NCBI GenBank assembly: GCA_050273025.1
Contig: CP158635.1
Coordinates: 8,804,001 to 8,868,000 of the forward strand
Length of the DNA stretch: 64,000 nt
Direction of reading: 5' to 3'
From: Cenococcum geophilum
Taxonomy: Eukaryota
In this document: piece after piece, positions 1 to 64,000 of the stretch
Layout: each line of letters opens with the position of its first letter
Position numbering within the stretch: position 1 is the stretch's first letter
Notes under the pieces: generated by a model
Seen by the model: the letters and a program-made list of their open reading frames with translations, nothing else
What the model was told of the DNA's origin: nothing
Database searches by the model: none
Made by a program: the position numbers and the translations under genes

Positions 1-1236
1 CTATAGGGTCTACTTAAATTAGTTCCCCCCGCTAGTAAGCTATGGCGATATTACGCTATAGACTTTATTACGGATCTTCCGCCATCTAAAGATGGCTAAG
101 GATGAATATACGATTCGGTCCTCGTACTTATTAATAAGTTTTTAAAGTATGTCTAATACCTTTCCGTTAATAATACGATTAATGTATAAAAGCTTACCAA
201 CCTAATTAAGGAGAAATGCTTTCTTAAAGTAGATTAGCCGCACTCTATTATTACTAATAGGGGTAGCGTCTTTATAAGTTAGTACTGGTCGGATCTATGC
301 TTCTATTTAAAGATAGACCACTATTACAGTACGGCTTTCTACCCGCAGATAGATGGGTAAATGGAACGCCAGAATTAGGAACTGGAGTCTTACCTACGGA
401 TGTATTTAAACTACTAGTAAGATAACTAGTGCGAGCTACTTCTGTACGTAGAGTACGCTTATAATTTAAAGCAATATACATTGTATAAGTATATACTAAT
501 CTAGATTACCTATAGCGTCCGACTATTTGGGTTTAATAGTATACCCGATAATTACTGGCTAAGGCCGTATAATTAGTTATAGGATCCTACTAAAAAGTCT
601 AAGGACATCCACCGAAGAGTATAAGGATACCTCTAAAAATAGGAGGAGTAATAAAAGTATGCGAAGTAGAGCCTATAAGATGCCTAAGAACAGTAAAGAC
701 TTTAGTATAACCGTAAGCACTAAAATAAGCATTTCGGAGTAGGCGATGAGGTTCTATTATGTTTAACAAATATTAAGACCTGTTAACTATTAAAAAAGCT
801 TAATGTAAGATACCTAGGTCTCTTTTAAGTTAAGGAACGAATTAATAAGCTAGCCTATTATCTTTAGTTACCCCTATCTATGGCCTATATATATTTAGTG
901 TTTTATATAAACCTACTAGAGCTATAGCATAGACTATTACCGGAAAAGAACTTCTGTCTAGGCCTAATTAAACACCTTAAGGTGGTGGGCGAGTGGTATA
1001 AGGTTAAAGCTATACTACGCTATAAGTCTGTTAAGAACAAGCTTTAATTTAAAGTTAAATAGCTAGGCTAGCCCGCTAAAAACTCTATATAGGAACTAGA
1101 GAATTACCTTAATTATTGTAAAGATATTCTAAAAGAATATTAGGACTAAGGTCTATAATTTACAAGTCGCAGAAAGCGTTCTAATACTATGGCGTCATCG
1201 CGACCTATAAAGAAAGCTTGCGAAAAGAGTAAATAG
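1..1236 (+). pseudogene. Gypsy pol C-terminus: integrase core, GPY/F region and chromodomain
   Basis: Conserved motifs are recognisable in one frame with many RIP stops; ends at TAG 1234-1236. Confidence 0.9.
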
Positions 1237-1399
1237 GTTAAATTAAATAGGGAACGGACAAGCTCCGGAAACTATAAGGATTAGGGCTATAGCCTAAGGC
1301 AGGACTGGTCTTTAGCCTTTTTACGTATATAGCATAGAATTAATAGGGCATTTTGCTAGAATTATATACCTATTAATTAATTTATACTAGGAATACTAT

Positions 1400-2257
1400 T
1401 CCTAGGGCTTCTAAGCCCTTCCTAAAAGCCTTCTAAGGCCTTCCTAAGCACCTAATTAAGGTCCTTAATTGCTACTATATATAAGAATAAATCCTAAAAG
1501 TCTAAACCATAAATATCCAATTTAAAAAGCTACTACGCCTTATTATTATTAGGAGTAGGATTAGTATCTATTAGGCCACTAAGTGATAGCTAACGAGAAT
1601 GGGATCTAGATGCCTTGGTAGGCGTATGAGTAGGTATGAAAACAGGGGTAGGATGATGAGGTGTGGCTGGGGCGGAGACTCTTAAACGCTTAATACTAAC
1701 ATTAGGTCCAAACCAATACTAATAAAGCTCTTGCGGCGTAAGCTTATAGTTAATAAAGACACGCTTAAGCCTAGAATAAATAGAGACGTTAGCTAGCTGG
1801 CATAGTCCAGAACCACTAAGACCTTACTATGGTAACTATTAGTTACCTATCTGCTAGGTACCTAAAGGGTAACCTACCTAATACCGTATTATATTATACT
1901 CTTTTAAAACTTAACGCGTATACGCAAACTCCTTTTTATAGTAGATAGCGACCTTCTTCTTATTACCCTTATCCCGCACCCTATCCTTAGTATACTAACC
2001 TTACTCTTATATTAGGCATTACTAGCTAGCTTGCTAGGAATTATAGGCAGTATAGATAGCTATAGTATAGTCTCAAATTTAACTAAGATGTTTAGCATTG
2101 GCGCTAGAATAAGACAAAGCCTAGGTAATATAGTAGTTAAGGACATTAAAGGATTGTCGCCACTTAGGCCCAGGCTATTAAAGCTTAAAGTTAGTAATGG
2201 AAATCTATTAAGGATAGAGAAGCTTACCTTAACGTAACTGCCGCTCTTAGTACGCAT
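1400..2257 (-). pseudogene. Antisense spliced Cys-rich accessory gene of Gypsy family A
   Basis: ATG at 2257 (MRTKSGSYVK), then a gtaagc...tactaac...aag intron and a Cys-rich exon (C-x2-C...C..C...CC...C after de-RIP); 3' end approximate. Confidence 0.5.
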
Positions 2258-3539
2258 GTATTAATTATAAGGACTAAAGGTATTAGATTTAACGCAGTGC
2301 GTCTTATTACAAGCCTTTAGAATCCTGTTATTAGATTTCTGGTCTTTTAAAGACGTATAGGCAAAATCATTTAGGTAGGACTAGCACTAGTTATAGGTTA
2401 GTAGGGGTTAGGGTTTTATGTATAAAGGTAAGGCCAGGATACGCTGTAGAATTTGCTTAAAAGAGTAGTCAGTAGGAGAACAAAGAGGTATATTAAATTG
2501 ATAATAAAAAAGAAGAAAATCTTAATAATATATTAAAGATACGTCCAAATTAGACGAAGGTTAATAATAGGAAGTAAGGTGTTGAGGAAAAGAATTAAGC
2601 TTGATAAGTAAAGTGTCTTTATACTTTACCGTCTAATACCCTTTTAGTAAATAGCCGCAACCTTACCAATATAACTCCGTTATAATAGCGCTATTTAAAA
2701 GGAAGGAAATACGCGTATAAGTTATTTGACTATTACTTCCTTATAAAAACTAACTACGCGGCCAGGGGAAGGCAATTAAGACGTTAAATTAAAGACGTAT
2801 ATGGGTTAAATTAGACTTAAAATAATACTATAGTATTAAAGAACAACGTTATAGACGTTTTTAACAATTGTATAATAGCTATAATTGCTATTACAAAATG
2901 TCCCTATTTGCTAGGTAGTAGAGCTACACCAAATATACGGCATAGGACTACTAGATTTAAAACTACATGCACTAAATCTTAAAAGATAAGTCTTTTTAAC
3001 TAACTAATTAATACCCTAACCGTATCTAATAGCTTAAGGGCAAATGCGGGAGTAATGCGTTAGTGACGCAGGGGATTATAAGAAAAGGATTATGAGAAAA
3101 GATTATAGACTATATCTTAGCAGTTAAAGATAACGGCAAGCCAAGGCTCCGTATGTTAAATCCCATACTAAAGGTTTTACGGAACTATACTAGAATACTA
3201 AATTGCCTATAATACTCGTAATTAATTATAGACCGGTATAAAGGCTTGGAAGTAGAGTTGTATAAAAATCCCTATATTAGCCTAGGTAGTTATTAGTATA
3301 CTTCCAGTAGGCTTCTAATAGGTCTTTTAGCAATCCTTGCGTTTTTTCTCTAGTTATGTTTTTTCCTTATTAAGGTTTTTTAGGAGTTTAAAGTAGGGGT
3401 TAGATAGATAGATAATATACAGCGGTATATTAACACCTCTCCGATATCTCTCCGAACCTCTTCTAGGACGAGCCCTTATAATCTCCCTACTATAAGGTAA
3501 TGGCGATTGGGGGCTGACTATAAGAAGGGGGGGGGGTAA

Positions 3540-3754
3540 TATAAGGGATATTATTACGGACACCTTGGGTTGCCCTTAGAATAACCCCTAAACGCCCCTT
3601 AGATGGTTGCCGGTCACGTACCGGAGGCACGTGCCTGTAGTATATAGTCTTTACGATTCTAGAGGCCTTACCTCCTTAAGGATTCGTCTCTCTTACTAAT
3701 CTATCCTGTTCTAATCGTGTCCTTATAGCCCCCTGTCTACAAGACCCCCTTATA
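3540..3754 (+). repeat. 3' LTR of family A (215 bp)
   Basis: Inverted termini tataaggg...cccttata (RIPped tgtaaggg...cccttaca) directly after the PPT. Confidence 0.8.
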
Positions 3755-3759
3755 ACTAG

Positions 3760-5480
3760 TTAGCTTACCGTATATTATTAGGTAAAAATTATCCTAATTA
3801 ATAAAAAAGATATAGCCGTAGTTCTAATTAGCTAGAGAAGGCTCTTGCGATATAGAATTATCTTAATCATCTAATTTGGTATTATTATTAATTAAAAGAG
3901 GGGAGGAAGTAGTTAATCTATAAACCCTATACGGTATTAAAGGAGTTAAGTAACGCGTAGATTATGGATTTAATAAGAAAGAAGTAGAGAAAGAAATAGA
4001 GGAAACCCTTTACTACCTAGCTAACGCGTAAAATGTAATATACGTTGCATTTTATATAGGTAGTAAGGTGGTAAATTTTGGTATAGGAAAATGGGTTTAT
4101 AGCGCGTATAGAAATATTAGGGAAAATGCTTTATTTACTATAGCTAAGTAAGAAATTCCTATAGATTTCTTATTGCTTAGCGTATAATCTTAGTTAAAGA
4201 TTTAAATATCTTTAACTTCTACTAAATCTTACTATTAAGGTAGCGAGCTGCTAGCTAACTGTAGTCTTATAGCTAACTAACTGTTATAACTCTATAAGCT
4301 CGCTAACTGCTTACATTATTAGCCTCTTAGTAGCGACGCTAGTAGCGACGCTAGCTCTTAAACACATTAGATTCTAACTAGAAGCCCCTTTAGCTATAGC
4401 TATAGCGGTAGTAGTAGTGGTAGTAATATAACCTTAGGGCTGGTCTACTAACCCCCTATATTTACCTATAGAAGCGGCCCTTTTAGCTCTATCTATTATA
4501 GGATTTAGTATATATATATCCGCCTAGGCAAGCGCTATAGGCTTTTCTTCCCGTATAACTTCGCTACTACTACTACCATTACTACCGCTACTATAGCTAA
4601 AGCCGTAGTCCTAGCTAGAGCCTAAGTCTAGGTCTCTACCTATATACTATATAAGCCGCGCGGTAAACTCTATATAGGCCCTTTAGCGTAAATAGACTAA
4701 AGGACTAAAAGGTAATGTTTTTATAGTAGCGCTAAATTTTAAATAGGGTAGTAGATAGTAGGCTAGCTGGTAAAAAAGGTTTAATAGTACTCCCTATAGC
4801 TTAAGGTTATTAAGGAGATTAAACGGGTTATATAGGTTTAGAAGGTTAGCGAGGAAGCGGTTATATAGTAGATTAATCTATAGTAGGAGTAGATGCAGTA
4901 CTTACTAAATTAGCTTTATAAACGGCTTTAAATAGGTAAAAAAAAGCTTTAAAATAGTTTTATATATTATCTACATCTAACTTCTAATAAGATACTAAAA
5001 GGCCCTCTATTAAAGCCTTTGTCTATAGCCCTTAGGGGCTTATTTTTATATTATATAAGTTTAATAGGGTGCTTTAGGGTACTTATATAATAGCGGCGCA
5101 CAACTTAAAACGCGAATATCTTTATTAACCTATAGCCGATTTTTACAATTCTAGTATAAGTAGAAAGTGCTCAGTAGGCTCTATATAGCGCTTAACGAAT
5201 ATTAAAAGTGCGGCGTTACTAGCGATTAAAAATCGACTATAGATATAGGGTAATATCTATAGTTGCTAAATGCATGGGCCTCCTTGCCCGCGTAATTATA
5301 ACTTAGCCGTTAATTTAGCTATATAAATGTAACTATAGATATACTATTAGTCTAAAAGACTTTATAGACTTTATTAAGCGACGCGACTTGTTTTATATAT
5401 AGAGTAATTACCTTCTTTAATTAAATTATCCTATACCCCTATAGCGGTTATTATCTCGGAAATACCATTAAATTAATCCG
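3760..5480 (-). pseudogene. RIP-degraded gene of unknown function (backbone between elements A and B1)
   Basis: Minus-strand coding-like stretches with intron-like signals; no family recognised; limits approximate. Confidence 0.3.
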
Positions 5481-5609
5481 TAGAAGCAGCTCTATAATCA
5501 ATAAATATCTCTACCCTATAAGTCCCCGCGATATTAAGTAGAAAGCTCACTAAATAGGCAATATATCGATTAAATCGCTTACGGCCTACCTAAATAATAA
5601 CCACCTAAG

Positions 5610-6032
5610 TGTTACGGACGCTTTAAGTACGATATTACGACTACTTGGAGAGGAGTCGGAAGAAGCTAGTTGGTTAATTTAGGCACGGTCTAGAATAGAG
5701 CCGATAGAGCTATGTAATAAAGAATGGTAACCGAAGTTATATAATGTTATACGCAGTATACGCAGTATACGAAAGGAACGTATATATAACACGTATAATA
5801 CGTACCTTACGTATAAGGGAGATTTCTTAGGAGTACGGTCGTGTATTTAAGGACCCTTAGTCCCTACCTAGATAGTTCTTTCCTTGTAGTAATTCTTAGA
5901 ATACAATTAGAGTTAATTTATTAGGCAACTACTCCACTAGTTATTATTACGTTGTTAACTTTAATTTGCATTACCTATATACTTAGCCTAATAATAAGCC
6001 TACCGTAGTACCTACTATAAGGTTTCGTTATA
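5610..6032 (+). repeat. 5' LTR of B1
   Basis: Homologous to LTRs at 18562 (split), 33348, 34707 and 42887; TG...CA termini (RIPped); TATA-like gtatttaa at ~5843. Confidence 0.95.
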
Positions 6033-6077
6033 TAATTACTACCTAGTTACAGTATTAAATATAGAAAGTTAAACAAC

Positions 6078-8712
6078 ATGCCACTAAAAGCAGCCACTAT
6101 AACGCTATTGACGGCGGCAACTACTTTAAGGTTAGGAGGTAATACTAATATAGTAGATACTAACTTATAGCAATTTGTAACGGTTGGACAACTATAAGAG
6201 ATAGTTAACCAATTGACAACTAATAATGCGGCGCTAGAAGAAAGGGTTAATAGGATAAGAGCAGCGAAGATTAAGTTACTATTAATTAAGAGATACTTAG
6301 GGGAGAGATTAAAGCTTAAAGGATTTCTTATATAAATATACTTTAAAGTTATATAAAAAGGGGCAAAGCTACTAATACCTATGGATTAAATAGCCTACGC
6401 GGGACTATTCCTATTAGGAAGAGTACTTAAGTAGTTTAAGCCTTACCTTACGGAAATATAGGTAAATAGAATAATAACCACCAACTAAGAGGTGCGATTT
6501 ATATTCTTAAGCTGGGAAGGATTTACGGAGCAACTTATATAAATATTTAGAGACCCAAAGGTAGTAACTATGGTAGAAAAAAAACTCCAAGATATTATAT
6601 AACGAACCTTAGCAGTTAAGTATATAATATAGTTCTAGACATTAGCTACGTAAGTTAAGTAGAATAATAAAGCGCTTATGGCATAGTATAAATAAGGACT
6701 TAAGGCTAAAGTCTAGAACGCGATTATTCTAATAAAAGATGCGGATACCCTACGGGAGTTAATAGATTAAGTAATTAAGATTAACAATTGGATCTACTAA
6801 AGGAAATAGGCTAAGAGAGGCTAGGATAGAGTTCTATAGTTATATAAGGTGTAGAGTACGCAATAACTAAAGTTAAGTTAGAAACTATAGTATAGTACAG
6901 AACTAATAGACCTAAGTGGTACTAAAGAAGCCTATAAGAGATAGAGTAAGAAACTATAGAAACCTAGAGGTTAAGGATCTAGTAATTATAGGACTAAGGA
7001 ATAGAGGCTAAACTAGGGATTTTAGCAGTAGAAGACGTTTAGGCGGACTCTATAGTAAAGTTAGTAGTTTAAGGACAGAGCTTATATAAATTGCGGGAAA
7101 TAAAGTTATTTCGTAAGGGATTATAAAGATAGTTAGAGTTACTACGTAATAAAGGGAACCTAATTAATAGTAGAAGACACATACGTATAGAGGGATAATA
7201 GTGTTCTACGGGGAATAAAAGAATGTTTAATTAGAAGTTTCGCGTTTTATTATAACAATGCATGCCAAATTTATAAAGACGCTAAGTATGGTATAAGCTA
7301 TTGGCTATAAAAGCCAAAATCCTTAGAATATAGGGGGACTAATAAAATATTACGCAAATCGGATATTAAGGACGACGAGTTTAATATAGGCGAAATGTTT
7401 ATAGACAACGAGGTAATAAAGGTAGTTTACTAGGAACGTATAAACCTTAAAGAAGTTATATTAGAAGTAAAGACTAAGACCGCTATAAAGTAAGGTTTAG
7501 TAATAGGTATTATAACACCGTTAGATACGGTATCTATTACTTTATAAGATAAAAGGAAGAGTATCTTATAGAGATTAAGTAAGCAAGCAACTACTAGTGC
7601 TAATTCATTACTTAATAAAGGCAAAAAGCTAAAGGCTTAAGATTCTTAAGACGAGATAAGAGACGACTAAGATTTTTAAGATAAGATAAGGTATACCTAA
7701 GGACCTATAACGGATAGGAACCGATAGAGTAGGGTAATAGCTTAGTTTAAAGATATACGAATGAGCTTAGGATAGAGTTTCCTATAGGCATAAGACTCTT
7801 AAGATAAGATAAGTAAGATTTAAGACTCTTAAGACGAGATGAGAATACCTAAGCCTAGTTGGACTAAGGTAGGAGTAAAGCTTAAGATAAAAGCCAGCTT
7901 AGGATTAAGAATCCTATAGAACTAAGATTTTAAGACATAAATAAGGACTATTAATAAGATTAAGAAGTAAGATAACTTTAAGGATCTACTTATACAGTAA
8001 TAAGAAGATACTTCCTTATAGATAAACCGTATATACTCCAGCAGCTGTACTAAAAGTAGTATAGGCAACGACATAATAATAAGTAGGAAGATTTCTACAT
8101 GTGGTTAGATAAGAAAGTTATTTAAGACTACCCAATTATAGAAAAGGCTATAAGTTATATTAAAGGAGCCTTAATTATAACGTTAAGAGATCTAGAGAAG
8201 CGATTAGAGGACTAAAGAAGTGAGAGATAAATTTTAGTACCTGTAAACGAAGTCGCAACGCTTAGATTAACACGAGAAAGGTTTAAACTTAAGGATGAAG
8301 ACGAGCTAAGAGTTAACCTAAAACACTAAGTATATTATATATTGGCATAGATTGCATATATAAATAATATATATAATATATATAGAGCACCTAAGGACAA
8401 AAACTAGAAGTACCTAGTAAGGATATATTGGGTACCGGATAAGGCGAAATATTAAAACGCTAGGTATATATATAGTTAGCACCCAGTAAAAGTATAAAGC
8501 TAAGGGGACTTAATACTTTAACTAGGAAGATTCCTTACGGAAGAATGCCTAGATAGATAATAGTAGTGGGAATATCTAGAGAACACGTGTCTATAGTATA
8601 TTAAAGATAAAAAATAAACTAAGTATTGGCTAAAAGTGGACTAAGTATAAATAGGATTAAGTAGCTAATAGTTAGGAAAAGTAGAGGCCTATAAAACTAA
8701 AGGGAACTAGTA
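6078..8712 (+). pseudogene. B1 gag with CCHC knuckle and a long C-terminal extension
   Basis: ATG 6078 (MPLKAA..); capsid-like LSGRALEWFEPY; knuckle CINCGKQGHFARDC at ~7080-7125; extra Cys/His motifs (CYNDACQIH..; LAWIACTDDACDTH..) and QDSQDEM-like repeats at 7640-7950. Confidence 0.85.
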
Positions 8713-11700
8713 ATAGAGCCTTAAACCCTTAAAGTAATTTAAGGATAATACCTAAATTTATAAGTTAAGTAGTAAGATTAATAGTTCGAAGCACTAGTAG
8801 ATAGTAGAGTAATAAGGAACTATATCTTACTAGCAGTAATTAAAAGAATAGGGTTACCACACAGGAAAAAGGAGCACCCTTACCTATTAGTAACAATTTT
8901 AGGAGATCCAATAGCCTATAGAGGAGGTATTATTAACCTTAAAACAGGACCTATTTAGCTAACTATTAAAGGGAGACAAATTAAGATATCTTTTAATATA
9001 TTACTATTAGGGAATAATAAGGCAGTGTTAGGAATGCCTTAGTTATAGGAATACAATCTAAAGATCGATTAGATTACAGGTTAGGTCAATATTAGGGATA
9101 CTTAATGCCATAAGATATAATAATAAGCTAAGTTAGTATAGTACTAAGTAGGAGCGACCTATAAAGAAACGGAAAAAGGACTAAGCTATGTACTAAAGAG
9201 ATACCATAAGTACGGCAAGAAACTATAGTTACTAGAAAGTAAAAAGCTGTTAGAGTATATAGTATAGGATTATAAGATAGAGTTAGAACTAGGAATAAGT
9301 TTAAGGTTTTTTCTAACCTATAAGCTTACTAAAGAAGAAGGTAGAGTATTAAAAGAGTTTGTTTAGGAGAACCTATAAAAGGGATATATTAGACCATTAT
9401 AGTTATTAGTAGGTTATCCAGTACTATTTATACTAAAGAAAAATAGTAAACTAAGGCTATGTATAAACTATAGACAGTTAAACAGCATTACTAGAAAGGA
9501 TAGGTATCCTTTACCCTTAATTAGCAAAATCTAAGACAGGATAGGCAACGTGTAAATCTTTACAAAAATAGATCTAAGATAAGCGTATTATTAAATCTGG
9601 ATTAAGGAAGGCGATAAATAAAAGGCAGCCTTTAGGTTAAAAGAAGGACTATATAAACCATTAGTTATATAATTCGGGCTTATAAATGTATTAGCAATGT
9701 TTTAGAAGCGTATTAATAATATATTAGGAGAACACTTAGATGAATTTGTTATGGCATACCTTAATAATATTATTATCTACTTAATAACTAAGGAAGAATA
9801 TAGGGAACACGTTAAATAGGTTTTAAAGAGACTATAAGAAAAACAGATGCTAGTAGCAATTAAGAAATATAAGTTCTCTACTAGGAAGACTAATTTTGTT
9901 AAATTTATTATTAAACTAGGCTAACTTAGTATAGATCTAAAAAAGATTAAGGCTATAGTTAATTAGTAAGAACTAGAGAACGTTATACAGTTAAGATTGT
10001 TTTTAGGGTTTTACAATTACTATAGAAGGTTTATAGCGCAATAGTTAAAGGATATTAAACCGTTTACGCGGTTAATAAAGAAAGAAGAACTATAGGTATA
10101 GGAAGAGGAACAGCGGAAATTGTTTAAAGAAGTTAAAAAGTTATTTACCTAGGAGCCAGTTCTTAAGATCTATTAACTAGAACTAGAGACGGTTATAGAA
10201 ACGGATGTATTAGACTTTATATTAGGGGTATACTTTATATAGAAATATTAAAATAGATAGCACCTAATGGCGTACTATAGTTAGAAGATAATACTACTCG
10301 AGTTAAACTATAATATCTATAATAAGGAGTTATTAGGTATAGTTACAGCACTAAAGGAATAAAGAGTATTCTTATAAGGTATAGAGAAACTATTTATAGT
10401 TAAAATAGATTATAAAAACCTAATAGGATTTCTAATAATAAAGGAACTTAACTAAAGATAGGTTAAATGGGCAGAGATGCTTATAGAATACCATTTCGAG
10501 ATTTAGTATACTAAAGGTATAGACAATACGCGAGCAGACGCTTTAAGTAGAAAGGCTGAATTATAAAATAATAAAAAGCTATTAGGGGCTTTATTACAAA
10601 AAGATATAGATAGATTAATTAGGTATAATTATTTAAAAATCATAGTAACTTAAGAAGATAATAAGCTAGGAAGAGTCTACGAGATACTAGAGAGCTTTTA
10701 GGTATAAAGGATCTTTAAAGCATAATTAGAAGAACAGTTAGAATATCTAGGAGAAGAAATATTGTATAAATATAGAGAGGTAAAGTATATCCTAAAAAGT
10801 ATAGTAGAATACTTTATAGAAGATTTCTATAAGGGAATAACTTAAGGATATAATAGAGCCACGGGCTTAATATTAAGACTTTAGGAGGAGTATATTATTG
10901 ACGGAATCTAGGGCTTAGCAAGAAAAGTTATAAAGGAGTATCTAGATTGCTAGAGAAATAAATTAATAAGGTATAAGCTATATAAAGGGCTATAACCTAT
11001 TAAAATACTAGAGAGACTATAGGAGGTTATATTATAGGACTTTATTATTAAGTTACTAAAGTTAAGAGATCTTATTACCGGATAAGACCATAATATAATT
11101 TTAGTAATAGTAGATAAGCTTATAAAGTGGGGATACTTTATAGCATATATAGAAGAAATATTAGCAGAAGATATCGCCAGAATCTATATAAAAGAAGTAT
11201 TTATAAGACACGGAGCACTAAGTAAAATTATATTAGATAGAGATTTAAGATTCATAATAGTATTCTAGGAGGTATTCTTAGCAGAATAAGGAATTAGAGT
11301 AGTAACTTCTACTATATATTATCTATAAATAGACGGTTAAACGGAAAGATTAAATTAGACACTAAAATAGTATTTAAGATATTATATTAATCACGCGTAG
11401 AATAATTAAGTATTATTGTTACTAGTTATATAGTTTGTATATAATATAACACCATAAGAGGGAATAGGCATATTACTATTTAAGGCAAACTATGGATATA
11501 AGCTAAGAATATTGTTGTTACTATAGTAAACGAAGAAAATAAATAGCACAGTTAAAGGAAAGATAAAGATACTAATAAATCTTTATATAGACCTTATAGA
11601 ATTAGTAAAAAGAGTATAAGAGAGAATAAAAAAGTACTATAATGCTAAGAGATCTAAGGGACTAGATCTTAAGGAGGGAGATAAAGTATGGCTACTATAT

Positions 11701-12105
11701 AAAAATTTCAAAAGTCGACGACTAAGTAAGAAGTTAAACTATATTAGACTAGGACCTTTTGAAATTATATAAAGAATTTTACTAGTTATATTTAAGTTAA
11801 ACCTACTAGCTAAAATAAAGATTTACCCTATATAGTATATCGCAATGCTAGAACTAGTATATAGAAATATTAAGCTACTAGTTTATAAAGCAGACATATA
11901 TAGAGGATAAGAAGAAAACGAATAGTAAGTCTTAAAGATCGTTAGTTATAAGGACATTAACAATAAAACATAGTATAAGGTTAAGTGGATAGGCTATAAA
12001 AAGACTACCTAGAAGCTACTAGAGAATTTAAAAAACGCTATAGGAAAGGTATAGAAGTATTAAAAGAGATTAGGTTAGGCAGTATTAATAAAAAAGGATT
12101 GCTAA
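8713..12105 (+). pseudogene. B1 pol: protease, reverse transcriptase, RNase H, integrase, chromodomain
   Basis: ALVDSGATRN (~8790), [27 protein letters not shown] (~9755), ETDASD (~10198), NYDIHDKELL, WDFI.KLP, YHPQTDGQTER, chromodomain WYEVKW.GYEETTWEP (~11970-12020). Confidence 0.93.
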
Positions 12106-12360
12106 AAAATAAGTTACCTAAGGCGGACCTAAGAAGAGCAGTTACTAAACTATTTAAATCTATTTCCTTTTTAACTAAAAGAAAAACTATTCTTTTATTA
12201 CTAAGTTCCTATAGACCCTATTTTATAAGTTTCTACTTCTTAAAATAAACCTTCTTATAAACCTTTTTAAGACAAAGTAACTAAGTAGACGCTATAATAT
12301 AGGATTTAAGGGCCTTCTGCTCCACATCTTAAAAATATTCTAATTTAATAAGAGCTTAAG

Positions 12361-12563
12361 TGTTAGGACGCTAAGGTCCTTAGGGTATATAGTAACATAA
12401 TAATAGTAACGGGATGTAAAAAGTATCTAGTTCTTGATAAAGTAGAACTATAAAACTGAATTCTACTATTTTTTAGTATGGGGCGACTGCGTTTTATAGG
12501 CGCCTCGCCTGCGCCTCGCCTGCGCTAAGCCGGTTACGGCTAGTATATCTCTATAGCCTAATA
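12361..12563 (-). repeat. 3' LTR of element C
   Basis: Near-identical to 17701-17903 apart from transitions; adjacent to the PPT. Confidence 0.95.
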
Positions 12564-12793
12564 ATTGCCCCACCCTTCTTAAGCGGCTGTCCTTAGCCGA
12601 CGCTATTATACAATAGGAGTGCTATTATTGTCCTTCTCTAAATAAAAAGTTTTTAATAAATTTAAGTAAATTAGATAATATAATAATAGGATAATGTAAT
12701 AATAGGACCTTATAGAGATCTATAAAGGTAGGAGTTTCTACCTAGGTAGGATATTAGATTTCCCTTCCAATTCTATTTTAATTTATTTAGCCT

Positions 12794-13680
12794 ATAACTT
12801 GCCTTCTTTACAACTTCTAATTAATTATAAATTGCAAGCGCTAAGCTATCGGTCCGCCTGCTAGTAAACCTTCCATAAGTATTTTTTATACTAGCTTATA
12901 GCTGTCGCTAACCCTACTAAACGCCGTTAAAGCTCCTATGTCGCTCGTAAGCCGCTCCCCTAGCCTTGCTAGAACTAATCTACCTCCGCTATACTAAGCG
13001 TATAGCCACTACTAGGCGGGCTACCTACGGTAAGTAGGCTAACCGCAATTATAGGTACTGCTAATAACTAAATAAGTTATATTAACTAGTAAGTCTAAAT
13101 ACATTAGTTTAGGTTCTAATAGCTAACAGACTAGGTCCCTAAGGCCTTTTATAGCCGCCTAAATAAGCTACTCGCCCTTATTAATAAGGCTAAGCGCCAG
13201 CGGGTTGCTGGCGGAGACACGGCTAACCTTAATACTCGCGTCGCTGCTACCCAGAAGTCCTTTACGAAGGATATTAAGGCCTTAGTGCGCACCGGCACTA
13301 AGTACGGTCTCCATTAGCGCCTAAAGGGCGAAGACTTTCCCCTGCTTTAAGTGTAGGAATTATAGGCTATCCGTTATACTCTTAAAGGAATTCTTAACAT
13401 AATGCGCGCTTTAGTACGTGTTATAGCGCAGGTGTTTCGCTATTATAGCGTATACTAATAGTACCTATAGGCTAATATACCTCCTATTATAAGGGATAAG
13501 GAGGATAAGGGTAAGGAGAATAAGGAGAAAGGAGAGGGGGATAAGGAGGGAGAGGAGGAGGAGGAGGAAGAAGAGGAGGAGGTAGAGCTATAGAGGATCT
13601 GTATTTCTATTAACGTACTACTATTACTTCGCCGTTATTCCGTCGTCGCCCCGCTAATAAGGTATTATCCCGGTTATAAT
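12794..13680 (+). pseudogene. Antisense spliced gene of element C: Zn-cluster-like Cys6 motif, helical region, acidic tail
   Basis: De-RIPped CLRCAKR..C..C..C..C at ~12980-13085; introns with gt..gctaac..ag signals at ~12875-12931, 13089-13135 and ~13414-13470; poly-Glu tail at 13490-13585. Confidence 0.7.
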
Positions 13681-13689
13681 TAAAAGTTT

Positions 13690-16600
13690 TTTATTTTCCC
13701 ACCTACTTTCTTTTCCGTTTACCCCTTAGTGTAAAGTAATTATTATATATCTCCTTTGCGTCCTTATTAATGTCCTCTATAGGAACCTATTAGTTATATT
13801 CTTCTAGCTATCCTTTCTACTTAACTAGGTACTATAGGGCCTGGTTACATCCCTTCCTTCTATATACTTTTTCTACCTTATATCGGTCCTTTTAGTTTGC
13901 TTAATTATCTAGCTTAATAGGCCCTAGTAGAGGGTCTTTAGTAGTGCCCTTATATTATTTATATGGCTTTAGCAAGCTAATATAGAACACTAGGTAGATA
14001 CGGTAAGACATAGGTAGATATAGTTAGTATACTTACTTTCTAACTAGTTTGGCTATACTAAAAGGTCCAATAAAGCGTGCTATAAGTTTCTTACTTAGCC
14101 TTTTTAGTTTAAGGTTCTTAGTTAATAGTAAGACTAAATCCCCTACTTTATATACCTATAGTTAGTAATAACGATTATAGTATTTCGCCTACGCCTCGGC
14201 GGCGTATTCCTAGCGCTTCGCCAGCGCCCCTACGCCTAGGGGTCGCCTTAATAGCGTGTTTACGGGGTTCGTTTTTCCCGCCCTATGCTTAATAATAAAG
14301 TTATAGGCAGCCAGGGTTATAGCCCATCTGGCTTACCGTCTATTAAGGCTTTTTACTTTTATATAACCCTTTAGATTATTATAATCTAAGAGCACTTCTA
14401 GGCGGCTTAATAGCCCCTTAATGTAGTATCTCTAATGCTTAAAAGCCTTCATAATAGCTAGTAGCTCTTAATTATAGGTTTTATAGTTGCGCTTTACTAG
14501 CAAAAGCTTCCTAGACTAAAAGGCTATTGGATGCTAAAGGCCGTCTTTAAACAGCTATAATATAATTGCTACTAGGCCTTATATTAAGGCATCCGTCTTT
14601 AACCAAGTTAGTAGGCCTAGTATATAGTGTTGTAGGAGCGGCGCCGTCATAAAGGCGTCGTAGAGCCGGCGTATTGCCTACTCCGCCTCCTCTGGCCAAT
14701 TAAAAGGCCTAGCTTTACGGCCGTTCTTTACTCCTTTTAGGAGATCAGTAATAGGCTTCGCAATAGTAGAGTATTTATAAATAAACTAATAATAGAAGTT
14801 AGCAAAACCTAAAAAGACCTGGATATCCCTATAGGATTAAGGGCTCTCCTATTTAGTAATGGCTTCTACCCAGCTAGGATCTATTGCTATGCCTTTAGGG
14901 CTAATAATATATCTTAGGAACTTAATCTCCTATACGCCAAACTTGCACTTCTTAAGGTTTGCATATAGTTGGTATTGTTATAACCTACGCAGTACTTCTA
15001 CTACGTGGCGCTAATGTTCCTCTGGATTTTTAGAGAAAATTAGAATATTATTAAGGTAGACTATATAGAAGACGTCTACTAGTCCTAACAAGGCCCAATT
15101 AATATAGCCCTAAAAGGTCGCTAGTCTGTTAGTTAGCCTAAAAGGCAAAACTAAGTACTTAAAGTGGCCGTAGCGCGTGCGGAACACCGTCTTCTACTTA
15201 TTGCCACGATGGATACGAAGGTAGTGATACGCATACGTTAGGTCTAGCTTAGTAAAGATCCTAGAACCTACTAAGCGGTCTAAGGTCTTACTAATTAATA
15301 GTAGTGTCGTGGTGTAGATTGGACGTCGCCTACTGCCTTGGCATTTCCTGTATATATTGAGCCTTCGGCTTCTCTCCTTCTCTCTATTATCATCACGACC
15401 TACCGGAATACATTCTTTCCTTTCTTCTTACTGACTGCTTTCCTACTGATTGATTACGACTGACGACCGACTGACCGACAGACCGACCGACAGACAGACA
15501 GCATTGTGACTTCCTATCTGAGAGGTACCGCGTCCACCACCACAGTAGTACGAGACAATTCTTAATCGTTACCTTGTTAAGGCCTCTATAGTCTATATAG
15601 AGCTATAACTTCTTATCCTTTTTAGGTATAAAGAGGATAGGTGCCCCTGCGGGACTAGTACTTAGTTAGATCTAGCCTTTAGCTAAGGCGTTGTTTAAGT
15701 ACTCTCTTAGGACTTCTAGCTCCTTAGCTAAGAGGTTATAAAGCGGCCTATATAGGGCCTCCTGTCCCTCTTCTAGGTCAATAGCATAGTCGCCCTAGTA
15801 GTGTTGGGGTAGCTTTCCTACTTCCTTATAGGAGAAGATATTACTAACTTCCTTTAACTATGGGGGGAGGACTAGTAAGCTGCCGTTATCTTACTTACTA
15901 GGTATTACTCTAGAAGTTAATAGGGTAAAGACCCTAGATTCTATCTAGAGAGACTCCGCGAAACCCTTAGGGGTTTATAGCAATAGGGACGAGCCGTCCA
16001 GCTTCTATTGCTACGCCTTTGCCTCGCAGTTAATAAGAAGTCGGGCCTTCTTTAACCCCGGTATACCTAAGGTAATAGTAGGGAATATATTAGCCATTCT
16101 ATAGCAGATAAGGGTTACTTCCCTAATCTTGCCCCAGCTGTTCTTTATTCTTAGTAGTACCTTATAGGCCTTATAGCAATATGCCTAAGTCTTATTTAAC
16201 TAGGAGTAGGTAGGTAGCTTTACATCTAGCGTCTTAAAGTTACACTCTATAGCAAATCGCTAGTTAACTATATTTACTTTAGCACTAATATTAAGCATTA
16301 CTAAGGTCTCCTTCTAGGTCTTCTTTAGGAGGACTTTACCTAAAATAGTAATAGCTTTCTTACGATCTAGTGGGAGCTTATACCCTATAGCTGTAAGGGG
16401 GTCCAAGGGCGCTTATCTTTTCCCAGTGTAGAGGTAGCGTTTACGCTACTAGGTGGTAGTTAATTCCGTTACTACTCTTTACATTATCGCTACCAATATC
16501 TTAGCTGCCTACATTTTAAGCAGTTTCCTTTAGGCTAAGTTAAGCCCCTAGCGGTATTGCTTTGCCCCACTATTAAGTCGCTAGCGGTGGTTTTAAAGTC

Positions 16601-17569
16601 TGCTTTCCCTAAGTTACCCAACTAGGTGGTCTTTATATTTAGGTTCGCGGCGCGCCTATTACTTCTACCCTATAGGGCGCTTGCGCTCTTCTGGTTTTCC
16701 TCTAATAGGGCAGCTAGGAAAACTAGCTGGTCTTAAGATTAAGGAAATTCTTAATAGTTAGTAATAGCACCTATAGCTCTGGCCGCAGCTTCACGAACAG
16801 ATATATTATTAGATACTTTATATTATAAGGAGGATTAATTTTACGCTTCTAAGGAGGTCAGGTAAGTAGTAAACTCGTTTACTGGTTAATTGGTTCACTA
16901 TATTGCCTTCGCGTAGGTTAGGGCTATATAGAGTTCTTAATTAATAGGACTTTTGATTTAGTTAAGTAGGAATTCCATAAGCTCCTCCTAGGTAAACTAT
17001 GTGTCTAGATAGTTATCTTTATACTATAACCAAAGGGTTTAGTTAGTCCCCTTTATATATTATATAGTAAATACAACTTTAGTATCCTTATCTATAAAGC
17101 TATTACGCTCTAGGCGGAATGCTAGCTTTAAGCTATTACGGAAGTCTTAGTGCTCTTATATAGACTTGCCATAATATGGAGCAATCTTCTCTATCTTAAC
17201 GGCCCGTTTTAATAGAGCGCCTAATATATTAGTAGCCCTCCGCTTAAGACTTAAATGCATTAGGCTACTCCCTAAGTACTCTAATAGGATTATTTAAGGT
17301 TGTAAAGATGGGTTAGGAACGGGAGTCGACGTTACCTCGCCGCGTTAACGCCGTCTTAGCACTTCCACCTCCTCCCTAAGCAAGTATAGTTTTCTTTACT
17401 TTAGGAGTTGTAGCTTCTCGTTCTCTAGCCATTATATTTCTTCTTATATATTCCTTTTACCTATAGCTTCCGGTTCTGTCCGGGACGACATAGGTTCGCC
17501 TATATTATCCTAGGGCTAATCCCCAGTCTTAGTAGTACACACTGCGCTAGTACGCCCGCGTCTCGCCAT
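13690..17569 (-). pseudogene. Element C gag-pol (gag, knuckle, PR, RT, RH, truncated IN, chromodomain)
   Basis: ATG 17569; knuckle CLKCGQPGHWQRQC at ~16480-16525; VMLDTGAEVN at ~16270; LPFGLTNGPATFQ; VYLDDILI at ~15050; NYETHDQELLAI; GKTNPADAPSRRP joined to AQAKYYN..FIGPF..IHPVFHVSLLEPY; chromodomain YEVEKV..YLVKWKGWPEEYNQW. Confidence 0.92.
15305..15544. mobile_element. Solo LTR of a fourth family, not RIPped, inserted in the RT of element C
   Basis: Termini tgtcgtggtg...caccaccaca; 4-bp TSD gtag (15301-15304, 15545-15548) whose removal restores the RT frame (..ALPLI..); abundant CA/TG; TATA-like gtatatat and (gacc/gaca)n run. Confidence 0.85.
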
Positions 17570-17700
17570 TAGGTCAATAGGCTATAATGTAGTTAATAAA
17601 TATAGGTCGTCTTCTTAACAGAGGGTTGCTGCTATATAGTCGTAGCCTTCGCAGACCGTTGTTGGGCCACTACCCCTAAAAAGGGATAAGAATTTAGTAC

Positions 17701-17903
17701 TATTAGGACGCCAAGGTCCTTAGGGCATATAGTAACGTAATAATAGTAATGGGATGCAAAGAGTATCTGGTTCTTAATAAAGTAGAACTATAGAACTGAA
17801 TTCTGCTATTCTCTAGTACGGGGCGACTACATTTTGTAGGCGCCTTGCCTACGCCTTGCCTGCGCTAAGCTGGTTACGGCTAGTGCGTCTCTATAGCCTA
17901 ATA
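17701..17903 (-). repeat. 5' LTR of element C
   Basis: Direct repeat of 12361-12563; TSD ttaag follows. Confidence 0.95.
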
Positions 17904-18004
17904 TTAAGACAGTTTACTATTTAGCTGCGTAGTAGTAGATTAAATATAAAACCCTAAGATAAATTAATTAAGAAACTAGATGACTATTAAAAGTAATAAA
18001 TCGC

Positions 18005-18237
18005 GTATATTTAGTATTAGAGACGGAGTAAATATTATAGAATAAATAAATATTCGCTTTAGTGCACTCTAAGTAAAAGGACGGTTATTAAGGAAATGGA
18101 CTCACTAACGTAATATAGACTAGCCCCTCTTTTGCACAATAGGAATATAAAGACGGCATAATCTTACTAAGAGATAATATTGCAGCAATAGTATAAGCAT
18201 AACGTTGCGCTTACGAAGAAGAAGGAGCTTTAGGTAT
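18005..18237 (-). pseudogene. Exon 1 of the antisense Zn-cluster-like gene of B1 (exon 2 is split by element C)
   Basis: De-RIPped MPKAP...MPSSCSYCAKEGLVC..RQPSSCSECTKANIRSSCDV; the same frame is seen in B3 at 42545-42778. Confidence 0.7.
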
Positions 18238-18238
18238 A

Positions 18239-18452
18239 CAGAGGTGCGTTTTAAAAGTCTTCGCCGCCCCTTATTAGGCGGTCTTATAGGCGGTAGCTGC
18301 CTTAAGGTCGGTAGGGCAACGGGCTAGAAGCCGCCCAATGGCGCCTAAGGTCCCCCAGAACCGGCTTAAAATGCGCCCAATTTTCGGCTATATGCGGGCT
18401 CTTTAGGCTCAACCTAGGCAGGGCCGGCAAAGACTTTTGAAACGCACCTCCG
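18239..18452. mobile_element. 214-bp MITE (Tc1/mariner-type, TA TSD)
   Basis: TIRs cagaggtgcgttttaaaagtctt / aagacttttgaaacgcacctccg; flanked by TA; the empty site is seen in B3 (ggtata|ataagt, ~42779). Confidence 0.92.
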
Positions 18453-18561
18453 TAATAAGTAACAATATTAACTAAATTAATTAGACGGATATTATACCTC
18501 TAATAAATAACTTAGAGATATTTTAAATCTTTAAGGACAAAGATAAAAAGGAGGAAAATAG

Positions 18562-18735
18562 TATTACGGACGCTTTAAGTACAATATTATAACTACTTAA
18601 AGAGGAGTCGGAAGAAGCTAGTTAGTTAATTTAGGCATAGTCCAAAATGGAGTTAATAGAGCTATATAACAAAGAATAGTAACTAAAGTTATATAATGTT
18701 ATACGTAGTATACGCAGCATATAAAGGGAATATAT
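18562..18735 (+). repeat. B1 3' LTR, piece 1
   Basis: Follows the PPT aaaaaggaggaaaatag; matches the first part of the 5' LTR. Confidence 0.92.
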
Positions 18736-20875
18736 TTTTTTTATTTTTTATTTTTTATATCCATTGTATTATACTACGTACAATACTGCGCATGCAGCCT
18801 TAGGCTATGGCGCTATAGTTCTATATACATAAATCCTTTCTAGGCAGCTTAATATGTACTAGTAGCTATGTCCTAGTAGTTTATAAACCCCTAAATTAGG
18901 AGTTTATAGTTTCCTAGTAAAATACTAAGATACTACAACTACTAGGGAATGAGAAAATGGTAAGAAAAACTGTAAGAAATCCTAACCCCTATCCCTGTCC
19001 TTTTGCAATTTATTTCTGTCCTTTTGCTCTCTAATATCTTTTTAAGAGCCTAGTAGGAGTTGCCTCCTTCTAGAATCCTATCTGTTTTTATTCTTCTATA
19101 GAATCTTCTTCGCGTACTAGTTTAGCAGCTTTAAGAGTCTTGCAGTCTTTACTATTAGCAAAGTGTTTTTCTTTACAATTAATGCAAAGGGGGGTGGTAT
19201 GCTGGCAAGGCTTGCCTGTTGTTATATAGGTAGAATAGGAATGGTCTTTAGATAAATGTGCAGCCGCACAGTATCTGCAGGCCCTAGTAGAGTACCTGTC
19301 TCCTATATGGCCAAATTTTTGGCAGCTCGTACACTGCGTAGTAGGAGAGACTTTGAGGTATTTTACTACCTTAGTAGCTGTACCTGCAATTGATATCTCT
19401 TTTTGCTTAAGGATTTCTTGTCTTTTTTCTTCGCTCTCTATAGTAAAAACTATAGAGCCAAATCTGGTCTATAGATTGTGTCTTTTTATACTAGATGAGA
19501 TCTATTTAGGTAGTCCTTGTATCCTTATAGGATTAAAGGTCTTAATTTCTTCTTTTAGAAGCTTAGAGCCTCCTTCTCCTAGGAAAGGTAGGGTAGGAAC
19601 CCTATGGGCTATAATTTGAACCTATGGTTCCAGTTTTTGTTCTCTTTAAAAGGTAAAGCAGTTATGCCAGATTTCCTTATATTTAACTAGGAAATCCGTA
19701 TTATACTCTTCCGTAGTCATAAGGAGAATATTTTGTTTTCCTTTAGTTCTAGCTATAGACGCTAGTACTGGCTTTTTTACTTGCAGTTTTGATGCAAATA
19801 GTTGGTTGACTTTGTTCTGTATAGAGAAGGTATCTAAAGGTTGGTCCTTTTCGTCTGTAATTAGGACTAGCTTTCTTTCTTATAGCTGCTTTTTCCTACT
19901 TCTAGTAGAAGTAAAACTCCTACTAGAAGGGGTAGAAGGTGGTGGTGGTAATAATGATGAGGAGGAGGGTGGGGAGGATGAAGAAGTGAGGCCTTTCTTT
20001 AGCCTCTCTGCGTAAGTTTCTTTTGTAGGAGCTACCTTCTTACGGAGAGCTCTTACTTCTTCTACTAGTCCTTGTAGGACATCTTTTGCCTTTTCTTTTC
20101 CTTGTATAAAGGGGGTTTCTCCTACTAGGATACTCCGTGTATAGTCTTCTAGCTATTTAACTTGTTCTTTTTCTTCTTTTTCTTCTTCTTCTAGCCCTTT
20201 ATAGGCCTGAGTTAGGCTTTCTAAAGCTTTTTGTAGGTGTTGTTTTGGAGAAAGGGGAGGGAAAGGTATGCTAGGCATACTATCCGTAGTAGTCGTCGAT
20301 TTTGTTATCTTTTTTATAGGTTTTTGGTTTTGGTTTTGGTTTTTATTTTCAGGAGAAGACTAAGGATGTTTTCTTTTTTCTCCTGCCCTAAATAGGCTAG
20401 AAGAAGAAGAAGAGGGGAGAGAAAAGGTGAATATATCAGACTGATGATCACTTATTTCTAAAGGAGGTTTTTTTTTTGGCCTACTAGGCTTTGGCTTCGG
20501 CATTTTATAGGGGGGTTTCCTACTATCCTTATACCCTTTCTCCTTACTAATCCTACTAGAAGATTTCTGGGGAGATTAGGCTAAGAGGTAGTAGAGAAAC
20601 TAGCCCCTATTTTATAGTTTTGGTATTAGTGGTAGTGGTAGTAGTTTTGGTGTTCCTGTCCGTGCCTCGCTTATAAGCTAGGGCCACCCTTAGAGAAATT
20701 TTTCTATTGGGAAAAGGGGGTAAAACGACCAATAAATCCACCTCTAGCTCGCTAGGCAGTAGGAATTAGGTCTTAAAAGTTAGAAAATCGATTGTTTTTG
20801 ATGGTAAGATGGGTATGCGTAAGTTTTGGAGTGTGGCGCTACCTTTTGGTAAGGTTGCATGTGTGGTGAAGGTTT
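18736..20875 (-). mobile_element. Non-autonomous LINE (Tad-like) derivative with ORF1 only
   Basis: ~14-bp TSD taaagggaatatat (18722-18735 and 20876-20889); A-rich tail on the minus strand; single gag-like ORF; no endonuclease or RT. Confidence 0.88.
19088..20503 (-). pseudogene. LINE ORF1 (Gag-like nucleic-acid-binding protein with CCHC knuckles), ~470 codons
   Basis: MPKPKPSRPKKK...TYAERLKKG...FGSIVF..ISIAG..TQCTSCQKFGH..C..CRYCAAAH..H.C..C..C.H..CINCKEKHFANSKDC; only a few RIP stops. Confidence 0.88.
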
Positions 20876-21026
20876 TAAAGGGAATATATATATAATATAT
20901 ATAACACGTACCTTATATATAAGGGAGATTTCTTAAAAGTACGGTCGTGTATTTAAGGACCCTTAGTCCCTACCTAGATAGTTCTTTCCTTATAGTAATT
21001 CTTAGAATACAATTAGAGTTAATCTA
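20876..21026 (+). repeat. B1 3' LTR, piece 2
   Basis: Matches the middle of the 5' LTR (~5770-5920). Confidence 0.92.
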
Positions 21027-21028
21027 TA

Positions 21029-21258
21029 TTAGGAAAAAATTTACTAGCATCTAATTTTACTTTTCTGCCATTTTAGCATTTTTTAGCATTTCTAGCATTT
21101 TCTAGCATTTAGCAGCTAAATGCGGCATTTATTATTAAGTACTAGCATTTAGCGCCAAATGCCGCATTTATAATTAAGTATTAGCATTTAGCTACTAAAT
21201 GCTAGAAAATGCTAAAATGGCAGAAAAGTAAAATTAGATGCTAGTAATTTTTTCCTAA
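21029..21258. repeat. Foldback palindrome at the left end of the TIR element
   Basis: ttaggaaaaaatttactagcatctaattttacttttctgccattttagcattt... pairs with ...aaatgctaaaatggcagaaaagtaaaattagatgctagtaattttttcctaa. Confidence 0.93.
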
Positions 21259-21259
21259 A

Positions 21260-21745
21260 GTTCTATATAAAGTTTAAAGTTTTACACAAAGTTCCGCACG
21301 AAGCTCTACATAAAGCTCTACACGAAGTTCTATATAAAGCTTTACACGAAGTTCTGTATAAAGCTCTATATAAAGCTCTACATAAAGCTTTGCATAAAGC
21401 TCTGCATAAAGCTCTACATAAGGCTCTGCACGAAGTTCTACATAAGGCTCTATACAAGGCTCTATACGAAGCTTTATATAAAGCTCTGCACAAAGTTCTA
21501 CATAAAGCTCTATACGAAGCTCTATATAAAGCTCTGCATAAAGTTCTATACAAAGCTCTATACGAAGTTCTATATAAAGCTCTGTACGAAGTTCTATACA
21601 AAGCTCTGCACGAAGCTCTGTATAAAGCTCTGCATAAAGCTCTATATAAAGCTTTGCACAAAGCTCTATACAAGGCTCTACACAAGGCTCTATATAAAGC
21701 TCTGCATATAAAGGCTCTGCATAAGGCTCTACGCGAAGCTCTACA
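21260..21745. repeat. 12-bp minisatellite (aaagctctgcac-type, ~40 units)
   Basis: Directly visible; source of the spurious ALHK / RALC repeat ORFs. Confidence 0.95.
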
Positions 21746-21960
21746 CGGGGTGCAGCTAAGTAGGGTTATGGAAAAGTTAAATAGGGTCACCAATAGGGGT
21801 CGGCGAAAGCTAAATAGGGTCACCAATAGAGCGCCGGGAAAAGGTCGGCGGGGTCACACTTTTACCTATACAGAACACGCATTGGTAGCCATATTTAACT
21901 TAAGTGATTACACAAACCAAAATATCTAGGGCATATACTACGCATATACAGGCATATAGG

Positions 21961-22066
21961 ACATATATATATATATATACACACATATATATATATATAT
22001 ACACACATATATATATATATATACACACATATATATATATATATACACACATATATATATATATAT
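21961..22066. repeat. (TA)n/(CA)n microsatellite, probably a (CA)n tract partly converted by RIP
   Basis: TA runs interrupted by residual cacac. Confidence 0.85.
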
Positions 22067-22089
22067 TTACGCGTGTTATAGTATATAAA

Positions 22090-25000
22090 TAATAAGTAAA
22101 AACTATACTAAGGCAAACGAGAGTATAGCAGGATAGTTAAACGGCCTACTAGTTAGTATGCACAACCATATACTACGCATATGCTAAGTATACGCAGGCA
22201 ATCTAGAGCTTACCTAATATTAAATATAAAGACGATAGTTCTTAAGATAATATAATCGGCGGAGAGGGTATTAAAGATAAGGAGGGTAAGGAGGAGGATA
22301 AGGAGGGCAAGGGTTAAGATAGTATATAATAGCGGCTTCCATTTTATATGGGTCTCTCTAAGGTAAAACTATATCCGACTTTATGCATAAGCTATATATA
22401 TGCTTAGAATAGCTAGGGAACACTCCAAGACTATAGAGCACTTGTTAGCTCTAACGGTAAGTATTAAGTTATTATCTAAGAGGTAATAGACCATATTGTA
22501 ATGCCAGAATATCCAGCAACTAGGAAAGAAGGAATTGCACACTTTATCTACAAAGCAATACCTCTGCTGTCTATAGATGTAGATAAAAAAACGGTATATA
22601 AGGTTATTAATTGGTATATATTAAAGGTAAGTAATATATATGCAAAGCATATACTATATTTATACATCTAGTAGATTTAATTCTCTTTTTATTAAACTAG
22701 TAGCCCTAGGATTACACAACTATAGCTTCTTAGTGAAAACAATTGGGAGAGTAGAAAAGCATTCCACTAAGCGTTTAAATATAGCGGTATTAGACACTAT
22801 AAGTACGCCTATAAGGATATGCTTAGTATATGCTTAGTATATAATAGGGTTAAGCTTAAATTAATTAACAACCTCCGAAAGTGTAGTAGTCGTCCATACT
22901 AGGTAGTAGAGATTAATAAAATGCTTAAGTAAAGTATAGAGAAGTAAGTATTATCTATATACGTTAGGTATATACTTATAATATACAGCTACTACTACGG
23001 TGTTCTATAATTATAGCGGTAGTATATCTACCTTAGTATATAAGAACGTGTATATAGTAAAAGCAGACTAATAATGTTTTTTTGGTATAGAGTACGTATA
23101 TATCCGGCGTATGCGCGATATATACTTATTATATATAGGTAGAGTTTATTAGTTGTTCTAGTAGCAGTGATACTAAACCATAGTATACTGCCTAGCCTTT
23201 ATTATTAATAACTGCCCAGGTAGATATTTAATACCTTCGTTTACTTATTAAATATAGAGTTTAGGAAGTTAAATAAGAATGTACCTATATTGGACATATA
23301 ACGTCAAAGCGAAAATATTGTGGTATGTAATGTATATATCGTACATGCGCTATATATATGCTGAGCCGATGTAGGATTTAACCACCTATAAGGCTAAGGT
23401 AGGATAGTGGGCCGAATATGTAGTGCATAGTTAGACTGCTATATTCCTGTTAATATGGCACGGTATCCTTATATTTGCCTTATTACACGAAATTCTTATA
23501 TATATTATCTACTACATCTAATAAAGCTACCAATCGACTTTGCTAATGATGTAGTTGAAGCAATAAAGTAGGTGGATGTCCTAAGCCTTATTATACGTAT
23601 ACTCCATATATGCATAGTATATATAAATGAAACTACTTACCATTATATAGGTCGATTTATCCTATCGCCGCAGTACTATATTTTATGTAGGAAGTATAAA
23701 ACGCAGACACTACGTGCCGTATATAGTAGTCTTAATATTAAGGATTGAATTACTACTCTAATTCGGAAGGAAAGGATGCTATAATTCCTAGAGGGGACGG
23801 TATATGCAGGTGAGTATAGGTTAGATATACGCTAAGCATATACAGAGGCTAAGCGTAGTAGGTGTACTACGCGAGTTCTCTATTAATTAATATAAAGAGA
23901 ACACCGAGTAATGGATTTGGGTAATTTATAACTTTAACGACGAGCATTTCCTTATTGTATGTTGTATATATATATAAGCTAAAGTATTTTAACGCGTAAC
24001 ATGTATTGAAATAGACCTATTATTTAAGATAGTTTAAGGTAAAATAAATTTATTCTTAATTGTAGGATAGGACGAGAATTCTAAATATATGCATACCCTA
24101 TGCTATATATATGCCATGCATAAGCTAAACACTTATAGGAATTAAGGTGTGGGTATACGCCTTTCTTAACCTAGAAACACGTGCTGCGTATATAGGGATA
24201 TTTTAGCTAGTATTTAAGGTTTTAGGTAATACTGCTCAATTATCTATATAATTTGTATATATTTACGGAACTGGACTTCGCACTGCTATAGTTGATATGT
24301 ATAAGAAATAAGCCGGTGGTAAGTATACGCTCTATATATGCTTAGTATATACTAGGCATATGCTTATAATATATAGGCTTTGGAGATTACCTATATATAA
24401 TTAACCCATTCCGTAAATGGGATGAATACCTTTAGTATATACTTGTATTCTGCCTAGTACATATTAAATAAAACTTTATAAAGCGCTTTCGAACTTATAA
24501 AGTAAGATATATTATAGAGTAGATATAGGAAGCGGAGATAGAGCAGAAACTAACAGCGCGTATATAAAGTATATGCATACTATATCCGGAGCTTACATTT
24601 TAAATAAATAACAAGAAGAAACTATAGATACTAGCCGAGCTTATAAAGGAAAAGTTAAAGGTTCCTTATAAGTGGTGGGCATATACACGGAAGCATACTG
24701 GAATTGGTAAAAGTAGTCACTTTTAAGAAAATAACTTTACTGGTTAAAAATTATGCGTGCTTACTGCCGTACTACGGTAACGGTATATGCTCTGTATATA
24801 CTCTGCATATTCTAATATTTTAGTATAGGCTTAAACTTCGTATATAAGAAATGTTTAATCTATAAGAGCTATACGAAGAGACGGGAATAGATAATATATG
24901 GAAAAATTAGAGTAACTTAAAGCGGATAGTAGTACAGCTATAGAAATAATGTATGCATATATGCCGTATATGTAAAGCATATACTAAGCTTAAGTAGCGT

Positions 25001-25480
25001 AGAAATAGCAGAAATTAGCTAAGCGGCGAGCTAGAAATCCTAGCCTAAATTTTCCTTAGAATTCTTAGAATCTATTTAATACCCCTAAGCCTACTATATC
25101 TAGTAGCCAGATTATCTCGCAGATAAGTATAGTAGATAATAATATTATATTAGTATTGGATACGTCGCGGGTATCTACCGTATATGCAGCGGAGATGCTA
25201 CTACTACTATTACGAAGTTAAACACCCCGGACTACGGGTAAGAGGCATAGGTCTTACCTATCTATAAAGGAGCTAGAAAAGGAGGCATATATACTACATA
25301 TAGAAAATATAGAGTGACGAATTAACAAATTAAAATAAGCTAAAGACGTATATAATAAAGTAAAAGAACTAGTAGAGCTTAAGAAGTGGGTATAGGAGCA
25401 TAATGTTAGTATATAGGGCGCATATATATAGTATATGTATAGAAAGTATTATATAGAGTTCTATAACGAATAAAGAATTA
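22090..25480 (+). pseudogene. Multi-exon DDE transposase, Mutator(MULE)-like
   Basis: De-RIPped YICLITRNSHTHHPP (~23470-23520), IEMDLSFK (D at 24014), TVDMCKKQAGG (D at 24294), LVFCLVH (CxxH at 24451-24462), HTGIGESSH (E at 24709, RIPped gaa>aaa); many ~50-bp GT-AG introns; ends approximate. Confidence 0.72.
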
Positions 25481-25659
25481 ATTAATATAGACCTATCGCC
25501 CCGTGCTCTATATTGGGTATATGCCTAGCCTACCTACTAAACAAACCCTAATAAAACTCCGACTGTGCATAATGTATACTATATGCTATATGCGTAGCGT
25601 GCAGGCCTAGTATATGCTAGGACTTATAGCTTAGGACTTATATAGTAAAGGCGAGTTAA

Positions 25660-27450
25660 GTAGCGGGTTCTGCCTGTGGCTTATATAGAGTATAAGCATA
25701 ATATACGTAACGGAAGGAACCAAACTTACTAGAGCTCTTACCTCTACTATAATAGCCTATTGGCTTTTTGCTTGCTGGTGCTAAATATTAGCTATATATA
25801 TATAGGGTATATATAAGATAAGCTTACCCCTTTAGCGGTGGGTAGACGGCGAGGGGGACTCCTCGTAGTTGTCTGGTGGGGTTGGGCCGCGCTATATATA
25901 TAGTTAGCGTATACTAAATATATACAGGTGAAATATTGACCCTACGTTTTAAGCCGGTGGAGGGAGTAAACAGGCTGACGCGCTGTTTCTCTTTTATTAG
26001 TATACGCCTAGCATAAGTACGCGTTAACCTATAGTTAGTAGAAGACAATGGGGGTTTATATATATGAAGTATATGCGTATATAAGCTAGCAATATAACCA
26101 AGTAGTGGTTTTAGTAATGTATATGTAGGGCCTATATAAAGTCAGACTTTGCTAGTCTCCTAAATATAAAGATAAGCGTTTATTTCCGAATTGGGTAGTA
26201 ATTCTAGCGGTAGCTGTGCTTGTTCCTTATATACGCTACCCTTAGGCCTATAAGTACCCTTAGGTCTAAAATTAAACTTAGGGGGAATAAGTATATATAT
26301 AGATAGATAGATAGATATATTAGGGTATAGTGCGCATATATAGAAGCGACACAAGTGCTCTTACCTTGCGATGGAATTGCCTGCCAAATTAGGTAGTAAA
26401 CCCCTGGTCTTAAGCACTGTATTTAGTTAGATTATACTAGATATATACTCTGAAATTCTTAACCCTAAAGGGCTACGGCTGTGTGTAGTGTTAGTACTAT
26501 ATATATAGTGCATGTACAAACCTACCTGGGCTTATATAGGTACCTAGTATTTCGCCAGCCACTAAAGAGAACGAAACGCTTTAGGGCGCTGCGTTATATT
26601 AGCGTTGTATATACATAGCATATACTAGGTATATACTTCTCCCCCGTAATTAACTCCGCAGCTAACATGTTGGTAGTAGGAGGGTTGGTTACTACATATA
26701 GTAAGTATATACCTTTAGTAAACTGCACAGTAATATATACGGGTACTAATATACTCGTTGCGGATATAGCAGCGGTACTATAACTCTATTAGTAGGATGT
26801 AGATACTATATATATACAGAATATATATTAGGCTAGGCCGTAAAGACCTAGCCGCATATCTGCGTGCTATTTACTATAATATCGCAGCTATATTTATTGT
26901 TAGCATATACTGTATATAAGGTATAAATATGCGACCTATACTATAGAGTTAATAGTAGATAGCGCGGAGGTAGGGTTAGGTAGATTTAGTTTACGCTTAG
27001 TATATGCGTACTTTTTGCGTAGAGCCTTTCCGGTACCTACTTACGTTGTTTTAGATAGTTATAGCTGGGGCTGTAAGGTTAGTATATGCTATAGGTATAC
27101 GGCTTTAGATTTACGTACGCCTTTTACCTACTACTGCTATGGCGGCGCATACTTTATCTACTATAAGCATATACTTTGTATACGCGTTCTCTATAACTAG
27201 TATTACCTAGTTAGGGTTAGGGTTAGGGATCGGGCCTATATACTTCTATTAATATATACTTCTTCTAGGTATATACGAAGCATATACTTACTATAGTAGT
27301 ACCTAAAGGCGCTAGGGTTAGTGGCACCGGCCACCTACGGATTGTTAAAGTCTGTAATTATAAGGCTTATAGTGAGTATAGGCTAAGCGTATACCAAAGT
27401 AAAATTAAGATATTAATGTTGCTTTAGCTAGATGTTAGCATATACAGCGC
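25660..27450 (-). pseudogene. Second, convergent multi-exon gene of the TIR element (unknown function)
   Basis: Repeated minus-strand intron signals (cta..ttagc..cttac on the plus strand) alternating with short GC-richer, Pro-rich exons. Confidence 0.45.
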
Positions 27451-27469
27451 TTATATAGTAGTAAGTTCT

Positions 27470-28445
27470 TTGATTAACGTCTGATACGGATCCTATCTAG
27501 GCCCACGCAGACTACTCTGTACACAAGGGAAACTTATAAATTGATAAGAAGAAAACCCTTGTTGATATAGGGGATGGAAAAACCCTATGAGCCACCTCAG
27601 TAGGATGAAAAACCCCTATTTTGCTATGTCTGTCCGTAGCGGCGGCCCTGCGGGCCTACGGCTACGTCTTGTCCTCCTTGGATGATTCGAACTCCTTGGG
27701 AACCACTGCTTCCTTTACCAGGACATACAGTCCTTGCCTGATTTGATCGCTGTACTGTTATTTCCTATATCTTGGCCATCTCCTGTGTGCTATCTCTTGT
27801 TTAACCATTGCCATATACGCTATGCCTCCCCCCCCCCTAAGGCCTATTAAAGGCGTAAGGGGGATTTATCTATAAACTACTACTATACCATACTATGAGG
27901 CGAGCGGGACGTGTATACCTGGGTATCTTTTGTGCCTAGGCCCTAGTTACTAGGCCCTCGCTAAGGGTCACCACTCCTTGAGAGGAGATAGGAAAACCGT
28001 ACGGTGTCGTCCAGGCTGCCAGGTTTTTTTTTTGGTATTCGATAGTTAATGGCGAGTGACCGCATGCTCCGCGGGCGATCGCCCTGGGGGTTAGGAGGGG
28101 CCGTATATTTGCTCGTTGCTCGTCCGTTCGCAATAGCTCGTTCGTTAATAGGAGGTCGTTGATGCTTTCTATTGGGGGTCGGGGGATGCTATCGAATGCC
28201 GCGCATCTATGTTGGATTGTATAGGTGCTTAGCAGGGGAACAGTAATGGCTGTATTGTGTGAAGGGGTACCGTCTATAGTGGTTTTCGAGATCTCACTAT
28301 CCCGTGTGAAAACTTTTTACTACGCCCCACGACTATATAACCACCACCAGGCCCACCAACACGCTGTGCGACGTCTCTGCGTTGGCTCTGGATAAGATCT
28401 AGGTTCGTAGCCGTCACCACGTATAGGTGCAGAGTCCGATTTTGA
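27470..28445 (-). other. Weakly RIPped island with a possible short ORF and 3' hairpin
   Basis: CA/TG content clearly higher than the flanks; ORF fragment 27936-28133 extendable through RIP stops; hairpin ccgtag..ggccc tgc gggcc tacgg at ~27634-27661. Confidence 0.4.
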
Positions 28446-29019
28446 CGGCCTATAGCGCTTATATATAGGCTATATAGTATATACTTGTGGCGTATGCTGT
28501 GGTATTATAGAGAAGTTCTAGTGCGACCGCCATTATTGTGGATATATAACGCGTATACACGGTCCATATTTTAATAACTTAGCTCACTTACTTTATGCGG
28601 TTACTAGTAGGATATATATGCCCCACATATGCAAGCTACGCGTTATTTAATATTTACGATTTATTAAATACCGGAAATTATTAAGCACTATGAATTTTTA
28701 TTAAAAATTAAAATTATTTTATATATACGCTATATATGCAGAAACTTAGTAGGGTTAGAAGCTAAGTATAGTTAGAAAGGTTCTAACCCTATTAAACTTT
28801 ATAACCTTACCGAGTTTTTCTATAACCTTGCCAAGCTATAAGCCTAGCTCTACGTATAGAGGCTCTACACGAAGCTTCGTATTAGGTCCCCACTATATTC
28901 CCAATAGCCTCTATATATGCCTCTGCTAAGTATACCCCTTATATACACCTAGGTAGCCACCTTATTTTTTACCCTTCCTTATATCCTCCCTACCTAGGAA
29001 GATACCAGAACGATAGGTA

Positions 29020-29170
29020 ATAGACGACTATTACTGGAGCTAGACAACCGTCAGAGCTAAACAACCGTTATTAAAGCTAGACGACCGTCGCCGGAGCTAG
29101 ATAACCGTTGCTAGAGCTAAACAACCGTCGTTATCGCTATATGACCGTCGCCAGAGCTATATAACAACCG
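29020..29170. repeat. ~22-bp minisatellite (agacgaccgtcgccggagct-type, ~7 units)
   Basis: Directly visible. Confidence 0.85.
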
Positions 29171-29231
29171 TTTAAACAACTAGCTAGCGAATATAATAAA
29201 CAATTCGATTAATTGATTAAATTAAGGTAAT

Positions 29232-29424
29232 ATAGACAGGTAGGCATAGATAGGTAGGGATAGATGGGTAGGTATAGATAGACAGACAGATAGATAGATA
29301 GGTAGATAGGTAAGTAGGTAGGTAGATAGGTAGGTAGGTAGGTAGATAGGTAGGTAGGTAGGTAGGTAAGTAAGTAGGCAGGCAGGCAGGTAGGTAGGTA
29401 AGTAGGTTAGTAGGTAGGCAGGTA
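29232..29424. repeat. (TAGG/TAGA/CAGG)n tetranucleotide tract
   Basis: Directly visible. Confidence 0.9.
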
Positions 29425-29534
29425 GAAGAGAACCGTCGCTATATTATATTAAATTATCTAAAATAATATAATTTATTTTGCACTAACTGCGTAGGAAGAG
29501 TAATACTTATTTATTGCTTAAAGTAAGTAAGATA

Positions 29535-29742
29535 TATAGAATGCGCGAGAAGGGTATTATATACAGAATGTGTAAGAAGGGCATTATGTACAGAATGCGC
29601 GAGAAGGGTATTATATATAGAATGCGCGAGAAGGGCATTATGTATAGAATGCGCGAGAAGGGCATTATATACAGAACGCGCGAGAAGGGCATTATATACA
29701 GAATGCGCGAGAAGGGCATTATGTACAGAATACGCAAAATGT
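29535..29742. repeat. 27-bp minisatellite (agaatgcgcgagaagggcattatgtac, ~7.5 units)
   Basis: Directly visible; explains three overlapping 9-aa-repeat ORFs. Confidence 0.95.
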
Positions 29743-29959
29743 GTAATTAGCTGCACTGCATTGTTAAATATAGTAGTATATAGTAGTATGCCGCACTATA
29801 TTATTAAATATAGCAGTATACTACACTGTATTATTAAATGCAGTAGTATGCCGCACCTTAGTTAATACTATACGCTACACATTATAGTGCGCGGAATGCG
29901 CATTTGGCCGCCAAATGCTGCTAAATGCTGTAAAAATGCTGGTAAATTTTTTCCTAACG

Positions 29960-30073
29960 TATTAGGCAACCACTCCACCAGTTATTATTACGTTGTTAAC
30001 TTTAATTTGCATTACCTATATACCTAGCCTAATAACGAGCCTACCGTAGTACCTACTATAAGGTTCCGTTACA
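29960..30073 (+). repeat. B1 3' LTR, piece 3
   Basis: Matches 5920-6032; ends gttaca, followed by TSD ctaag. Confidence 0.93.
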
Positions 30074-30119
30074 CTAAGGACTTTAAATTACTTATTACTA
30101 CTATCTTTGGGGAATATAA

Positions 30120-30230
30120 ACGTATATATAAACGCTATATAAACGCCTATATAAAGCTCTGCTTAAAGCTCTACTTAAAGCTCTATACGGAGCTCTACTT
30201 AAAGCTCTGCTTAAAGCTTTATATAAAGAG
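30120..30230. repeat. 12-bp repeats (aaagctctgctt-type) in the backbone
   Basis: About 6-8 degenerate units. Confidence 0.75.
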
Positions 30231-30952
30231 ACCTATAGTGCGATTAAGGACGTTACGGGTATCTATTTAGAGCCGTTACTCTCGCTCTATCCTATAACCT
30301 TTTTAATTTTAAGTATCCAGTATCTAATATAGTAGCAGCTGTTTTGGTATTTTATTTAACCTTTTACCTCTCTATATAACGCGTTTTTATAACGACATAT
30401 TATAGGTTAGCTTAAATATCTATTACTTAGTGGTTAGCATATAATAAGGTTTAGAGGGAGATTATTTAGTATAATATAGATATTATATATCCACCTAGCT
30501 ATAGTAGGTGCCTTAAGGTACCTATTGTAAATCTATATAGGTTTTATATATACTAGTTAGCGTTTAATAAAATTATATAAAGTTCTATAATCCTTAATAA
30601 CGCGTTTTTTGGCGAAAATAAGTATAAGACTTAAGAATACCTAAGTAATAAAAATAATATAGCCTAAAAGCCTAGGTTCTATTATATAATTAATAAACTT
30701 TAAAAAAGGATATAAAATACTAGTATTAAGTTATTTTAATATCCGTAACCTCTATAATATAGATATTATTAGAGCGCGTAATAAACGTTATAAATATTGC
30801 TTAGATATAATTCTAGTGGTTTTATATAAATATAGTTAGTTAGCTTATAGACTAATTAAAAATCCATACTAACAGAATTACGTTTAAGCTTGCTAAAGTA
30901 ATAGACCTTTTACTTTAGCAACCTTATTACCTAATTCTATTAGTACTTATCT

Positions 30953-32905
30953 TAGTAAGTGACTTAAATAGTAAGGATAGTATGGAGAATAGAGCAGAAA
31001 TAGAGTTCTCTTTCCTATTTAGGAAAAGCGTGGTTTTAAGCGCTAAGACCCTACTAAAATCTACTTAGTTAACTCGATTAAAGCTTTTAATACTAATATA
31101 TTATCTATATAGCTTTTAAAACGTAGTGTTTTAGTATCTAAAGTTTACCTAATTAGTCTCGTTCTACTACACCTTATATTTTATAAGCTTTTGAGATTTT
31201 TAAGGCCTTATTGCCTCTATTAACTTTAGCTTTTTACCTAGCTTTTTACCTAGCTCTCTATCCATTCTACTACCTAATTACGATTATTTCTTTAGGGTCC
31301 TTGGCTATAGAGCTATTAACTTATAATTTAGCTAGGGCCTTAGGTATTTTAACGTCGATTTAAAATAACTAAATTAACTAATTTTTGCCACTCTTCCTTG
31401 GTAATCTTCTTAATTTCCTCTATTCCCTCTCTATAATCGTTACCTCCTTTAAGTTCTATAACCTTCTTAATATAGCAAAAGATCCTCTTAATCTACTACT
31501 AAATTTGCCACTACTTAAGATCTTACTAAGCTTTAAGTTAAGCCTTCTCTACAGCTACATAAAAGGTAAGTAGGCCTCTTTTTATAGTAGTTTATTTTAG
31601 GTAGCTCTAATAGGGCTTAATTATATTTAAATTAGGCGAATTACCTAGCTAAAGAATATATTAAATCTTATAAACTTTAAAGTAGGTTTAGTAAATCTTT
31701 GTAATATAAGAAGTAGCTTTATCTTCCTATATAATTATATTAGGATTTAAGCATATAAGGCTTTAAGTAAAAAGAAGAAGTTTTAGCAGTAAGATATTTG
31801 TTAAATATCGCTATTAATTAATTCTACCTCTATATAATTGGGTAAAAGCTCTATATACTACCGTAAACTTCTATTTAATAGGTGCCCTACCTATATGCCT
31901 TTTATAACGTAGTTTATATAAATCTCTTTTATAGGCTTATTTCTTTTTCTAGGCCTTATACGCCTCTAGCTTTAGAGCTTTATTCCAGATCTTAATATAG
32001 ATTTTAACTTATTAAATTCTTTTTTTTATTTAGGGCTTCTAAATATAATAAGGGCCTTTAAAGTTATATATAAAGCAACCCTAGAATATAAACTTAAAGT
32101 ACCCCTCTTACCGCTTTTATACGTAGCTGCATATATAGGCCTTATAGAATTATCGCTATGCTTAGTAGCCCCCTTAATAGTGGCTTAAGATAATACTTGT
32201 TTTATTTAACTAAATTATAGCCTTTTAATCTTCTAAGGTCTAGTAGTAGTAGGCTAATATAAATCTTTATTTTTTATTTTTATAGCTGCAGTTAATTTAG
32301 GCTTTTTATTAGCTTTATCTTATAGAAGCCGTGCTTTTTAAGTATAGTTTAAATAAACGCTATAAAGATTCCTATTTCTTAGGCGATTTTTTAGCTGCTT
32401 TTTTTACGTCTATAATAATTGTATATAACGGCGTTAATAACTTTCTGCTTAATATTAGGGGTAATCTTTTTAGTATGCCCTACGCGGGGCTTATTCTTAA
32501 GGTAGTTATTAAAGAGGGCCTAATCTATACGCTAACCATTTTCTACTACCTTTTTTAATAGGTTATTAATGTGCTTGCCGCTAATCCTAATAACTTAAGT
32601 AATTAGTTCTAGGGGTGTACCTAAAGCCTTTATTATTATGGCCTGCGCCTTTATTATAAGGCCATAGTAAGGCATTTTAGGCTTAAAGAATAGTAAGGGA
32701 AAATAGTAGAAGGTATATAGAGGACATTATAAGCGATTAAATAAGTAGATTCTATTTAAAAGTTGGTATATATTTGCTTTTTACAAGCTTGAAGTTAAAA
32801 TTTTAGTATATTTAGGTGTAGTTTTAGCATTAAACTACACTTTTCCTAAATAGGAAGGAGAAAACTCTTTCTACTCCGTTCTCTGTACTTAAGGCGCACT
32901 TACTA
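30953..32905 (-). mobile_element. Tc1-like DNA transposon (~1.95 kb)
   Basis: Imperfect ~90-bp TIRs (tagtaagtg..ttcctatttaggaaaag / cttttcctaaataggaa..cacttacta) enclosing a transposase; exact TSD ambiguous. Confidence 0.85.
31350..32675 (-). pseudogene. Tc1-family DDE transposase
   Basis: ATG 32675; de-RIPped KPRAGR.KKIT, KTKPTKKP.LT, WTLEDWKAVIWSDETSV, FMFWGCF, VQEDKAPSH, WPGNSPDLNAIEPCW. Confidence 0.9.
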
Positions 32906-33347
32906 ATACTAAAATATTACTAGTCTCTGTCTAAGAGAACGTCATTTTCTTTTAACTAATTAGCTCTTTACTAACCTTAGGTCTACCCCGCCGTCTAAGG
33001 GCCTATAGTATACTACGGTATTAGGTATAAGTTTCGTTAGTATAATAGCATTTTTAGCTTATAGGGGTAACCTTATAAGCTGGTTTTAAATCTAAATTAC
33101 ATACTACCACTTTGTATGGCCTTTATTCGCCTTAATAACATCCTTATAACGTTTCTTTATACTTTAGATAAGCTCTTTTAGCTAGTATTCCGTAATAGAT
33201 TCCCATACCTCCTTAACCGCTACTTAAAGCTAGTTATATAAGAGCTAAATATCTCTATACTTATTAATAATATAGTCCTTTATCCAGTTCCAAATAGTCT
33301 TAATTAAATTTTAATCCGGTAGGTATGCTAGCTAAAATATTTAAACT

Positions 33348-33767
33348 TGTTACGGACGCTTTAAGTATAATATTACAACTACTAGAAGAGGAGCTGAAAG
33401 CAGCTAGTTGGTTAATTAAGGCATGGTCTAGAATGGAGCCGATAGAACTATGTAACGAGGAATGGTAACTAAGGTTATATAACGTACTATATATTAAATA
33501 AGAGGAACAAGAGGAATTTACGTACCTTATATATAAGACGTACTTTACGTATAAGGAGGATTTCTTAAGAGTACGGTTGTGTATTTAAAGGACTATAGTC
33601 CCTACCTAGATGGTTCTTCTCCTTATAGTAAATCTTAGAATATAATTAAAGTTAATCTATTAGGTAACTACTCTATTAGTTATTATTACGTTATTAACTT
33701 CTTGTTTACCTATATACCCAGCCTATTAATAAGTCTACCGTAGTTCCTACTATAATGCTTTATTATA
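33348..33767 (+). repeat. 5' LTR of B2
   Basis: Homologous to the other B LTRs. Confidence 0.93.
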
Positions 33768-34706
33768 TATTTACTATTAAGGTTATAGTATTAATAAAGT
33801 TAAATAATATGCCACTAAAAGTAGTAGCTATAATGGCGTCTATAGCGGCGACTACCTTAGAATTAGGTAATAATACTAGTATAGTAGATACTAACTCGTA
33901 ACTAGTTACTATTAGATAGCTATAGGAAATAGTTAATTAATTAACAGATAATAATAAAATACTTAAAGAAAGGATTAATGGGATCGGAGTAGCTAAGGTT
34001 AAGTTACCCTTAATTAAGCGATTCTTAGGAGAGAAGTTAAAGCTTAAGGGATTCCTTATATAAATGTACTTTAAGGTTATATAGGAAGGAGTAAAGCTAG
34101 GAACGCCTATAGATTAAGTCGCATATATAGGATTATTCTTAATAGGAAGGGCACTTAAGTGGTTTAAGCCTTACCTTACGGAGGTATAGGAGTATAGTAT
34201 AACGACTACTAACTAGGAGGTATAATATATATTCTTAAGTTAGAACGGGTTCGCGGAATAATTAATATAAATATTTAAAGACCTGGAGGTAACTACTATA
34301 GTAAAAAGAAAGCTTTAAACCCTAGTATAAAGGACTTTAGTAATTAAATATATAACGTAGTTTTAAATATTGGTAATATAAGTTAAATAGAATAATAAGG
34401 CGCTTATAGTATAGTATAAGCAAGGACTTAAAGCGAAAGTCTAAGATATAATTATCCTAATAGAAGATACGGAGACTCTTAGGGATTTAATTAATTAAGT
34501 AATTAAAATTAATAATAGGATCTACTAAAGAGAGCAGACTAAAAAGGGTTAAAATAGAGTTCTATAGTTATATAAGGCGTAGGGTACGCAATAATAAAGT
34601 TAAACTTAGAAACTATAGTATAGCGTAGAGCTAATAAACCTAAGCAGTACTAAAGAAAATAAGAAATAAAATAAACGACTATAGAAACCTAGAGGATAAG
34701 GATTAA

Positions 34707-35126
34707 TATTACGGACGCTTTAAGTACAATGTTATAACTACTTAGAGAGGAGTCGGAAGAAGCTAGTTAGTTAATTTAGGCATAGTCTAAAATAGAGCCA
34801 ATAGAGCTATATAACGAGGATTAGTAGCTAAGGTTATATAACATAATCTATATAATCTATATAATCTATAGAATCTATAATAGAGCGAATAGAGTATACG
34901 TACCTTACGTATAAAGGGGATTTCTTAGGAGTACGGTTGTGTATTTAAAGGACTACAGTCCTTACCTAAATAGTTCTCTCCTTTGTAGTAAATCTTAGAA
35001 TATAATTAGAGTTAATCTATTAGGTAACCACTCCACTAGTTATATTTATATTGTTAACTATTCTATACCTATATACCTAGCCTATTAATAAGTCTACCGT
35101 AGTTCCTACTATAAGGCTTTATTATA
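34707..35126 (+). repeat. 5' LTR of B3
   Basis: Direct repeat of 42887-43297. Confidence 0.95.
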
Positions 35127-35165
35127 TATTTACTACTAAGGTTACGGTAAAGGAAGTTAAATAAC

Positions 35166-38100
35166 ATACTACTAAAAGTAGTAGCTACGACGGCGTCTAC
35201 AGCGGCGACTACCTTAGGATTAGATAAAGATACTAGTATAGCAGATACTAACTCGTAATTAGTTACTGTTAAACAGCTATAAAAAATAGTTAATTAATTA
35301 ATAGATAATAATAGGATACTTAAAGAAAGGATTAATGGGATCGGAGCGGCTAAGATTAAGTTACCCTTAATTAAGCAATTCTTAGGAGAGAAGTTAAAGC
35401 TTAAGGGATTCCTTATATAAATGCACTTTAAGGTTATATAGGAAGGAGTTAAACTAGGAACGCCTATAGATTAAGTCGCTTATATAGGATTATTCTTAAC
35501 GGGAAAGGCACTTAAGTAGTTTAAATCTTACCTTACGGAGGTATAGGAACACGGTATAATAACTACTAACTATAAGGTATAGTATATATTCTTAAGTTAA
35601 AACGGGTTTATAGAACGATTAATATAAATATTTAAAAACCTAAAGGTAACTACTACGGTAGAAAGAAAGCTTTAAAACCTAGTATAAAGGACTTTAGTAA
35701 TTAAATACACGACATAGTTTTAAATATTGGTAATATAGGTTAAATGGAATAATAAGGCGCTTATAGTATAGTATAAATAAGGACTTAAGGCGAAAGTCTA
35801 GGACGTAATTATCCTAATAGAAGATACGGATACTTTTAGGGATTTAATTAATTAAGTAATTAAAATTAATAATAGGATCTACTAAAGAGAGTAGACTAAG
35901 AAGGGTTAGGATAGAGTTCTATAGTTATATAAGGCGTAGGGTACGCAACAATAAAGTTAAAGTTAAAAACTATAGTATAGCGCAGAGCTAATAGACCTAA
36001 GTAGTTCTAAAGAATCTAAGAAATAGAGTAAGAAATTATAGAAACCTAGAGGATAAGGATTAAGTAATTAAAGGTCTAAGGAGTAGAGGCTAAACTAGGG
36101 ATCTTAGTAGTAAAAGACGTTTAGGCGGACTCTATAGCAAGAAAAATGGTCTAAAGAAGGGGCTTATATAAATTGCTGAAAATAGGGTTATTACGGTAAA
36201 GACTATAGAAGTAGTTAAAGTTACTATATAGTAAAAGAAACAAGACTAGTAGATAATATATATATAGAGGGATAATAATATGCTATAAGGAACAAAAGAG
36301 TATTTAATTAAAAGTTTTATGTTTTATTATAATAACGTATACTAAATTTATAAGGATGCTAAGTAAGGCGCAAGCTATTAGCTATAGGAGCTAAAATTAT
36401 TAAAGTTTAAAGGAACTAACGAACTAGTTTATAAATCGGATATTAAGGATAATAAATTTAATATAGGTAAAATATTCCGTAATAATAAGGTAATAAGGGC
36501 AGCTTACTAAAAGTATATAGACCTTAGAGATATTATATAAGAGGTAGAGGATAATTCCACTATAGAATAGGGAATATTAGTAGGGATTAAGACCCCACTA
36601 AATATAATATCTATCGCTTTATAAGATGTAAGAGAAGTAGGATAATAAACTACTTTGGCACTTAATAAAGGCAAAAAGCTAAAGGCTTAAGATTTTTAAA
36701 ATAAGATATAAGACGACTAAGATTCTTAAGGCGGGATAAGGTAAGCTTAAGGACCTATAACAGACGATAACTGATAAAGTAGGGTAATGGCTTAGTTTAG
36801 TAATATATAAATAAGCTTAAAACGAAGTTTCCTAAAGATATATAACTCTTAAGATAAGATAAGTAAGATTTAAGACTTTTAAGATAAGATAAGGATACTA
36901 TAAAAGCCTAGTTAGACTAAGGCTGGAGTAAAGCTTAAGATAGAAGTAAGCTTAGGATTAAAAATCCTATAGGACTAAAATTTTAGTAATAGAATAAGAA
37001 CTACTAAAGAAATTGCGAGTAAGGCTTAGTAATAAGATTAAAATATTAATACTAAGATTAAGAAGTAAGAGGACTTTAAGGATCTACTTATAAGGTAAAA
37101 ACCAAAAGAAACTATAAAGGAATTTAGATAAAGAATTATCGCATAGTAAGAATAGAAACTAGATAAGAGATTTAGTACGCTAGGTTATATAAGGGATAGA
37201 GCACCTATATAAAGAATTACTAATAGGCCTAGAGTAGGCATACTAAAAGCTAAGTGGCTTACTAAATTGGAAAATAAAGAGGATTTAGGGATCTCTACTA
37301 GGTTCGAAAAACGATATATAAAAGGCTGTTACAATATAGTAATAAGAAGATACTTCCTTACGGATAAGCTATATATACTTTAGCAGCTATACTAAAAGTG
37401 GTATAGGCAACGATATAATGATAAGTGGGAAGATTTCTATATATAGTTAGATGAATAAGTTATCTAAAACCACCTAATTATAGAAAAGGCTATAACTTAT
37501 ATTAAAGGAGCCTTAATTATAATATTAAAGGATCTAAAGGAATAATTAGAGGACTAGAGAAGCAAGAGACGCATCTTAGTACCTATAAATAAGGTTATAA
37601 CGTTTAGATTAGTATAATAAAGGTTTAAACTTAAAGATAAGGACGAGTTAAGAGTTAACCTAAAGCACCTAGTATACTATACGCTATTATAGATTATATA
37701 TAGATGATATATATAAAATATATAAAAATCTAAAAGAAAAGAATTAAAAAATACTTTATAAGGATGTATTAGGCATTAGAGGAGTAATAATATAGAAATG
37801 CCAAATATATATATATAGATAGTATTTAATAGAAGTTTAAGAGTTAGGAGACTTAATACTTTAACTAAAAGGATTTCTTATAGAAGAATACTTAGATAAA
37901 TAATAGTAGTAGGAATTCCTAGAGAATATATATCTATAGTATATTAAAGACAAAAAGCGAACTAGGTATTGGCTAAAAAGTAAGCTAAGTATAATAGGAT
38001 TAAGTAGCTAATAGTTAGAAAAAGTAGAGGCCTATAGGACTAAGGGGAGCTAGTAGTAAAGCCTTAAACCCTTAAAGGAATTTAAGGATAATACCTAAAT

Positions 38101-41100
38101 TTATAAGTTAAATGGCAAGATTAACAGTTTAAAGCATTAATAGATAGTAGAGTAATGCGGAACTATATCTTACTAATAGTAGTTAAGAAAATAGGATTAC
38201 CTTATAGATAGAAGGAATAACCTTACCTATTAGTTATAATTTTAGGAGATCTAATAGCCTATAAAGGAGGGATTATTAATCTTAAAATAGGACCTATTTA
38301 GATAACTATTAAAGGAAGATAAATTAAGATATCTTTTAATATACTACTATTAGGATAGGATAAGGCAGTATTAGGTATACCTTAGTTATAGGAATATAAT
38401 CTAAGGATTAATTAGATTATAGGTTAGGTTAACATTAAAAATACTTAACGCTATAAGATGTAATAATAAACTAAGTTAGTATAGTACTAAGTTAGAGCAA
38501 TATATAAAGAGACTAAGTAAGGCTTAAGTTATATACTAAAGAGATACTATAAGTATAGTAAGAAACTATAGAGCTTAGAAAGTAAAAAGCTAGTAGATTA
38601 TATAGCATAGGACTATAAAATAGAGTTAAAACTAAGAATAAGTCTAAGGTTCTTTCCAACCTATAAGCTTACTAAAGAAGAGTTAAGAGCACTTAAAGAG
38701 TTTATTTAAGAAAACTTATAAAAGGGATATATTAGACCATTATAGTTATTAGTAAATTATCTAGTATTATTCGTACTAAAGAAGAATAGGAAACTTAGGT
38801 TATATATTAACTATAAATAGTTAAATAGCATTACTTAAAAGGATAGGTATCCTTTACCCTTAATTAGCGAAATCTAAGATTAGATAGGTAATGCGTAAAT
38901 CTTTATAAAGATAAATCTAAGATAGGCGTACCATTAGATTAGAATTAAAAAAGGCAATAAATAAAAGGCAGCCTTTAAATTAAGAGAAGGACTATATAAA
39001 CTATTGGTTATATAATTTAGATTAACGAATGCACTAGTAACGTTTTAGAAACGAATTAATAGTATATTAGGAGAACACCTTAATAAGTTTATTATAGTAT
39101 ACCTTAATAATATTATTATTTACTTAATAACTAAGGAAGAATATAGAGAATACGTTAAATAGGTCTTAAAGAGGCTATAAAAAGAATAGATACTAGTAGC
39201 AATTAAGAAATGCGAGTTCTTTATAAGGAAGACCAATTTCGTTAAATTTATTATTAAACTAAGTTATATTAGTATAGACCTAAAGAAGATTAAAGCTATA
39301 GTAAGTTAGTAAGAACTAGAGAATATAATATAGTTAAGGTTATTTTTAGGGGTTTATAACTACTATAGAAGGGTTATAGCATAGTAGTTAAAGAATATTA
39401 AACTATTTACTAGGCTTATAAAGAAAGAGGAACTATAGGTATAGGGAGATAAATAAAAGAAGTTATTTAAAGAACTTAAAGAGCTGTTTACTTAGGAGCT
39501 AATCCTTAAGATCTACTAATTAAGACTAGACACGGTTGTAAAAATAGATGTATTAGACTATATACTAAGAGTATACTTACTATAAAAGTATAAGGACGTA
39601 TAGCATCCAGTATTATATTATAGTAGAAAGATAATACTACTAGAGTTAAACTATAACATCTATAATAAGGAGTTATTAGGTATAATTACAGCATTTAAAA
39701 AATAGAAAGCATTCTTATAAGGCGTAGAGAAACTATTTATAGTTAAGATAAATTATAAGAACTTAATTAAAGATAAGTTAGATAGGTAGAGATGCTTACA
39801 GAATACTATTTTAAGATTTAGTATATTAAAGGAACTAAGAATATAAGGGTAGACATACTTAGTAGAAAAGCTAAACTATAGAATCATAAGAAGCTATTAG
39901 GAGCAATACTACACAAAGATAAGGATAGATGGATTAGATATAACTACCCTAAACTAGTAGTAATTTAAAAGAATAATAAATTAGAAAGAGTCTACAAGAT
40001 ACTAGAAAGCTTTTAGGTATAAAGAATTTTAAAAGCATAACTAGAAGATCTATAGATAGATATATACGAAAATTAAGAAGTAAAGTATATCCTAAAGAGC
40101 ATAGCAGAGTATTTCGTAGAAGACTTCTATAAGGGAATAACTTAAGGACATAATAGAGCAACAGGCTTAGTATTAAGACTTTAAGAAGAATATATTATTA
40201 ACGGAATTTAGAATATTATAAAAAAGGTAATAAAGAAGTATTTAGATTACTAAAAGAATAAACTAATAAGGTATAAGCTATATAGAGGGCTATAACCTAT
40301 TACTATACTAGAAAGACTATAGGAGGCTATATTATAGGACTTTATTATTAAGTTACTAAAGTTAAAAGATTCTATTACCGAAAAAAATTATAATATAATC
40401 TTAGTAATAGTAGATAAGTTAACTAAATAGGGCTATTTTATAGCATATATAGAAGAAATATTAGCGGAAAATATTATTAGAATCTATATTAAAGAAGTGT
40501 TTATAAGATATAGAGTATTAAGTAAGATTATATTAGATAGAGATCTAAGATTTATAGCAGTATTTTAGGAAGTATTCTTAGTAGAATAGGGAGTTAGAGT
40601 AGTAACTTTTACCGCATATTATTTGCAGACGGATAGTTAAACGGAAAGATTAAATTAGACATTAGAATAGTATTTAAGATATTATATTAATTACGTATAG
40701 AATAATTAGATATCGCTATTACCAGTTATATAGTTTATATATAATACAACACTATAAGAAGGAATAGGCATATTACTATTTAAGGTAAATTATAAATATA
40801 AGCTAAGAATATTATTGTCACTATAATAAGTAAAAAAGACGAGTAGTATAGCTAAAGAAAGAATAAAGATGTTAATAAATCTTTATATAGATCTTATAGA
40901 ATTAGTAAAAAAGGTATAAGAAAGAATAAAAAGGTATTATAATACTAAGAGATCTAAGGGACTAGATCTTAAGGAGGGAGATAAAGTATAGCTACTATAT
41001 AAAAATTTTAAGAGTTAACGACTAAGTAAGAAGTTAAACTATATTAGACTAAGACCTTTTAAAATTATATAGAGGATTTTACTAGTTACGTTTAAGTTAA

Positions 41101-42173
41101 ACCTACTAGCTAAGATAAAGATCTACCCTATATAGTATATTACGATACTAAAGCTAGTATATAGAAATATTAAGCTACTAGTCTACAAAGTAGACATATA
41201 TAGAGGATAAAAAGAAGACAAATAGTAAGTTTTAAAGATTGTTAATTATAAGGATACTAACAACGAAATATAGTATAAGGTTAAGTAGATAGGCTATACT
41301 AAGACTACCTACAGTGGGGTGTTATAAGTGTCCGTGCCCAGACCACACCAAATGTGATATTTTTTTGCTAAATTACTATATAGCAACCACAAAATTAATT
41401 CTAGAGCTTTAAAATAGTCATAAGGCCTATTACTATATAAAATCTAGCTATTATAACTTTTTTTAAAGTCTTATATTTTACAGTCCTTTATTAAATGCCT
41501 TGATGTTTTACTAATTTTTTACTAAACTTACTATATTTAGCATATATTTTCTACTACTAGGGATTAAAAATATTTCTTAAAATTCTAATATTTTATAGAG
41601 ATTTGCTTTTACTAAGACTCTCTATATTTAAACTTTTGTTTGAAATATATATAAAATTATTGTAGGGTTATAAAGTCAAAAAAGTAGAAAAAAATGAAAT
41701 TCCTCATATAAAATAAAAAATTTCAACTTTATAACGTTATAATAAACTTTTATACTTTTAAAATAATATTCTAAATATACTAAGTTATAATAAATATAAA
41801 TCTTTATGCGATATTAATTTTTAAAAATAATAATTAATATCTAGTAGTAGAAAATATATATTAAATATTATAGATCTTATTAGGGAACTAATAGGATTTC
41901 TAAAAGAGTTATAGGTTTTAAACCAAAAAAAGCTGTAATAGCTAGATTTAATATATAATATAAACTTCAGCTATTTTTTTAAAGCTTTAAAATTAATTAT
42001 ATAGTTGTTATATATAATTTAATAGGGTAGGTTGTTATGAAAATTCGCTTAGCACGGACACTTATAACACCCAACTGTAGGAGCCACTAGAGAATTTAAA
42101 AAACGCTATAAGAAAGGTATAGGAGTATCGGAAGAGATTAGGTTAAGTAGTATTAATAAAGAAAAATCGCTAA
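35166..42173 (+). pseudogene. B3 gag-pol (gag, PR, RT, RH, IN, chromodomain)
   Basis: Colinear with B1 6078-12105; same motifs; MITE inserted in the chromodomain. Confidence 0.92.
41312..42077. mobile_element. 766-bp non-autonomous Tc1/mariner-type foldback element (TA TSD)
   Basis: TIRs cagtggggtgttataagtgtccgtgc / gcacggacacttataacacccaactg; TA on both sides; imperfect inverted similarity extends ~300 bp inward; no ORF. Confidence 0.93.
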
Positions 42174-42778
42174 AGAATAAGTCACTTAAGGGGGACCTAA
42201 AAAGAGTAGTTGCCGAACTACTTAAATCTATTTCCTTCTCTATTAGAAGAAAATCCGTTTTTTTATTGCTAAGTTCCTATAAACCTTATTCTATAAGTTT
42301 CTACTCCTTAAAACAAACCTTCTTATAAACCTTTTTAAGATAGATTAACTAAGCAGACGTAGCAAGACAAGACTTAAGGGCCTATTATTAAGTATCGGCC
42401 GCCTCTTATTTAGCATTATAAGAATAATATAATTCCGCTAGAGTAACTAATAGTTTATTATTAAGCCGCGTAGTAGTAGATTAAATATAAAACCCTAAGA
42501 TAGATTAACCAGGGAACTAGATAACTATTAAGAGTAATAGGTTACGTATATTTAGTATTAAAGATAGAGTAAATATTATAGGATAAACGAATATTTACTT
42601 TAGTGCACTCTAAGTAAGAAGACAGTTGTCGCGAAGATAGGTTTACTAACGTAATATAAACTAACCCCTTTTTTAAATAGCGAGAATATAGAGATAATAT
42701 AATCTTACCAAGAGATAATATCGTAGCGATAGTGCAAATACGACGAGCAGTTGAAGAAGAAGAAAGAGCTTTAGGTAT
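42150..42778 (-). pseudogene. Antisense spliced Zn-cluster-like / coiled-coil gene of B3
   Basis: Cys6 exon (C-x2-C-x6-C..C-x2-C-x7-C), intron ending ctacgcgg/ctacgcag at ~42466, helical exon (RLEKVRKKVRSKEQKLMEQGLQEL after de-RIP). Confidence 0.7.
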
Positions 42779-42886
42779 AATAAGTAATAATATTAACCAA
42801 ATTAATTAGACGGATATTATACCTCTAGTAAATAATTTAGAGATATTTAAAATCTTTAAGAATAAAGATAAAGAGGAGGGAGATAG

Positions 42887-43297
42887 TATTATAGACGCTT
42901 TAAGTATAATATTATAACTACTTAGAGAGGAGTTAGAAGAAGCTAGTTAGTTAATTTAAGCATAGTCTAAGATAAAGCTAATAGAGCTATATAATAAGGA
43001 TTAGTAGCTAAGGTTATATAACGTAATTTATATAATTTATAGGATTTATAATAAAGCGAATAAAGCATACGTACCTTATATATAAAGGGGATTTCTTAGA
43101 AGTATAGTTGTGTATTTAAAGGACCACAGTCCCTACCTAGATAGTTCTCTTCTTTATAGTAAATCTTAGAATATAATTAGAGTTAATCTATTAGGTAACT
43201 ACTCCACTAGTTATATTTACGTTATTAACTATTCTATATCTATATACTTAGCCTATTAATAAGTTTACCGTAGTTCCTGCTATAAGGCTTTATTACA
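42887..43297 (+). repeat. 3' LTR of B3
   Basis: Ends ttaca, followed by TSD attaa. Confidence 0.95.
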
Positions 43298-43649
43298 ATT
43301 AAGTAATTAAAGGTTTAAGGAGTAGAGGCTAAACTAGGGATCTTAACAGTAAAAGACGTTTAGGTAGACTTTATAGTAAGAAAAATAGTTTTAAAAAGGA
43401 GCTTATATAAATTACAGAAAATAGGGTTATTACGTTAAAGACTATAAAAGTAGTTAGAGTTATTATATAGTAAAAGGAATAAGACTAGTAGACAATATAT
43501 ATATATAGAGTTATTTTATTATGTAGGAAACTGTATTAGAAAATAGAGGCTTCCTTTACAGGTAAGGCGCCCTCGCTTATTAACCCCGGCCAAGCTAAGA
43601 CTGCCCCTTAACCTTAACCATAAAAGGCTATTTCTCTTACTACTTTTCC

Positions 43650-45100
43650 TCTTATCCTCTATCTTTCCTTTCTCCTAATACTACGCCTCCTCCTCTTCTT
43701 GCTGCTAGTCCCTAGCACGGTTGCATTAAGGCATTTTTGCCATCCCTTTAGCGCTAATGCGTATATAAGTCCAGCCCACTTATTACTTTATTCCCCTATA
43801 TCTTAAACTAACAATTAATATAGTTAACTACGGCCTTTTTAATAGGCGAGTCTCTATTCTATAGTAATATATAAACAGTCTTAGCCTCCTTTCCTAATTC
43901 CCGCCTCTAGAGCTAATGGCTTTAATTTTTATTAAGCTCTTTTAGCGCTGCCTCTATTTGCTAAGCGTGTCTATATCCTTATAATTCTATCCTCTCTCTT
44001 ATATACACCCTCTCTCCTTTTGCCTTCTAGATGGCGCTAGTCTGTAACTATCCTATAGGAAGGGGGTTAGGGGAATTCTATAGTTACCAGCCGCGTTAGC
44101 ACTATTATCTTATTTAACTCTACCGTATATCTCCTTCTAAGGTAGAAAGGGATAGGCGTGCTATATCCGCCCCCTTAAGGGCTTAAGTAAGCTTACGTTA
44201 TACTCGTTTTAGCTAACCTATATGCTATTTTCTTACCTAGGATATACTATTAGTTAAATAACCCACTTTAGCGTTTGCTAATAGCTGAAGCTACCTATAT
44301 TATGGCTGGTATGCCTACTAGGCTACCTAGCGGAAAAGTAGCTAGATGTTGCTAATTTAAGCAACCACCCTATATAGGGCTATATTAGGCATTATTTAAA
44401 CAAATATTATACGGAGTGTTGCCTAGGTAGCTATATATGCCTACCTAGCAGTATAGTTATATTACTATAGATATTTCGGAGACACTGTTTAATCTATTGG
44501 TTTAGGGTTAAGGGGCTATTAGCTCTACCTAACTACTTAGCGGCAAAGCGGTAAAAGATTAATAATCTGGCCTTTTAAGCTATGGGGCTATAGTAGGAAC
44601 CACCTAGATTAAAATTAGAAGGTTATAGCTTTTGGGCATATAATAGATCTATAGCACTACGGTATAATTATAAAGGAATCTCTAACACTAGCTAGCTATA
44701 TTAGGAGGGTAAGTATTATATAGCACCTTATGCAGCAACCTATACAGTCCTTTACTTAGCGCATTTATATATCTATATATAATTACTATACGAGCGGCAG
44801 GTATATCCGTTACTAGGTAGTTAGTATTAGAGAACCCCGCCCGCTATTAATAATAATACTACCTCCTTCTATTATAAATAGCTTGTAACATATATATATA
44901 AGCGGGGCTTTATATCCTATTAATATAAGCGGCATAGAAGATTAGCTAGATCGGTATTATTAGGAAGTAAATAGATATATTAGTACTGCCCTTTACTAAG
45001 GAATAAGGGTAGAGAACTTAAGCCACTAACCTCCTAATAAGGGGCTAGATGTAATAGTTATATTAGAGCTAAATATACTAGCTTAAACAGGTAGATATGG
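43650..45100 (-). pseudogene. RIP-degraded gene, possibly with an N-terminal dsRBD-like domain
   Basis: Long coherent minus frame; DLLCRLHQWDMKP...AGG...CAKQRAAQVAAYEVL at ~44715-44950. Confidence 0.35.
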
Positions 45101-45399
45101 TTTAATTATAATTTGCTAAGGGTATTAATTAGGTGCTAGGAATTTAAGCCCTTATAAACCTTTATACCCTATAAACAGTAATTAACCCTAATTTATGCCA
45201 GAGGCGTATATATTAAATGCTTTAATTTAATAAGAAACTTAGGTAAGGGGTAAAGGGTAAAAGGTAATAGGCGAGTGCTAGTGGCGAAGGGAGGACTAAC
45301 GTGCACTTAAAAAGACCTTTAATTCCCCCTTAAAGCTTTTAAAAGCTATAAAATAATAGCAACTCTAATAATAACAACATTGGCACTATCTTAGTCTTT

Positions 45400-47352
45400 A
45401 TTTTATATTCCTCCCAAAATTTCGCTTAATAAGAATAATTTCTACACTAATCCCCCTAGAAAATTAATATCTTTATCTCAGCACTATATAATTATAGCCC
45501 CTAAGAAAAGCGCAAGCAGTAAGCCTAAAAGGAGGAGTAGGGGAGTACCTCTTTTCCCTCTAAAAAGTTAAGAAGTATTATAAGCTTAGGCACTTAACGG
45601 CATATTATTCCACCTAGGGCCTTAATTTGGATATTCTATTTAATAAAGCGCCTATAGACCCTATATATAATTATAAGAAAGCTAATAATAAGTATTATAA
45701 GGATAATAAGGATAACGAGGATAACGAAGAAGATTTTTATAGGGATGGAAATGACAGTTAAGTCTCTAGAAGAAGTAATTAAGGTAATTATCCCAGCAAT
45801 TACCCTATTACTTTTCCTCTTTCCCTAGCAGTTCTAAATATATAGTTTTAATGACTAGTAGTAAATTTAATAGTTATTAAAGATAATATAGCTAATCTAG
45901 ACTTAGAAACTAAGGGTAATAAAGCTAGTAATACTAATAATAAAGCTAACGAAGCCGATAATCGACTAATACCTTATAGATTAGGTATACGCTTCCCCTT
46001 TTAATTTATAATAGCTTATTTAATAATTAGTAAATAATAGGAATAATGGTAGTAGTAAGGGCGATAAAGATAATAAAGAGCTACCTTTATTAAAAGCGCT
46101 AGAAGAGGAGGTATGCATACCTATATATAATTATACTATATCCTTAACACTAGACGGTAATTAAACGGATAATTTAGCTAAAGGGCGTCGCATTAGAACT
46201 GCTCCGTAGTTTAGGCAAAAGCTTAAAATATTAATAGCTGCTAGTTAAGAGTCTTTAGGAGCTAAGAAGTTAAAGAAGTGGAGGTCTAATTAGCTTAATT
46301 AACTAGGTAGTATTAATTATATCTCCGATACTTTTATTAGTGAGAGTAGCGAGAGCATATAACCTAGGAAGTAATAAAGGTTACCTACTTCCTAAAGGAC
46401 CACGCCTTCTAGCTCTTCTACCCTTGGCCTTAATAGCTATAACAGTATTAAGAAGTAAGCGGTCTCTACTACATGGCCTACTAGCCCCTCCCCCTAGCAC
46501 TATATATCTTTTTATAATACTAGACCACCAGAATATAGAGCTAATAACAGTTATAATTATATTCTAGATAATCTTATAAACGGGTTAACTAAAGAAAGCA
46601 ATAATAAGGATAGTAAGAACGCTATAGACGAAGGTAAGGCCAGGAACTACGGCAATAAAAGCAATAATATAGATAATATAGATAATAATGACTCTGGGGA
46701 CGGTAATAGTAGTAGTAGTAATAAGAATAATAAGGCCCGCGGGTATATAGGGCAATAAGGATTGCTAACCCCTATTACTAGTTAATTAAAGGTAAAGCGT
46801 ACTATAAAGCATTATTTCTAGCGGTCTTACCATCCCCCCCTAATCTTATCTATGTATGCGTCTAACTAAAGCACTACGCTTACTAGCAATTATTATAAGC
46901 GGGTTATATCCCCTATATATAATCGCCTCCGTACCTAAAAACTGTTACTAAGCGCCGCCTTTAGCTCCAACTTTAATAAAGTAATACTAGGAGCCGCCTT
47001 AAATGCTAATTTAGAAGAAATTTTAATCTAAGTAGCTTTTAGGCGCTAGAAAGACGGGTTATATATACTAGATATCCTTCCTTAACAATTCCCTTTACCT
47101 TTTAATCTGGTTAAGTAGCCCTAAGAGCTAAAGCCCTAAGGGCCAAAGTCTAGAATAAAATTTACTAAAGAGGAAGACGCGTTACTTATTAACTTAAAAG
47201 GGAAATAAAATCTTCTATAGGACTAGATTAAAGATAGCTTTCTAATAAGAAGTCTTAGATTACTATAGGGGCATTACTATTTAAAATTAAAGGCTTAGCC
47301 TATTGTATTAAAAAAATAGGGGCGGCCTACTAGGCGGGAGAATCGGCAGTAA
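45400..47352 (+). pseudogene. Acidic low-complexity protein with a C-terminal Myb/SANT domain
   Basis: De-RIPped FTEEEDALLVDLKGKQNLPWDQIEDSFPTRSLGSLQGHYCSKLK at 47161-47295; start approximate. Confidence 0.7.
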
Positions 47353-48419
47353 TAGTGCTATTCTTTTTAGCCTAAAGTTTTATTTTTAGCTTTAGGTTCT
47401 ACTTCTGGCTTATTCTATTTATAGCGCATTTCCTACAACATCCTATAATTTCCAATTTAAGAAAGTTAAGCCCTTATAAACTATATAGAGCGCTAGCGGG
47501 TAGAGGGATTTAGGTATATATGCCAATAAAGTATTATAAGTGTTTATAAGTAATTTAACTAAATATCTGCCGGCTATACTATATATAATTATAATATCGC
47601 CTAAAGCCGTAAGCTTAATTTAAATAATATAAAAATTTAAAGAACAACCTGCTTCGCCTATAACTTTAGTCTATTTATTTAGAATCCACAAATTGTAGGA
47701 TTATGCTGTATTATCTAACTAAGTATATTTAGTATAACCTTTAGTACTGTTAATAGGTTAAGAGATTAAGTATAGATATCGGGTTTATAAATAAGAATAG
47801 GCTATAGTTTATATAATCCTTTAAAGCATTATATAATAAAAAGGGTAAGGTGTCTACGTTAACTCGCATTAGCTATATATTAGCGTATTTATCCGTATAG
47901 CTTCCTTTACTAGCTATATAATTTTCGCGGTTAAGTAATAAACCCTTATATTATATATACGTAATAATACCAACTAAAGCTTAAGGCTAAGCCCCGTTAT
48001 AGAGTTAGGCATTAACGCCTAAGACTAGCCTTAGCTATCTTAAATTTATATTCTCTTTTTATACGCTAGGTGTGTTACTATTTCGCGCATTATATAGGGC
48101 ATAGCCCGTTAAGGATGCAACGTTTCTCCTAACTTTAACCTTTAATCTTAACGCTATCCGCTCTATAGCTTACCTCGCTATACTTACTACAGATCTAAAG
48201 TATTTAACTATTAAGGTAAGACGACCCTACTTTATCTATATATATTATATAATTAGTAATAATATACGCTATAGTTCTTTAGTGCGTTTCTTAGACAATA
48301 TATTTATATTTTCTATTACTTATTTCGATCCTAATATAATCCTTATCTCTCTAAAGTTAGTAGCTCTCTCTATTAGCCCTTACTTTTATCTTTAACCTAT
48401 AACCATTTAGTTACTATTA

Positions 48420-49980
48420 TTACCTAGGCTTAAACAGCATATATTAAGAGCTCTTTAAAATAATAAATAGCGGGGTTCCCGTTAATAACATTGCAGACAA
48501 TAATTAGAAACTTAAAAAAAGAGCTTTAAAGCTAGTAGGCAAATTTTAAAACAGTATAAGATATATTTTGCTAAATACTATCTAGTATAAAGAGCCTATT
48601 AAAATAGGTCCAGAAACAACAGGCACATCTCTAGAGTTAGTGGACCTATTAGTTTAAGCAATCTTAGTAAAAATATATAGTAAAGGGGGGGCTGTTAGGG
48701 TCTTTAGTGATATAATAAGAAATATAGTTACAGGCCCTAAGGAACCTACTAGCTTTATTATCCTTATTATAAGGCCTAGTAAGAGCTGCAGGCTATTTAG
48801 TAGTCCTACAGTGCGCTATTTTCGCCTATAAAAGGTAAGGTTAAATTAAATTAACGCTTTATATAATTAAAGAAAGAGTTTAATTTTCGCGCTTAACCTG
48901 AGAGTCGGCTCTAATATAATGTTAATAGATAGTAATGGAACTCCATCCTAAGGGTATACTAGTTTTAAATGGCTGTCCTAATACTGCTATAGAAAAGTAA
49001 GAAGCACTATAAACTTAAGGTTTATAATCTCCCTATAATTTACTAAGCGAGTTTAAATTATAGCTGTAGATAAAGAGCCTAGTAATATATCTTATTTTAG
49101 ATTAGCATTCGGCCTTATTAATATAGGGAGGGAAAATCTATACTACTTCCTTCTTTCTATACTAGATTAATTATAGCCTTAGCTTACGGAGTCTAACTAG
49201 CTAGAGGATTCTATAAATCCTAAACCATATCTTAGCGTAGCTAATTAGTGTTTAGAGAATAAACGTCCAATTAATAAGTATAATTACTCTAAGCTAACTC
49301 TTATTCTAAACCTATGTCTTTTAAAAACGGGCGTTTTTAAAAGGGCGCGACTAAAGGATCTAATTTATAGACCTCTTTTACGGGATAAGCGAGATATTTA
49401 TATTAAAGATTGTATAACTTACTATTCCTATAAGGTATATAATGTTCCACCGCCAGTAAGTCTAAGATAGGGCATTTAAAGGTAGCTTAGTTACTCTTAA
49501 GATACTATATAAGCCTAATCTAATCTTAAGAATTTAGAGAGGTTACTCTCTGCTTACTAAGGCTTGTAGCGTATAGTAAGACTAACCCCTAACTGTAGTA
49601 ATAAAGGATATCACTAAGAAACGTTTAATAGATATTTAACTTATAAGTTGTCTATTTCGTCTTTAGAATCCTAGTAGCTATAATAGTAAGTTTAGTCGCT
49701 CTACTATCCAGCCGTCCTAAGATCCTAAGATTCGCGACACTCTTTTAGAGTTTTTTGCTATACTTAATAACGCTAAGTAACTAGGGCTTCGCCACGATCT
49801 AGCGCTTATTTAGCTCAGCTTTAAGCGAAATAACTATTTCTTAGCTCTGCTTAAGAAGAGTCTTAAACTCTAAGTTAGTTACTCTATTATAGCTATCTTA
49901 GTAGGAAAAGAAATTCTTTTCTTTCGCCTATAGCACAATACAAGGCAACTCTATGTCTTAAGATTGGCAAAGAGGTAAGG
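48420..49980 (+). pseudogene. RIP-degraded gene of unknown function (~500 codons)
   Basis: One frame reads through with only RIP-type stops; no family recognised. Confidence 0.45.
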
Positions 49981-50699
49981 TTAGTGCGCTAAAATAGATG
50001 GATTAAGAGGCGGCTAGATATTATAGTAGTTAAATAATAAGTTAATAGAAAGTTTATAACAGTTATAGGGCAGTTAGTAGGTATTTAAGAAGTAGTTAAT
50101 AGTAGTTAGGGGGAAGTTAGGGGGAAGTTAGGAGGCAACTAGGGGGTAACTAGGGGTAAAATTACTAAACTTAGTTGGCTAATTACCTTAAGTTCATTTT
50201 ATGGGTTATAATATCTTAACTCACTAATACACCGCACTCTGCATATTATTAGACTTATTATATCTTTCTTCTTTTTATCCCCTAATTAGGACTTATTCCG
50301 ACGTAAGCTATACTAATATTTATACAGTTAATATAAGATTAATTTTTTATTAGTCTAAAGCCTCCGCCAAATAGATATTGCCCCTTAGAGAAATAGCAGG
50401 CATACTATTACGGATCTATAACGTCCACCTAGCTTATAGGGATCATTTACGCAATCCTTTATAATACCCCCTGTAGCTGTACAAATTATAGGCTCATCCT
50501 ATAATAAGAGCTAGTATATACCCTATAGCTTAACTTAGTTAAACTCTCTAATATATCGGAACGCTATTAAAGATATATAGTCTAGCGCCATCTAAGGTTA
50601 ATTAGGGTAAGTAAGCGGTGTAGTGAATATTTGCAGTATAGTAGTAACTTAGGTCCTATTAACGGGTATAAAAGAAAGCGGATCCTCTAAAGAAATAAT

Positions 50700-53270
50700 A
50701 CTATCTATACTTAGTTCCTCACTCTAACCTTATACTTTAGATTAGTATTACGTTATTAAAGCTTTATAGAGTAATAATACCAGTTACATCCAAGCCCGTT
50801 ACGCCAGCGCCTTTACTACCTTATAATAGTATAAACACTTCCCCTAGTAACCTAAGCTAAACGTATCTACATTATAGGCAGTCAGCGCAGCATCTTATAG
50901 TTAAAATGCTTATAGCCGTATTAAAGATAGTCTAAGTGGCCTAACCTCCTTTACCTCCTCTACCTCTTCTACCTTCCCCTATAAGTTTAGGGGTTAAAGA
51001 GATACCTAAAGTAAGAGGTTCTAAGGTTAAAGTTAAGGTGTTAAATAAGATGTATACTCGCGAAATCCCTAAAATATACTTAAAAATACGCTAATATAGC
51101 GTCTGCTATAGCTAGTATAAATAAAACTGCTAGTATAAGACTATAGAGACTTCGCTAGATACGTTAAGTAAGCGTAATATATATAATTAGTATATTTATA
51201 TCCTTTAGAAGAAATTTGGTCTGTTTTTTAGGTGCCTTTAAACATATTAACTTAAATACTAACTTTAAGCCAGAAAAGGATAAGAAAGACTACAGTATGT
51301 ACCTAAGTATAAATTTAGGAGAAGTAAGAGACGCCTTATAGGTGGTGCTAAACGGCGTATAAGCTATCTCTCTTTGGGAAGATAAGCCTATAGTAAGTGG
51401 ACCTTTTTATAGATATAGCTTATTCTAATTTAACTTCTAGATTCCTATAAACCTTATATTTAATTTCCTACCCTAGTTAAAAATATACTAGGAGAGTCTT
51501 TCTCCCAACTTAATTGGCGTTAAGCACCTTTAGGGGTTACTAAGATTCCTTAAAGACCATTTCGCGCCTATAACTAATAGTCTTCTACCGCTTCTAGACT
51601 ATGGCGAAATTAATTTTAATCTCCTTTGGGCCTTATTTAAACTAAATATGCACGTCCTTATGATTTGCGAAGGCTTAGATTAACTAAGATACCTTATATA
51701 TGATTTAGGCAACTTTAAAACCTTACTTTTTAGCAAAAAGAGCTTTAAACTTAACTATTACTATTTCGGCTATAATGGGAAGGCGTTTAATGAGGTAAAA
51801 ACCACCCTCTCTATTCCGGAATTCCGTTTAACTATAAAAATTATATCTTTTAAAGTATTTTCACTAGAGCGTTATAAGAGACAAGCTAAGATAAAGCAGA
51901 ATCTTATTAGTAATAGCCGGAAGTTTGTATCTTTAAGAGACATTAACCACCGTAAATATAAAGGGATCGCGTTTTTCTAGACTAAAGATAGCCTGTTAAG
52001 ATTTTCTATAAGCGGCCGCATTATAGTAGATATGATAGCATTTTATTGTTAGAATCTTAACTATAGTAAGTAGCTAATCGCTATAGATGCGTATGGAATA
52101 AGCGTAATTAATTAAGGGACTAATTAGCAAGGGGACGTAAAGAATTAAGGTTTAGTTCCTAAGGAGATAGGAGATAATAAGTACCTAATCTATTTACTAA
52201 CAGCCCTAGCCTTTAGTTTAGCAGATAAAAAATAGGGTTAGACTTTTTATATACTTTTTCTAGAGCTAGCGAATTATATATACTAATATAAGCACTAATA
52301 GGTGAATTTGCCGTCGCTAATATTAAGGATATTAAATCGAATGCCTTAGCATTCAAGTCACTCGTAATTAAGGAGGATAAGAAAATAGTGCTTTAAGGAC
52401 TTATAAAGAGCTACTAGTCTAGGTCCGGGAAATTAAAGTTTAATAATATAATTAAAGGGAAGGGGAAAGCCCTAGTTTTTTTGCTATAGTAAGTTTTTTA
52501 GTAAGGCATTGGCTGTTTTAAAGGCTAACCGTTTTAGTAGCCCACCTAGGGTAGGAAAGACATTAACAGCTAAAGCACTTGCCGAATCTTAGAGGAGACC
52601 CCTCTATATGGTTTATTCCCCTTTATAAATATATTTATATACCAGTTTAACTATAATAAGGCTTATACGGGAGACCTTAATATAGATCTAGCCTATTTAG
52701 AATAAAACCTAGCTCTAATAGTTAAGAACGTTTACCGCTAGAGCGCTATCCTTCTTCTAAATAAGGCCGATGTCTTTCTTATAGAAAGAACTTTAAATAA
52801 TATCCAACGTAATAGCCTAGTATCCATTTCCTATAATAGATGGAGTATTTCTAAGGCATTATATTTCTTATAATAAACAGGATTACCGTATTTAATGCAG
52901 CTATATAGAGCAGAATATATCTTATACTTAGATATAATGAGCTAAAGAGACCGGCAAGAGAAGGTATAGAAGACCTTCCTAAAGCAAGCCGATGCTGCTG
53001 CTAATATCTTTAAAAAAAGATATAGAGCGGCTTTTGGACTATTAATTAAACGGAAGATAGGTAAGGCAATATTCGAGAAAGAGTTTTAAGGCTAGTGCTA
53101 ATATACTATATTAAATTAAGAACACTATATAAATTAGTTATAGCTTAGCTAGGAGTAAGGGGGACAAACTTATATATAAGCATTTAGGCAAGGCCCTTAC
53201 TTTAAATTAAGATTTTAAAAGTGACTTTAAAGGTACTAGATTAGTTAAAAATATAAACTTATATGCATAG
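50700..53270 (+). pseudogene. Fungal AAA+ ATPase, intron-containing
   Basis: IEGKGKALVFLLH[intron]GPPGVGKTLTAEALAE (Walker A, ~52540), AILLLDEADVFL.ER (Walker B, ~52750), RNSLVSIF, MEYFQGIMFLTTNR, FDAAMQSRIHL; start approximate. Confidence 0.9.
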
Positions 53271-53429
53271 ATTCGCTTACATACATATAGCATTAAATAT
53301 CTTATAAATCTTATAGCTATAGCATTATTACTTACTGCTTTCTTAAAATTACTTACTTACTCCTATAATAATAAGGCCTATATAGTAGGCTATAGCGCGG
53401 GCGAATTGCTTATAATTCGGAAATAGGAG

Positions 53430-53992
53430 AACGGAAGCTGTAGGGCATTAGTTTCTATAAGGAATTAAAAGATATAAGGTAATAAAGAAGGTGGGTATTA
53501 ATCCCTGTAAAGAACTATAAGCTATAAGAGATTAGTTTCTGTAGGGGAGTAGAAGAAATCGCCATTAGTTTCTATAGGGGAGTAAAAGCTATATAGGAGT
53601 AGGAGCTATAGGGTATAGTTCTTACAGGGTAGTAGAAGATATGGTTACTATATATAGGAATGGAATTTATAGGGGATTTATTCTATAGTAGAAGACGTAG
53701 CTAATAGTTTTTATAAGGGAGTAAAAGCCGTAGGGGAATATAAGCTATAGGGGATTAGTTCCCATAGGGCGGTAGAATACGTAGGCATTAGCGCCTGTAG
53801 GGGATTTATTAGCGTAGGGGATTTATTAGTATAGGGGATTTGTTAGAGTAGGGGACTTAATCCTATAGGGAATTTTTTAGAGTAGGGGACTGGTTCCTAT
53901 AGGGCGGCAAAACACATAGGCATTAGCTCCCGTAGGGGATTTATTTAAGTAAGGGACTTATTTAAGTAGGGGATTGGTTAGAGTAGGGGGTT
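53430..53992. repeat. Degenerate ~17-bp gtaggggat-core array with a ~135-bp higher-order duplication
   Basis: gtaggggatttattagc units; 53750-53855 is duplicated at 53884-53990. Confidence 0.8.
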
Positions 53993-54299
53993 AATTCTCC
54001 TATAGCCTCTATTTAGGCGGTATAAGGCAGCTTCTAATAGGCTAGAAAGTAGGTTACCTATTTTATAGAAATTTAAAGCCTATATAGAATAGTAGGGTAT
54101 AGGGGCCTAATAATCTAGCGAAAGATTGGGTTATCTGCTTTTCTAGGTTTATTTAGCTTAGGTGACTTACCCTACGCTATTTTATATACGTTTTAACTAA
54201 GGCTACTTCCTAGCCCTAGCCGCCTAAATCTTTGCAAAACTTTATCTTATATAGTGGAAGAATATAGAAAAATAAAATGTTATTTTATATACTCTGCTA

Positions 54300-56420
54300 A
54301 CACCTCTAGATCCTTTTATGCTTATTAGAGAATCTCTTTTATCTAGAAATAAAGCGCCCTATTTTCCTTCTCCCACCTTTTATCTATTAGGAAAACTACC
54401 TTCCACAGCCTATTAACCTACGGCTTTAGCGGTTAGTAGTAGGGTGTAAATACCTTAGCTATACGGTTAAGAAAGTGGCCTTCTCTACTTACTAGCCCTA
54501 ATTTTAACTCAGTTAGCTTTATACTATTCTTATAGTTCTAATACTTAAACTTAGTTAGACCGATATCTTTACCTAGCCCGTTATAGTATATATATATCTA
54601 GAAAAGCACCTAAAAGAACAGCTCTAGATTATGCCTAAATAAGTATTTCTTACTAAAAAGCACTCTAATTGCTATAAACGCTCTTATGCTAGTCTTGCCC
54701 CGTGCTCCTAAAGATCCTTCTTACTTCTCTTTAATTGCAAGATTGAAGTTAATTAAGAATGCCGGCTAAGAAGGATTATTGTCTTCCTTGTTTATTATAA
54801 GGTTGCCTATTAAAATGTTATATTAGATAATGCCGGCCTACGTATATAAAGACTTATATCCTTTAATGCCACCCTTTAGTGCAGTAAGTATTATAGCCCA
54901 AGAGCTTGCCTTATAAAGAGGCTTTTTATAATTACTAGTAATAACACATTAATATACGCAATTCTGCTTAATAGGGCGCTTAGTTAGAGAGGTTAAATAT
55001 AGGCGCTTGCCGGGCGGTAATGGGGCGCTATAACTAGAAGACCTCTTTCTGCTAGAACTTTAACCTTTTCTTATACTGCCTTACACTCCAGCTAGTCTTA
55101 GAGGCATTATTAAGCCTTCTAGCTTATAGTTTATCGCTTTAGTAATATCTAACCCCTTATAGATATTAAAGATATTATTATCTTGTCTACCTATATAAAT
55201 AGTCCCATAGTAATAGTACCTAGCTATATTAACTACTCCTTTCTCTACTACCTTATATAGTAGTTTGCCTTCTTCCTCGCGCTCTAGGTACTACTATAAG
55301 TCTTTAATAATAAGGGGTATTTTAGAGGTATCCCCCTTATGGTATACTTTCTAGCAAGTAGTTGCTTAGCTAGTAATACAGCATGCCTATTTTATAAGTT
55401 CGTTAAGGATAAAACACTTAGTCTAATTATTACGCACAACTTTAATATATCGTTTGCTATTTAATATTAGAATAGTAGGGTTAAACCTAAGCTGCTTTTT
55501 ATTTATCTAGAGAAATCCTAACATTGCTTTAGTAAATTATAGTCCGTCTTTATTAATATTAAATAGTAATAATACGATGCCTCCTACCTAGTTATACTCC
55601 TATAGCTATATAATAAATCTATAAAGGGTAAAGCCTAGAATAAAGCGATAAGTGTTCTAAGTGGTAAAGACTTCTTTTATATATTTTCCTAAATTAAACT
55701 ATGCCTATAAGGCTATATTAGTGTTTAGATTACTCTTTAGCTCTCTTAGTATAAGTATATACGACTAATAGCATTAAGAGCTTTTGCTAGCTATTAGATT
55801 ATCCATAAAACTAATATTTAGCTTTTGCTTTACTATAAACCCTTATAAAGGCTGCTTAGTATATACGATAAGCGTTTATTATATCTTTAGGGCGGACCTA
55901 TACTCCTCTATAAAGCCTAAAAATAATTTAATTAGGTTATTAAACCACTCTAGGATATTATCTTACTCTACACTTTTAGGCCAGTTATACCAGCCGCCCT
56001 TAGCGTATAGTAGATTGTCCCCTTCCTTACATTTTTTAAAAACGGTAGCGCTTACCTCTTTAAGACCTTCTACTCCCCTAAAGAATGCTTTATATAATCC
56101 AGGAATCCCTATATAAAGAGGGCCTAGCTCTTCCTTTAGAACATAATCCACATATTTCCTATATTTAGACGAGTTAGTAAAGCTGCTTATATTACGCAGA
56201 TATGGGGTTTATTAAATATAGAATAGCAGTAGTTAGGGGGGAGGCGTAGACTTTATAATAGTAGCGTACACCTTTTTCTAAATAACTTCGTTAGATTTAA
56301 TCCGGAGGATTGTATTTAAAAGAGGCAGGAACCGTTTAACGTTAAAGTCGTTAAAATTAACTGCTAAATTAAGTCTTAACAGATTACTAAGGAGGTTTTT
56401 ATTGCCGCAGTTAGATAGTA
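54300..56420 (-). pseudogene. Fungal-type protein kinase (FunK1 / Pkinase_fungal)
   Basis: De-RIPped LWEYDRVGGIAS.PFDINKDGLQF, LGFDPTI, GRATTCWKAY, LVIKDSWQYPEREEEG, AGIIQCDISTGNLM, FLIDFDLA, GKTGTRAFMAIGVL, HDLESFFWVLFWICIHY; ends approximate. Confidence 0.9.
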
Positions 56421-57329
56421 ATAAATAAGAAGTAGAAAGGCTCTATAAAGTAAGTATTAAATTAAGCAAAATATCCTTTAGTCCTATAAGCGTTAGATAA
56501 AAACCTATAATAGATCTATTAATAGTTACCTTTATTACCTATCTAGTGTAACGAGTTTAAAGAGCTAGGGATGCCCAGATCCTAATAAGTTAAGTTAAAT
56601 AAATTATAAAAGTTATTTAGCCCTTCCTTAATAGGCTTTATTTTTAATCTAAAGAGATTCGCTATTGTGGGTAGGCGCACTAAGAGCTACGTCGGGAGGG
56701 CTAATATAGCAGGTGGGTAGGCAAGTAAGGGGGGATTAAAGAGACCAGCATATAAGGATGGTATAATAGTAGAGAAGTAAATAAGTATAGGGAGGTTAAA
56801 TATACGTTAGGCGCGTCTTAAAATAAGGGAATAGCGAAAGAGGAAAGTATAAGGGAAAAAGTAAAGTGCGAGCGGAACACGAGGAGGATTTAAAGGTTAG
56901 GTGTAAAAAAGTTAAGCTAATCTAACGTGGCTTAGACTAAGGCTTTATAGGGCTTAGTTAAATACTAAGCTATAATAACCTAAAGTATAGGAATATTATT
57001 TATAGTCTTAGTTGTATAGGTTAAAAATATAGTGCGTATATAGGGTTCCGGTATTATTAAAAAGTTATAGGCAGTATTTATTAGTAATTATAGTTATTGG
57101 CTTTTAGTTTATTCCGTAACGCGTAAGGCTTAAATAAAGTAAGGCTCTAATATAGCGATGCTAAAAGGCACTAGGTAAGGTACAGCTAGCGACAATAGGT
57201 TAATTATTAGGTTAGTTGTATAAGTACCTATAATTAATTACATGGCTAATCCTAAAATGAGCTAAACCTAATATACTAAATATAGATATAGCTAACCCTA
57301 TTTTATAGCGCTTAATTGACCTATTTCCT

Positions 57330-57640
57330 ATAACTAGGATCTAGTTCTTAAAACCAGATCCTTTTTTAGGATCGCGCCCTTTTTATAGTAGTTAATTAGT
57401 CTACTTTATAAACCTAAATTAGAATCTTAGTTTTAGAATTAGATTCTATTCCTAAAATTATAACTTAAGCTATAACTAAAAATAGCTCCTCTCTTTCAAA
57501 ACCGTTAAACCGCTTAGCTTAACGCTATACCCTTTTAGCTATATTTAGTACGTTTAGCTTAAAATTAGAATAAAATAGAGTCTTTAAAATTAGATCTAGT
57601 TCTTAGAATAAGATCCTATTTTTAAAGTTATAACTTAGGC
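57330..57640. repeat. Three degenerate copies of a ~50-bp unit (tagatctagttcttagaat..gatcctattt..tataacttag)
   Basis: Visible at ~57335, ~57418 and ~57588. Confidence 0.6.
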
Positions 57641-57979
57641 CAATATTAAGAGAGATATTCTATATTTATTCTTAATATTCCCACCTTATTAATATAAAAT
57701 TTAAAGTTAACCTATACCCTAGTTACCTATAAAAACGCTAAAGACTTTAATACCTTAACTTTAATTCTTTATAGAGGATCAAGCGAGTTACGGGGTAGCT
57801 AACTTATCGCTACTAAGCATATAAAGGTGGAGGACTTTACTATAAGCGAGTTCTTAACTTTAATTTAATATATATGCAAATAATAATAAGATACTCTTAA
57901 TATAAAAGCAACTAAATAGAAAAACAATACTAAGCTAAAGAAATCCTAATTGGCGCCTTAATTCTTAACACCAGAAAAT

Positions 57980-59045
57980 AAGAATATAATTACGAAAATC
58001 TTTTCTTATAAGAAATTTCTTATTTCTTTAGCTTCTTAAAGGCTCTATCTACGGTATAATCTACCTTTCTTTTACGTGTCTCTCTTCTTAATAGATCTAA
58101 ATAATTATCTAGCGCCTCTTCTAGTTAGTCTCTTTACTTATATAGTTTACCCTTCTAAGCTATCTCTATTATAATATCTTTAAGCAGTTTATATATCCTA
58201 GTATAACGATAGAGGTAATGTGGGTTCTTAGTATAATATAATATAAGTTTCTTATACGGTATACCCGCGGGTAAAACCTAGGTAGGATACTAGTATACTA
58301 CTATAATAGGACTATATATAGATACAACTGATCTATATTTAGGGTTTTAGAAACGCTTTAAGTCCTCTATTATATAGTAAGTTAGCAACTACAATAAGAG
58401 ATACTTTAGTTATCCGTCTAAAATTATAGTATCGGAAATTATTAATACTTTAGAGGGGAGATATATCTCTAAGGAAGTTTATATAATTAGCTAAACTATT
58501 CTCTACTTAACTATTAGTATTGCTAAAAAATATATAGGTATTTTATAAATATACCTGGAGGTACTAGCAAACCTTTAATATGGCCCTCTTTTAGTTAAGG
58601 TAAGTCTATTTTAGCCTCGCTATGGCTCTCTATTAGCTTAGGTAAGACTATTTTAGTTTTACTGCGGCCTTTTAGGCTCTTAAGGTAATTAACGTATATT
58701 TCCGTATCCTCTTATATATTACCCTCCGTATTATCGTTAATTTTATAAGAGTTAACCTTATTAGGTGTTTAAGTAGGCGTATAAGGTATCTATTTCTATA
58801 TAGGGTCGGAAAGCTATAATTATTTCCTCTCCCTGCTAGCAGATGCTATATTTTTGTTATTAATGCGATTTTAAAATAATTTAAGGTTTCTAGTAAGTTA
58901 ATAAACAGGTATATTATCTTTAGGGCAATAGCATATTATAATATTTTTATAAGTACCGATTAAGGACCTATAGGTTATATTAGCAACGTATTTAAGCTTA
59001 GTTAAGGTAATATATATAATATCTAGTATTCTTATAGAGATATTA
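57980..59045 (-). pseudogene. RIP-degraded gene of unknown function with one intron
   Basis: Coherent minus frame with an acidic N-terminal part; intron at ~58510-58555. Confidence 0.4.
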
Positions 59046-59299
59046 AGGGATATATAGTTAAGAGGTTAAATTTAAAGGTAAGTTAAATTAATAGTATATA
59101 AAAACTAGGAGTATAATATTTATATTCCATTCCTCTCTTAGGGCGGAGTTAGGACAGAAGGTAGAAGGGAAAGGCGGAGTATACTAGCCGCCCTTTTCTA
59201 CTTTATATAGTGTCTATAGTACAATATTTAGTAGCTGTAATTACTCTTAGCTTATATATCGTCTGCGCCCGAGATTATAGGTACCTAAAGTAATCTACA

Positions 59300-60060
59300 A
59301 GGCATTATTAGGGGTAGCTATTGGCTAAGCTGCTACTAAACTTAAATAGCTAACGATCCCTAACGGACGCCGTATACCTTAGTAGGGTTTAGAAGCGTTT
59401 GTATAAAGTTATAAACTAGAATTAAAAGTTAACAATAACCCCTAATAACGCCTCTTTTAGCAGAAATAGCATTATATAATCTACTTTTAACGCCTATCCT
59501 TCCCGGGGTAAGATACTGCCTAAGTAGTAAACTTATCCTAGCCAGTTAATCTTATATATTAACCCCCTTATCTATAGTAAAGGAGCTATTAGTACCTCTA
59601 GGGTAGTTTAATTGCTATTCTAGCTAAGCCCTTTATAAGCGCTCCGCCTTATATAGGTAGTAATTAACTTTTATTAATCTACCTTGCATTAGGGGAGATC
59701 TTTTATTTAAGGTGCTAAGCAGCCGGTACTTAGAGGTCTATAGACATATTCTATATCCTAACAACATTAACTATAATTTCTCCTTAAGTAATATCTGTAA
59801 CCCTAAGTACCTACAAGCGCAGCGTCCCTAAATTGTTAGCTAGTAAGTAGGCGTTTATAGATAGAGAAACCGACTTTAAAGATGACGGTAATGTAGAGGC
59901 GTTAACTAGTTAGGAAAGTAACTTTAGTAATAAGGATTAAGAATAGGACGCAGAGATATTATATAACAGAGAAAATAGTTTTAGCACTAAAGATTAAAAA
60001 ATAGGGGTAGATAGTAATAAAGAGATATTAAGCGATAAGGCTATATAGGCGACGGTTAGA
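59300..60060 (+). pseudogene. RIP-degraded gene of unknown function with an acidic C-terminus
   Basis: Single frame with only RIP-type stops; divergent from the previous gene. Confidence 0.35.
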
Positions 60061-60699
60061 TACAGTGGCCTTAGCTTTATAGTCTTAAATCTATAAGTAT
60101 AAGATATAAATATAAAGAAGATTTCTAATAAAAGCTAGTAAAAGGGTTAAAACTTTAGCTACTTTTTATTTAGCCTATCGCGAAATAAAATAATATTTTA
60201 CTATTCCTACTAGAGTCTTTACCTGCTTGACTTATAGCGAGCTATAAAGTATTTATAATAATCTATACTTTTACTTAGATAAATTTATTTACTACCTTAA
60301 AAGTAATAATAGAAGGAAAATCTATATTAATAACCTAGGATTTTTTGAATTTCTTATAGACCTGGGACGTATACTACCTTAGTAACTATTAGTTGTGTTT
60401 AAGACTATAGTACTTATAAATTTATATCTTAAGGATATAAATATATTTTTTTATAGTGTTTTCTTTTTATTTAAATTATTTCTCTACTTATAGTATATAG
60501 CGGTCGTTTATCTATTCCGGTATAGTAGGGAGGGGTAGTTAGATTACGCGAGAGGGCTTAAACTTATGGTTATGCTTATAGGGCTGTTTATATAGGAACT
60601 TCTTTAATATTTCTAGATTTAGGACTTATATATTTCTTTTTTTTATAATTCTAGTATTTTCCTAATATTTGCTTTCTATTTATATACTAGGCATTAATA

Positions 60700-61380
60700 A
60701 AGGGCGCTAGGTTAGATCACCCTACTTATATAATCACTCTACTTATATAATTACTCTACTTGCACAATTGCCCAGCTCGCATAATTACCTAGTTTGCACG
60801 ATTACCTAGCTTGTATAATTACCTAGCTCGTATAATTACCTAGCTCGCATAATTACCCAGTTCGCACGATTGCCCAGCTTGTATAATTACCTAGCTCGTA
60901 GGATTACCTAGCTCCTATAAGCACTATGCTCGCACGGTTACCTAGCTCGCATAATTATCTAACTCGTAAGATCGCCTAGCTCCCACAAGCATCTAGCTCG
61001 CACGATTACCTAGTTTACACAATCGCCCAGCTCGCACAATTACCTAGCTTATAGGATTTCCCAGCTCCTACGAGCACTATGCTTGTACGATTACCTAGCT
61101 TGTAGGATTGGCTAGCTCCTATAAGCATTCAGCTTATACAATCGCCTAGCTTGTAGGATTAAAGCCGCGAAGTTATTAAACCTATTAATACCCTATTTAT
61201 ACGCTAGGTATTAATTAGAGGGCGCTAGGTTAGACTATTATACTTGTACAATTACCTACCTTATAGGATCCCCTAGCTCCTACGACCTCCTAGCTTATAA
61301 AACTAAAGCCGCAGCCGTTAAATCCGTTAAGACCCTAGCTACACATTTAGAGGGCGCTACGCCTAACTACCTAGCTCGCT
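60700..61380. repeat. 20-bp minisatellite (gctcgcacaattgcccagct-type) in a higher-order repeat
   Basis: ~21 units at 60720-61160, then ~4 units at 61240-61300, each block led by gggcgctaggttaga and closed by taaagccgc. Confidence 0.92.
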
Positions 61381-62989
61381 CTTTTTATAGAATTCCTTAA
61401 TTAATTAATAGTGCCTATTCGGAAAATGTTTCCCAATCTCTCTCTATAACAGAAATTTCTTATTACGCAATTCTACGAGGAGATTCTCTTCCTTAACTGT
61501 CTATGCCGGCTTATTAACGCGAAAAATAACGTTATAATGGCGCTGGTATGCACCCCATGTTCTCCCTAGTAGAGCTTTTATAATATTATCCTATAATAAA
61601 ACTATAAGTAATACCTAGTGACCTAGCTCTATAAGGGTATTATCTTCATTAGGTATCCATACGCTGGTTTTAGGCTTTAGCTCCTATAAGCCTATATTTA
61701 TAATAACAATCTTTAAAAAAATATTAGTAAAGCTATTAGAAGTTATATCTAAGAAAAGAAACTAACTGGCGATATACGCTAAAACTCTATATCTAGGTTA
61801 TAGTGTTATAAGCAATCCTATATATTACTTAACCTAGTAAATATAAGTAATATATAGCCCTAGTAGGATAAGGCATAAGATATATATAGTTAGGTACATC
61901 TCTGAAATTTAAGCTAGTAAATGCGGTACCTATTTAGTAATATTTATAAATAAAAACCGCTCCTGCCTTAAATAGTATATAATAGCTTTATCTTCCTTTG
62001 TCTATTTACCGCTTACTCTAGTATTAAGAAAAAGGCTATAATATTTCTACTTATAACCTAATATTAGTCTATTAAGTTTAGACAAAATACTATCCTAACC
62101 ATTACCATCCTTAAAAGTCGTGTTTATTAACTTAGATTGTTTATTAATTAACTAAGACCCATATACGGATGCTAAGGGCCCATTATTTATATAAAGGCCA
62201 GTTAAGTTACACCTTATAAAGTATTAGTAGAGTTTTACCAGGGAAAGACTAATAGTGTAAACTAATAGTCTAGGTGGTTTTTAGAGAGCTAAGTTAATTA
62301 ATATTAAGCGGGTAATTGGTGCTAGTAGCTCTGGATTAACTATTATTAATAAGACCCTTGCTAAACGCTAGACTAGTTACTCTCCTTAACTTATTAGGAA
62401 TATCTATAAAGTAAGCTTCGTTATCTAAATTAATAGGTTTTATTAACATTAAAAATAATAGTAATAGATTGCATTACTAGAGCGATTAATTAAAGTGTAT
62501 CTTATATTAAAACTGTAATAGGTATAGTAGGAGCGTTGGCAGTAATTAGGAGGATATTTAGCGGAACGTACCTATTTAATAAAGTACTAGGCGGCTGATA
62601 AATATAATAACGCCACCGGTATGGCTCCTCCTTAATGCACAAGCGCTGCAATTTTAAGAATTTAAGGCGTATATATATAAATTTACACTATAGTGTAAGC
62701 AGATTTATACAGAGACTAGAGGACCAATCTTAATTATATACTGAAATCTTAACTCTAAGCTAAATATAAATAACTACTATTAAAGTCCATAATATTAACG
62801 AGTTAATATAGCTAACTAAATTTAACGGAATATAGTAAGTTTTATGATAAAGTAGGGTAATTATTATAGGCTTATAACAAAGAGCGAGATATAAAGCTAG
62901 AATAAGCCCTTTAGAACGTAAAAAGAACTAGTAAGCCGATTAAAGGCAAATATAGGGTTAGGGTACTTAGAGAGGCACTAAATAGTATT

Positions 62990-63530
62990 ATTATGCAGAA
63001 GGCGGAAGCGGAGATTAGTGGCGTTAGCCGGTTTTATATTGCTAGCGGTTAATTAGGTTAACGTAGTTAATATAATTAATAGGGTTAACGGAGTTGATGG
63101 GGTTAATAGCCCCGCCTTAGTAGGCGGCACTCGCCTAGCGACACCAAACTTCTTATTTTAACGCCACTACGTATAATAAGTCTTACTACTAGGTCTAAAG
63201 CTAGTAATATATAAGCTGTTGCCGGATATTCCAAAACTTAATAAAAGCAGTTTCTGGTAAGTAGGGATATAAGTATAGCCTTAACTTTTAATAATAAAGA
63301 TCGGCAGATACTTATATAGGAGGAAGCTAAATAACTTCGCTTATTATATCTAACACGCTTTACTTAGTTTAAGATTCCTATAGACAAATAGAAGGAGCTT
63401 CTAGAGCGTTTAAATAACCTACTAGCGGCTAAGAATATACCTAAGGTAGCTACTAAAGTCCTTAATTAGCGTATAGTATAAGCCGTTAAAAAAGCCTATT
63501 GTTAGTTCCACTATATTACGGCTAAGACAC
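62990..63530 (+). pseudogene. RIP-degraded gene fragment of unknown function
   Basis: De-RIPped FLVSRDMSIALDFDNEDRQILMREEAK..IPEVATEVLDWRMAQAVKK. Confidence 0.35.
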
Positions 63531-64000
63531 TTATACTAATTTATGTTTAGCTTTATTAAATATAGCGCCTAGGGAGGAAGTAAGCGAATTAAGTTAATTA
63601 ACTAATTGACCCTAGGCATTAACTAAGCTATATAACCCTATAAGAGATATAGGATAAGTGACCTATATATTATAGGCCCTATAAGGTATAAGAGTAGGAC
63701 TAATAGAGGGATATTACTTAGAAAAGTTGTTTTAGTTTTCTAAGTGGTTTATATATTAACGCTAGTAGCGCCCCCGCTTTTAAGTCTTCTTACTTAAAGA
63801 GGCTTATTTATACCAGACTTTATTAAAGATATTAGGCTTTTAAAGGGTTAATAGGGAGGTAAAAAGCTAGATAGAAAACGTTTACGTTAGTGTTAGTTTA
63901 TGCTTAGTGTTAAGACCGATACTATAGAAACCGGCAAATTTACTTAGCGATCTTAACTATTAAGTATTTTTATTCCCTAAGCTACTTCTTAAGCCTATTA

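Follow-up and report, generated by a model that had tools for sequence, protein, structure and literature searches.

Background

A TA target duplication is the hallmark of Tc1/mariner transposons, whose DD(E/D) transposases (Tc1/mariner or pogo type) carry paired HTH DNA-binding domains, and IS256 elements, the bacterial counterpart of Mutator, make 8–9-bp duplications and move by copy-out/paste-in. Duplication length serves as a superfamily diagnostic and is held to mirror the geometry of the transposition complex; in the same excerpted text, the CxxH groups hAT, P, Kolobok and Dada are given duplications of 4–10 bp, and IS256 is credited with a C..H..R motif (PMC3706591, in extract). Duplications of eukaryotic Mutator-like elements (MULEs) are put at 8–11 bp (PMC6446971, in extract). 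In fungi, TA or 2-bp duplications are described for ESTA and Plavaka, which belong to the CMC group, and for PHISTA, which belongs to PIF/Harbinger, with C(2)C and H(3-4)H listed as motifs of the CMC group (PMC12730594, in extract).

In this study, we followed up an insertion in a Cenococcum geophilum window (the whole stretch of DNA analysed, 64,000 nt) that an original prediction, made from the sequence, had read as a TIR transposon combining a Mutator-like transposase, a TA target duplication and a convergent second gene. The locus is probably a RIP-killed copy of a multi-copy, IS256/Mutator-like TIR transposon that makes 2-bp, TA-preferring target duplications. Judged from sequence, its single detectable gene is that of a putative DDE transposase belonging to an unannotated Pezizomycotina family.

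Results

Positions 21027–29959 form one insertion of 8.9 kb inside an LTR, whose left half (20878–21026) was delimited by BLAST of the flank to four other LTR copies, and whose right half (29960–30071) was delimited by flank BLAST, junction reading and contig joints. The predicted TIRs of about 24 bp were found by pattern scan at both element borders, at 21027–21050 (plus strand, TATTAGGAAAAAATTTACTAGCAT) and at 29936–29959 (minus strand, reverse complement CGTTAGGAAAAAATTTACCAGCAT); they share 21 of 24 bases, the other three differing by RIP-type transitions (C>T or G>A). When up to three mismatches are allowed, the 22-nt TIR core pattern occurs at two places in the 64 kb, precisely the two TIRs, against a chance expectation of 0.01, and none of 100 shuffles gave two matches. 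Uninterrupted copies of the LTR (n = 4) have the corresponding junction at 5920, 33659, 35019 and 43190. In three of them (5920, 33659 and 35019), BLAST of the left and right flanks gives a 2-nt overlap; at 43190, the sequence to the right was read by eye only. All four read ...AAT(C/T)TA|TTAGG..., so the target duplication is TA, or TAT at most, and the prediction of an exactly definable insertion site with only TA duplicated holds, with 3 bp as the maximum. By junction reading, the two copies of the duplication lie at 21025–21026 and 29960–29961. LTR copies without the insert were also seen in all four sequencing runs, as contig joints leading from 21024 to 29960 with three ambiguous bases.

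The left end (21027–21262, plus strand) is a foldback composed of the outer TIR, palindromic GCATTT arrays and an inner, inverted TIR copy (21238–21260), and it was detected as an inverted repeat of 57 nt, 96% complementary; folded as single-stranded DNA, the left end reaches -76.3 kcal/mol (z = -16.2), and the same structure is found in metagenome copies. GCATTT or its complement occurs there at 50.8 per kb, against 0.4–0.5 per kb elsewhere, and both element ends show a 40- to 100-fold enrichment of the motif. Tandem Repeats Finder detected a subterminal array of about 36 copies of a 12/24-bp unit (AAGCTCTATATA) at 21297–21743, which adjoins the inner TIR in metagenome copies, as well as a 22-bp/(AT)n microsatellite at 21961–22066. 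The right subterminal region (28466–29935; Tandem Repeats Finder, contig joints and metagenome loci) holds further arrays, with a 20-bp unit at 29036–29165, TAGG at 29247–29426, a 27-bp unit at 29532–29735 and a 30-bp unit at 29778–29856; it has GCATTT motifs close to the element end, and from about 28830 on it is retained in deletion derivatives. Between the gene and this region, an interior of about 2.07 kb (25378–27445) is without a coding homolog, matching no Pfam model in six frames and not the family HMM; like the remainder of the element it is present in many copies, with many contig variants over it in all four sequencing runs.

The convergent second gene, and with it a MuDR-like layout, found no support. 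The only minus-strand ORF of more than 100 aa outside tandem repeats (27939–28316, 126 aa) lies in a separate, abundant repeat of about 1 kb (27458–28453) nested within the element on the minus strand. With its borders the nested insert occupies 27446–28465, as judged by a contig joint, depth and a 12-bp direct repeat, AGCGCTTATATA, at 27446–27457 and 28454–28465. Other copies of the element do without it, since a joint from 27445 to 28454, skipping 1008 bases, occurs in three of the four sequencing runs, and the insert has a summed depth about 10-fold higher than the interior. Two further copies of this repeat have 12–14-bp duplications of their own, one of them lying in opposite orientation within another family member. 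Non-LTR retroelements are marked by a lack of TIRs, duplications that vary from 7 to 20 bp, and a reverse transcriptase or a tRNA-like head. A search for TIRs in the insert gave at best 15 of 30 matching positions; there are 12–14-bp duplications in three copies, no reverse-transcriptase Pfam match and no tRNA-like part. The insert may be retroelement-like and is probably younger than the element that hosts it, which would measure about 7.9 kb without it. No homologs of minus-strand frames of the element were detected.

The transposase itself is a RIP-degraded pseudogene on the plus strand (22420–25377), defined by tblastn, the family HMM and homolog search, and its reading frame switches several times through introns and/or frameshifts, with one intron-like gap, GTAAGT...TAG, at 24316–24375. 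By tblastn, the homologs P0013 (residues 135–792) and P0064 (residues 87–743) are collinear on 22420–24783, and the family HMM, run against the whole window, matches on the plus strand only, at 23647–25377. The stretch 24376–24816 carries 10 in-frame stops in 147 codons. Catalytic sites can be placed at 24014–24016 (first D), 24294–24296 (second D) and 24451–24462 (CxxH), and the catalytic E, nearly invariant in the family, is mutated to K at 24709–24711. Of the motifs first claimed for the gene, CxxH is literally present as CLVH, whereas none of the six raw translations contains HxHxPP or DLSFK; at their sites the window reads SYIYYLL (about 23494–23514) and IEIDLLFK (with the first D), which are RIP-mutated forms of motifs borne by homologs (GxHxHxPP, (I/M)DLSFK, TxDM, FCxVHxxRNF and xESSHF). 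We consider it a good bet that the window copy was once autonomous and is now dead, killed by RIP; locally, it amounts to one more layer within a nest of RIP-mutated repeats.

The 147-codon stretch has 63 protein homologs at E <= 1e-3 and 37 at E <= 1e-10 (best 3.3e-35), and those labelled by organism are all from Pezizomycotina and all called hypothetical. Searched against Pfam in six X-read-through frames, the window gives no transposase match, and neither PF10551 (MULE) nor PF00872 (Transposase_mut) matches any of 62 family members at E <= 10; DDE_Tnp_IS66 matches two of the 62 weakly, with a best E of 0.037 that is well under the curated cutoff. A description of the family was not found in the literature searched, Repbase and Dfam lying outside that search. 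The prediction of a poorly described or unclassified fungal DDE lineage accords with this lack of a Pfam match and with the hypothetical status of every named homolog. In the family alignment, C287, H290 and R293 are conserved, E374 is nearly always present, and both D residues are conserved wherever the aligned rows reach them. The catalytic triad of homolog P0008 is D178, D254 and E374, with CxxH 33 residues past the second D. Apparently intact genes in other fungi encode proteins of 834–1012 aa, to which an N-terminal region with HxH and Cys motifs and a coiled-coil tail are added. MULE transposases are marked by a WRKY/GCM1-type zinc finger at the N-terminus and/or a SWIM or CCHC finger at the C-terminus. 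Upstream of the core, the homologs have a C...C...GxHxHxPP region, modelled at a pLDDT of 40–75, which may resemble the former finger; zinc-finger Pfam models find no match in the 62 members.

An AlphaFold model of a homolog, with pLDDT above 90 across most of residues 130–410, predicts an RNase-H-like core with an all-helical insertion, in which D178 would lie on a strand, D254 directly after a strand, and E374 on a helix. A family sequence profile matched no solved structure in the PDB. When the model was searched with Foldseek, the top five matches were the IS256 transposase ISCth4 (PDB 6XGX, 6XG8 and 6XGW; E 1e-5 to 2e-4), followed by Hermes at 1e-2, and an IS66 chain was absent among the matches listed. 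VIA-align scored ISCth4 at Z 13.5, 12.9 and 11.6 over 266–298 aligned residues, the best alignment covering 266 residues of a 355-residue chain, and all other folds at no more than 8.6: Hermes and the P element transposase at 8.4–8.5, RAG1 at 7.6 and Mos1 at 7.3–7.5. With ISCth4 as the closest solved relative, the predicted fold places the family on the IS256/Mutator side of the CxxH group, a link that rests on this fold and short motifs, in a comparison that included no eukaryotic Mutator structure. The original call of a Mutator-like transposase is upheld by the fold and the CxxH and E motifs, and fails for a MULE or Transposase_mut match and for an 8–11-bp duplication; "Mutator-like", as used here for a modelled protein, is a statement on fold and motifs only, and does not denote membership of the Mutator superfamily.

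Discussion

We infer that the transposase acted on the TIRs of the window copy. It would bind the 24-bp TIRs together with the clustered subterminal GCATTT repeats and would join the element ends to the target with a 2-bp stagger, preferring TA, from which a 2-bp duplication would result. Movement would probably be of the cut-and-paste kind, with copy-out as the alternative, and deletion derivatives would be mobilised in trans. Members of the family are numerous and diversified by RIP: in run X1 a single interior position is represented by as many as 40 contig variants, and transitions number 362–492 against 13–31 transversions per class. Derivatives of 0.45–2.8 kb that keep both ends are far more numerous than full-length copies; in them, 0.4–0.9 kb from the left is joined to 1.1 kb from the right (e.g. 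joints 21385>28846 and 21435>28859).

By summed contig depth, the ends are 10–80 times as abundant as the interior, and window interior was attached to an end in none of 125 metagenome loci, so the link between gene and ends rests on the window copy and the depth profile. Both observations speak for another reading, that gene and ends are not partners: the TIRs and subterminal repeats would be those of an abundant non-autonomous family moved by an unrelated TA-targeting transposase encoded elsewhere (e.g. Tc1/mariner or pogo), and the IS256/Mutator-like gene would be cargo, or a relic of another element, between such ends. The TA duplication, typical of Tc1/mariner, would suit it, as would a left end that is by itself a complete foldback unit with two TIR copies. 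Even so, we regard this reading as unlikely. The entire 8.9 kb entered the LTR as a single unit with one TA duplication; no second pair of inverted repeats was found bracketing the gene; the element has no Tc1/mariner or pogo domain; and the derivatives resemble ordinary internal deletions of the full-length structure. The loci, moreover, were taken with 1500-base flanks, which may fall short of the interior past tandem arrays of variable length.

The family has features in common with each of the closest known systems and departs from them in others. With IS256 it shares a DDE core with a predicted helical insertion and the C..H..R motif after the second D; sequence identity is, however, only 10–16%, Transposase_mut and PDB profile searches give no match, and unlike IS256 the fungal element has a eukaryotic host, intron-like gaps and a much longer protein. 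In common with MULEs, among them the fungal Hop and Mutyl groups, it is a TIR transposon of eukaryotes that has CxxH, an IS256-like DDE transposase and abundant non-autonomous deletion derivatives, but its duplication is 2 bp, its TIRs are short rather than long, and a mudrB-like second gene is lacking. The TA duplication, short TIRs and many miniature derivatives recall Tc1/mariner-pogo, from which it differs in its far larger size, in a TA preference that is not absolute, and in the absence of any matching Pfam transposase or HTH model in element or homologs. As for other CxxH groups, hAT (Hermes) and the P element, the ones compared, align less well than ISCth4, and we know of no solved structure for Kolobok or Dada.

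That the family belongs to an already described 2-bp/TA lineage, be it ESTA, Plavaka (CMC) or PHISTA/ISL2EU (PIF/Harbinger), and is nothing new, is improbable enough that we give it little weight, even with ESTA, PHISTA and PlavakaA/B in print as fungal TA or 2-bp lineages (PMC12730594, in extract). In the alignment rows that cover this stretch, a single CxxH is the only conserved motif. ESTA and Plavaka, compared through their description in that extract, belong to the CMC group (EnSpm/CACTA included), with its RAG1 similarity, and PHISTA to a group with a Harbinger-type DDE, whereas the predicted fold of the family points to IS256 (13.5 against 7.6 for RAG1). Harbinger (DDE_Tnp_4, Plant_tran) and CACTA Pfam models match none of the 62 members, and Harbinger models have no match in the window.

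The 2-bp TA duplication characterises the family as a whole and is not a one-off. Of 117 distinct family ends on metagenome contigs, 74 have TA next to them, against a background of 18% (p about 1e-26), and 43 ends are without it. Among eight complete elements, five are TA|TA, one is AG|AG and two are discordant; no flanking repeat exceeds 2 bp, and hence there is no 8–11-bp duplication among them. The 43 ends without TA and the two discordant elements weigh against the reading favoured here. The tabulation over copies that accompanied the original prediction as a check gives a family-wide TA bias and none of the 8–10-bp duplications it had considered. At the element termini proper, 131 family ends on metagenome contigs have CG (82), TA (26), TG (12), CA (9), CT (1) or TC (1) as terminal dinucleotide, and in the window copy the terminal CG of the left TIR has become TA through RIP. 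Because TA is palindromic, a duplication can be told from a TA borne by the element only through the empty sites in the window and the single AG|AG element. It is scarcely credible that there is no duplication at all, with an element that carries one terminal TA, inserts beside TA and creates a palindrome artefact: TA on both sides could equally be taken for a lengthening of the inverted repeats, and a eukaryotic group without duplications is named in the title of PMC4122938, but since 43 of 117 distinct ends lack it, TA does not belong to the element itself, one complete insertion reads AG|AG, and the occupied site shows two TAs against one in the intact LTR copies.

Conclusions

We tentatively entertain, as a real possibility short of an expectation, that an undescribed lineage of eukaryotic DNA transposons, so far confined to Pezizomycotina, has here its first recognised member. 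The lineage would rank as a superfamily or close to one; it would have descended from IS256/Mutator, kept CxxH and shifted its stagger from 8–11 bp to a TA-preferring 2 bp, and would be the only such transposon known in the CxxH group. The combination of an IS256/Mutator-like enzyme with a 2-bp duplication breaks the duplication-length rule, and comparison with this lineage is a natural way to ask what in a DDE transposase sets the target stagger. Since the proteins have no Pfam match, such elements are probably mis-filed as Tc1/mariner-type or unclassified in fungal annotation. Judging by the apparently intact genes of other fungi, part of the family may still be active, and intact relatives might serve as new TA-targeting transposon tools.

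Element ends and insertion site

Direct reading of both ends of the element gave a left TIR at 21027-21050 (TATTAGGAAAAAATTTACTAGCAT) and a right TIR at 29936-29959 (reverse complement, CGTTAGGAAAAAATTTACCAGCAT), identical at 21 of 24 positions and with three differences that are all of the RIP type (C>T or G>A), so that the TIRs of the original prediction were borne out. When the 22-nt TIR core was sought with up to three mismatches, only two matches were found in the 64-kb window, where 0.01 would be expected by chance, and none of 100 shuffled sequences gave two. The DNA flanking the element is one LTR split in two. Its left 500-base flank aligns to four other sites in the window, with ends at 5920, 33659, 35019 and 43190, and its right 500-base flank aligns starting at 5919, 33658 and 35018, and the alignments therefore overlap by 2 nt; the right side of the LTR copy at 43190 was judged by eye only. 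Read side by side, the uninterrupted LTR copies carry AAT(C/T)TA/TTAGG (slash, insertion point), and the occupied LTR carries AATCTA, then the element from TATTAGG to CCTAACG, then TATTAGG. Compared with the intact LTR, the repeat present on both sides of the junctions is TA, or at most TAT, and an 8-11-bp duplication is excluded for this insertion; the claim of a duplication of TA only, made from four uninterrupted LTR copies, stands with TAT as its upper limit. The empty-site joint (21024>29960, three ambiguous bases) is present in contigs of all four public sequencing runs, and represents the other LTR copies.

The TIR opens with seven bases (CGTTAGG, or TATTAGG in this copy) that match the target beside the insertion point (21020-21033 and 29953-29966), and because the TIR start repeats the TTAGG of the target, the right junction is a near-palindrome, CCTAACG-TA-TTAGG. 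This resemblance could be due to chance, or to a preference for targets that are like the element's own ends.

Target site duplications across the family

Contigs of the four public runs were aligned to the window at ≥80% likeness. The family is multi-copy, single interior positions being covered by as many as 40 contig variants in one run (X1), and the contigs differ by 362-492 transitions per class vs. 13-31 changes per transversion class. Scanning metagenome contigs with the TIR core yielded at least 125 loci and at least 131 ends. Among the matches listed (131 ends), the dinucleotide immediately external to TTAGG is CG at 82 ends, TA at 26, TG at 12, CA at 9, and CT and TC at one each; CG, TA, TG and CA are the variants expected when RIP acts on a terminal CG. 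The dinucleotide beyond it is TA at 81 of these 131 listed ends. After removal of repeated flanks, TA was found beside 74 of 117 distinct ends among the matches listed, against a background of 18% in the 60 bases farther out (binomial p about 1e-26). By end type, again among the matches listed, TA accompanies 23 of 36 right-type and 42 of 68 left-type ends, about ten left-type matches being the inner TIR of the left foldback, where the neighbor is element sequence, with three such distinct flanks still counted.

Both ends could be read for nine pairs, representing eight events, among the metagenome matches listed. TA lies on both sides of copies of 2766 bp (cA), 1703 bp (cB), 1583 bp (cC), 1626 bp (L035) and 446 bp (L025), AG on both sides of a 462-bp copy (L026), and AA and TA on the two sides of a 1420-bp copy (L016), while a 623-bp copy (L005 and L076, a single event multiplied inside a host repeat) has GT or TA on one side and CT on the other. 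No flanking repeat longer than 2 bp was seen in these eight two-ended events among the matches listed. Since non-TA ends and the AG/AG pair exist, TA does not belong to the element itself, and the preference for TA is strong, not absolute. Tabulating duplications across copies had been proposed as a check on the TA claim, and among the metagenome matches listed six of the eight events show one of 2 bp, which is TA in five, with no case of 8-10 bp.

The 623-bp member (L005, L076 and 12 ends with the flank ...CGTATATAGT-AG) lies within an amplified host repeat and has discordant flanks; as the host repeat is itself amplified, the same insertion and flank recur in many contigs. In another contig (L028:1524-1682), the sequence immediately outside a right-type TIR has 86% identity to window positions 22971-23129, in the transposase region; apparently one member of the family landed within the interior of a second.

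Subterminal structure and deletion derivatives

The left end is a foldback of 236 nt (21027-21262) composed of the outer TIR, palindromic arrays and an inner inverted TIR (21238-21260); its arms are 96% complementary across 57 nt, and as single-stranded DNA it has a folding energy of -76.3 kcal/mol (z = -16). Metagenome copies show the order foldback, TA and 12-bp tandem array as well. Both subterminal regions are taken up by tandem arrays, and Rfam gave only sub-threshold matches to microRNA models on these repeats, which we judged spurious. The left 236 nt hold 12 occurrences of the hexamer GCATTT or its complement (50.8 per kb) and the last 259 nt hold five (19.3 per kb), compared with 0.4-0.5 per kb elsewhere, making these repeats candidate transposase-binding sites. 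Joints from the left 0.4 kb to about 28850 were found in contigs, as internal-deletion derivatives would give, and the derivatives retain roughly 21027-21900 and 28830-29959.

The 12-bp unit of the left array at 21297-21743 (AAGCTCTATATA) is also arrayed at 30114-30228, some 150 bases beyond the right end of the insertion, where homology to the other LTR copies has just ended. The two arrays share 74-86% identity, and contigs of the sequencing runs connect them.

A degraded transposase gene with fungal homologs

By eye, a Mutator/IS256-like pattern was recognized on the plus strand, spread over three frames, in the order IEIDLLFK, LNLETRAAY...GTGLRTAIVDMY, a GTAAGT...TAG gap at 24316-24375, and GFGDYLY...FCLVHIKxNF...SSHFxENN. 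A word-indexed protein search with the RIP-mutated stretch returned zero matches, this tool being blind to RIP-degraded queries. The single-frame piece of greatest length (24376-24816; 147 codons, its 10 stops given as X) was run in an exhaustive HMMER scan against 1.84 billion representative proteins and recovered 63 proteins at E<=1e-3, of which 37 reached E<=1e-10 (best E 3.3e-35). These homologs include proteins of 969 aa (P0013), 1012 aa (P0055) and 834 aa (P0022, Annulohypoxylon), a partial protein of 566 aa from Blastomyces percursus (P0008), and proteins from Pseudomassariella (P0038) and Aspergillus ellipticus (P0003), and later searches added Penicillium and Polytolypa. Homologs that look intact include KAI2466462.1, XP_040712373.1, PYH88476.1 and a Penicillium argentinense protein (N7532_001510). 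All homologs with a stated organism belong to Pezizomycotina, and all named ones are called "hypothetical" or "uncharacterized".

With tblastn, residues 135-792 of P0013 and 87-743 of a further homolog, P0064, are collinear on the plus strand at 22420-24783 in six frame-changing pieces, and a family profile HMM run on all six frames of the whole window matched the plus strand only, collinearly at 23647-25377, reaching profile position 563 of 576; together these place the gene remnant at about 22420-25377. No second or partial transposase copy was found elsewhere in the 64-kb window, including the rest of the element's interior, and the window holds no further copy of that interior.

The homologs share the motifs GxHxHxPP, (I/M/V)DL(S/A)(F/Y)K, TxDM, (F/Y/L)CxxHxxR(N/S/G/A) and xE(S/V)(S/T)H. 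In the window copy, HxHxPP has become SYIYYLL (about 23494-23514; H>Y and P>L, both RIP-type), the first D (24014-24016), the second D (24294-24296) and the CxxH, as CLVH (24451-24462), are intact, and the catalytic E, nearly invariant in the family, is K (24709-24711). Of the motifs originally reported, therefore, HxHxPP and DLSFK do not occur literally in the window and the E is a K, and the two D residues and CxxH are as described, with the homologs carrying the motifs.

The element has a G+C content of 30-40% and strong RIP indices by generally known thresholds, with TpA/ApT of 1.3-2.0 and (CpA+TpG)/(ApC+GpT) of 0.4-0.8 across most of its length; the latter index is nearer 1 in both terminal 0.5-1 kb (about 1.0-1.2) and in a nested insert (0.86-0.93). 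No open frame exists in the element, the longest ORFs outside tandem repeats being 126 and 98 aa. With at least 10 stops in 147 core codons and the catalytic E changed to K, the window copy is dead. Elsewhere, window positions 13001-18000 have a G+C content of 0.39-0.43 vs. 0.22-0.38 in the remainder of the window (outside the element's nested insert), and could represent either a gene island or a portion of the repeat nest that RIP has altered less.

Fold and affinity of the transposase

Pfam searches of the element's six frames, read through stops as X, revealed no transposase domain, only weak non-transposase matches (E<=1) that are all under the curated cutoffs, and with shorter segments from the catalytic-core region nothing reached E<=10. 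Among the homologs, 15 were scanned at E<=0.01, five at E<=10, and all 62 proteins of the family alignment (A2) likewise at E<=10. No homolog could be assigned to a Pfam model: MULE and Transposase_mut had no match among the 62 at E<=10, and two matched DDE_Tnp_IS66 weakly (best E 0.037), so that, from sequence comparison, IS66 might be another distant relative. A sequence-profile search of the PDB with the family retrieved no solved structure, only low-complexity noise.

AlphaFold2 modeling of P0008 with the 62-row alignment gave a mean pLDDT of 80, with blocks above 90 across most of residues 130-410. In the model, residues D178 and E374 fall within a strand (174-180) and a helix (372-384), respectively, and D254 comes immediately after another strand (250-253); the region between strand 284-286 and helix 372-384 is all-helical. 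Together these features make up a predicted RNase-H-like DDE core that carries an insertion domain. Under our own mapping of residues to the model, the catalytic residues are spaced D(75)D(119)E, and CxxH follows the second D by 33 residues. The fold search that had been suggested as a check ranked the IS256 family first: in Foldseek against the PDB, the top five hits were chains of the ISCth4 transposase (E 1.1e-5 to 2.0e-4, probability 1.00), followed by Hermes at 1e-2. VIA-align returned Z scores of 13.5, 12.9 and 11.6 for ISCth4 over 266-298 aligned residues, and at most 8.6 for all other folds, comprising retroviral integrases, Hermes (8.5), the P element transposase (8.5), RAG1 (7.6) and Mos1 (7.5). 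A C/DxxH motif is described as common to hAT, Kolobok, P, MuDR and bacterial IS256 in passages of Kojima and Jurka (2013, PMC3706591). Because of the ISCth4 fold match and this motif shared by MuDR and IS256, the term Mutator-like, as originally applied, is correct for fold and motifs, and this support does not extend to family membership. On the predicted model, the likeness behind the term is to an IS256 structure.

Second gene claim and nested insert

A convergent second gene, in a layout reminiscent of MuDR, had also been proposed. The sole minus-strand ORF above 100 aa outside tandem repeats (27939-28316) lies in a G+C-richer stretch at 27.5-28.5 kb, which is a separate insertion. The 12-mer AGCGCTTATATA bounds this nested insert at 27446-27457 and 28454-28465, a joint 27445->28454 that skips 1008 bases (9-12 ambiguous bases) is present in contigs of three of the four runs, and summed depth over the insert is about tenfold that over the transposon interior. 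A further two metagenome copies carry their own 12-14-bp duplications, one of them inverted within a different element of the TIR family. TIRs are lacking from the insert, as is a tRNA-like part by ARAGORN; Pfam, Atlas and Rfam gave no match, no reverse transcriptase was found, and the stop-free 126-aa ORF of the insert had no usable match in the ESM Atlas. The insert probably represents a non-LTR retroelement or a repeat of SINE type.

In run contigs, the rest of the interior (25378-27445) occurs in multiple copies. It yielded no Pfam match, no family-HMM match and no convincing frame; Pfam on seven stop-free ORFs from 25.9-28.5 kb likewise gave nothing credible. One minus frame (f2, about 25000-26400) with few stops was rejected as a gene, being rich in Tyr, Ile, Ser and Leu and having no homolog. 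With the minus-strand ORF in a separate insertion and no coding signal in 25378-27445, the MuDR-like two-gene layout is unsupported, and a degraded second gene may lie within 25378-27445.

Association of gene and ends

Ends are far commoner than interior in the run contigs, and in none of the 125 metagenome matches listed, each covering up to 1500 bases beside the TIR, does the window interior adjoin an end, as might be seen if the ends were served by another TA-targeting transposase and not by the element's gene. We nevertheless consider this improbable, because the whole unit entered the LTR with a single duplication, the gene has no second bracketing pair of inverted repeats (an internal search gave TA-rich 12-mers only), and the short family members resemble internal deletions of the window structure. 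We prefer to regard gene and ends as belonging to one element.

Relation to known lineages

MULE duplications are of 8-11 bp, the same in every value-stating table row covered (Dupeyron et al. 2019, PMC6446971), and 4-10-bp duplications are given for CxxH superfamilies in the part of PMC3706591 consulted. In the literature covered, no lineage resembling Mutator or IS256 was found to make 2-bp or TA duplications, and a prior description in Repbase or Dfam is possible. The fungal ESTA, Plavaka and PHISTA elements make TA or 2-bp duplications and, in the portion of PMC12730594 covered, belong to other superfamilies; their described motifs were not seen in the window family, and their RAG1 affinity is unsupported by our fold search. 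The repeat table of RIP-rich Leptosphaeria maculans, as far as covered in PMC3105345, has no Mutator-type family of the element's size. The annotations of the homologs and the lack of MULE or Transposase_mut matches in all 62 aligned members agree with the original suggestion of an unclassified fungal DDE lineage. We rate the family as an unannotated lineage of Pezizomycotina that falls, among CxxH transposases, on the IS256/Mutator side and makes target duplications of 2 bp with a preference for TA.

Follow-up and report, generated by a model that had tools for sequence, protein, structure and literature searches.

Why do the introns of a transposon resemble one another? An earlier note on this window (the whole 64-kb stretch of DNA that was analyzed) described one repeated motif in the introns of an element with terminal inverted repeats (TIRs) and offered two readings: either one intron sequence had spread through the element in the manner of introners, or the introns host dispersed protein-binding or structural sites. 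We considered both, together with several other explanations.

The element and its copies

The repeats belong to a Mutator-type element killed by RIP, which has 27 introns and two genes that converge (Table 1). The earlier note extended the element to 28950; alignment of copies moved this end inward, and a 1-kb stretch near it turned out to be an unrelated insertion, of which 40 copies were scored among 866 candidates in G000.

Table 1. Features of the element in window coordinates
Feature	Position	Strand	Remark
Mutator-type DNA transposon copy, RIP-inactivated	21746..28845		~6.1 kb without insert; ends from copy alignment
Left target-site duplication, 9 bp	21737..21745	+	1 mismatch to right copy
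Right target-site duplication, 9 bp	28846..28854	+	
Left TIR	21746..21895	+	short GGTCAC-type subrepeats, motif unlike arrays
Right TIR	28700..28845	-	inner boundary approximate
Dispersed GCATATGC arrays, 11-bp period	21931..28560		43 RIP-tolerant sites in window copy
Unrelated high-copy 1-kb insertion, motif-free	27458..28453		presumably solo-LTR-like; other copies lack it
Gene 1, DDE transposase, 12 introns	22089..25419	+	de-RIP consensus model aligned with P0019, P0025, L073
Gene 1 introns 1-6	22152-22197, 22363-22407, 22627-22674, 22944-22988, 23092-23138, 23323-23374	+	inferred
Gene 1 introns 7-12	23597-23650, 23810-23861, 24087-24138, 24319-24376, 24777-24828, 24951-24997	+	inferred
Gene 2, accessory protein ~300-355 aa, one C2H2 finger	25620..27370	-	RNA joints; 3' end approximate
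Gene 2 coding introns 1-7	27236-27291, 27152-27199, 27071-27118, 26986-27040, 26888-26939, 26778-26826, 26692-26740	-	
Gene 2 coding introns 8-14	26589-26636, 26479-26525, 26417-26443, 26277-26364, 25892-25940, 25775-25827, 25680-25729	-	intron 26417-26443 partly deleted in window copy
Gene 2 5'-UTR intron, motif-bearing	27423..28484	-	split by insertion; RNA joint at L026 6988/7042
C2H2 finger, C-x9-C-x3-F-x5-Y-x2-H-x4-H	26745..26887	-	interrupted by intron 26778-26826

A target-site duplication of at least 8 bp with no more than one mismatch, read as 9 bp, was present in 21 of 26 scorable full copies (9 of 35 could not be scored); duplications of 8-11 bp are given as a Mutator/MULE superfamily feature in the available excerpts of PMC6446971. 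The TIRs, ~150 bp long with inverted GGTCAC-type subrepeats, are another such feature. DDE transposases of this superfamily carry a C/DxxH motif, and in the transposase alignment, judged by eye, the D, D, CxxH and E columns are present; D, D and E are common to P0019 and L073, with CxxH in the former and GxxH in the latter. The eight proteins scanned gave no Pfam MULE match, and the structure model of the transposase (P0019; pLDDT 59.5) placed ISCth4 at rank 17 (Z 6.0), within the background of a low-confidence fold search.

The element has 46 matches in G000, where no intact copy turned up among the matches inspected and the full-length copies aligned. All 36 aligned full-length copies (26 from G000, 10 from metagenomes) are RIP-damaged and dead, with stops numbering at least 32 and 6; in the window copy gene 1 has 62 in-frame stops, and gene 2 has lost its ATG and contains 11 stops. 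The composition of 31 metagenome loci is likewise of RIP type. Our counts were based on de-RIP consensuses.

A palindrome at 11-bp intervals

The repeated motif is real: GCATATAC occurs 21 times on the two strands of the window, where 2.37 occurrences are expected and 100 dinucleotide shuffles gave a maximum of 11. As the earlier note held, it is absent from the neighboring retrotransposons, which are equally RIPped; all 21 sites fall within 21931-27445. The core of the motif had to be redefined, since GCATATAC and GTATATGC are RIP products of an ancestral 8-letter palindrome, GCATATGC. With RIP tolerated, 43 of 56 sites in the window are inside the element, and pairs 11 bp apart number 8 inside and 0 outside.

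The grouping into 2-4 copies of an ~11-bp unit was also borne out. In the de-RIP consensus we counted 48 arrays: 18 doublets, 11 triplets, 3 quadruplets and 16 singles. Gaps of 40 nt or less were equal to 11 bp in 26/31, 21/27 and 14/15 cases in three subfamilies; a neighbor at +/-11 matched in 71 of 148 cases, against 0-1 at the other offsets from 8 to 15. As the linkers vary (21 kinds among 26), the arrays are not plain tandem repeats.

Coincidence with introns holds in part. Eleven of the 21 GCATATAC sites are intronic; six are in coding exons, two in the 5' non-coding end, one is intergenic and one lies in a stretch of uncertain splicing. In the consensus GCATATGC was found in 27/27 introns with at most one mismatch, and site density is ten-fold higher in introns (47 in 1405 nt versus 12 in 3594 nt); coding exons nevertheless carry five exact sites, including two pairs 11 bp apart, versus 1.4 expected from codon shuffles (1/300 reached five). 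The sites are thus not intron-specific, and introns are the free space within the element. Such use of introns produces a pattern that is open to confusion with intron spread. As for the four introns cited in the earlier note, introns 8 and 12 of gene 1 were exact, intron 10 was 1 nt off, and the donor of intron 11 lies 6 nt earlier.

Could neutral processes, such as slippage, gene conversion or a RIP bias, have left these arrays as a by-product? Among CA contexts GCA resists RIP best, and TAA or TTA linkers are repeated in some arrays of the gene-less elements described below, as expected from slippage. However, the TA at the center is the ancestral state (0/31 sites show C or G there, versus 69/266 exonic TA), linkers differ, and the neighbors, though equally RIPped, are motif-free. 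Intron transversions, moreover, amounted to 6/335, 4/358 and 2/254 at motif positions versus 69/797, 67/772 and 39/905 at other positions, a divergence 5-8 times lower. We regard this explanation as largely refuted and very improbable. Nor does the motif escape RIP: the C of GCA was kept at rates of 0.65, 0.48 and 0.63 in the motif versus 0.66, 0.53 and 0.68 in other GCA.

A splicing signal in RNA, e.g. one for element-specific splicing control by the gene 2 protein, would account for the intron enrichment and for the overlap with the branch site, the last intronic site being followed by TAA, TGA, TTA or TCA in 15 of 27 introns; the AAC..GTT palindrome of a sister family (see below) similarly overlaps CTAAC. 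Phased pairs in coding exons, UTR, intergenic DNA and gene-less elements argue against such a signal, and an 11-nt period with free linkers would suit a double helix rather than single-stranded RNA. We consider this reading quite improbable.

Intron positions are older than the motif they carry

Introners, as excerpts of PMC9860276 describe them, give rise to several short introns resembling each other; the introns here are also similar in length (45-58 nt, one of 88) and all have the motif. Unlike introners, they are alike in the interior motif rather than end to end. Only 1 of 351 intron pairs was similar at E<=1e-5, over 28 interior nt that did not reach the splice boundaries, and with the motif masked intron identity was 0.43, versus 0.41 in shuffles.

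The sister family gave further evidence. Its transposase has 27% identity to that of the window element, and 7 of the 12 transposase intron positions are the same in codon and phase, so these introns are not recent gains. It has no GCA..TGC and 33 AAC..GTT, and 33 of 53 gaps measure 11 bp. In introns, GCA..TGC and AAC..GTT occur 22 and 0 times, respectively, in the window family, and 0 and 12 times in L073. The two families thus have intron positions and spacing in common but not the palindrome, which is AAC-NN-GTT in the sister family, and we conclude that the arrays formed within introns that already existed. The introner-like spread that the earlier note had proposed is refuted by the intron alignment and by these positions, and is scarcely credible.

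Gene-less elements and relatives

Exact doublets of GCATATGC number 36 genome-wide (reverse control, 0). The 18 loci that we read contain 28 of them, and all 18 match a terminal region of the family of the window element. Seven mini-elements were measured: they are 0.8-1.1 kb long with 11-22 sites and no ORF above 74 aa, and a 9-bp duplication, judged by eye, flanks six. What lies inside them might be the decayed remains of a different gene rich in introns.

A distinctly unlikely explanation is a co-opted host transcription factor, a dimeric activator whose sites would have built up in the element. The same 8-mer has been published as a plant phosphate-response element, known as P1BS. A conserved host factor could also explain why the motif extends to distant transposase homologues (33-56% identity), in which 13 motif-coded tripeptides were found in read-through introns of 10 of 23 proteins (mean 0.7 and maximum 4 in 5000 shuffles). 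Yet the doublet loci read were all family derivatives, with 0 in a host promoter, and the sister family has another palindrome at the same spacing in the same genome.

A search for gene-less mini-elements of the sister family found none among nine loci (seven long copies, one short match, one unassigned). One locus, L075, first taken for a distant family bearing GCATATGC, proved to be a sister-type transposase with a GCATATGC mini-element inserted.

The accessory gene

Gene 2 has 14 coding-region introns and an intact spliced relative, P0047, with 88% identity to our model over 348 aa. The finger residues C78, C88, H101 and H106 are invariant, and the finger spacing is present, in 5/5 aligned proteins; homologues from Tricladium varicosporioides, Aspergillus tanneri and A. 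piperis have the finger unchanged. Pfam zf-C2H2 matches had best E-values of 0.0013-0.24, all below the cut-off. Scans of P0047-P0051 returned weak C2H2 matches, an SNF2-type N-terminal piece in P0051 and no VANC-like match; DUF3716 or Zn2Cys6, considered as identities, were dropped as neither matched. Fold searches were uninformative (structure model pLDDT 33), the Atlas leads at 0.85-0.91 being mostly C2H2. Under the finger recognition code, Arg at +6 together with Ser at +3 would suggest G-C, which fits GCA and is too weak to count.

RNA was taken from runs X2, X3, X10 and X21. In three metatranscriptome runs from three studies gene 2 is spliced and its RNA is far more abundant than that of the transposase, at depths of 143-888, 217-1072 and 30-201 versus 0-34, 0-61 and 0-19 (contig depth, a poor measure of expression). 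X21, the sole raw-read run, gave almost nothing and no joints. Splice joints supported the gene 2 introns, with none for transposase introns among the joints displayed.

The C2H2 pattern is also present in gene 2 of the sister family, though homology of the two accessory proteins could not be demonstrated (3.2 bits, a score exceeded in 3 of 500 shuffles).

Proposed docking arrays for an element-encoded protein

The dispersed protein-binding sites of the earlier note gain indirect support from the 11-bp phase, the conservation and the presence of sites in exons and gene-less elements. We favor, with limited assurance, family-specific DNA docking arrays for the gene 2 protein, similar to those of VANC and VANDAL elements. 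The family specificity of the doublets, the other palindrome of the sister family, the motif in distant transposase homologues, the deep spliced RNA of gene 2 and its invariant finger also speak for this reading. The arrays would be double-stranded docking sites maintained by selection on the transposon. Their binder would be a sequence-specific protein, possibly a dimer or oligomer, that recognizes a site with two-fold symmetry. With each site taking up one turn of the helix, successive bound proteins would lie on one face of DNA. The likeliest candidate is the C2H2-finger product of the element's own gene 2, which could coat introns, UTRs, the intergenic stretch and tolerant codons across the whole element. 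Such a coat might keep the element open or transcribed, or prepare it to transpose, with an effect specific to the family, like that of VANC on VANDAL. Any anti-silencing effect would not extend to RIP, since the motif C is lost as often as elsewhere and all 36 copies are dead.

Alternatively, the transposase itself might bind the internal arrays, for self-activation or transpososome assembly, with gene 2 doing something else. L073, beside which no gene 2 aligns, retains the intronic AAC..GTT of its own family, and the mini-elements keep arrays along with both ends; the AtMu1 transposase alone activates cognate copies, as stated in excerpts of bioRxiv 10.64898/2026.08.24.746577. In the same excerpts, however, AtMu1 binding within copies peaked at TIRs, whereas the TIRs here have a different subrepeat and one motif site in 294 nt. 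In addition, TIRs of the two families look alike by eye while their internal palindromes are wholly different. This alternative seems unlikely, if still worth considering. For L073 taken by itself, a transposase or a host binder fits equally well.

The proposed docking arrays have their closest parallel in plants, where transposon accessory proteins are already established as sequence-specific anti-silencing factors. The excerpts of PMC5735166 and PMC10398659 describe VANDAL/VANC of Arabidopsis as an anti-silencing system of Mutator-type elements with an accessory gene, in which a short motif of 8-9 bp has built up within introns and in the intergenic and terminal non-coding stretches, related families have different motifs, and motifs also occur in non-cognate or short elements (AT9TSD1). 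The window family likewise has a short motif of its own that is enriched in non-coding DNA, and an expressed, element-encoded accessory protein. Unlike VANDAL, it resides in a fungal host with RIP; its motif is perfectly palindromic, forms arrays of 1-4 copies with a strict 11-bp period and free linkers, not tandem repeats, and enters coding exons. Unlike VANC, the gene 2 product is a single-C2H2-finger protein, and its binding and demethylation are putative.

The excerpted preprint (bioRxiv 10.64898/2026.08.24.746577) describes Spm/TnpA and AtMu1 as further elements that, as we propose here, encode a sequence-specific activator of their cognate and non-autonomous copies; AtMu1, unlike the window element with sites across its whole interior, has its sites at TIRs and no accessory gene. 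For Mutyl of Yarrowia lipolytica (mutB), the excerpts of PMC6446971 report 22-bp TIRs and do not mention internal motif arrays. Our search of the open-access literature found no fungal report of such arrays.

One could speculate further, and quite tentatively, that an ascomycete Mutator clade independently evolved a VANC-like self-recognition, in which a single-finger protein of each family oligomerizes on phased palindromes present in every intron and keeps cognate copies and mini-elements active in the face of host silencing, the target having switched between GCA-TA-TGC and AAC-NN-GTT with no change in the 3-2-3 site or in the 11-bp period. Transcription persisting in RIP-damaged copies would then be a trace of this system. 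Since an intact protein (P0047 and P0048 are natural candidates), an exact site (the 8-mer doublet) and a built-in specificity control (the sister family) all exist, the idea is testable by one binding assay.

Frequency and ancestral form of the motif

The motif that the earlier note had described in the introns of the element stood out both from chance and from other RIPped DNA. We found 21 sites of GCATATAC in the window (2.37 expected), all of them inside 21931-27445, whereas RIP mutation spans the entire window; therefore RIP alone was not the source of the motif. A neutral origin of the arrays, RIP being one such source, is highly improbable beside a role for the accessory protein.

De-RIP consensuses of three subfamilies were built on 35/36 aligned full copies, 10 of them metagenomic; all 36 full copies are dead. 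The ancestral motif in the three consensuses was the palindrome GCATATGC. Over 36 copies, RIP had placed T at position 2 in 44% and A at position 7 in 42%; a test for shielding of the motif from RIP found none. The central TA had C or G (in at least two copies) at none of 31 exact sites, in comparison with 69 of 266 exonic TA, and is therefore ancestral.

Location, spacing and conservation

All 27 introns of the subfamily-1 consensus contained the motif when one mismatch was allowed; it was exact in 19 of them, and in 23 when any one subfamily counts. Intron shuffling left 0.6 exact sites (maximum 3) against the 19 observed, and 13 of 27 introns of the RIPped copy in the window still showed a form with no more than one change. 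The coincidence with introns held for every intron of the consensus but was not a restriction to introns: density was 47 per 1405 intron nt versus 12 per 3594 coding nt, and UTR and intergenic DNA had 13-21 sites per kb. Coding sequence carried five exact sites (1.4 expected), including two pairs 11 bp apart.

Among gaps of at most 40 nt, 26 of 31, 21 of 27 and 14 of 15 were exactly 11 bp in the three subfamilies; the linkers between sites at this spacing were of 21 kinds among 26. For each pair of subfamilies we took intron motif positions from the third; transversions were seen at 0.8-1.8% of these positions, 4.3-8.7% of other intron positions and 2.0-3.2% of exon positions (p-values 0.006 to 6e-8, optimistic because the subfamilies share kinship).

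Introns and the sister family

Spread of a single intron sequence through the element (introner-like), offered in the earlier note, did not survive comparison. Only one of 351 intron pairs could be aligned, over 28 interior nt, and motif-masked introns were no more alike than shuffles. Furthermore, an exon search of the same genome found a sister family (L065-L072, L074, L076) as well as a single relative, L073, whose transposase is 27% identical to that of gene 1. Seven of the 12 gene 1 introns share both alignment column and phase with L073; an eighth is displaced by a codon, two lie close to an L073 intron where the alignment is poor, and the remaining two are unique. The L073 introns hold 12 AAC..GTT and no GCA..TGC, the element's introns none and 22, respectively; the sister-family consensus has 33 AAC..GTT and no GCA..TGC, with 33 of 53 gaps being 11 bp. 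As intron positions are shared while palindromes differ at the same spacing, the arrays were written into introns that already existed, and introner spread is the least probable reading of all. The motif was swapped between families with geometry unchanged.

The L073 transposase, which shares about 70% identity with the RIP-mutated sister family, has CxxH changed to GxxH, and no second gene aligned beside it; it is possibly domesticated. AAC-NN-GTT arrays were also seen at loci L131 and L138, which bear little if any resemblance to the sister-family consensus.

Gene-less derivatives and distant relatives

A search of 178 Mb for the exact doublet (two sites 11 bp apart) found 36 occurrences, and none for the reversed control: seven were inside or next to long copies, one belonged to a short derivative in L064 and 28 were in 18 inspected loci. 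All 18 match a terminal region of the element's family, 13 at both ends and five at one; one of them (L130) also has a gene 2 remnant. No host-gene array was found among these doublets. Seven measured mini-elements (809-1133 bp, 11-22 sites) had no long ORFs, and their interiors aligned to the full element through motif patches only.

Tripeptides encoded by GCATATGC were counted in read-through introns of the 23 unspliced proteins with 33-56% identity among 35 transposase hits, with nine close and three spliced hits left out and two exonic flanks dropped; there were 13, in 10 of the 23 proteins (null 0.7). This indirect count suggests that distant transposase relatives may carry the motif too.

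Genes and transcripts

Table. Features of the element and of the related locus L073
Feature	Location	Strand	Remarks
Gene 1, DDE transposase	window 22089-25419	+	12 introns, predicted by reading frame and alignment
Gene 2	window 27370 to about 25620	-	14 coding-region introns and one UTR intron
Foreign insertion in element	window 27458-28453		high-copy repeat of ~1 kb; its own-genome search had 866 candidates
L073 transposase gene	L073 4885-8198 = G000:C4 about 3400990-3404300	-	unmutated, open frame, 14 introns

Gene 1 is 43% identical to OJD12483.1 (Blastomyces percursus) and related to KAB8228235.1 (Aspergillus alliaceus). Four RNA runs were aligned to copy L026. Among the 15 of 51 joints listed, nine of the 15 gene 2 introns were matched exactly and two more within 2-3 nt; none of the listed joints fell in the transposase. 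P0047, an intact spliced protein from an assembled contig, is 88% identical to the gene 2 model (348 aa, one gap); a stretch of 77 of its residues is absent from P0048, another intact protein, and splicing there is therefore variable or uncertain. In three metatranscriptome runs gene 2 depth was some ten- to a hundred-fold above that of the transposase, contig depth being crude and DNA possibly present; a raw-read RNA run gave almost no signal.

Some gene 2 RNA pieces were identical to RIPped L026. One joint (L026 5925-5978, window about 26417-26443) used a GT of the RIP-mutated copy as its donor, 2 nt upstream of the ancestral donor, which suggests transcription and splicing of damaged copies. 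RNA depth was high over the left TIR (L026 1298-1501), where the loose ends differed from the full element; mini-element transcripts are a possible source.

Gene 2 homologues (46-58% identity) were found in Tricladium varicosporioides, Aspergillus tanneri and A. piperis, and a C-x9-C...H-x4-H finger is invariant across all of them and gene 2. Pfam and Atlas pointed to C2H2 no more than weakly, and structure prediction gave an unusable model. The sister family's second gene has a C2H2 pattern and a cysteine cluster; no homology to gene 2 was measurable.

Predicted role of the arrays

That the site is symmetric, recurs once per helical turn with free linkers between, is conserved, has entered exons and is kept in mobile derivatives lacking genes suggests a function in cis through DNA binding. 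As the element's finger protein is expressed and the sister family has a different palindrome, we somewhat favor the accessory protein of gene 2 as the binder; behind it, the transposase is an unlikely candidate and a host factor a less likely one still, and action of the motif in RNA-level control is improbable. The gene 2 protein would dock on the phased palindromes. The likeness to VANDAL/VANC of Arabidopsis, as set out in PMC5735166 and PMC10398659, would be one of way of working rather than of class, binding and demethylation being putative here. The nearest fungal architecture, as summarised in PMC6446971, is Mutyl/mutB of Yarrowia lipolytica.

Boundaries and surroundings

Searching its own genome with the element gave at least 46 matches (best 40 of 104 candidates scored); comparison of 38 matching loci showed that the element spans 21746-28845, has terminal inverted repeats and is flanked by a 9-bp target duplication. 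The foreign insertion, probably a solo LTR, landed in a motif array of the gene 2 UTR intron. The 5' region of the transposase has a TA/CA microsatellite (21955-22070) that differs between copies. The element is itself an insertion in an outer TIR-bounded repeat (about 21030-29958), which has a hairpin with 57-bp arms (21035-21253), 12-bp tandem arrays (21270-21745) and other arrays (29020-29740). Several copies sit in a like 12-bp array (window 21737; flanks of L027, L029 and L120), a hint that such arrays are preferred as targets or that insertions into them are tolerated.
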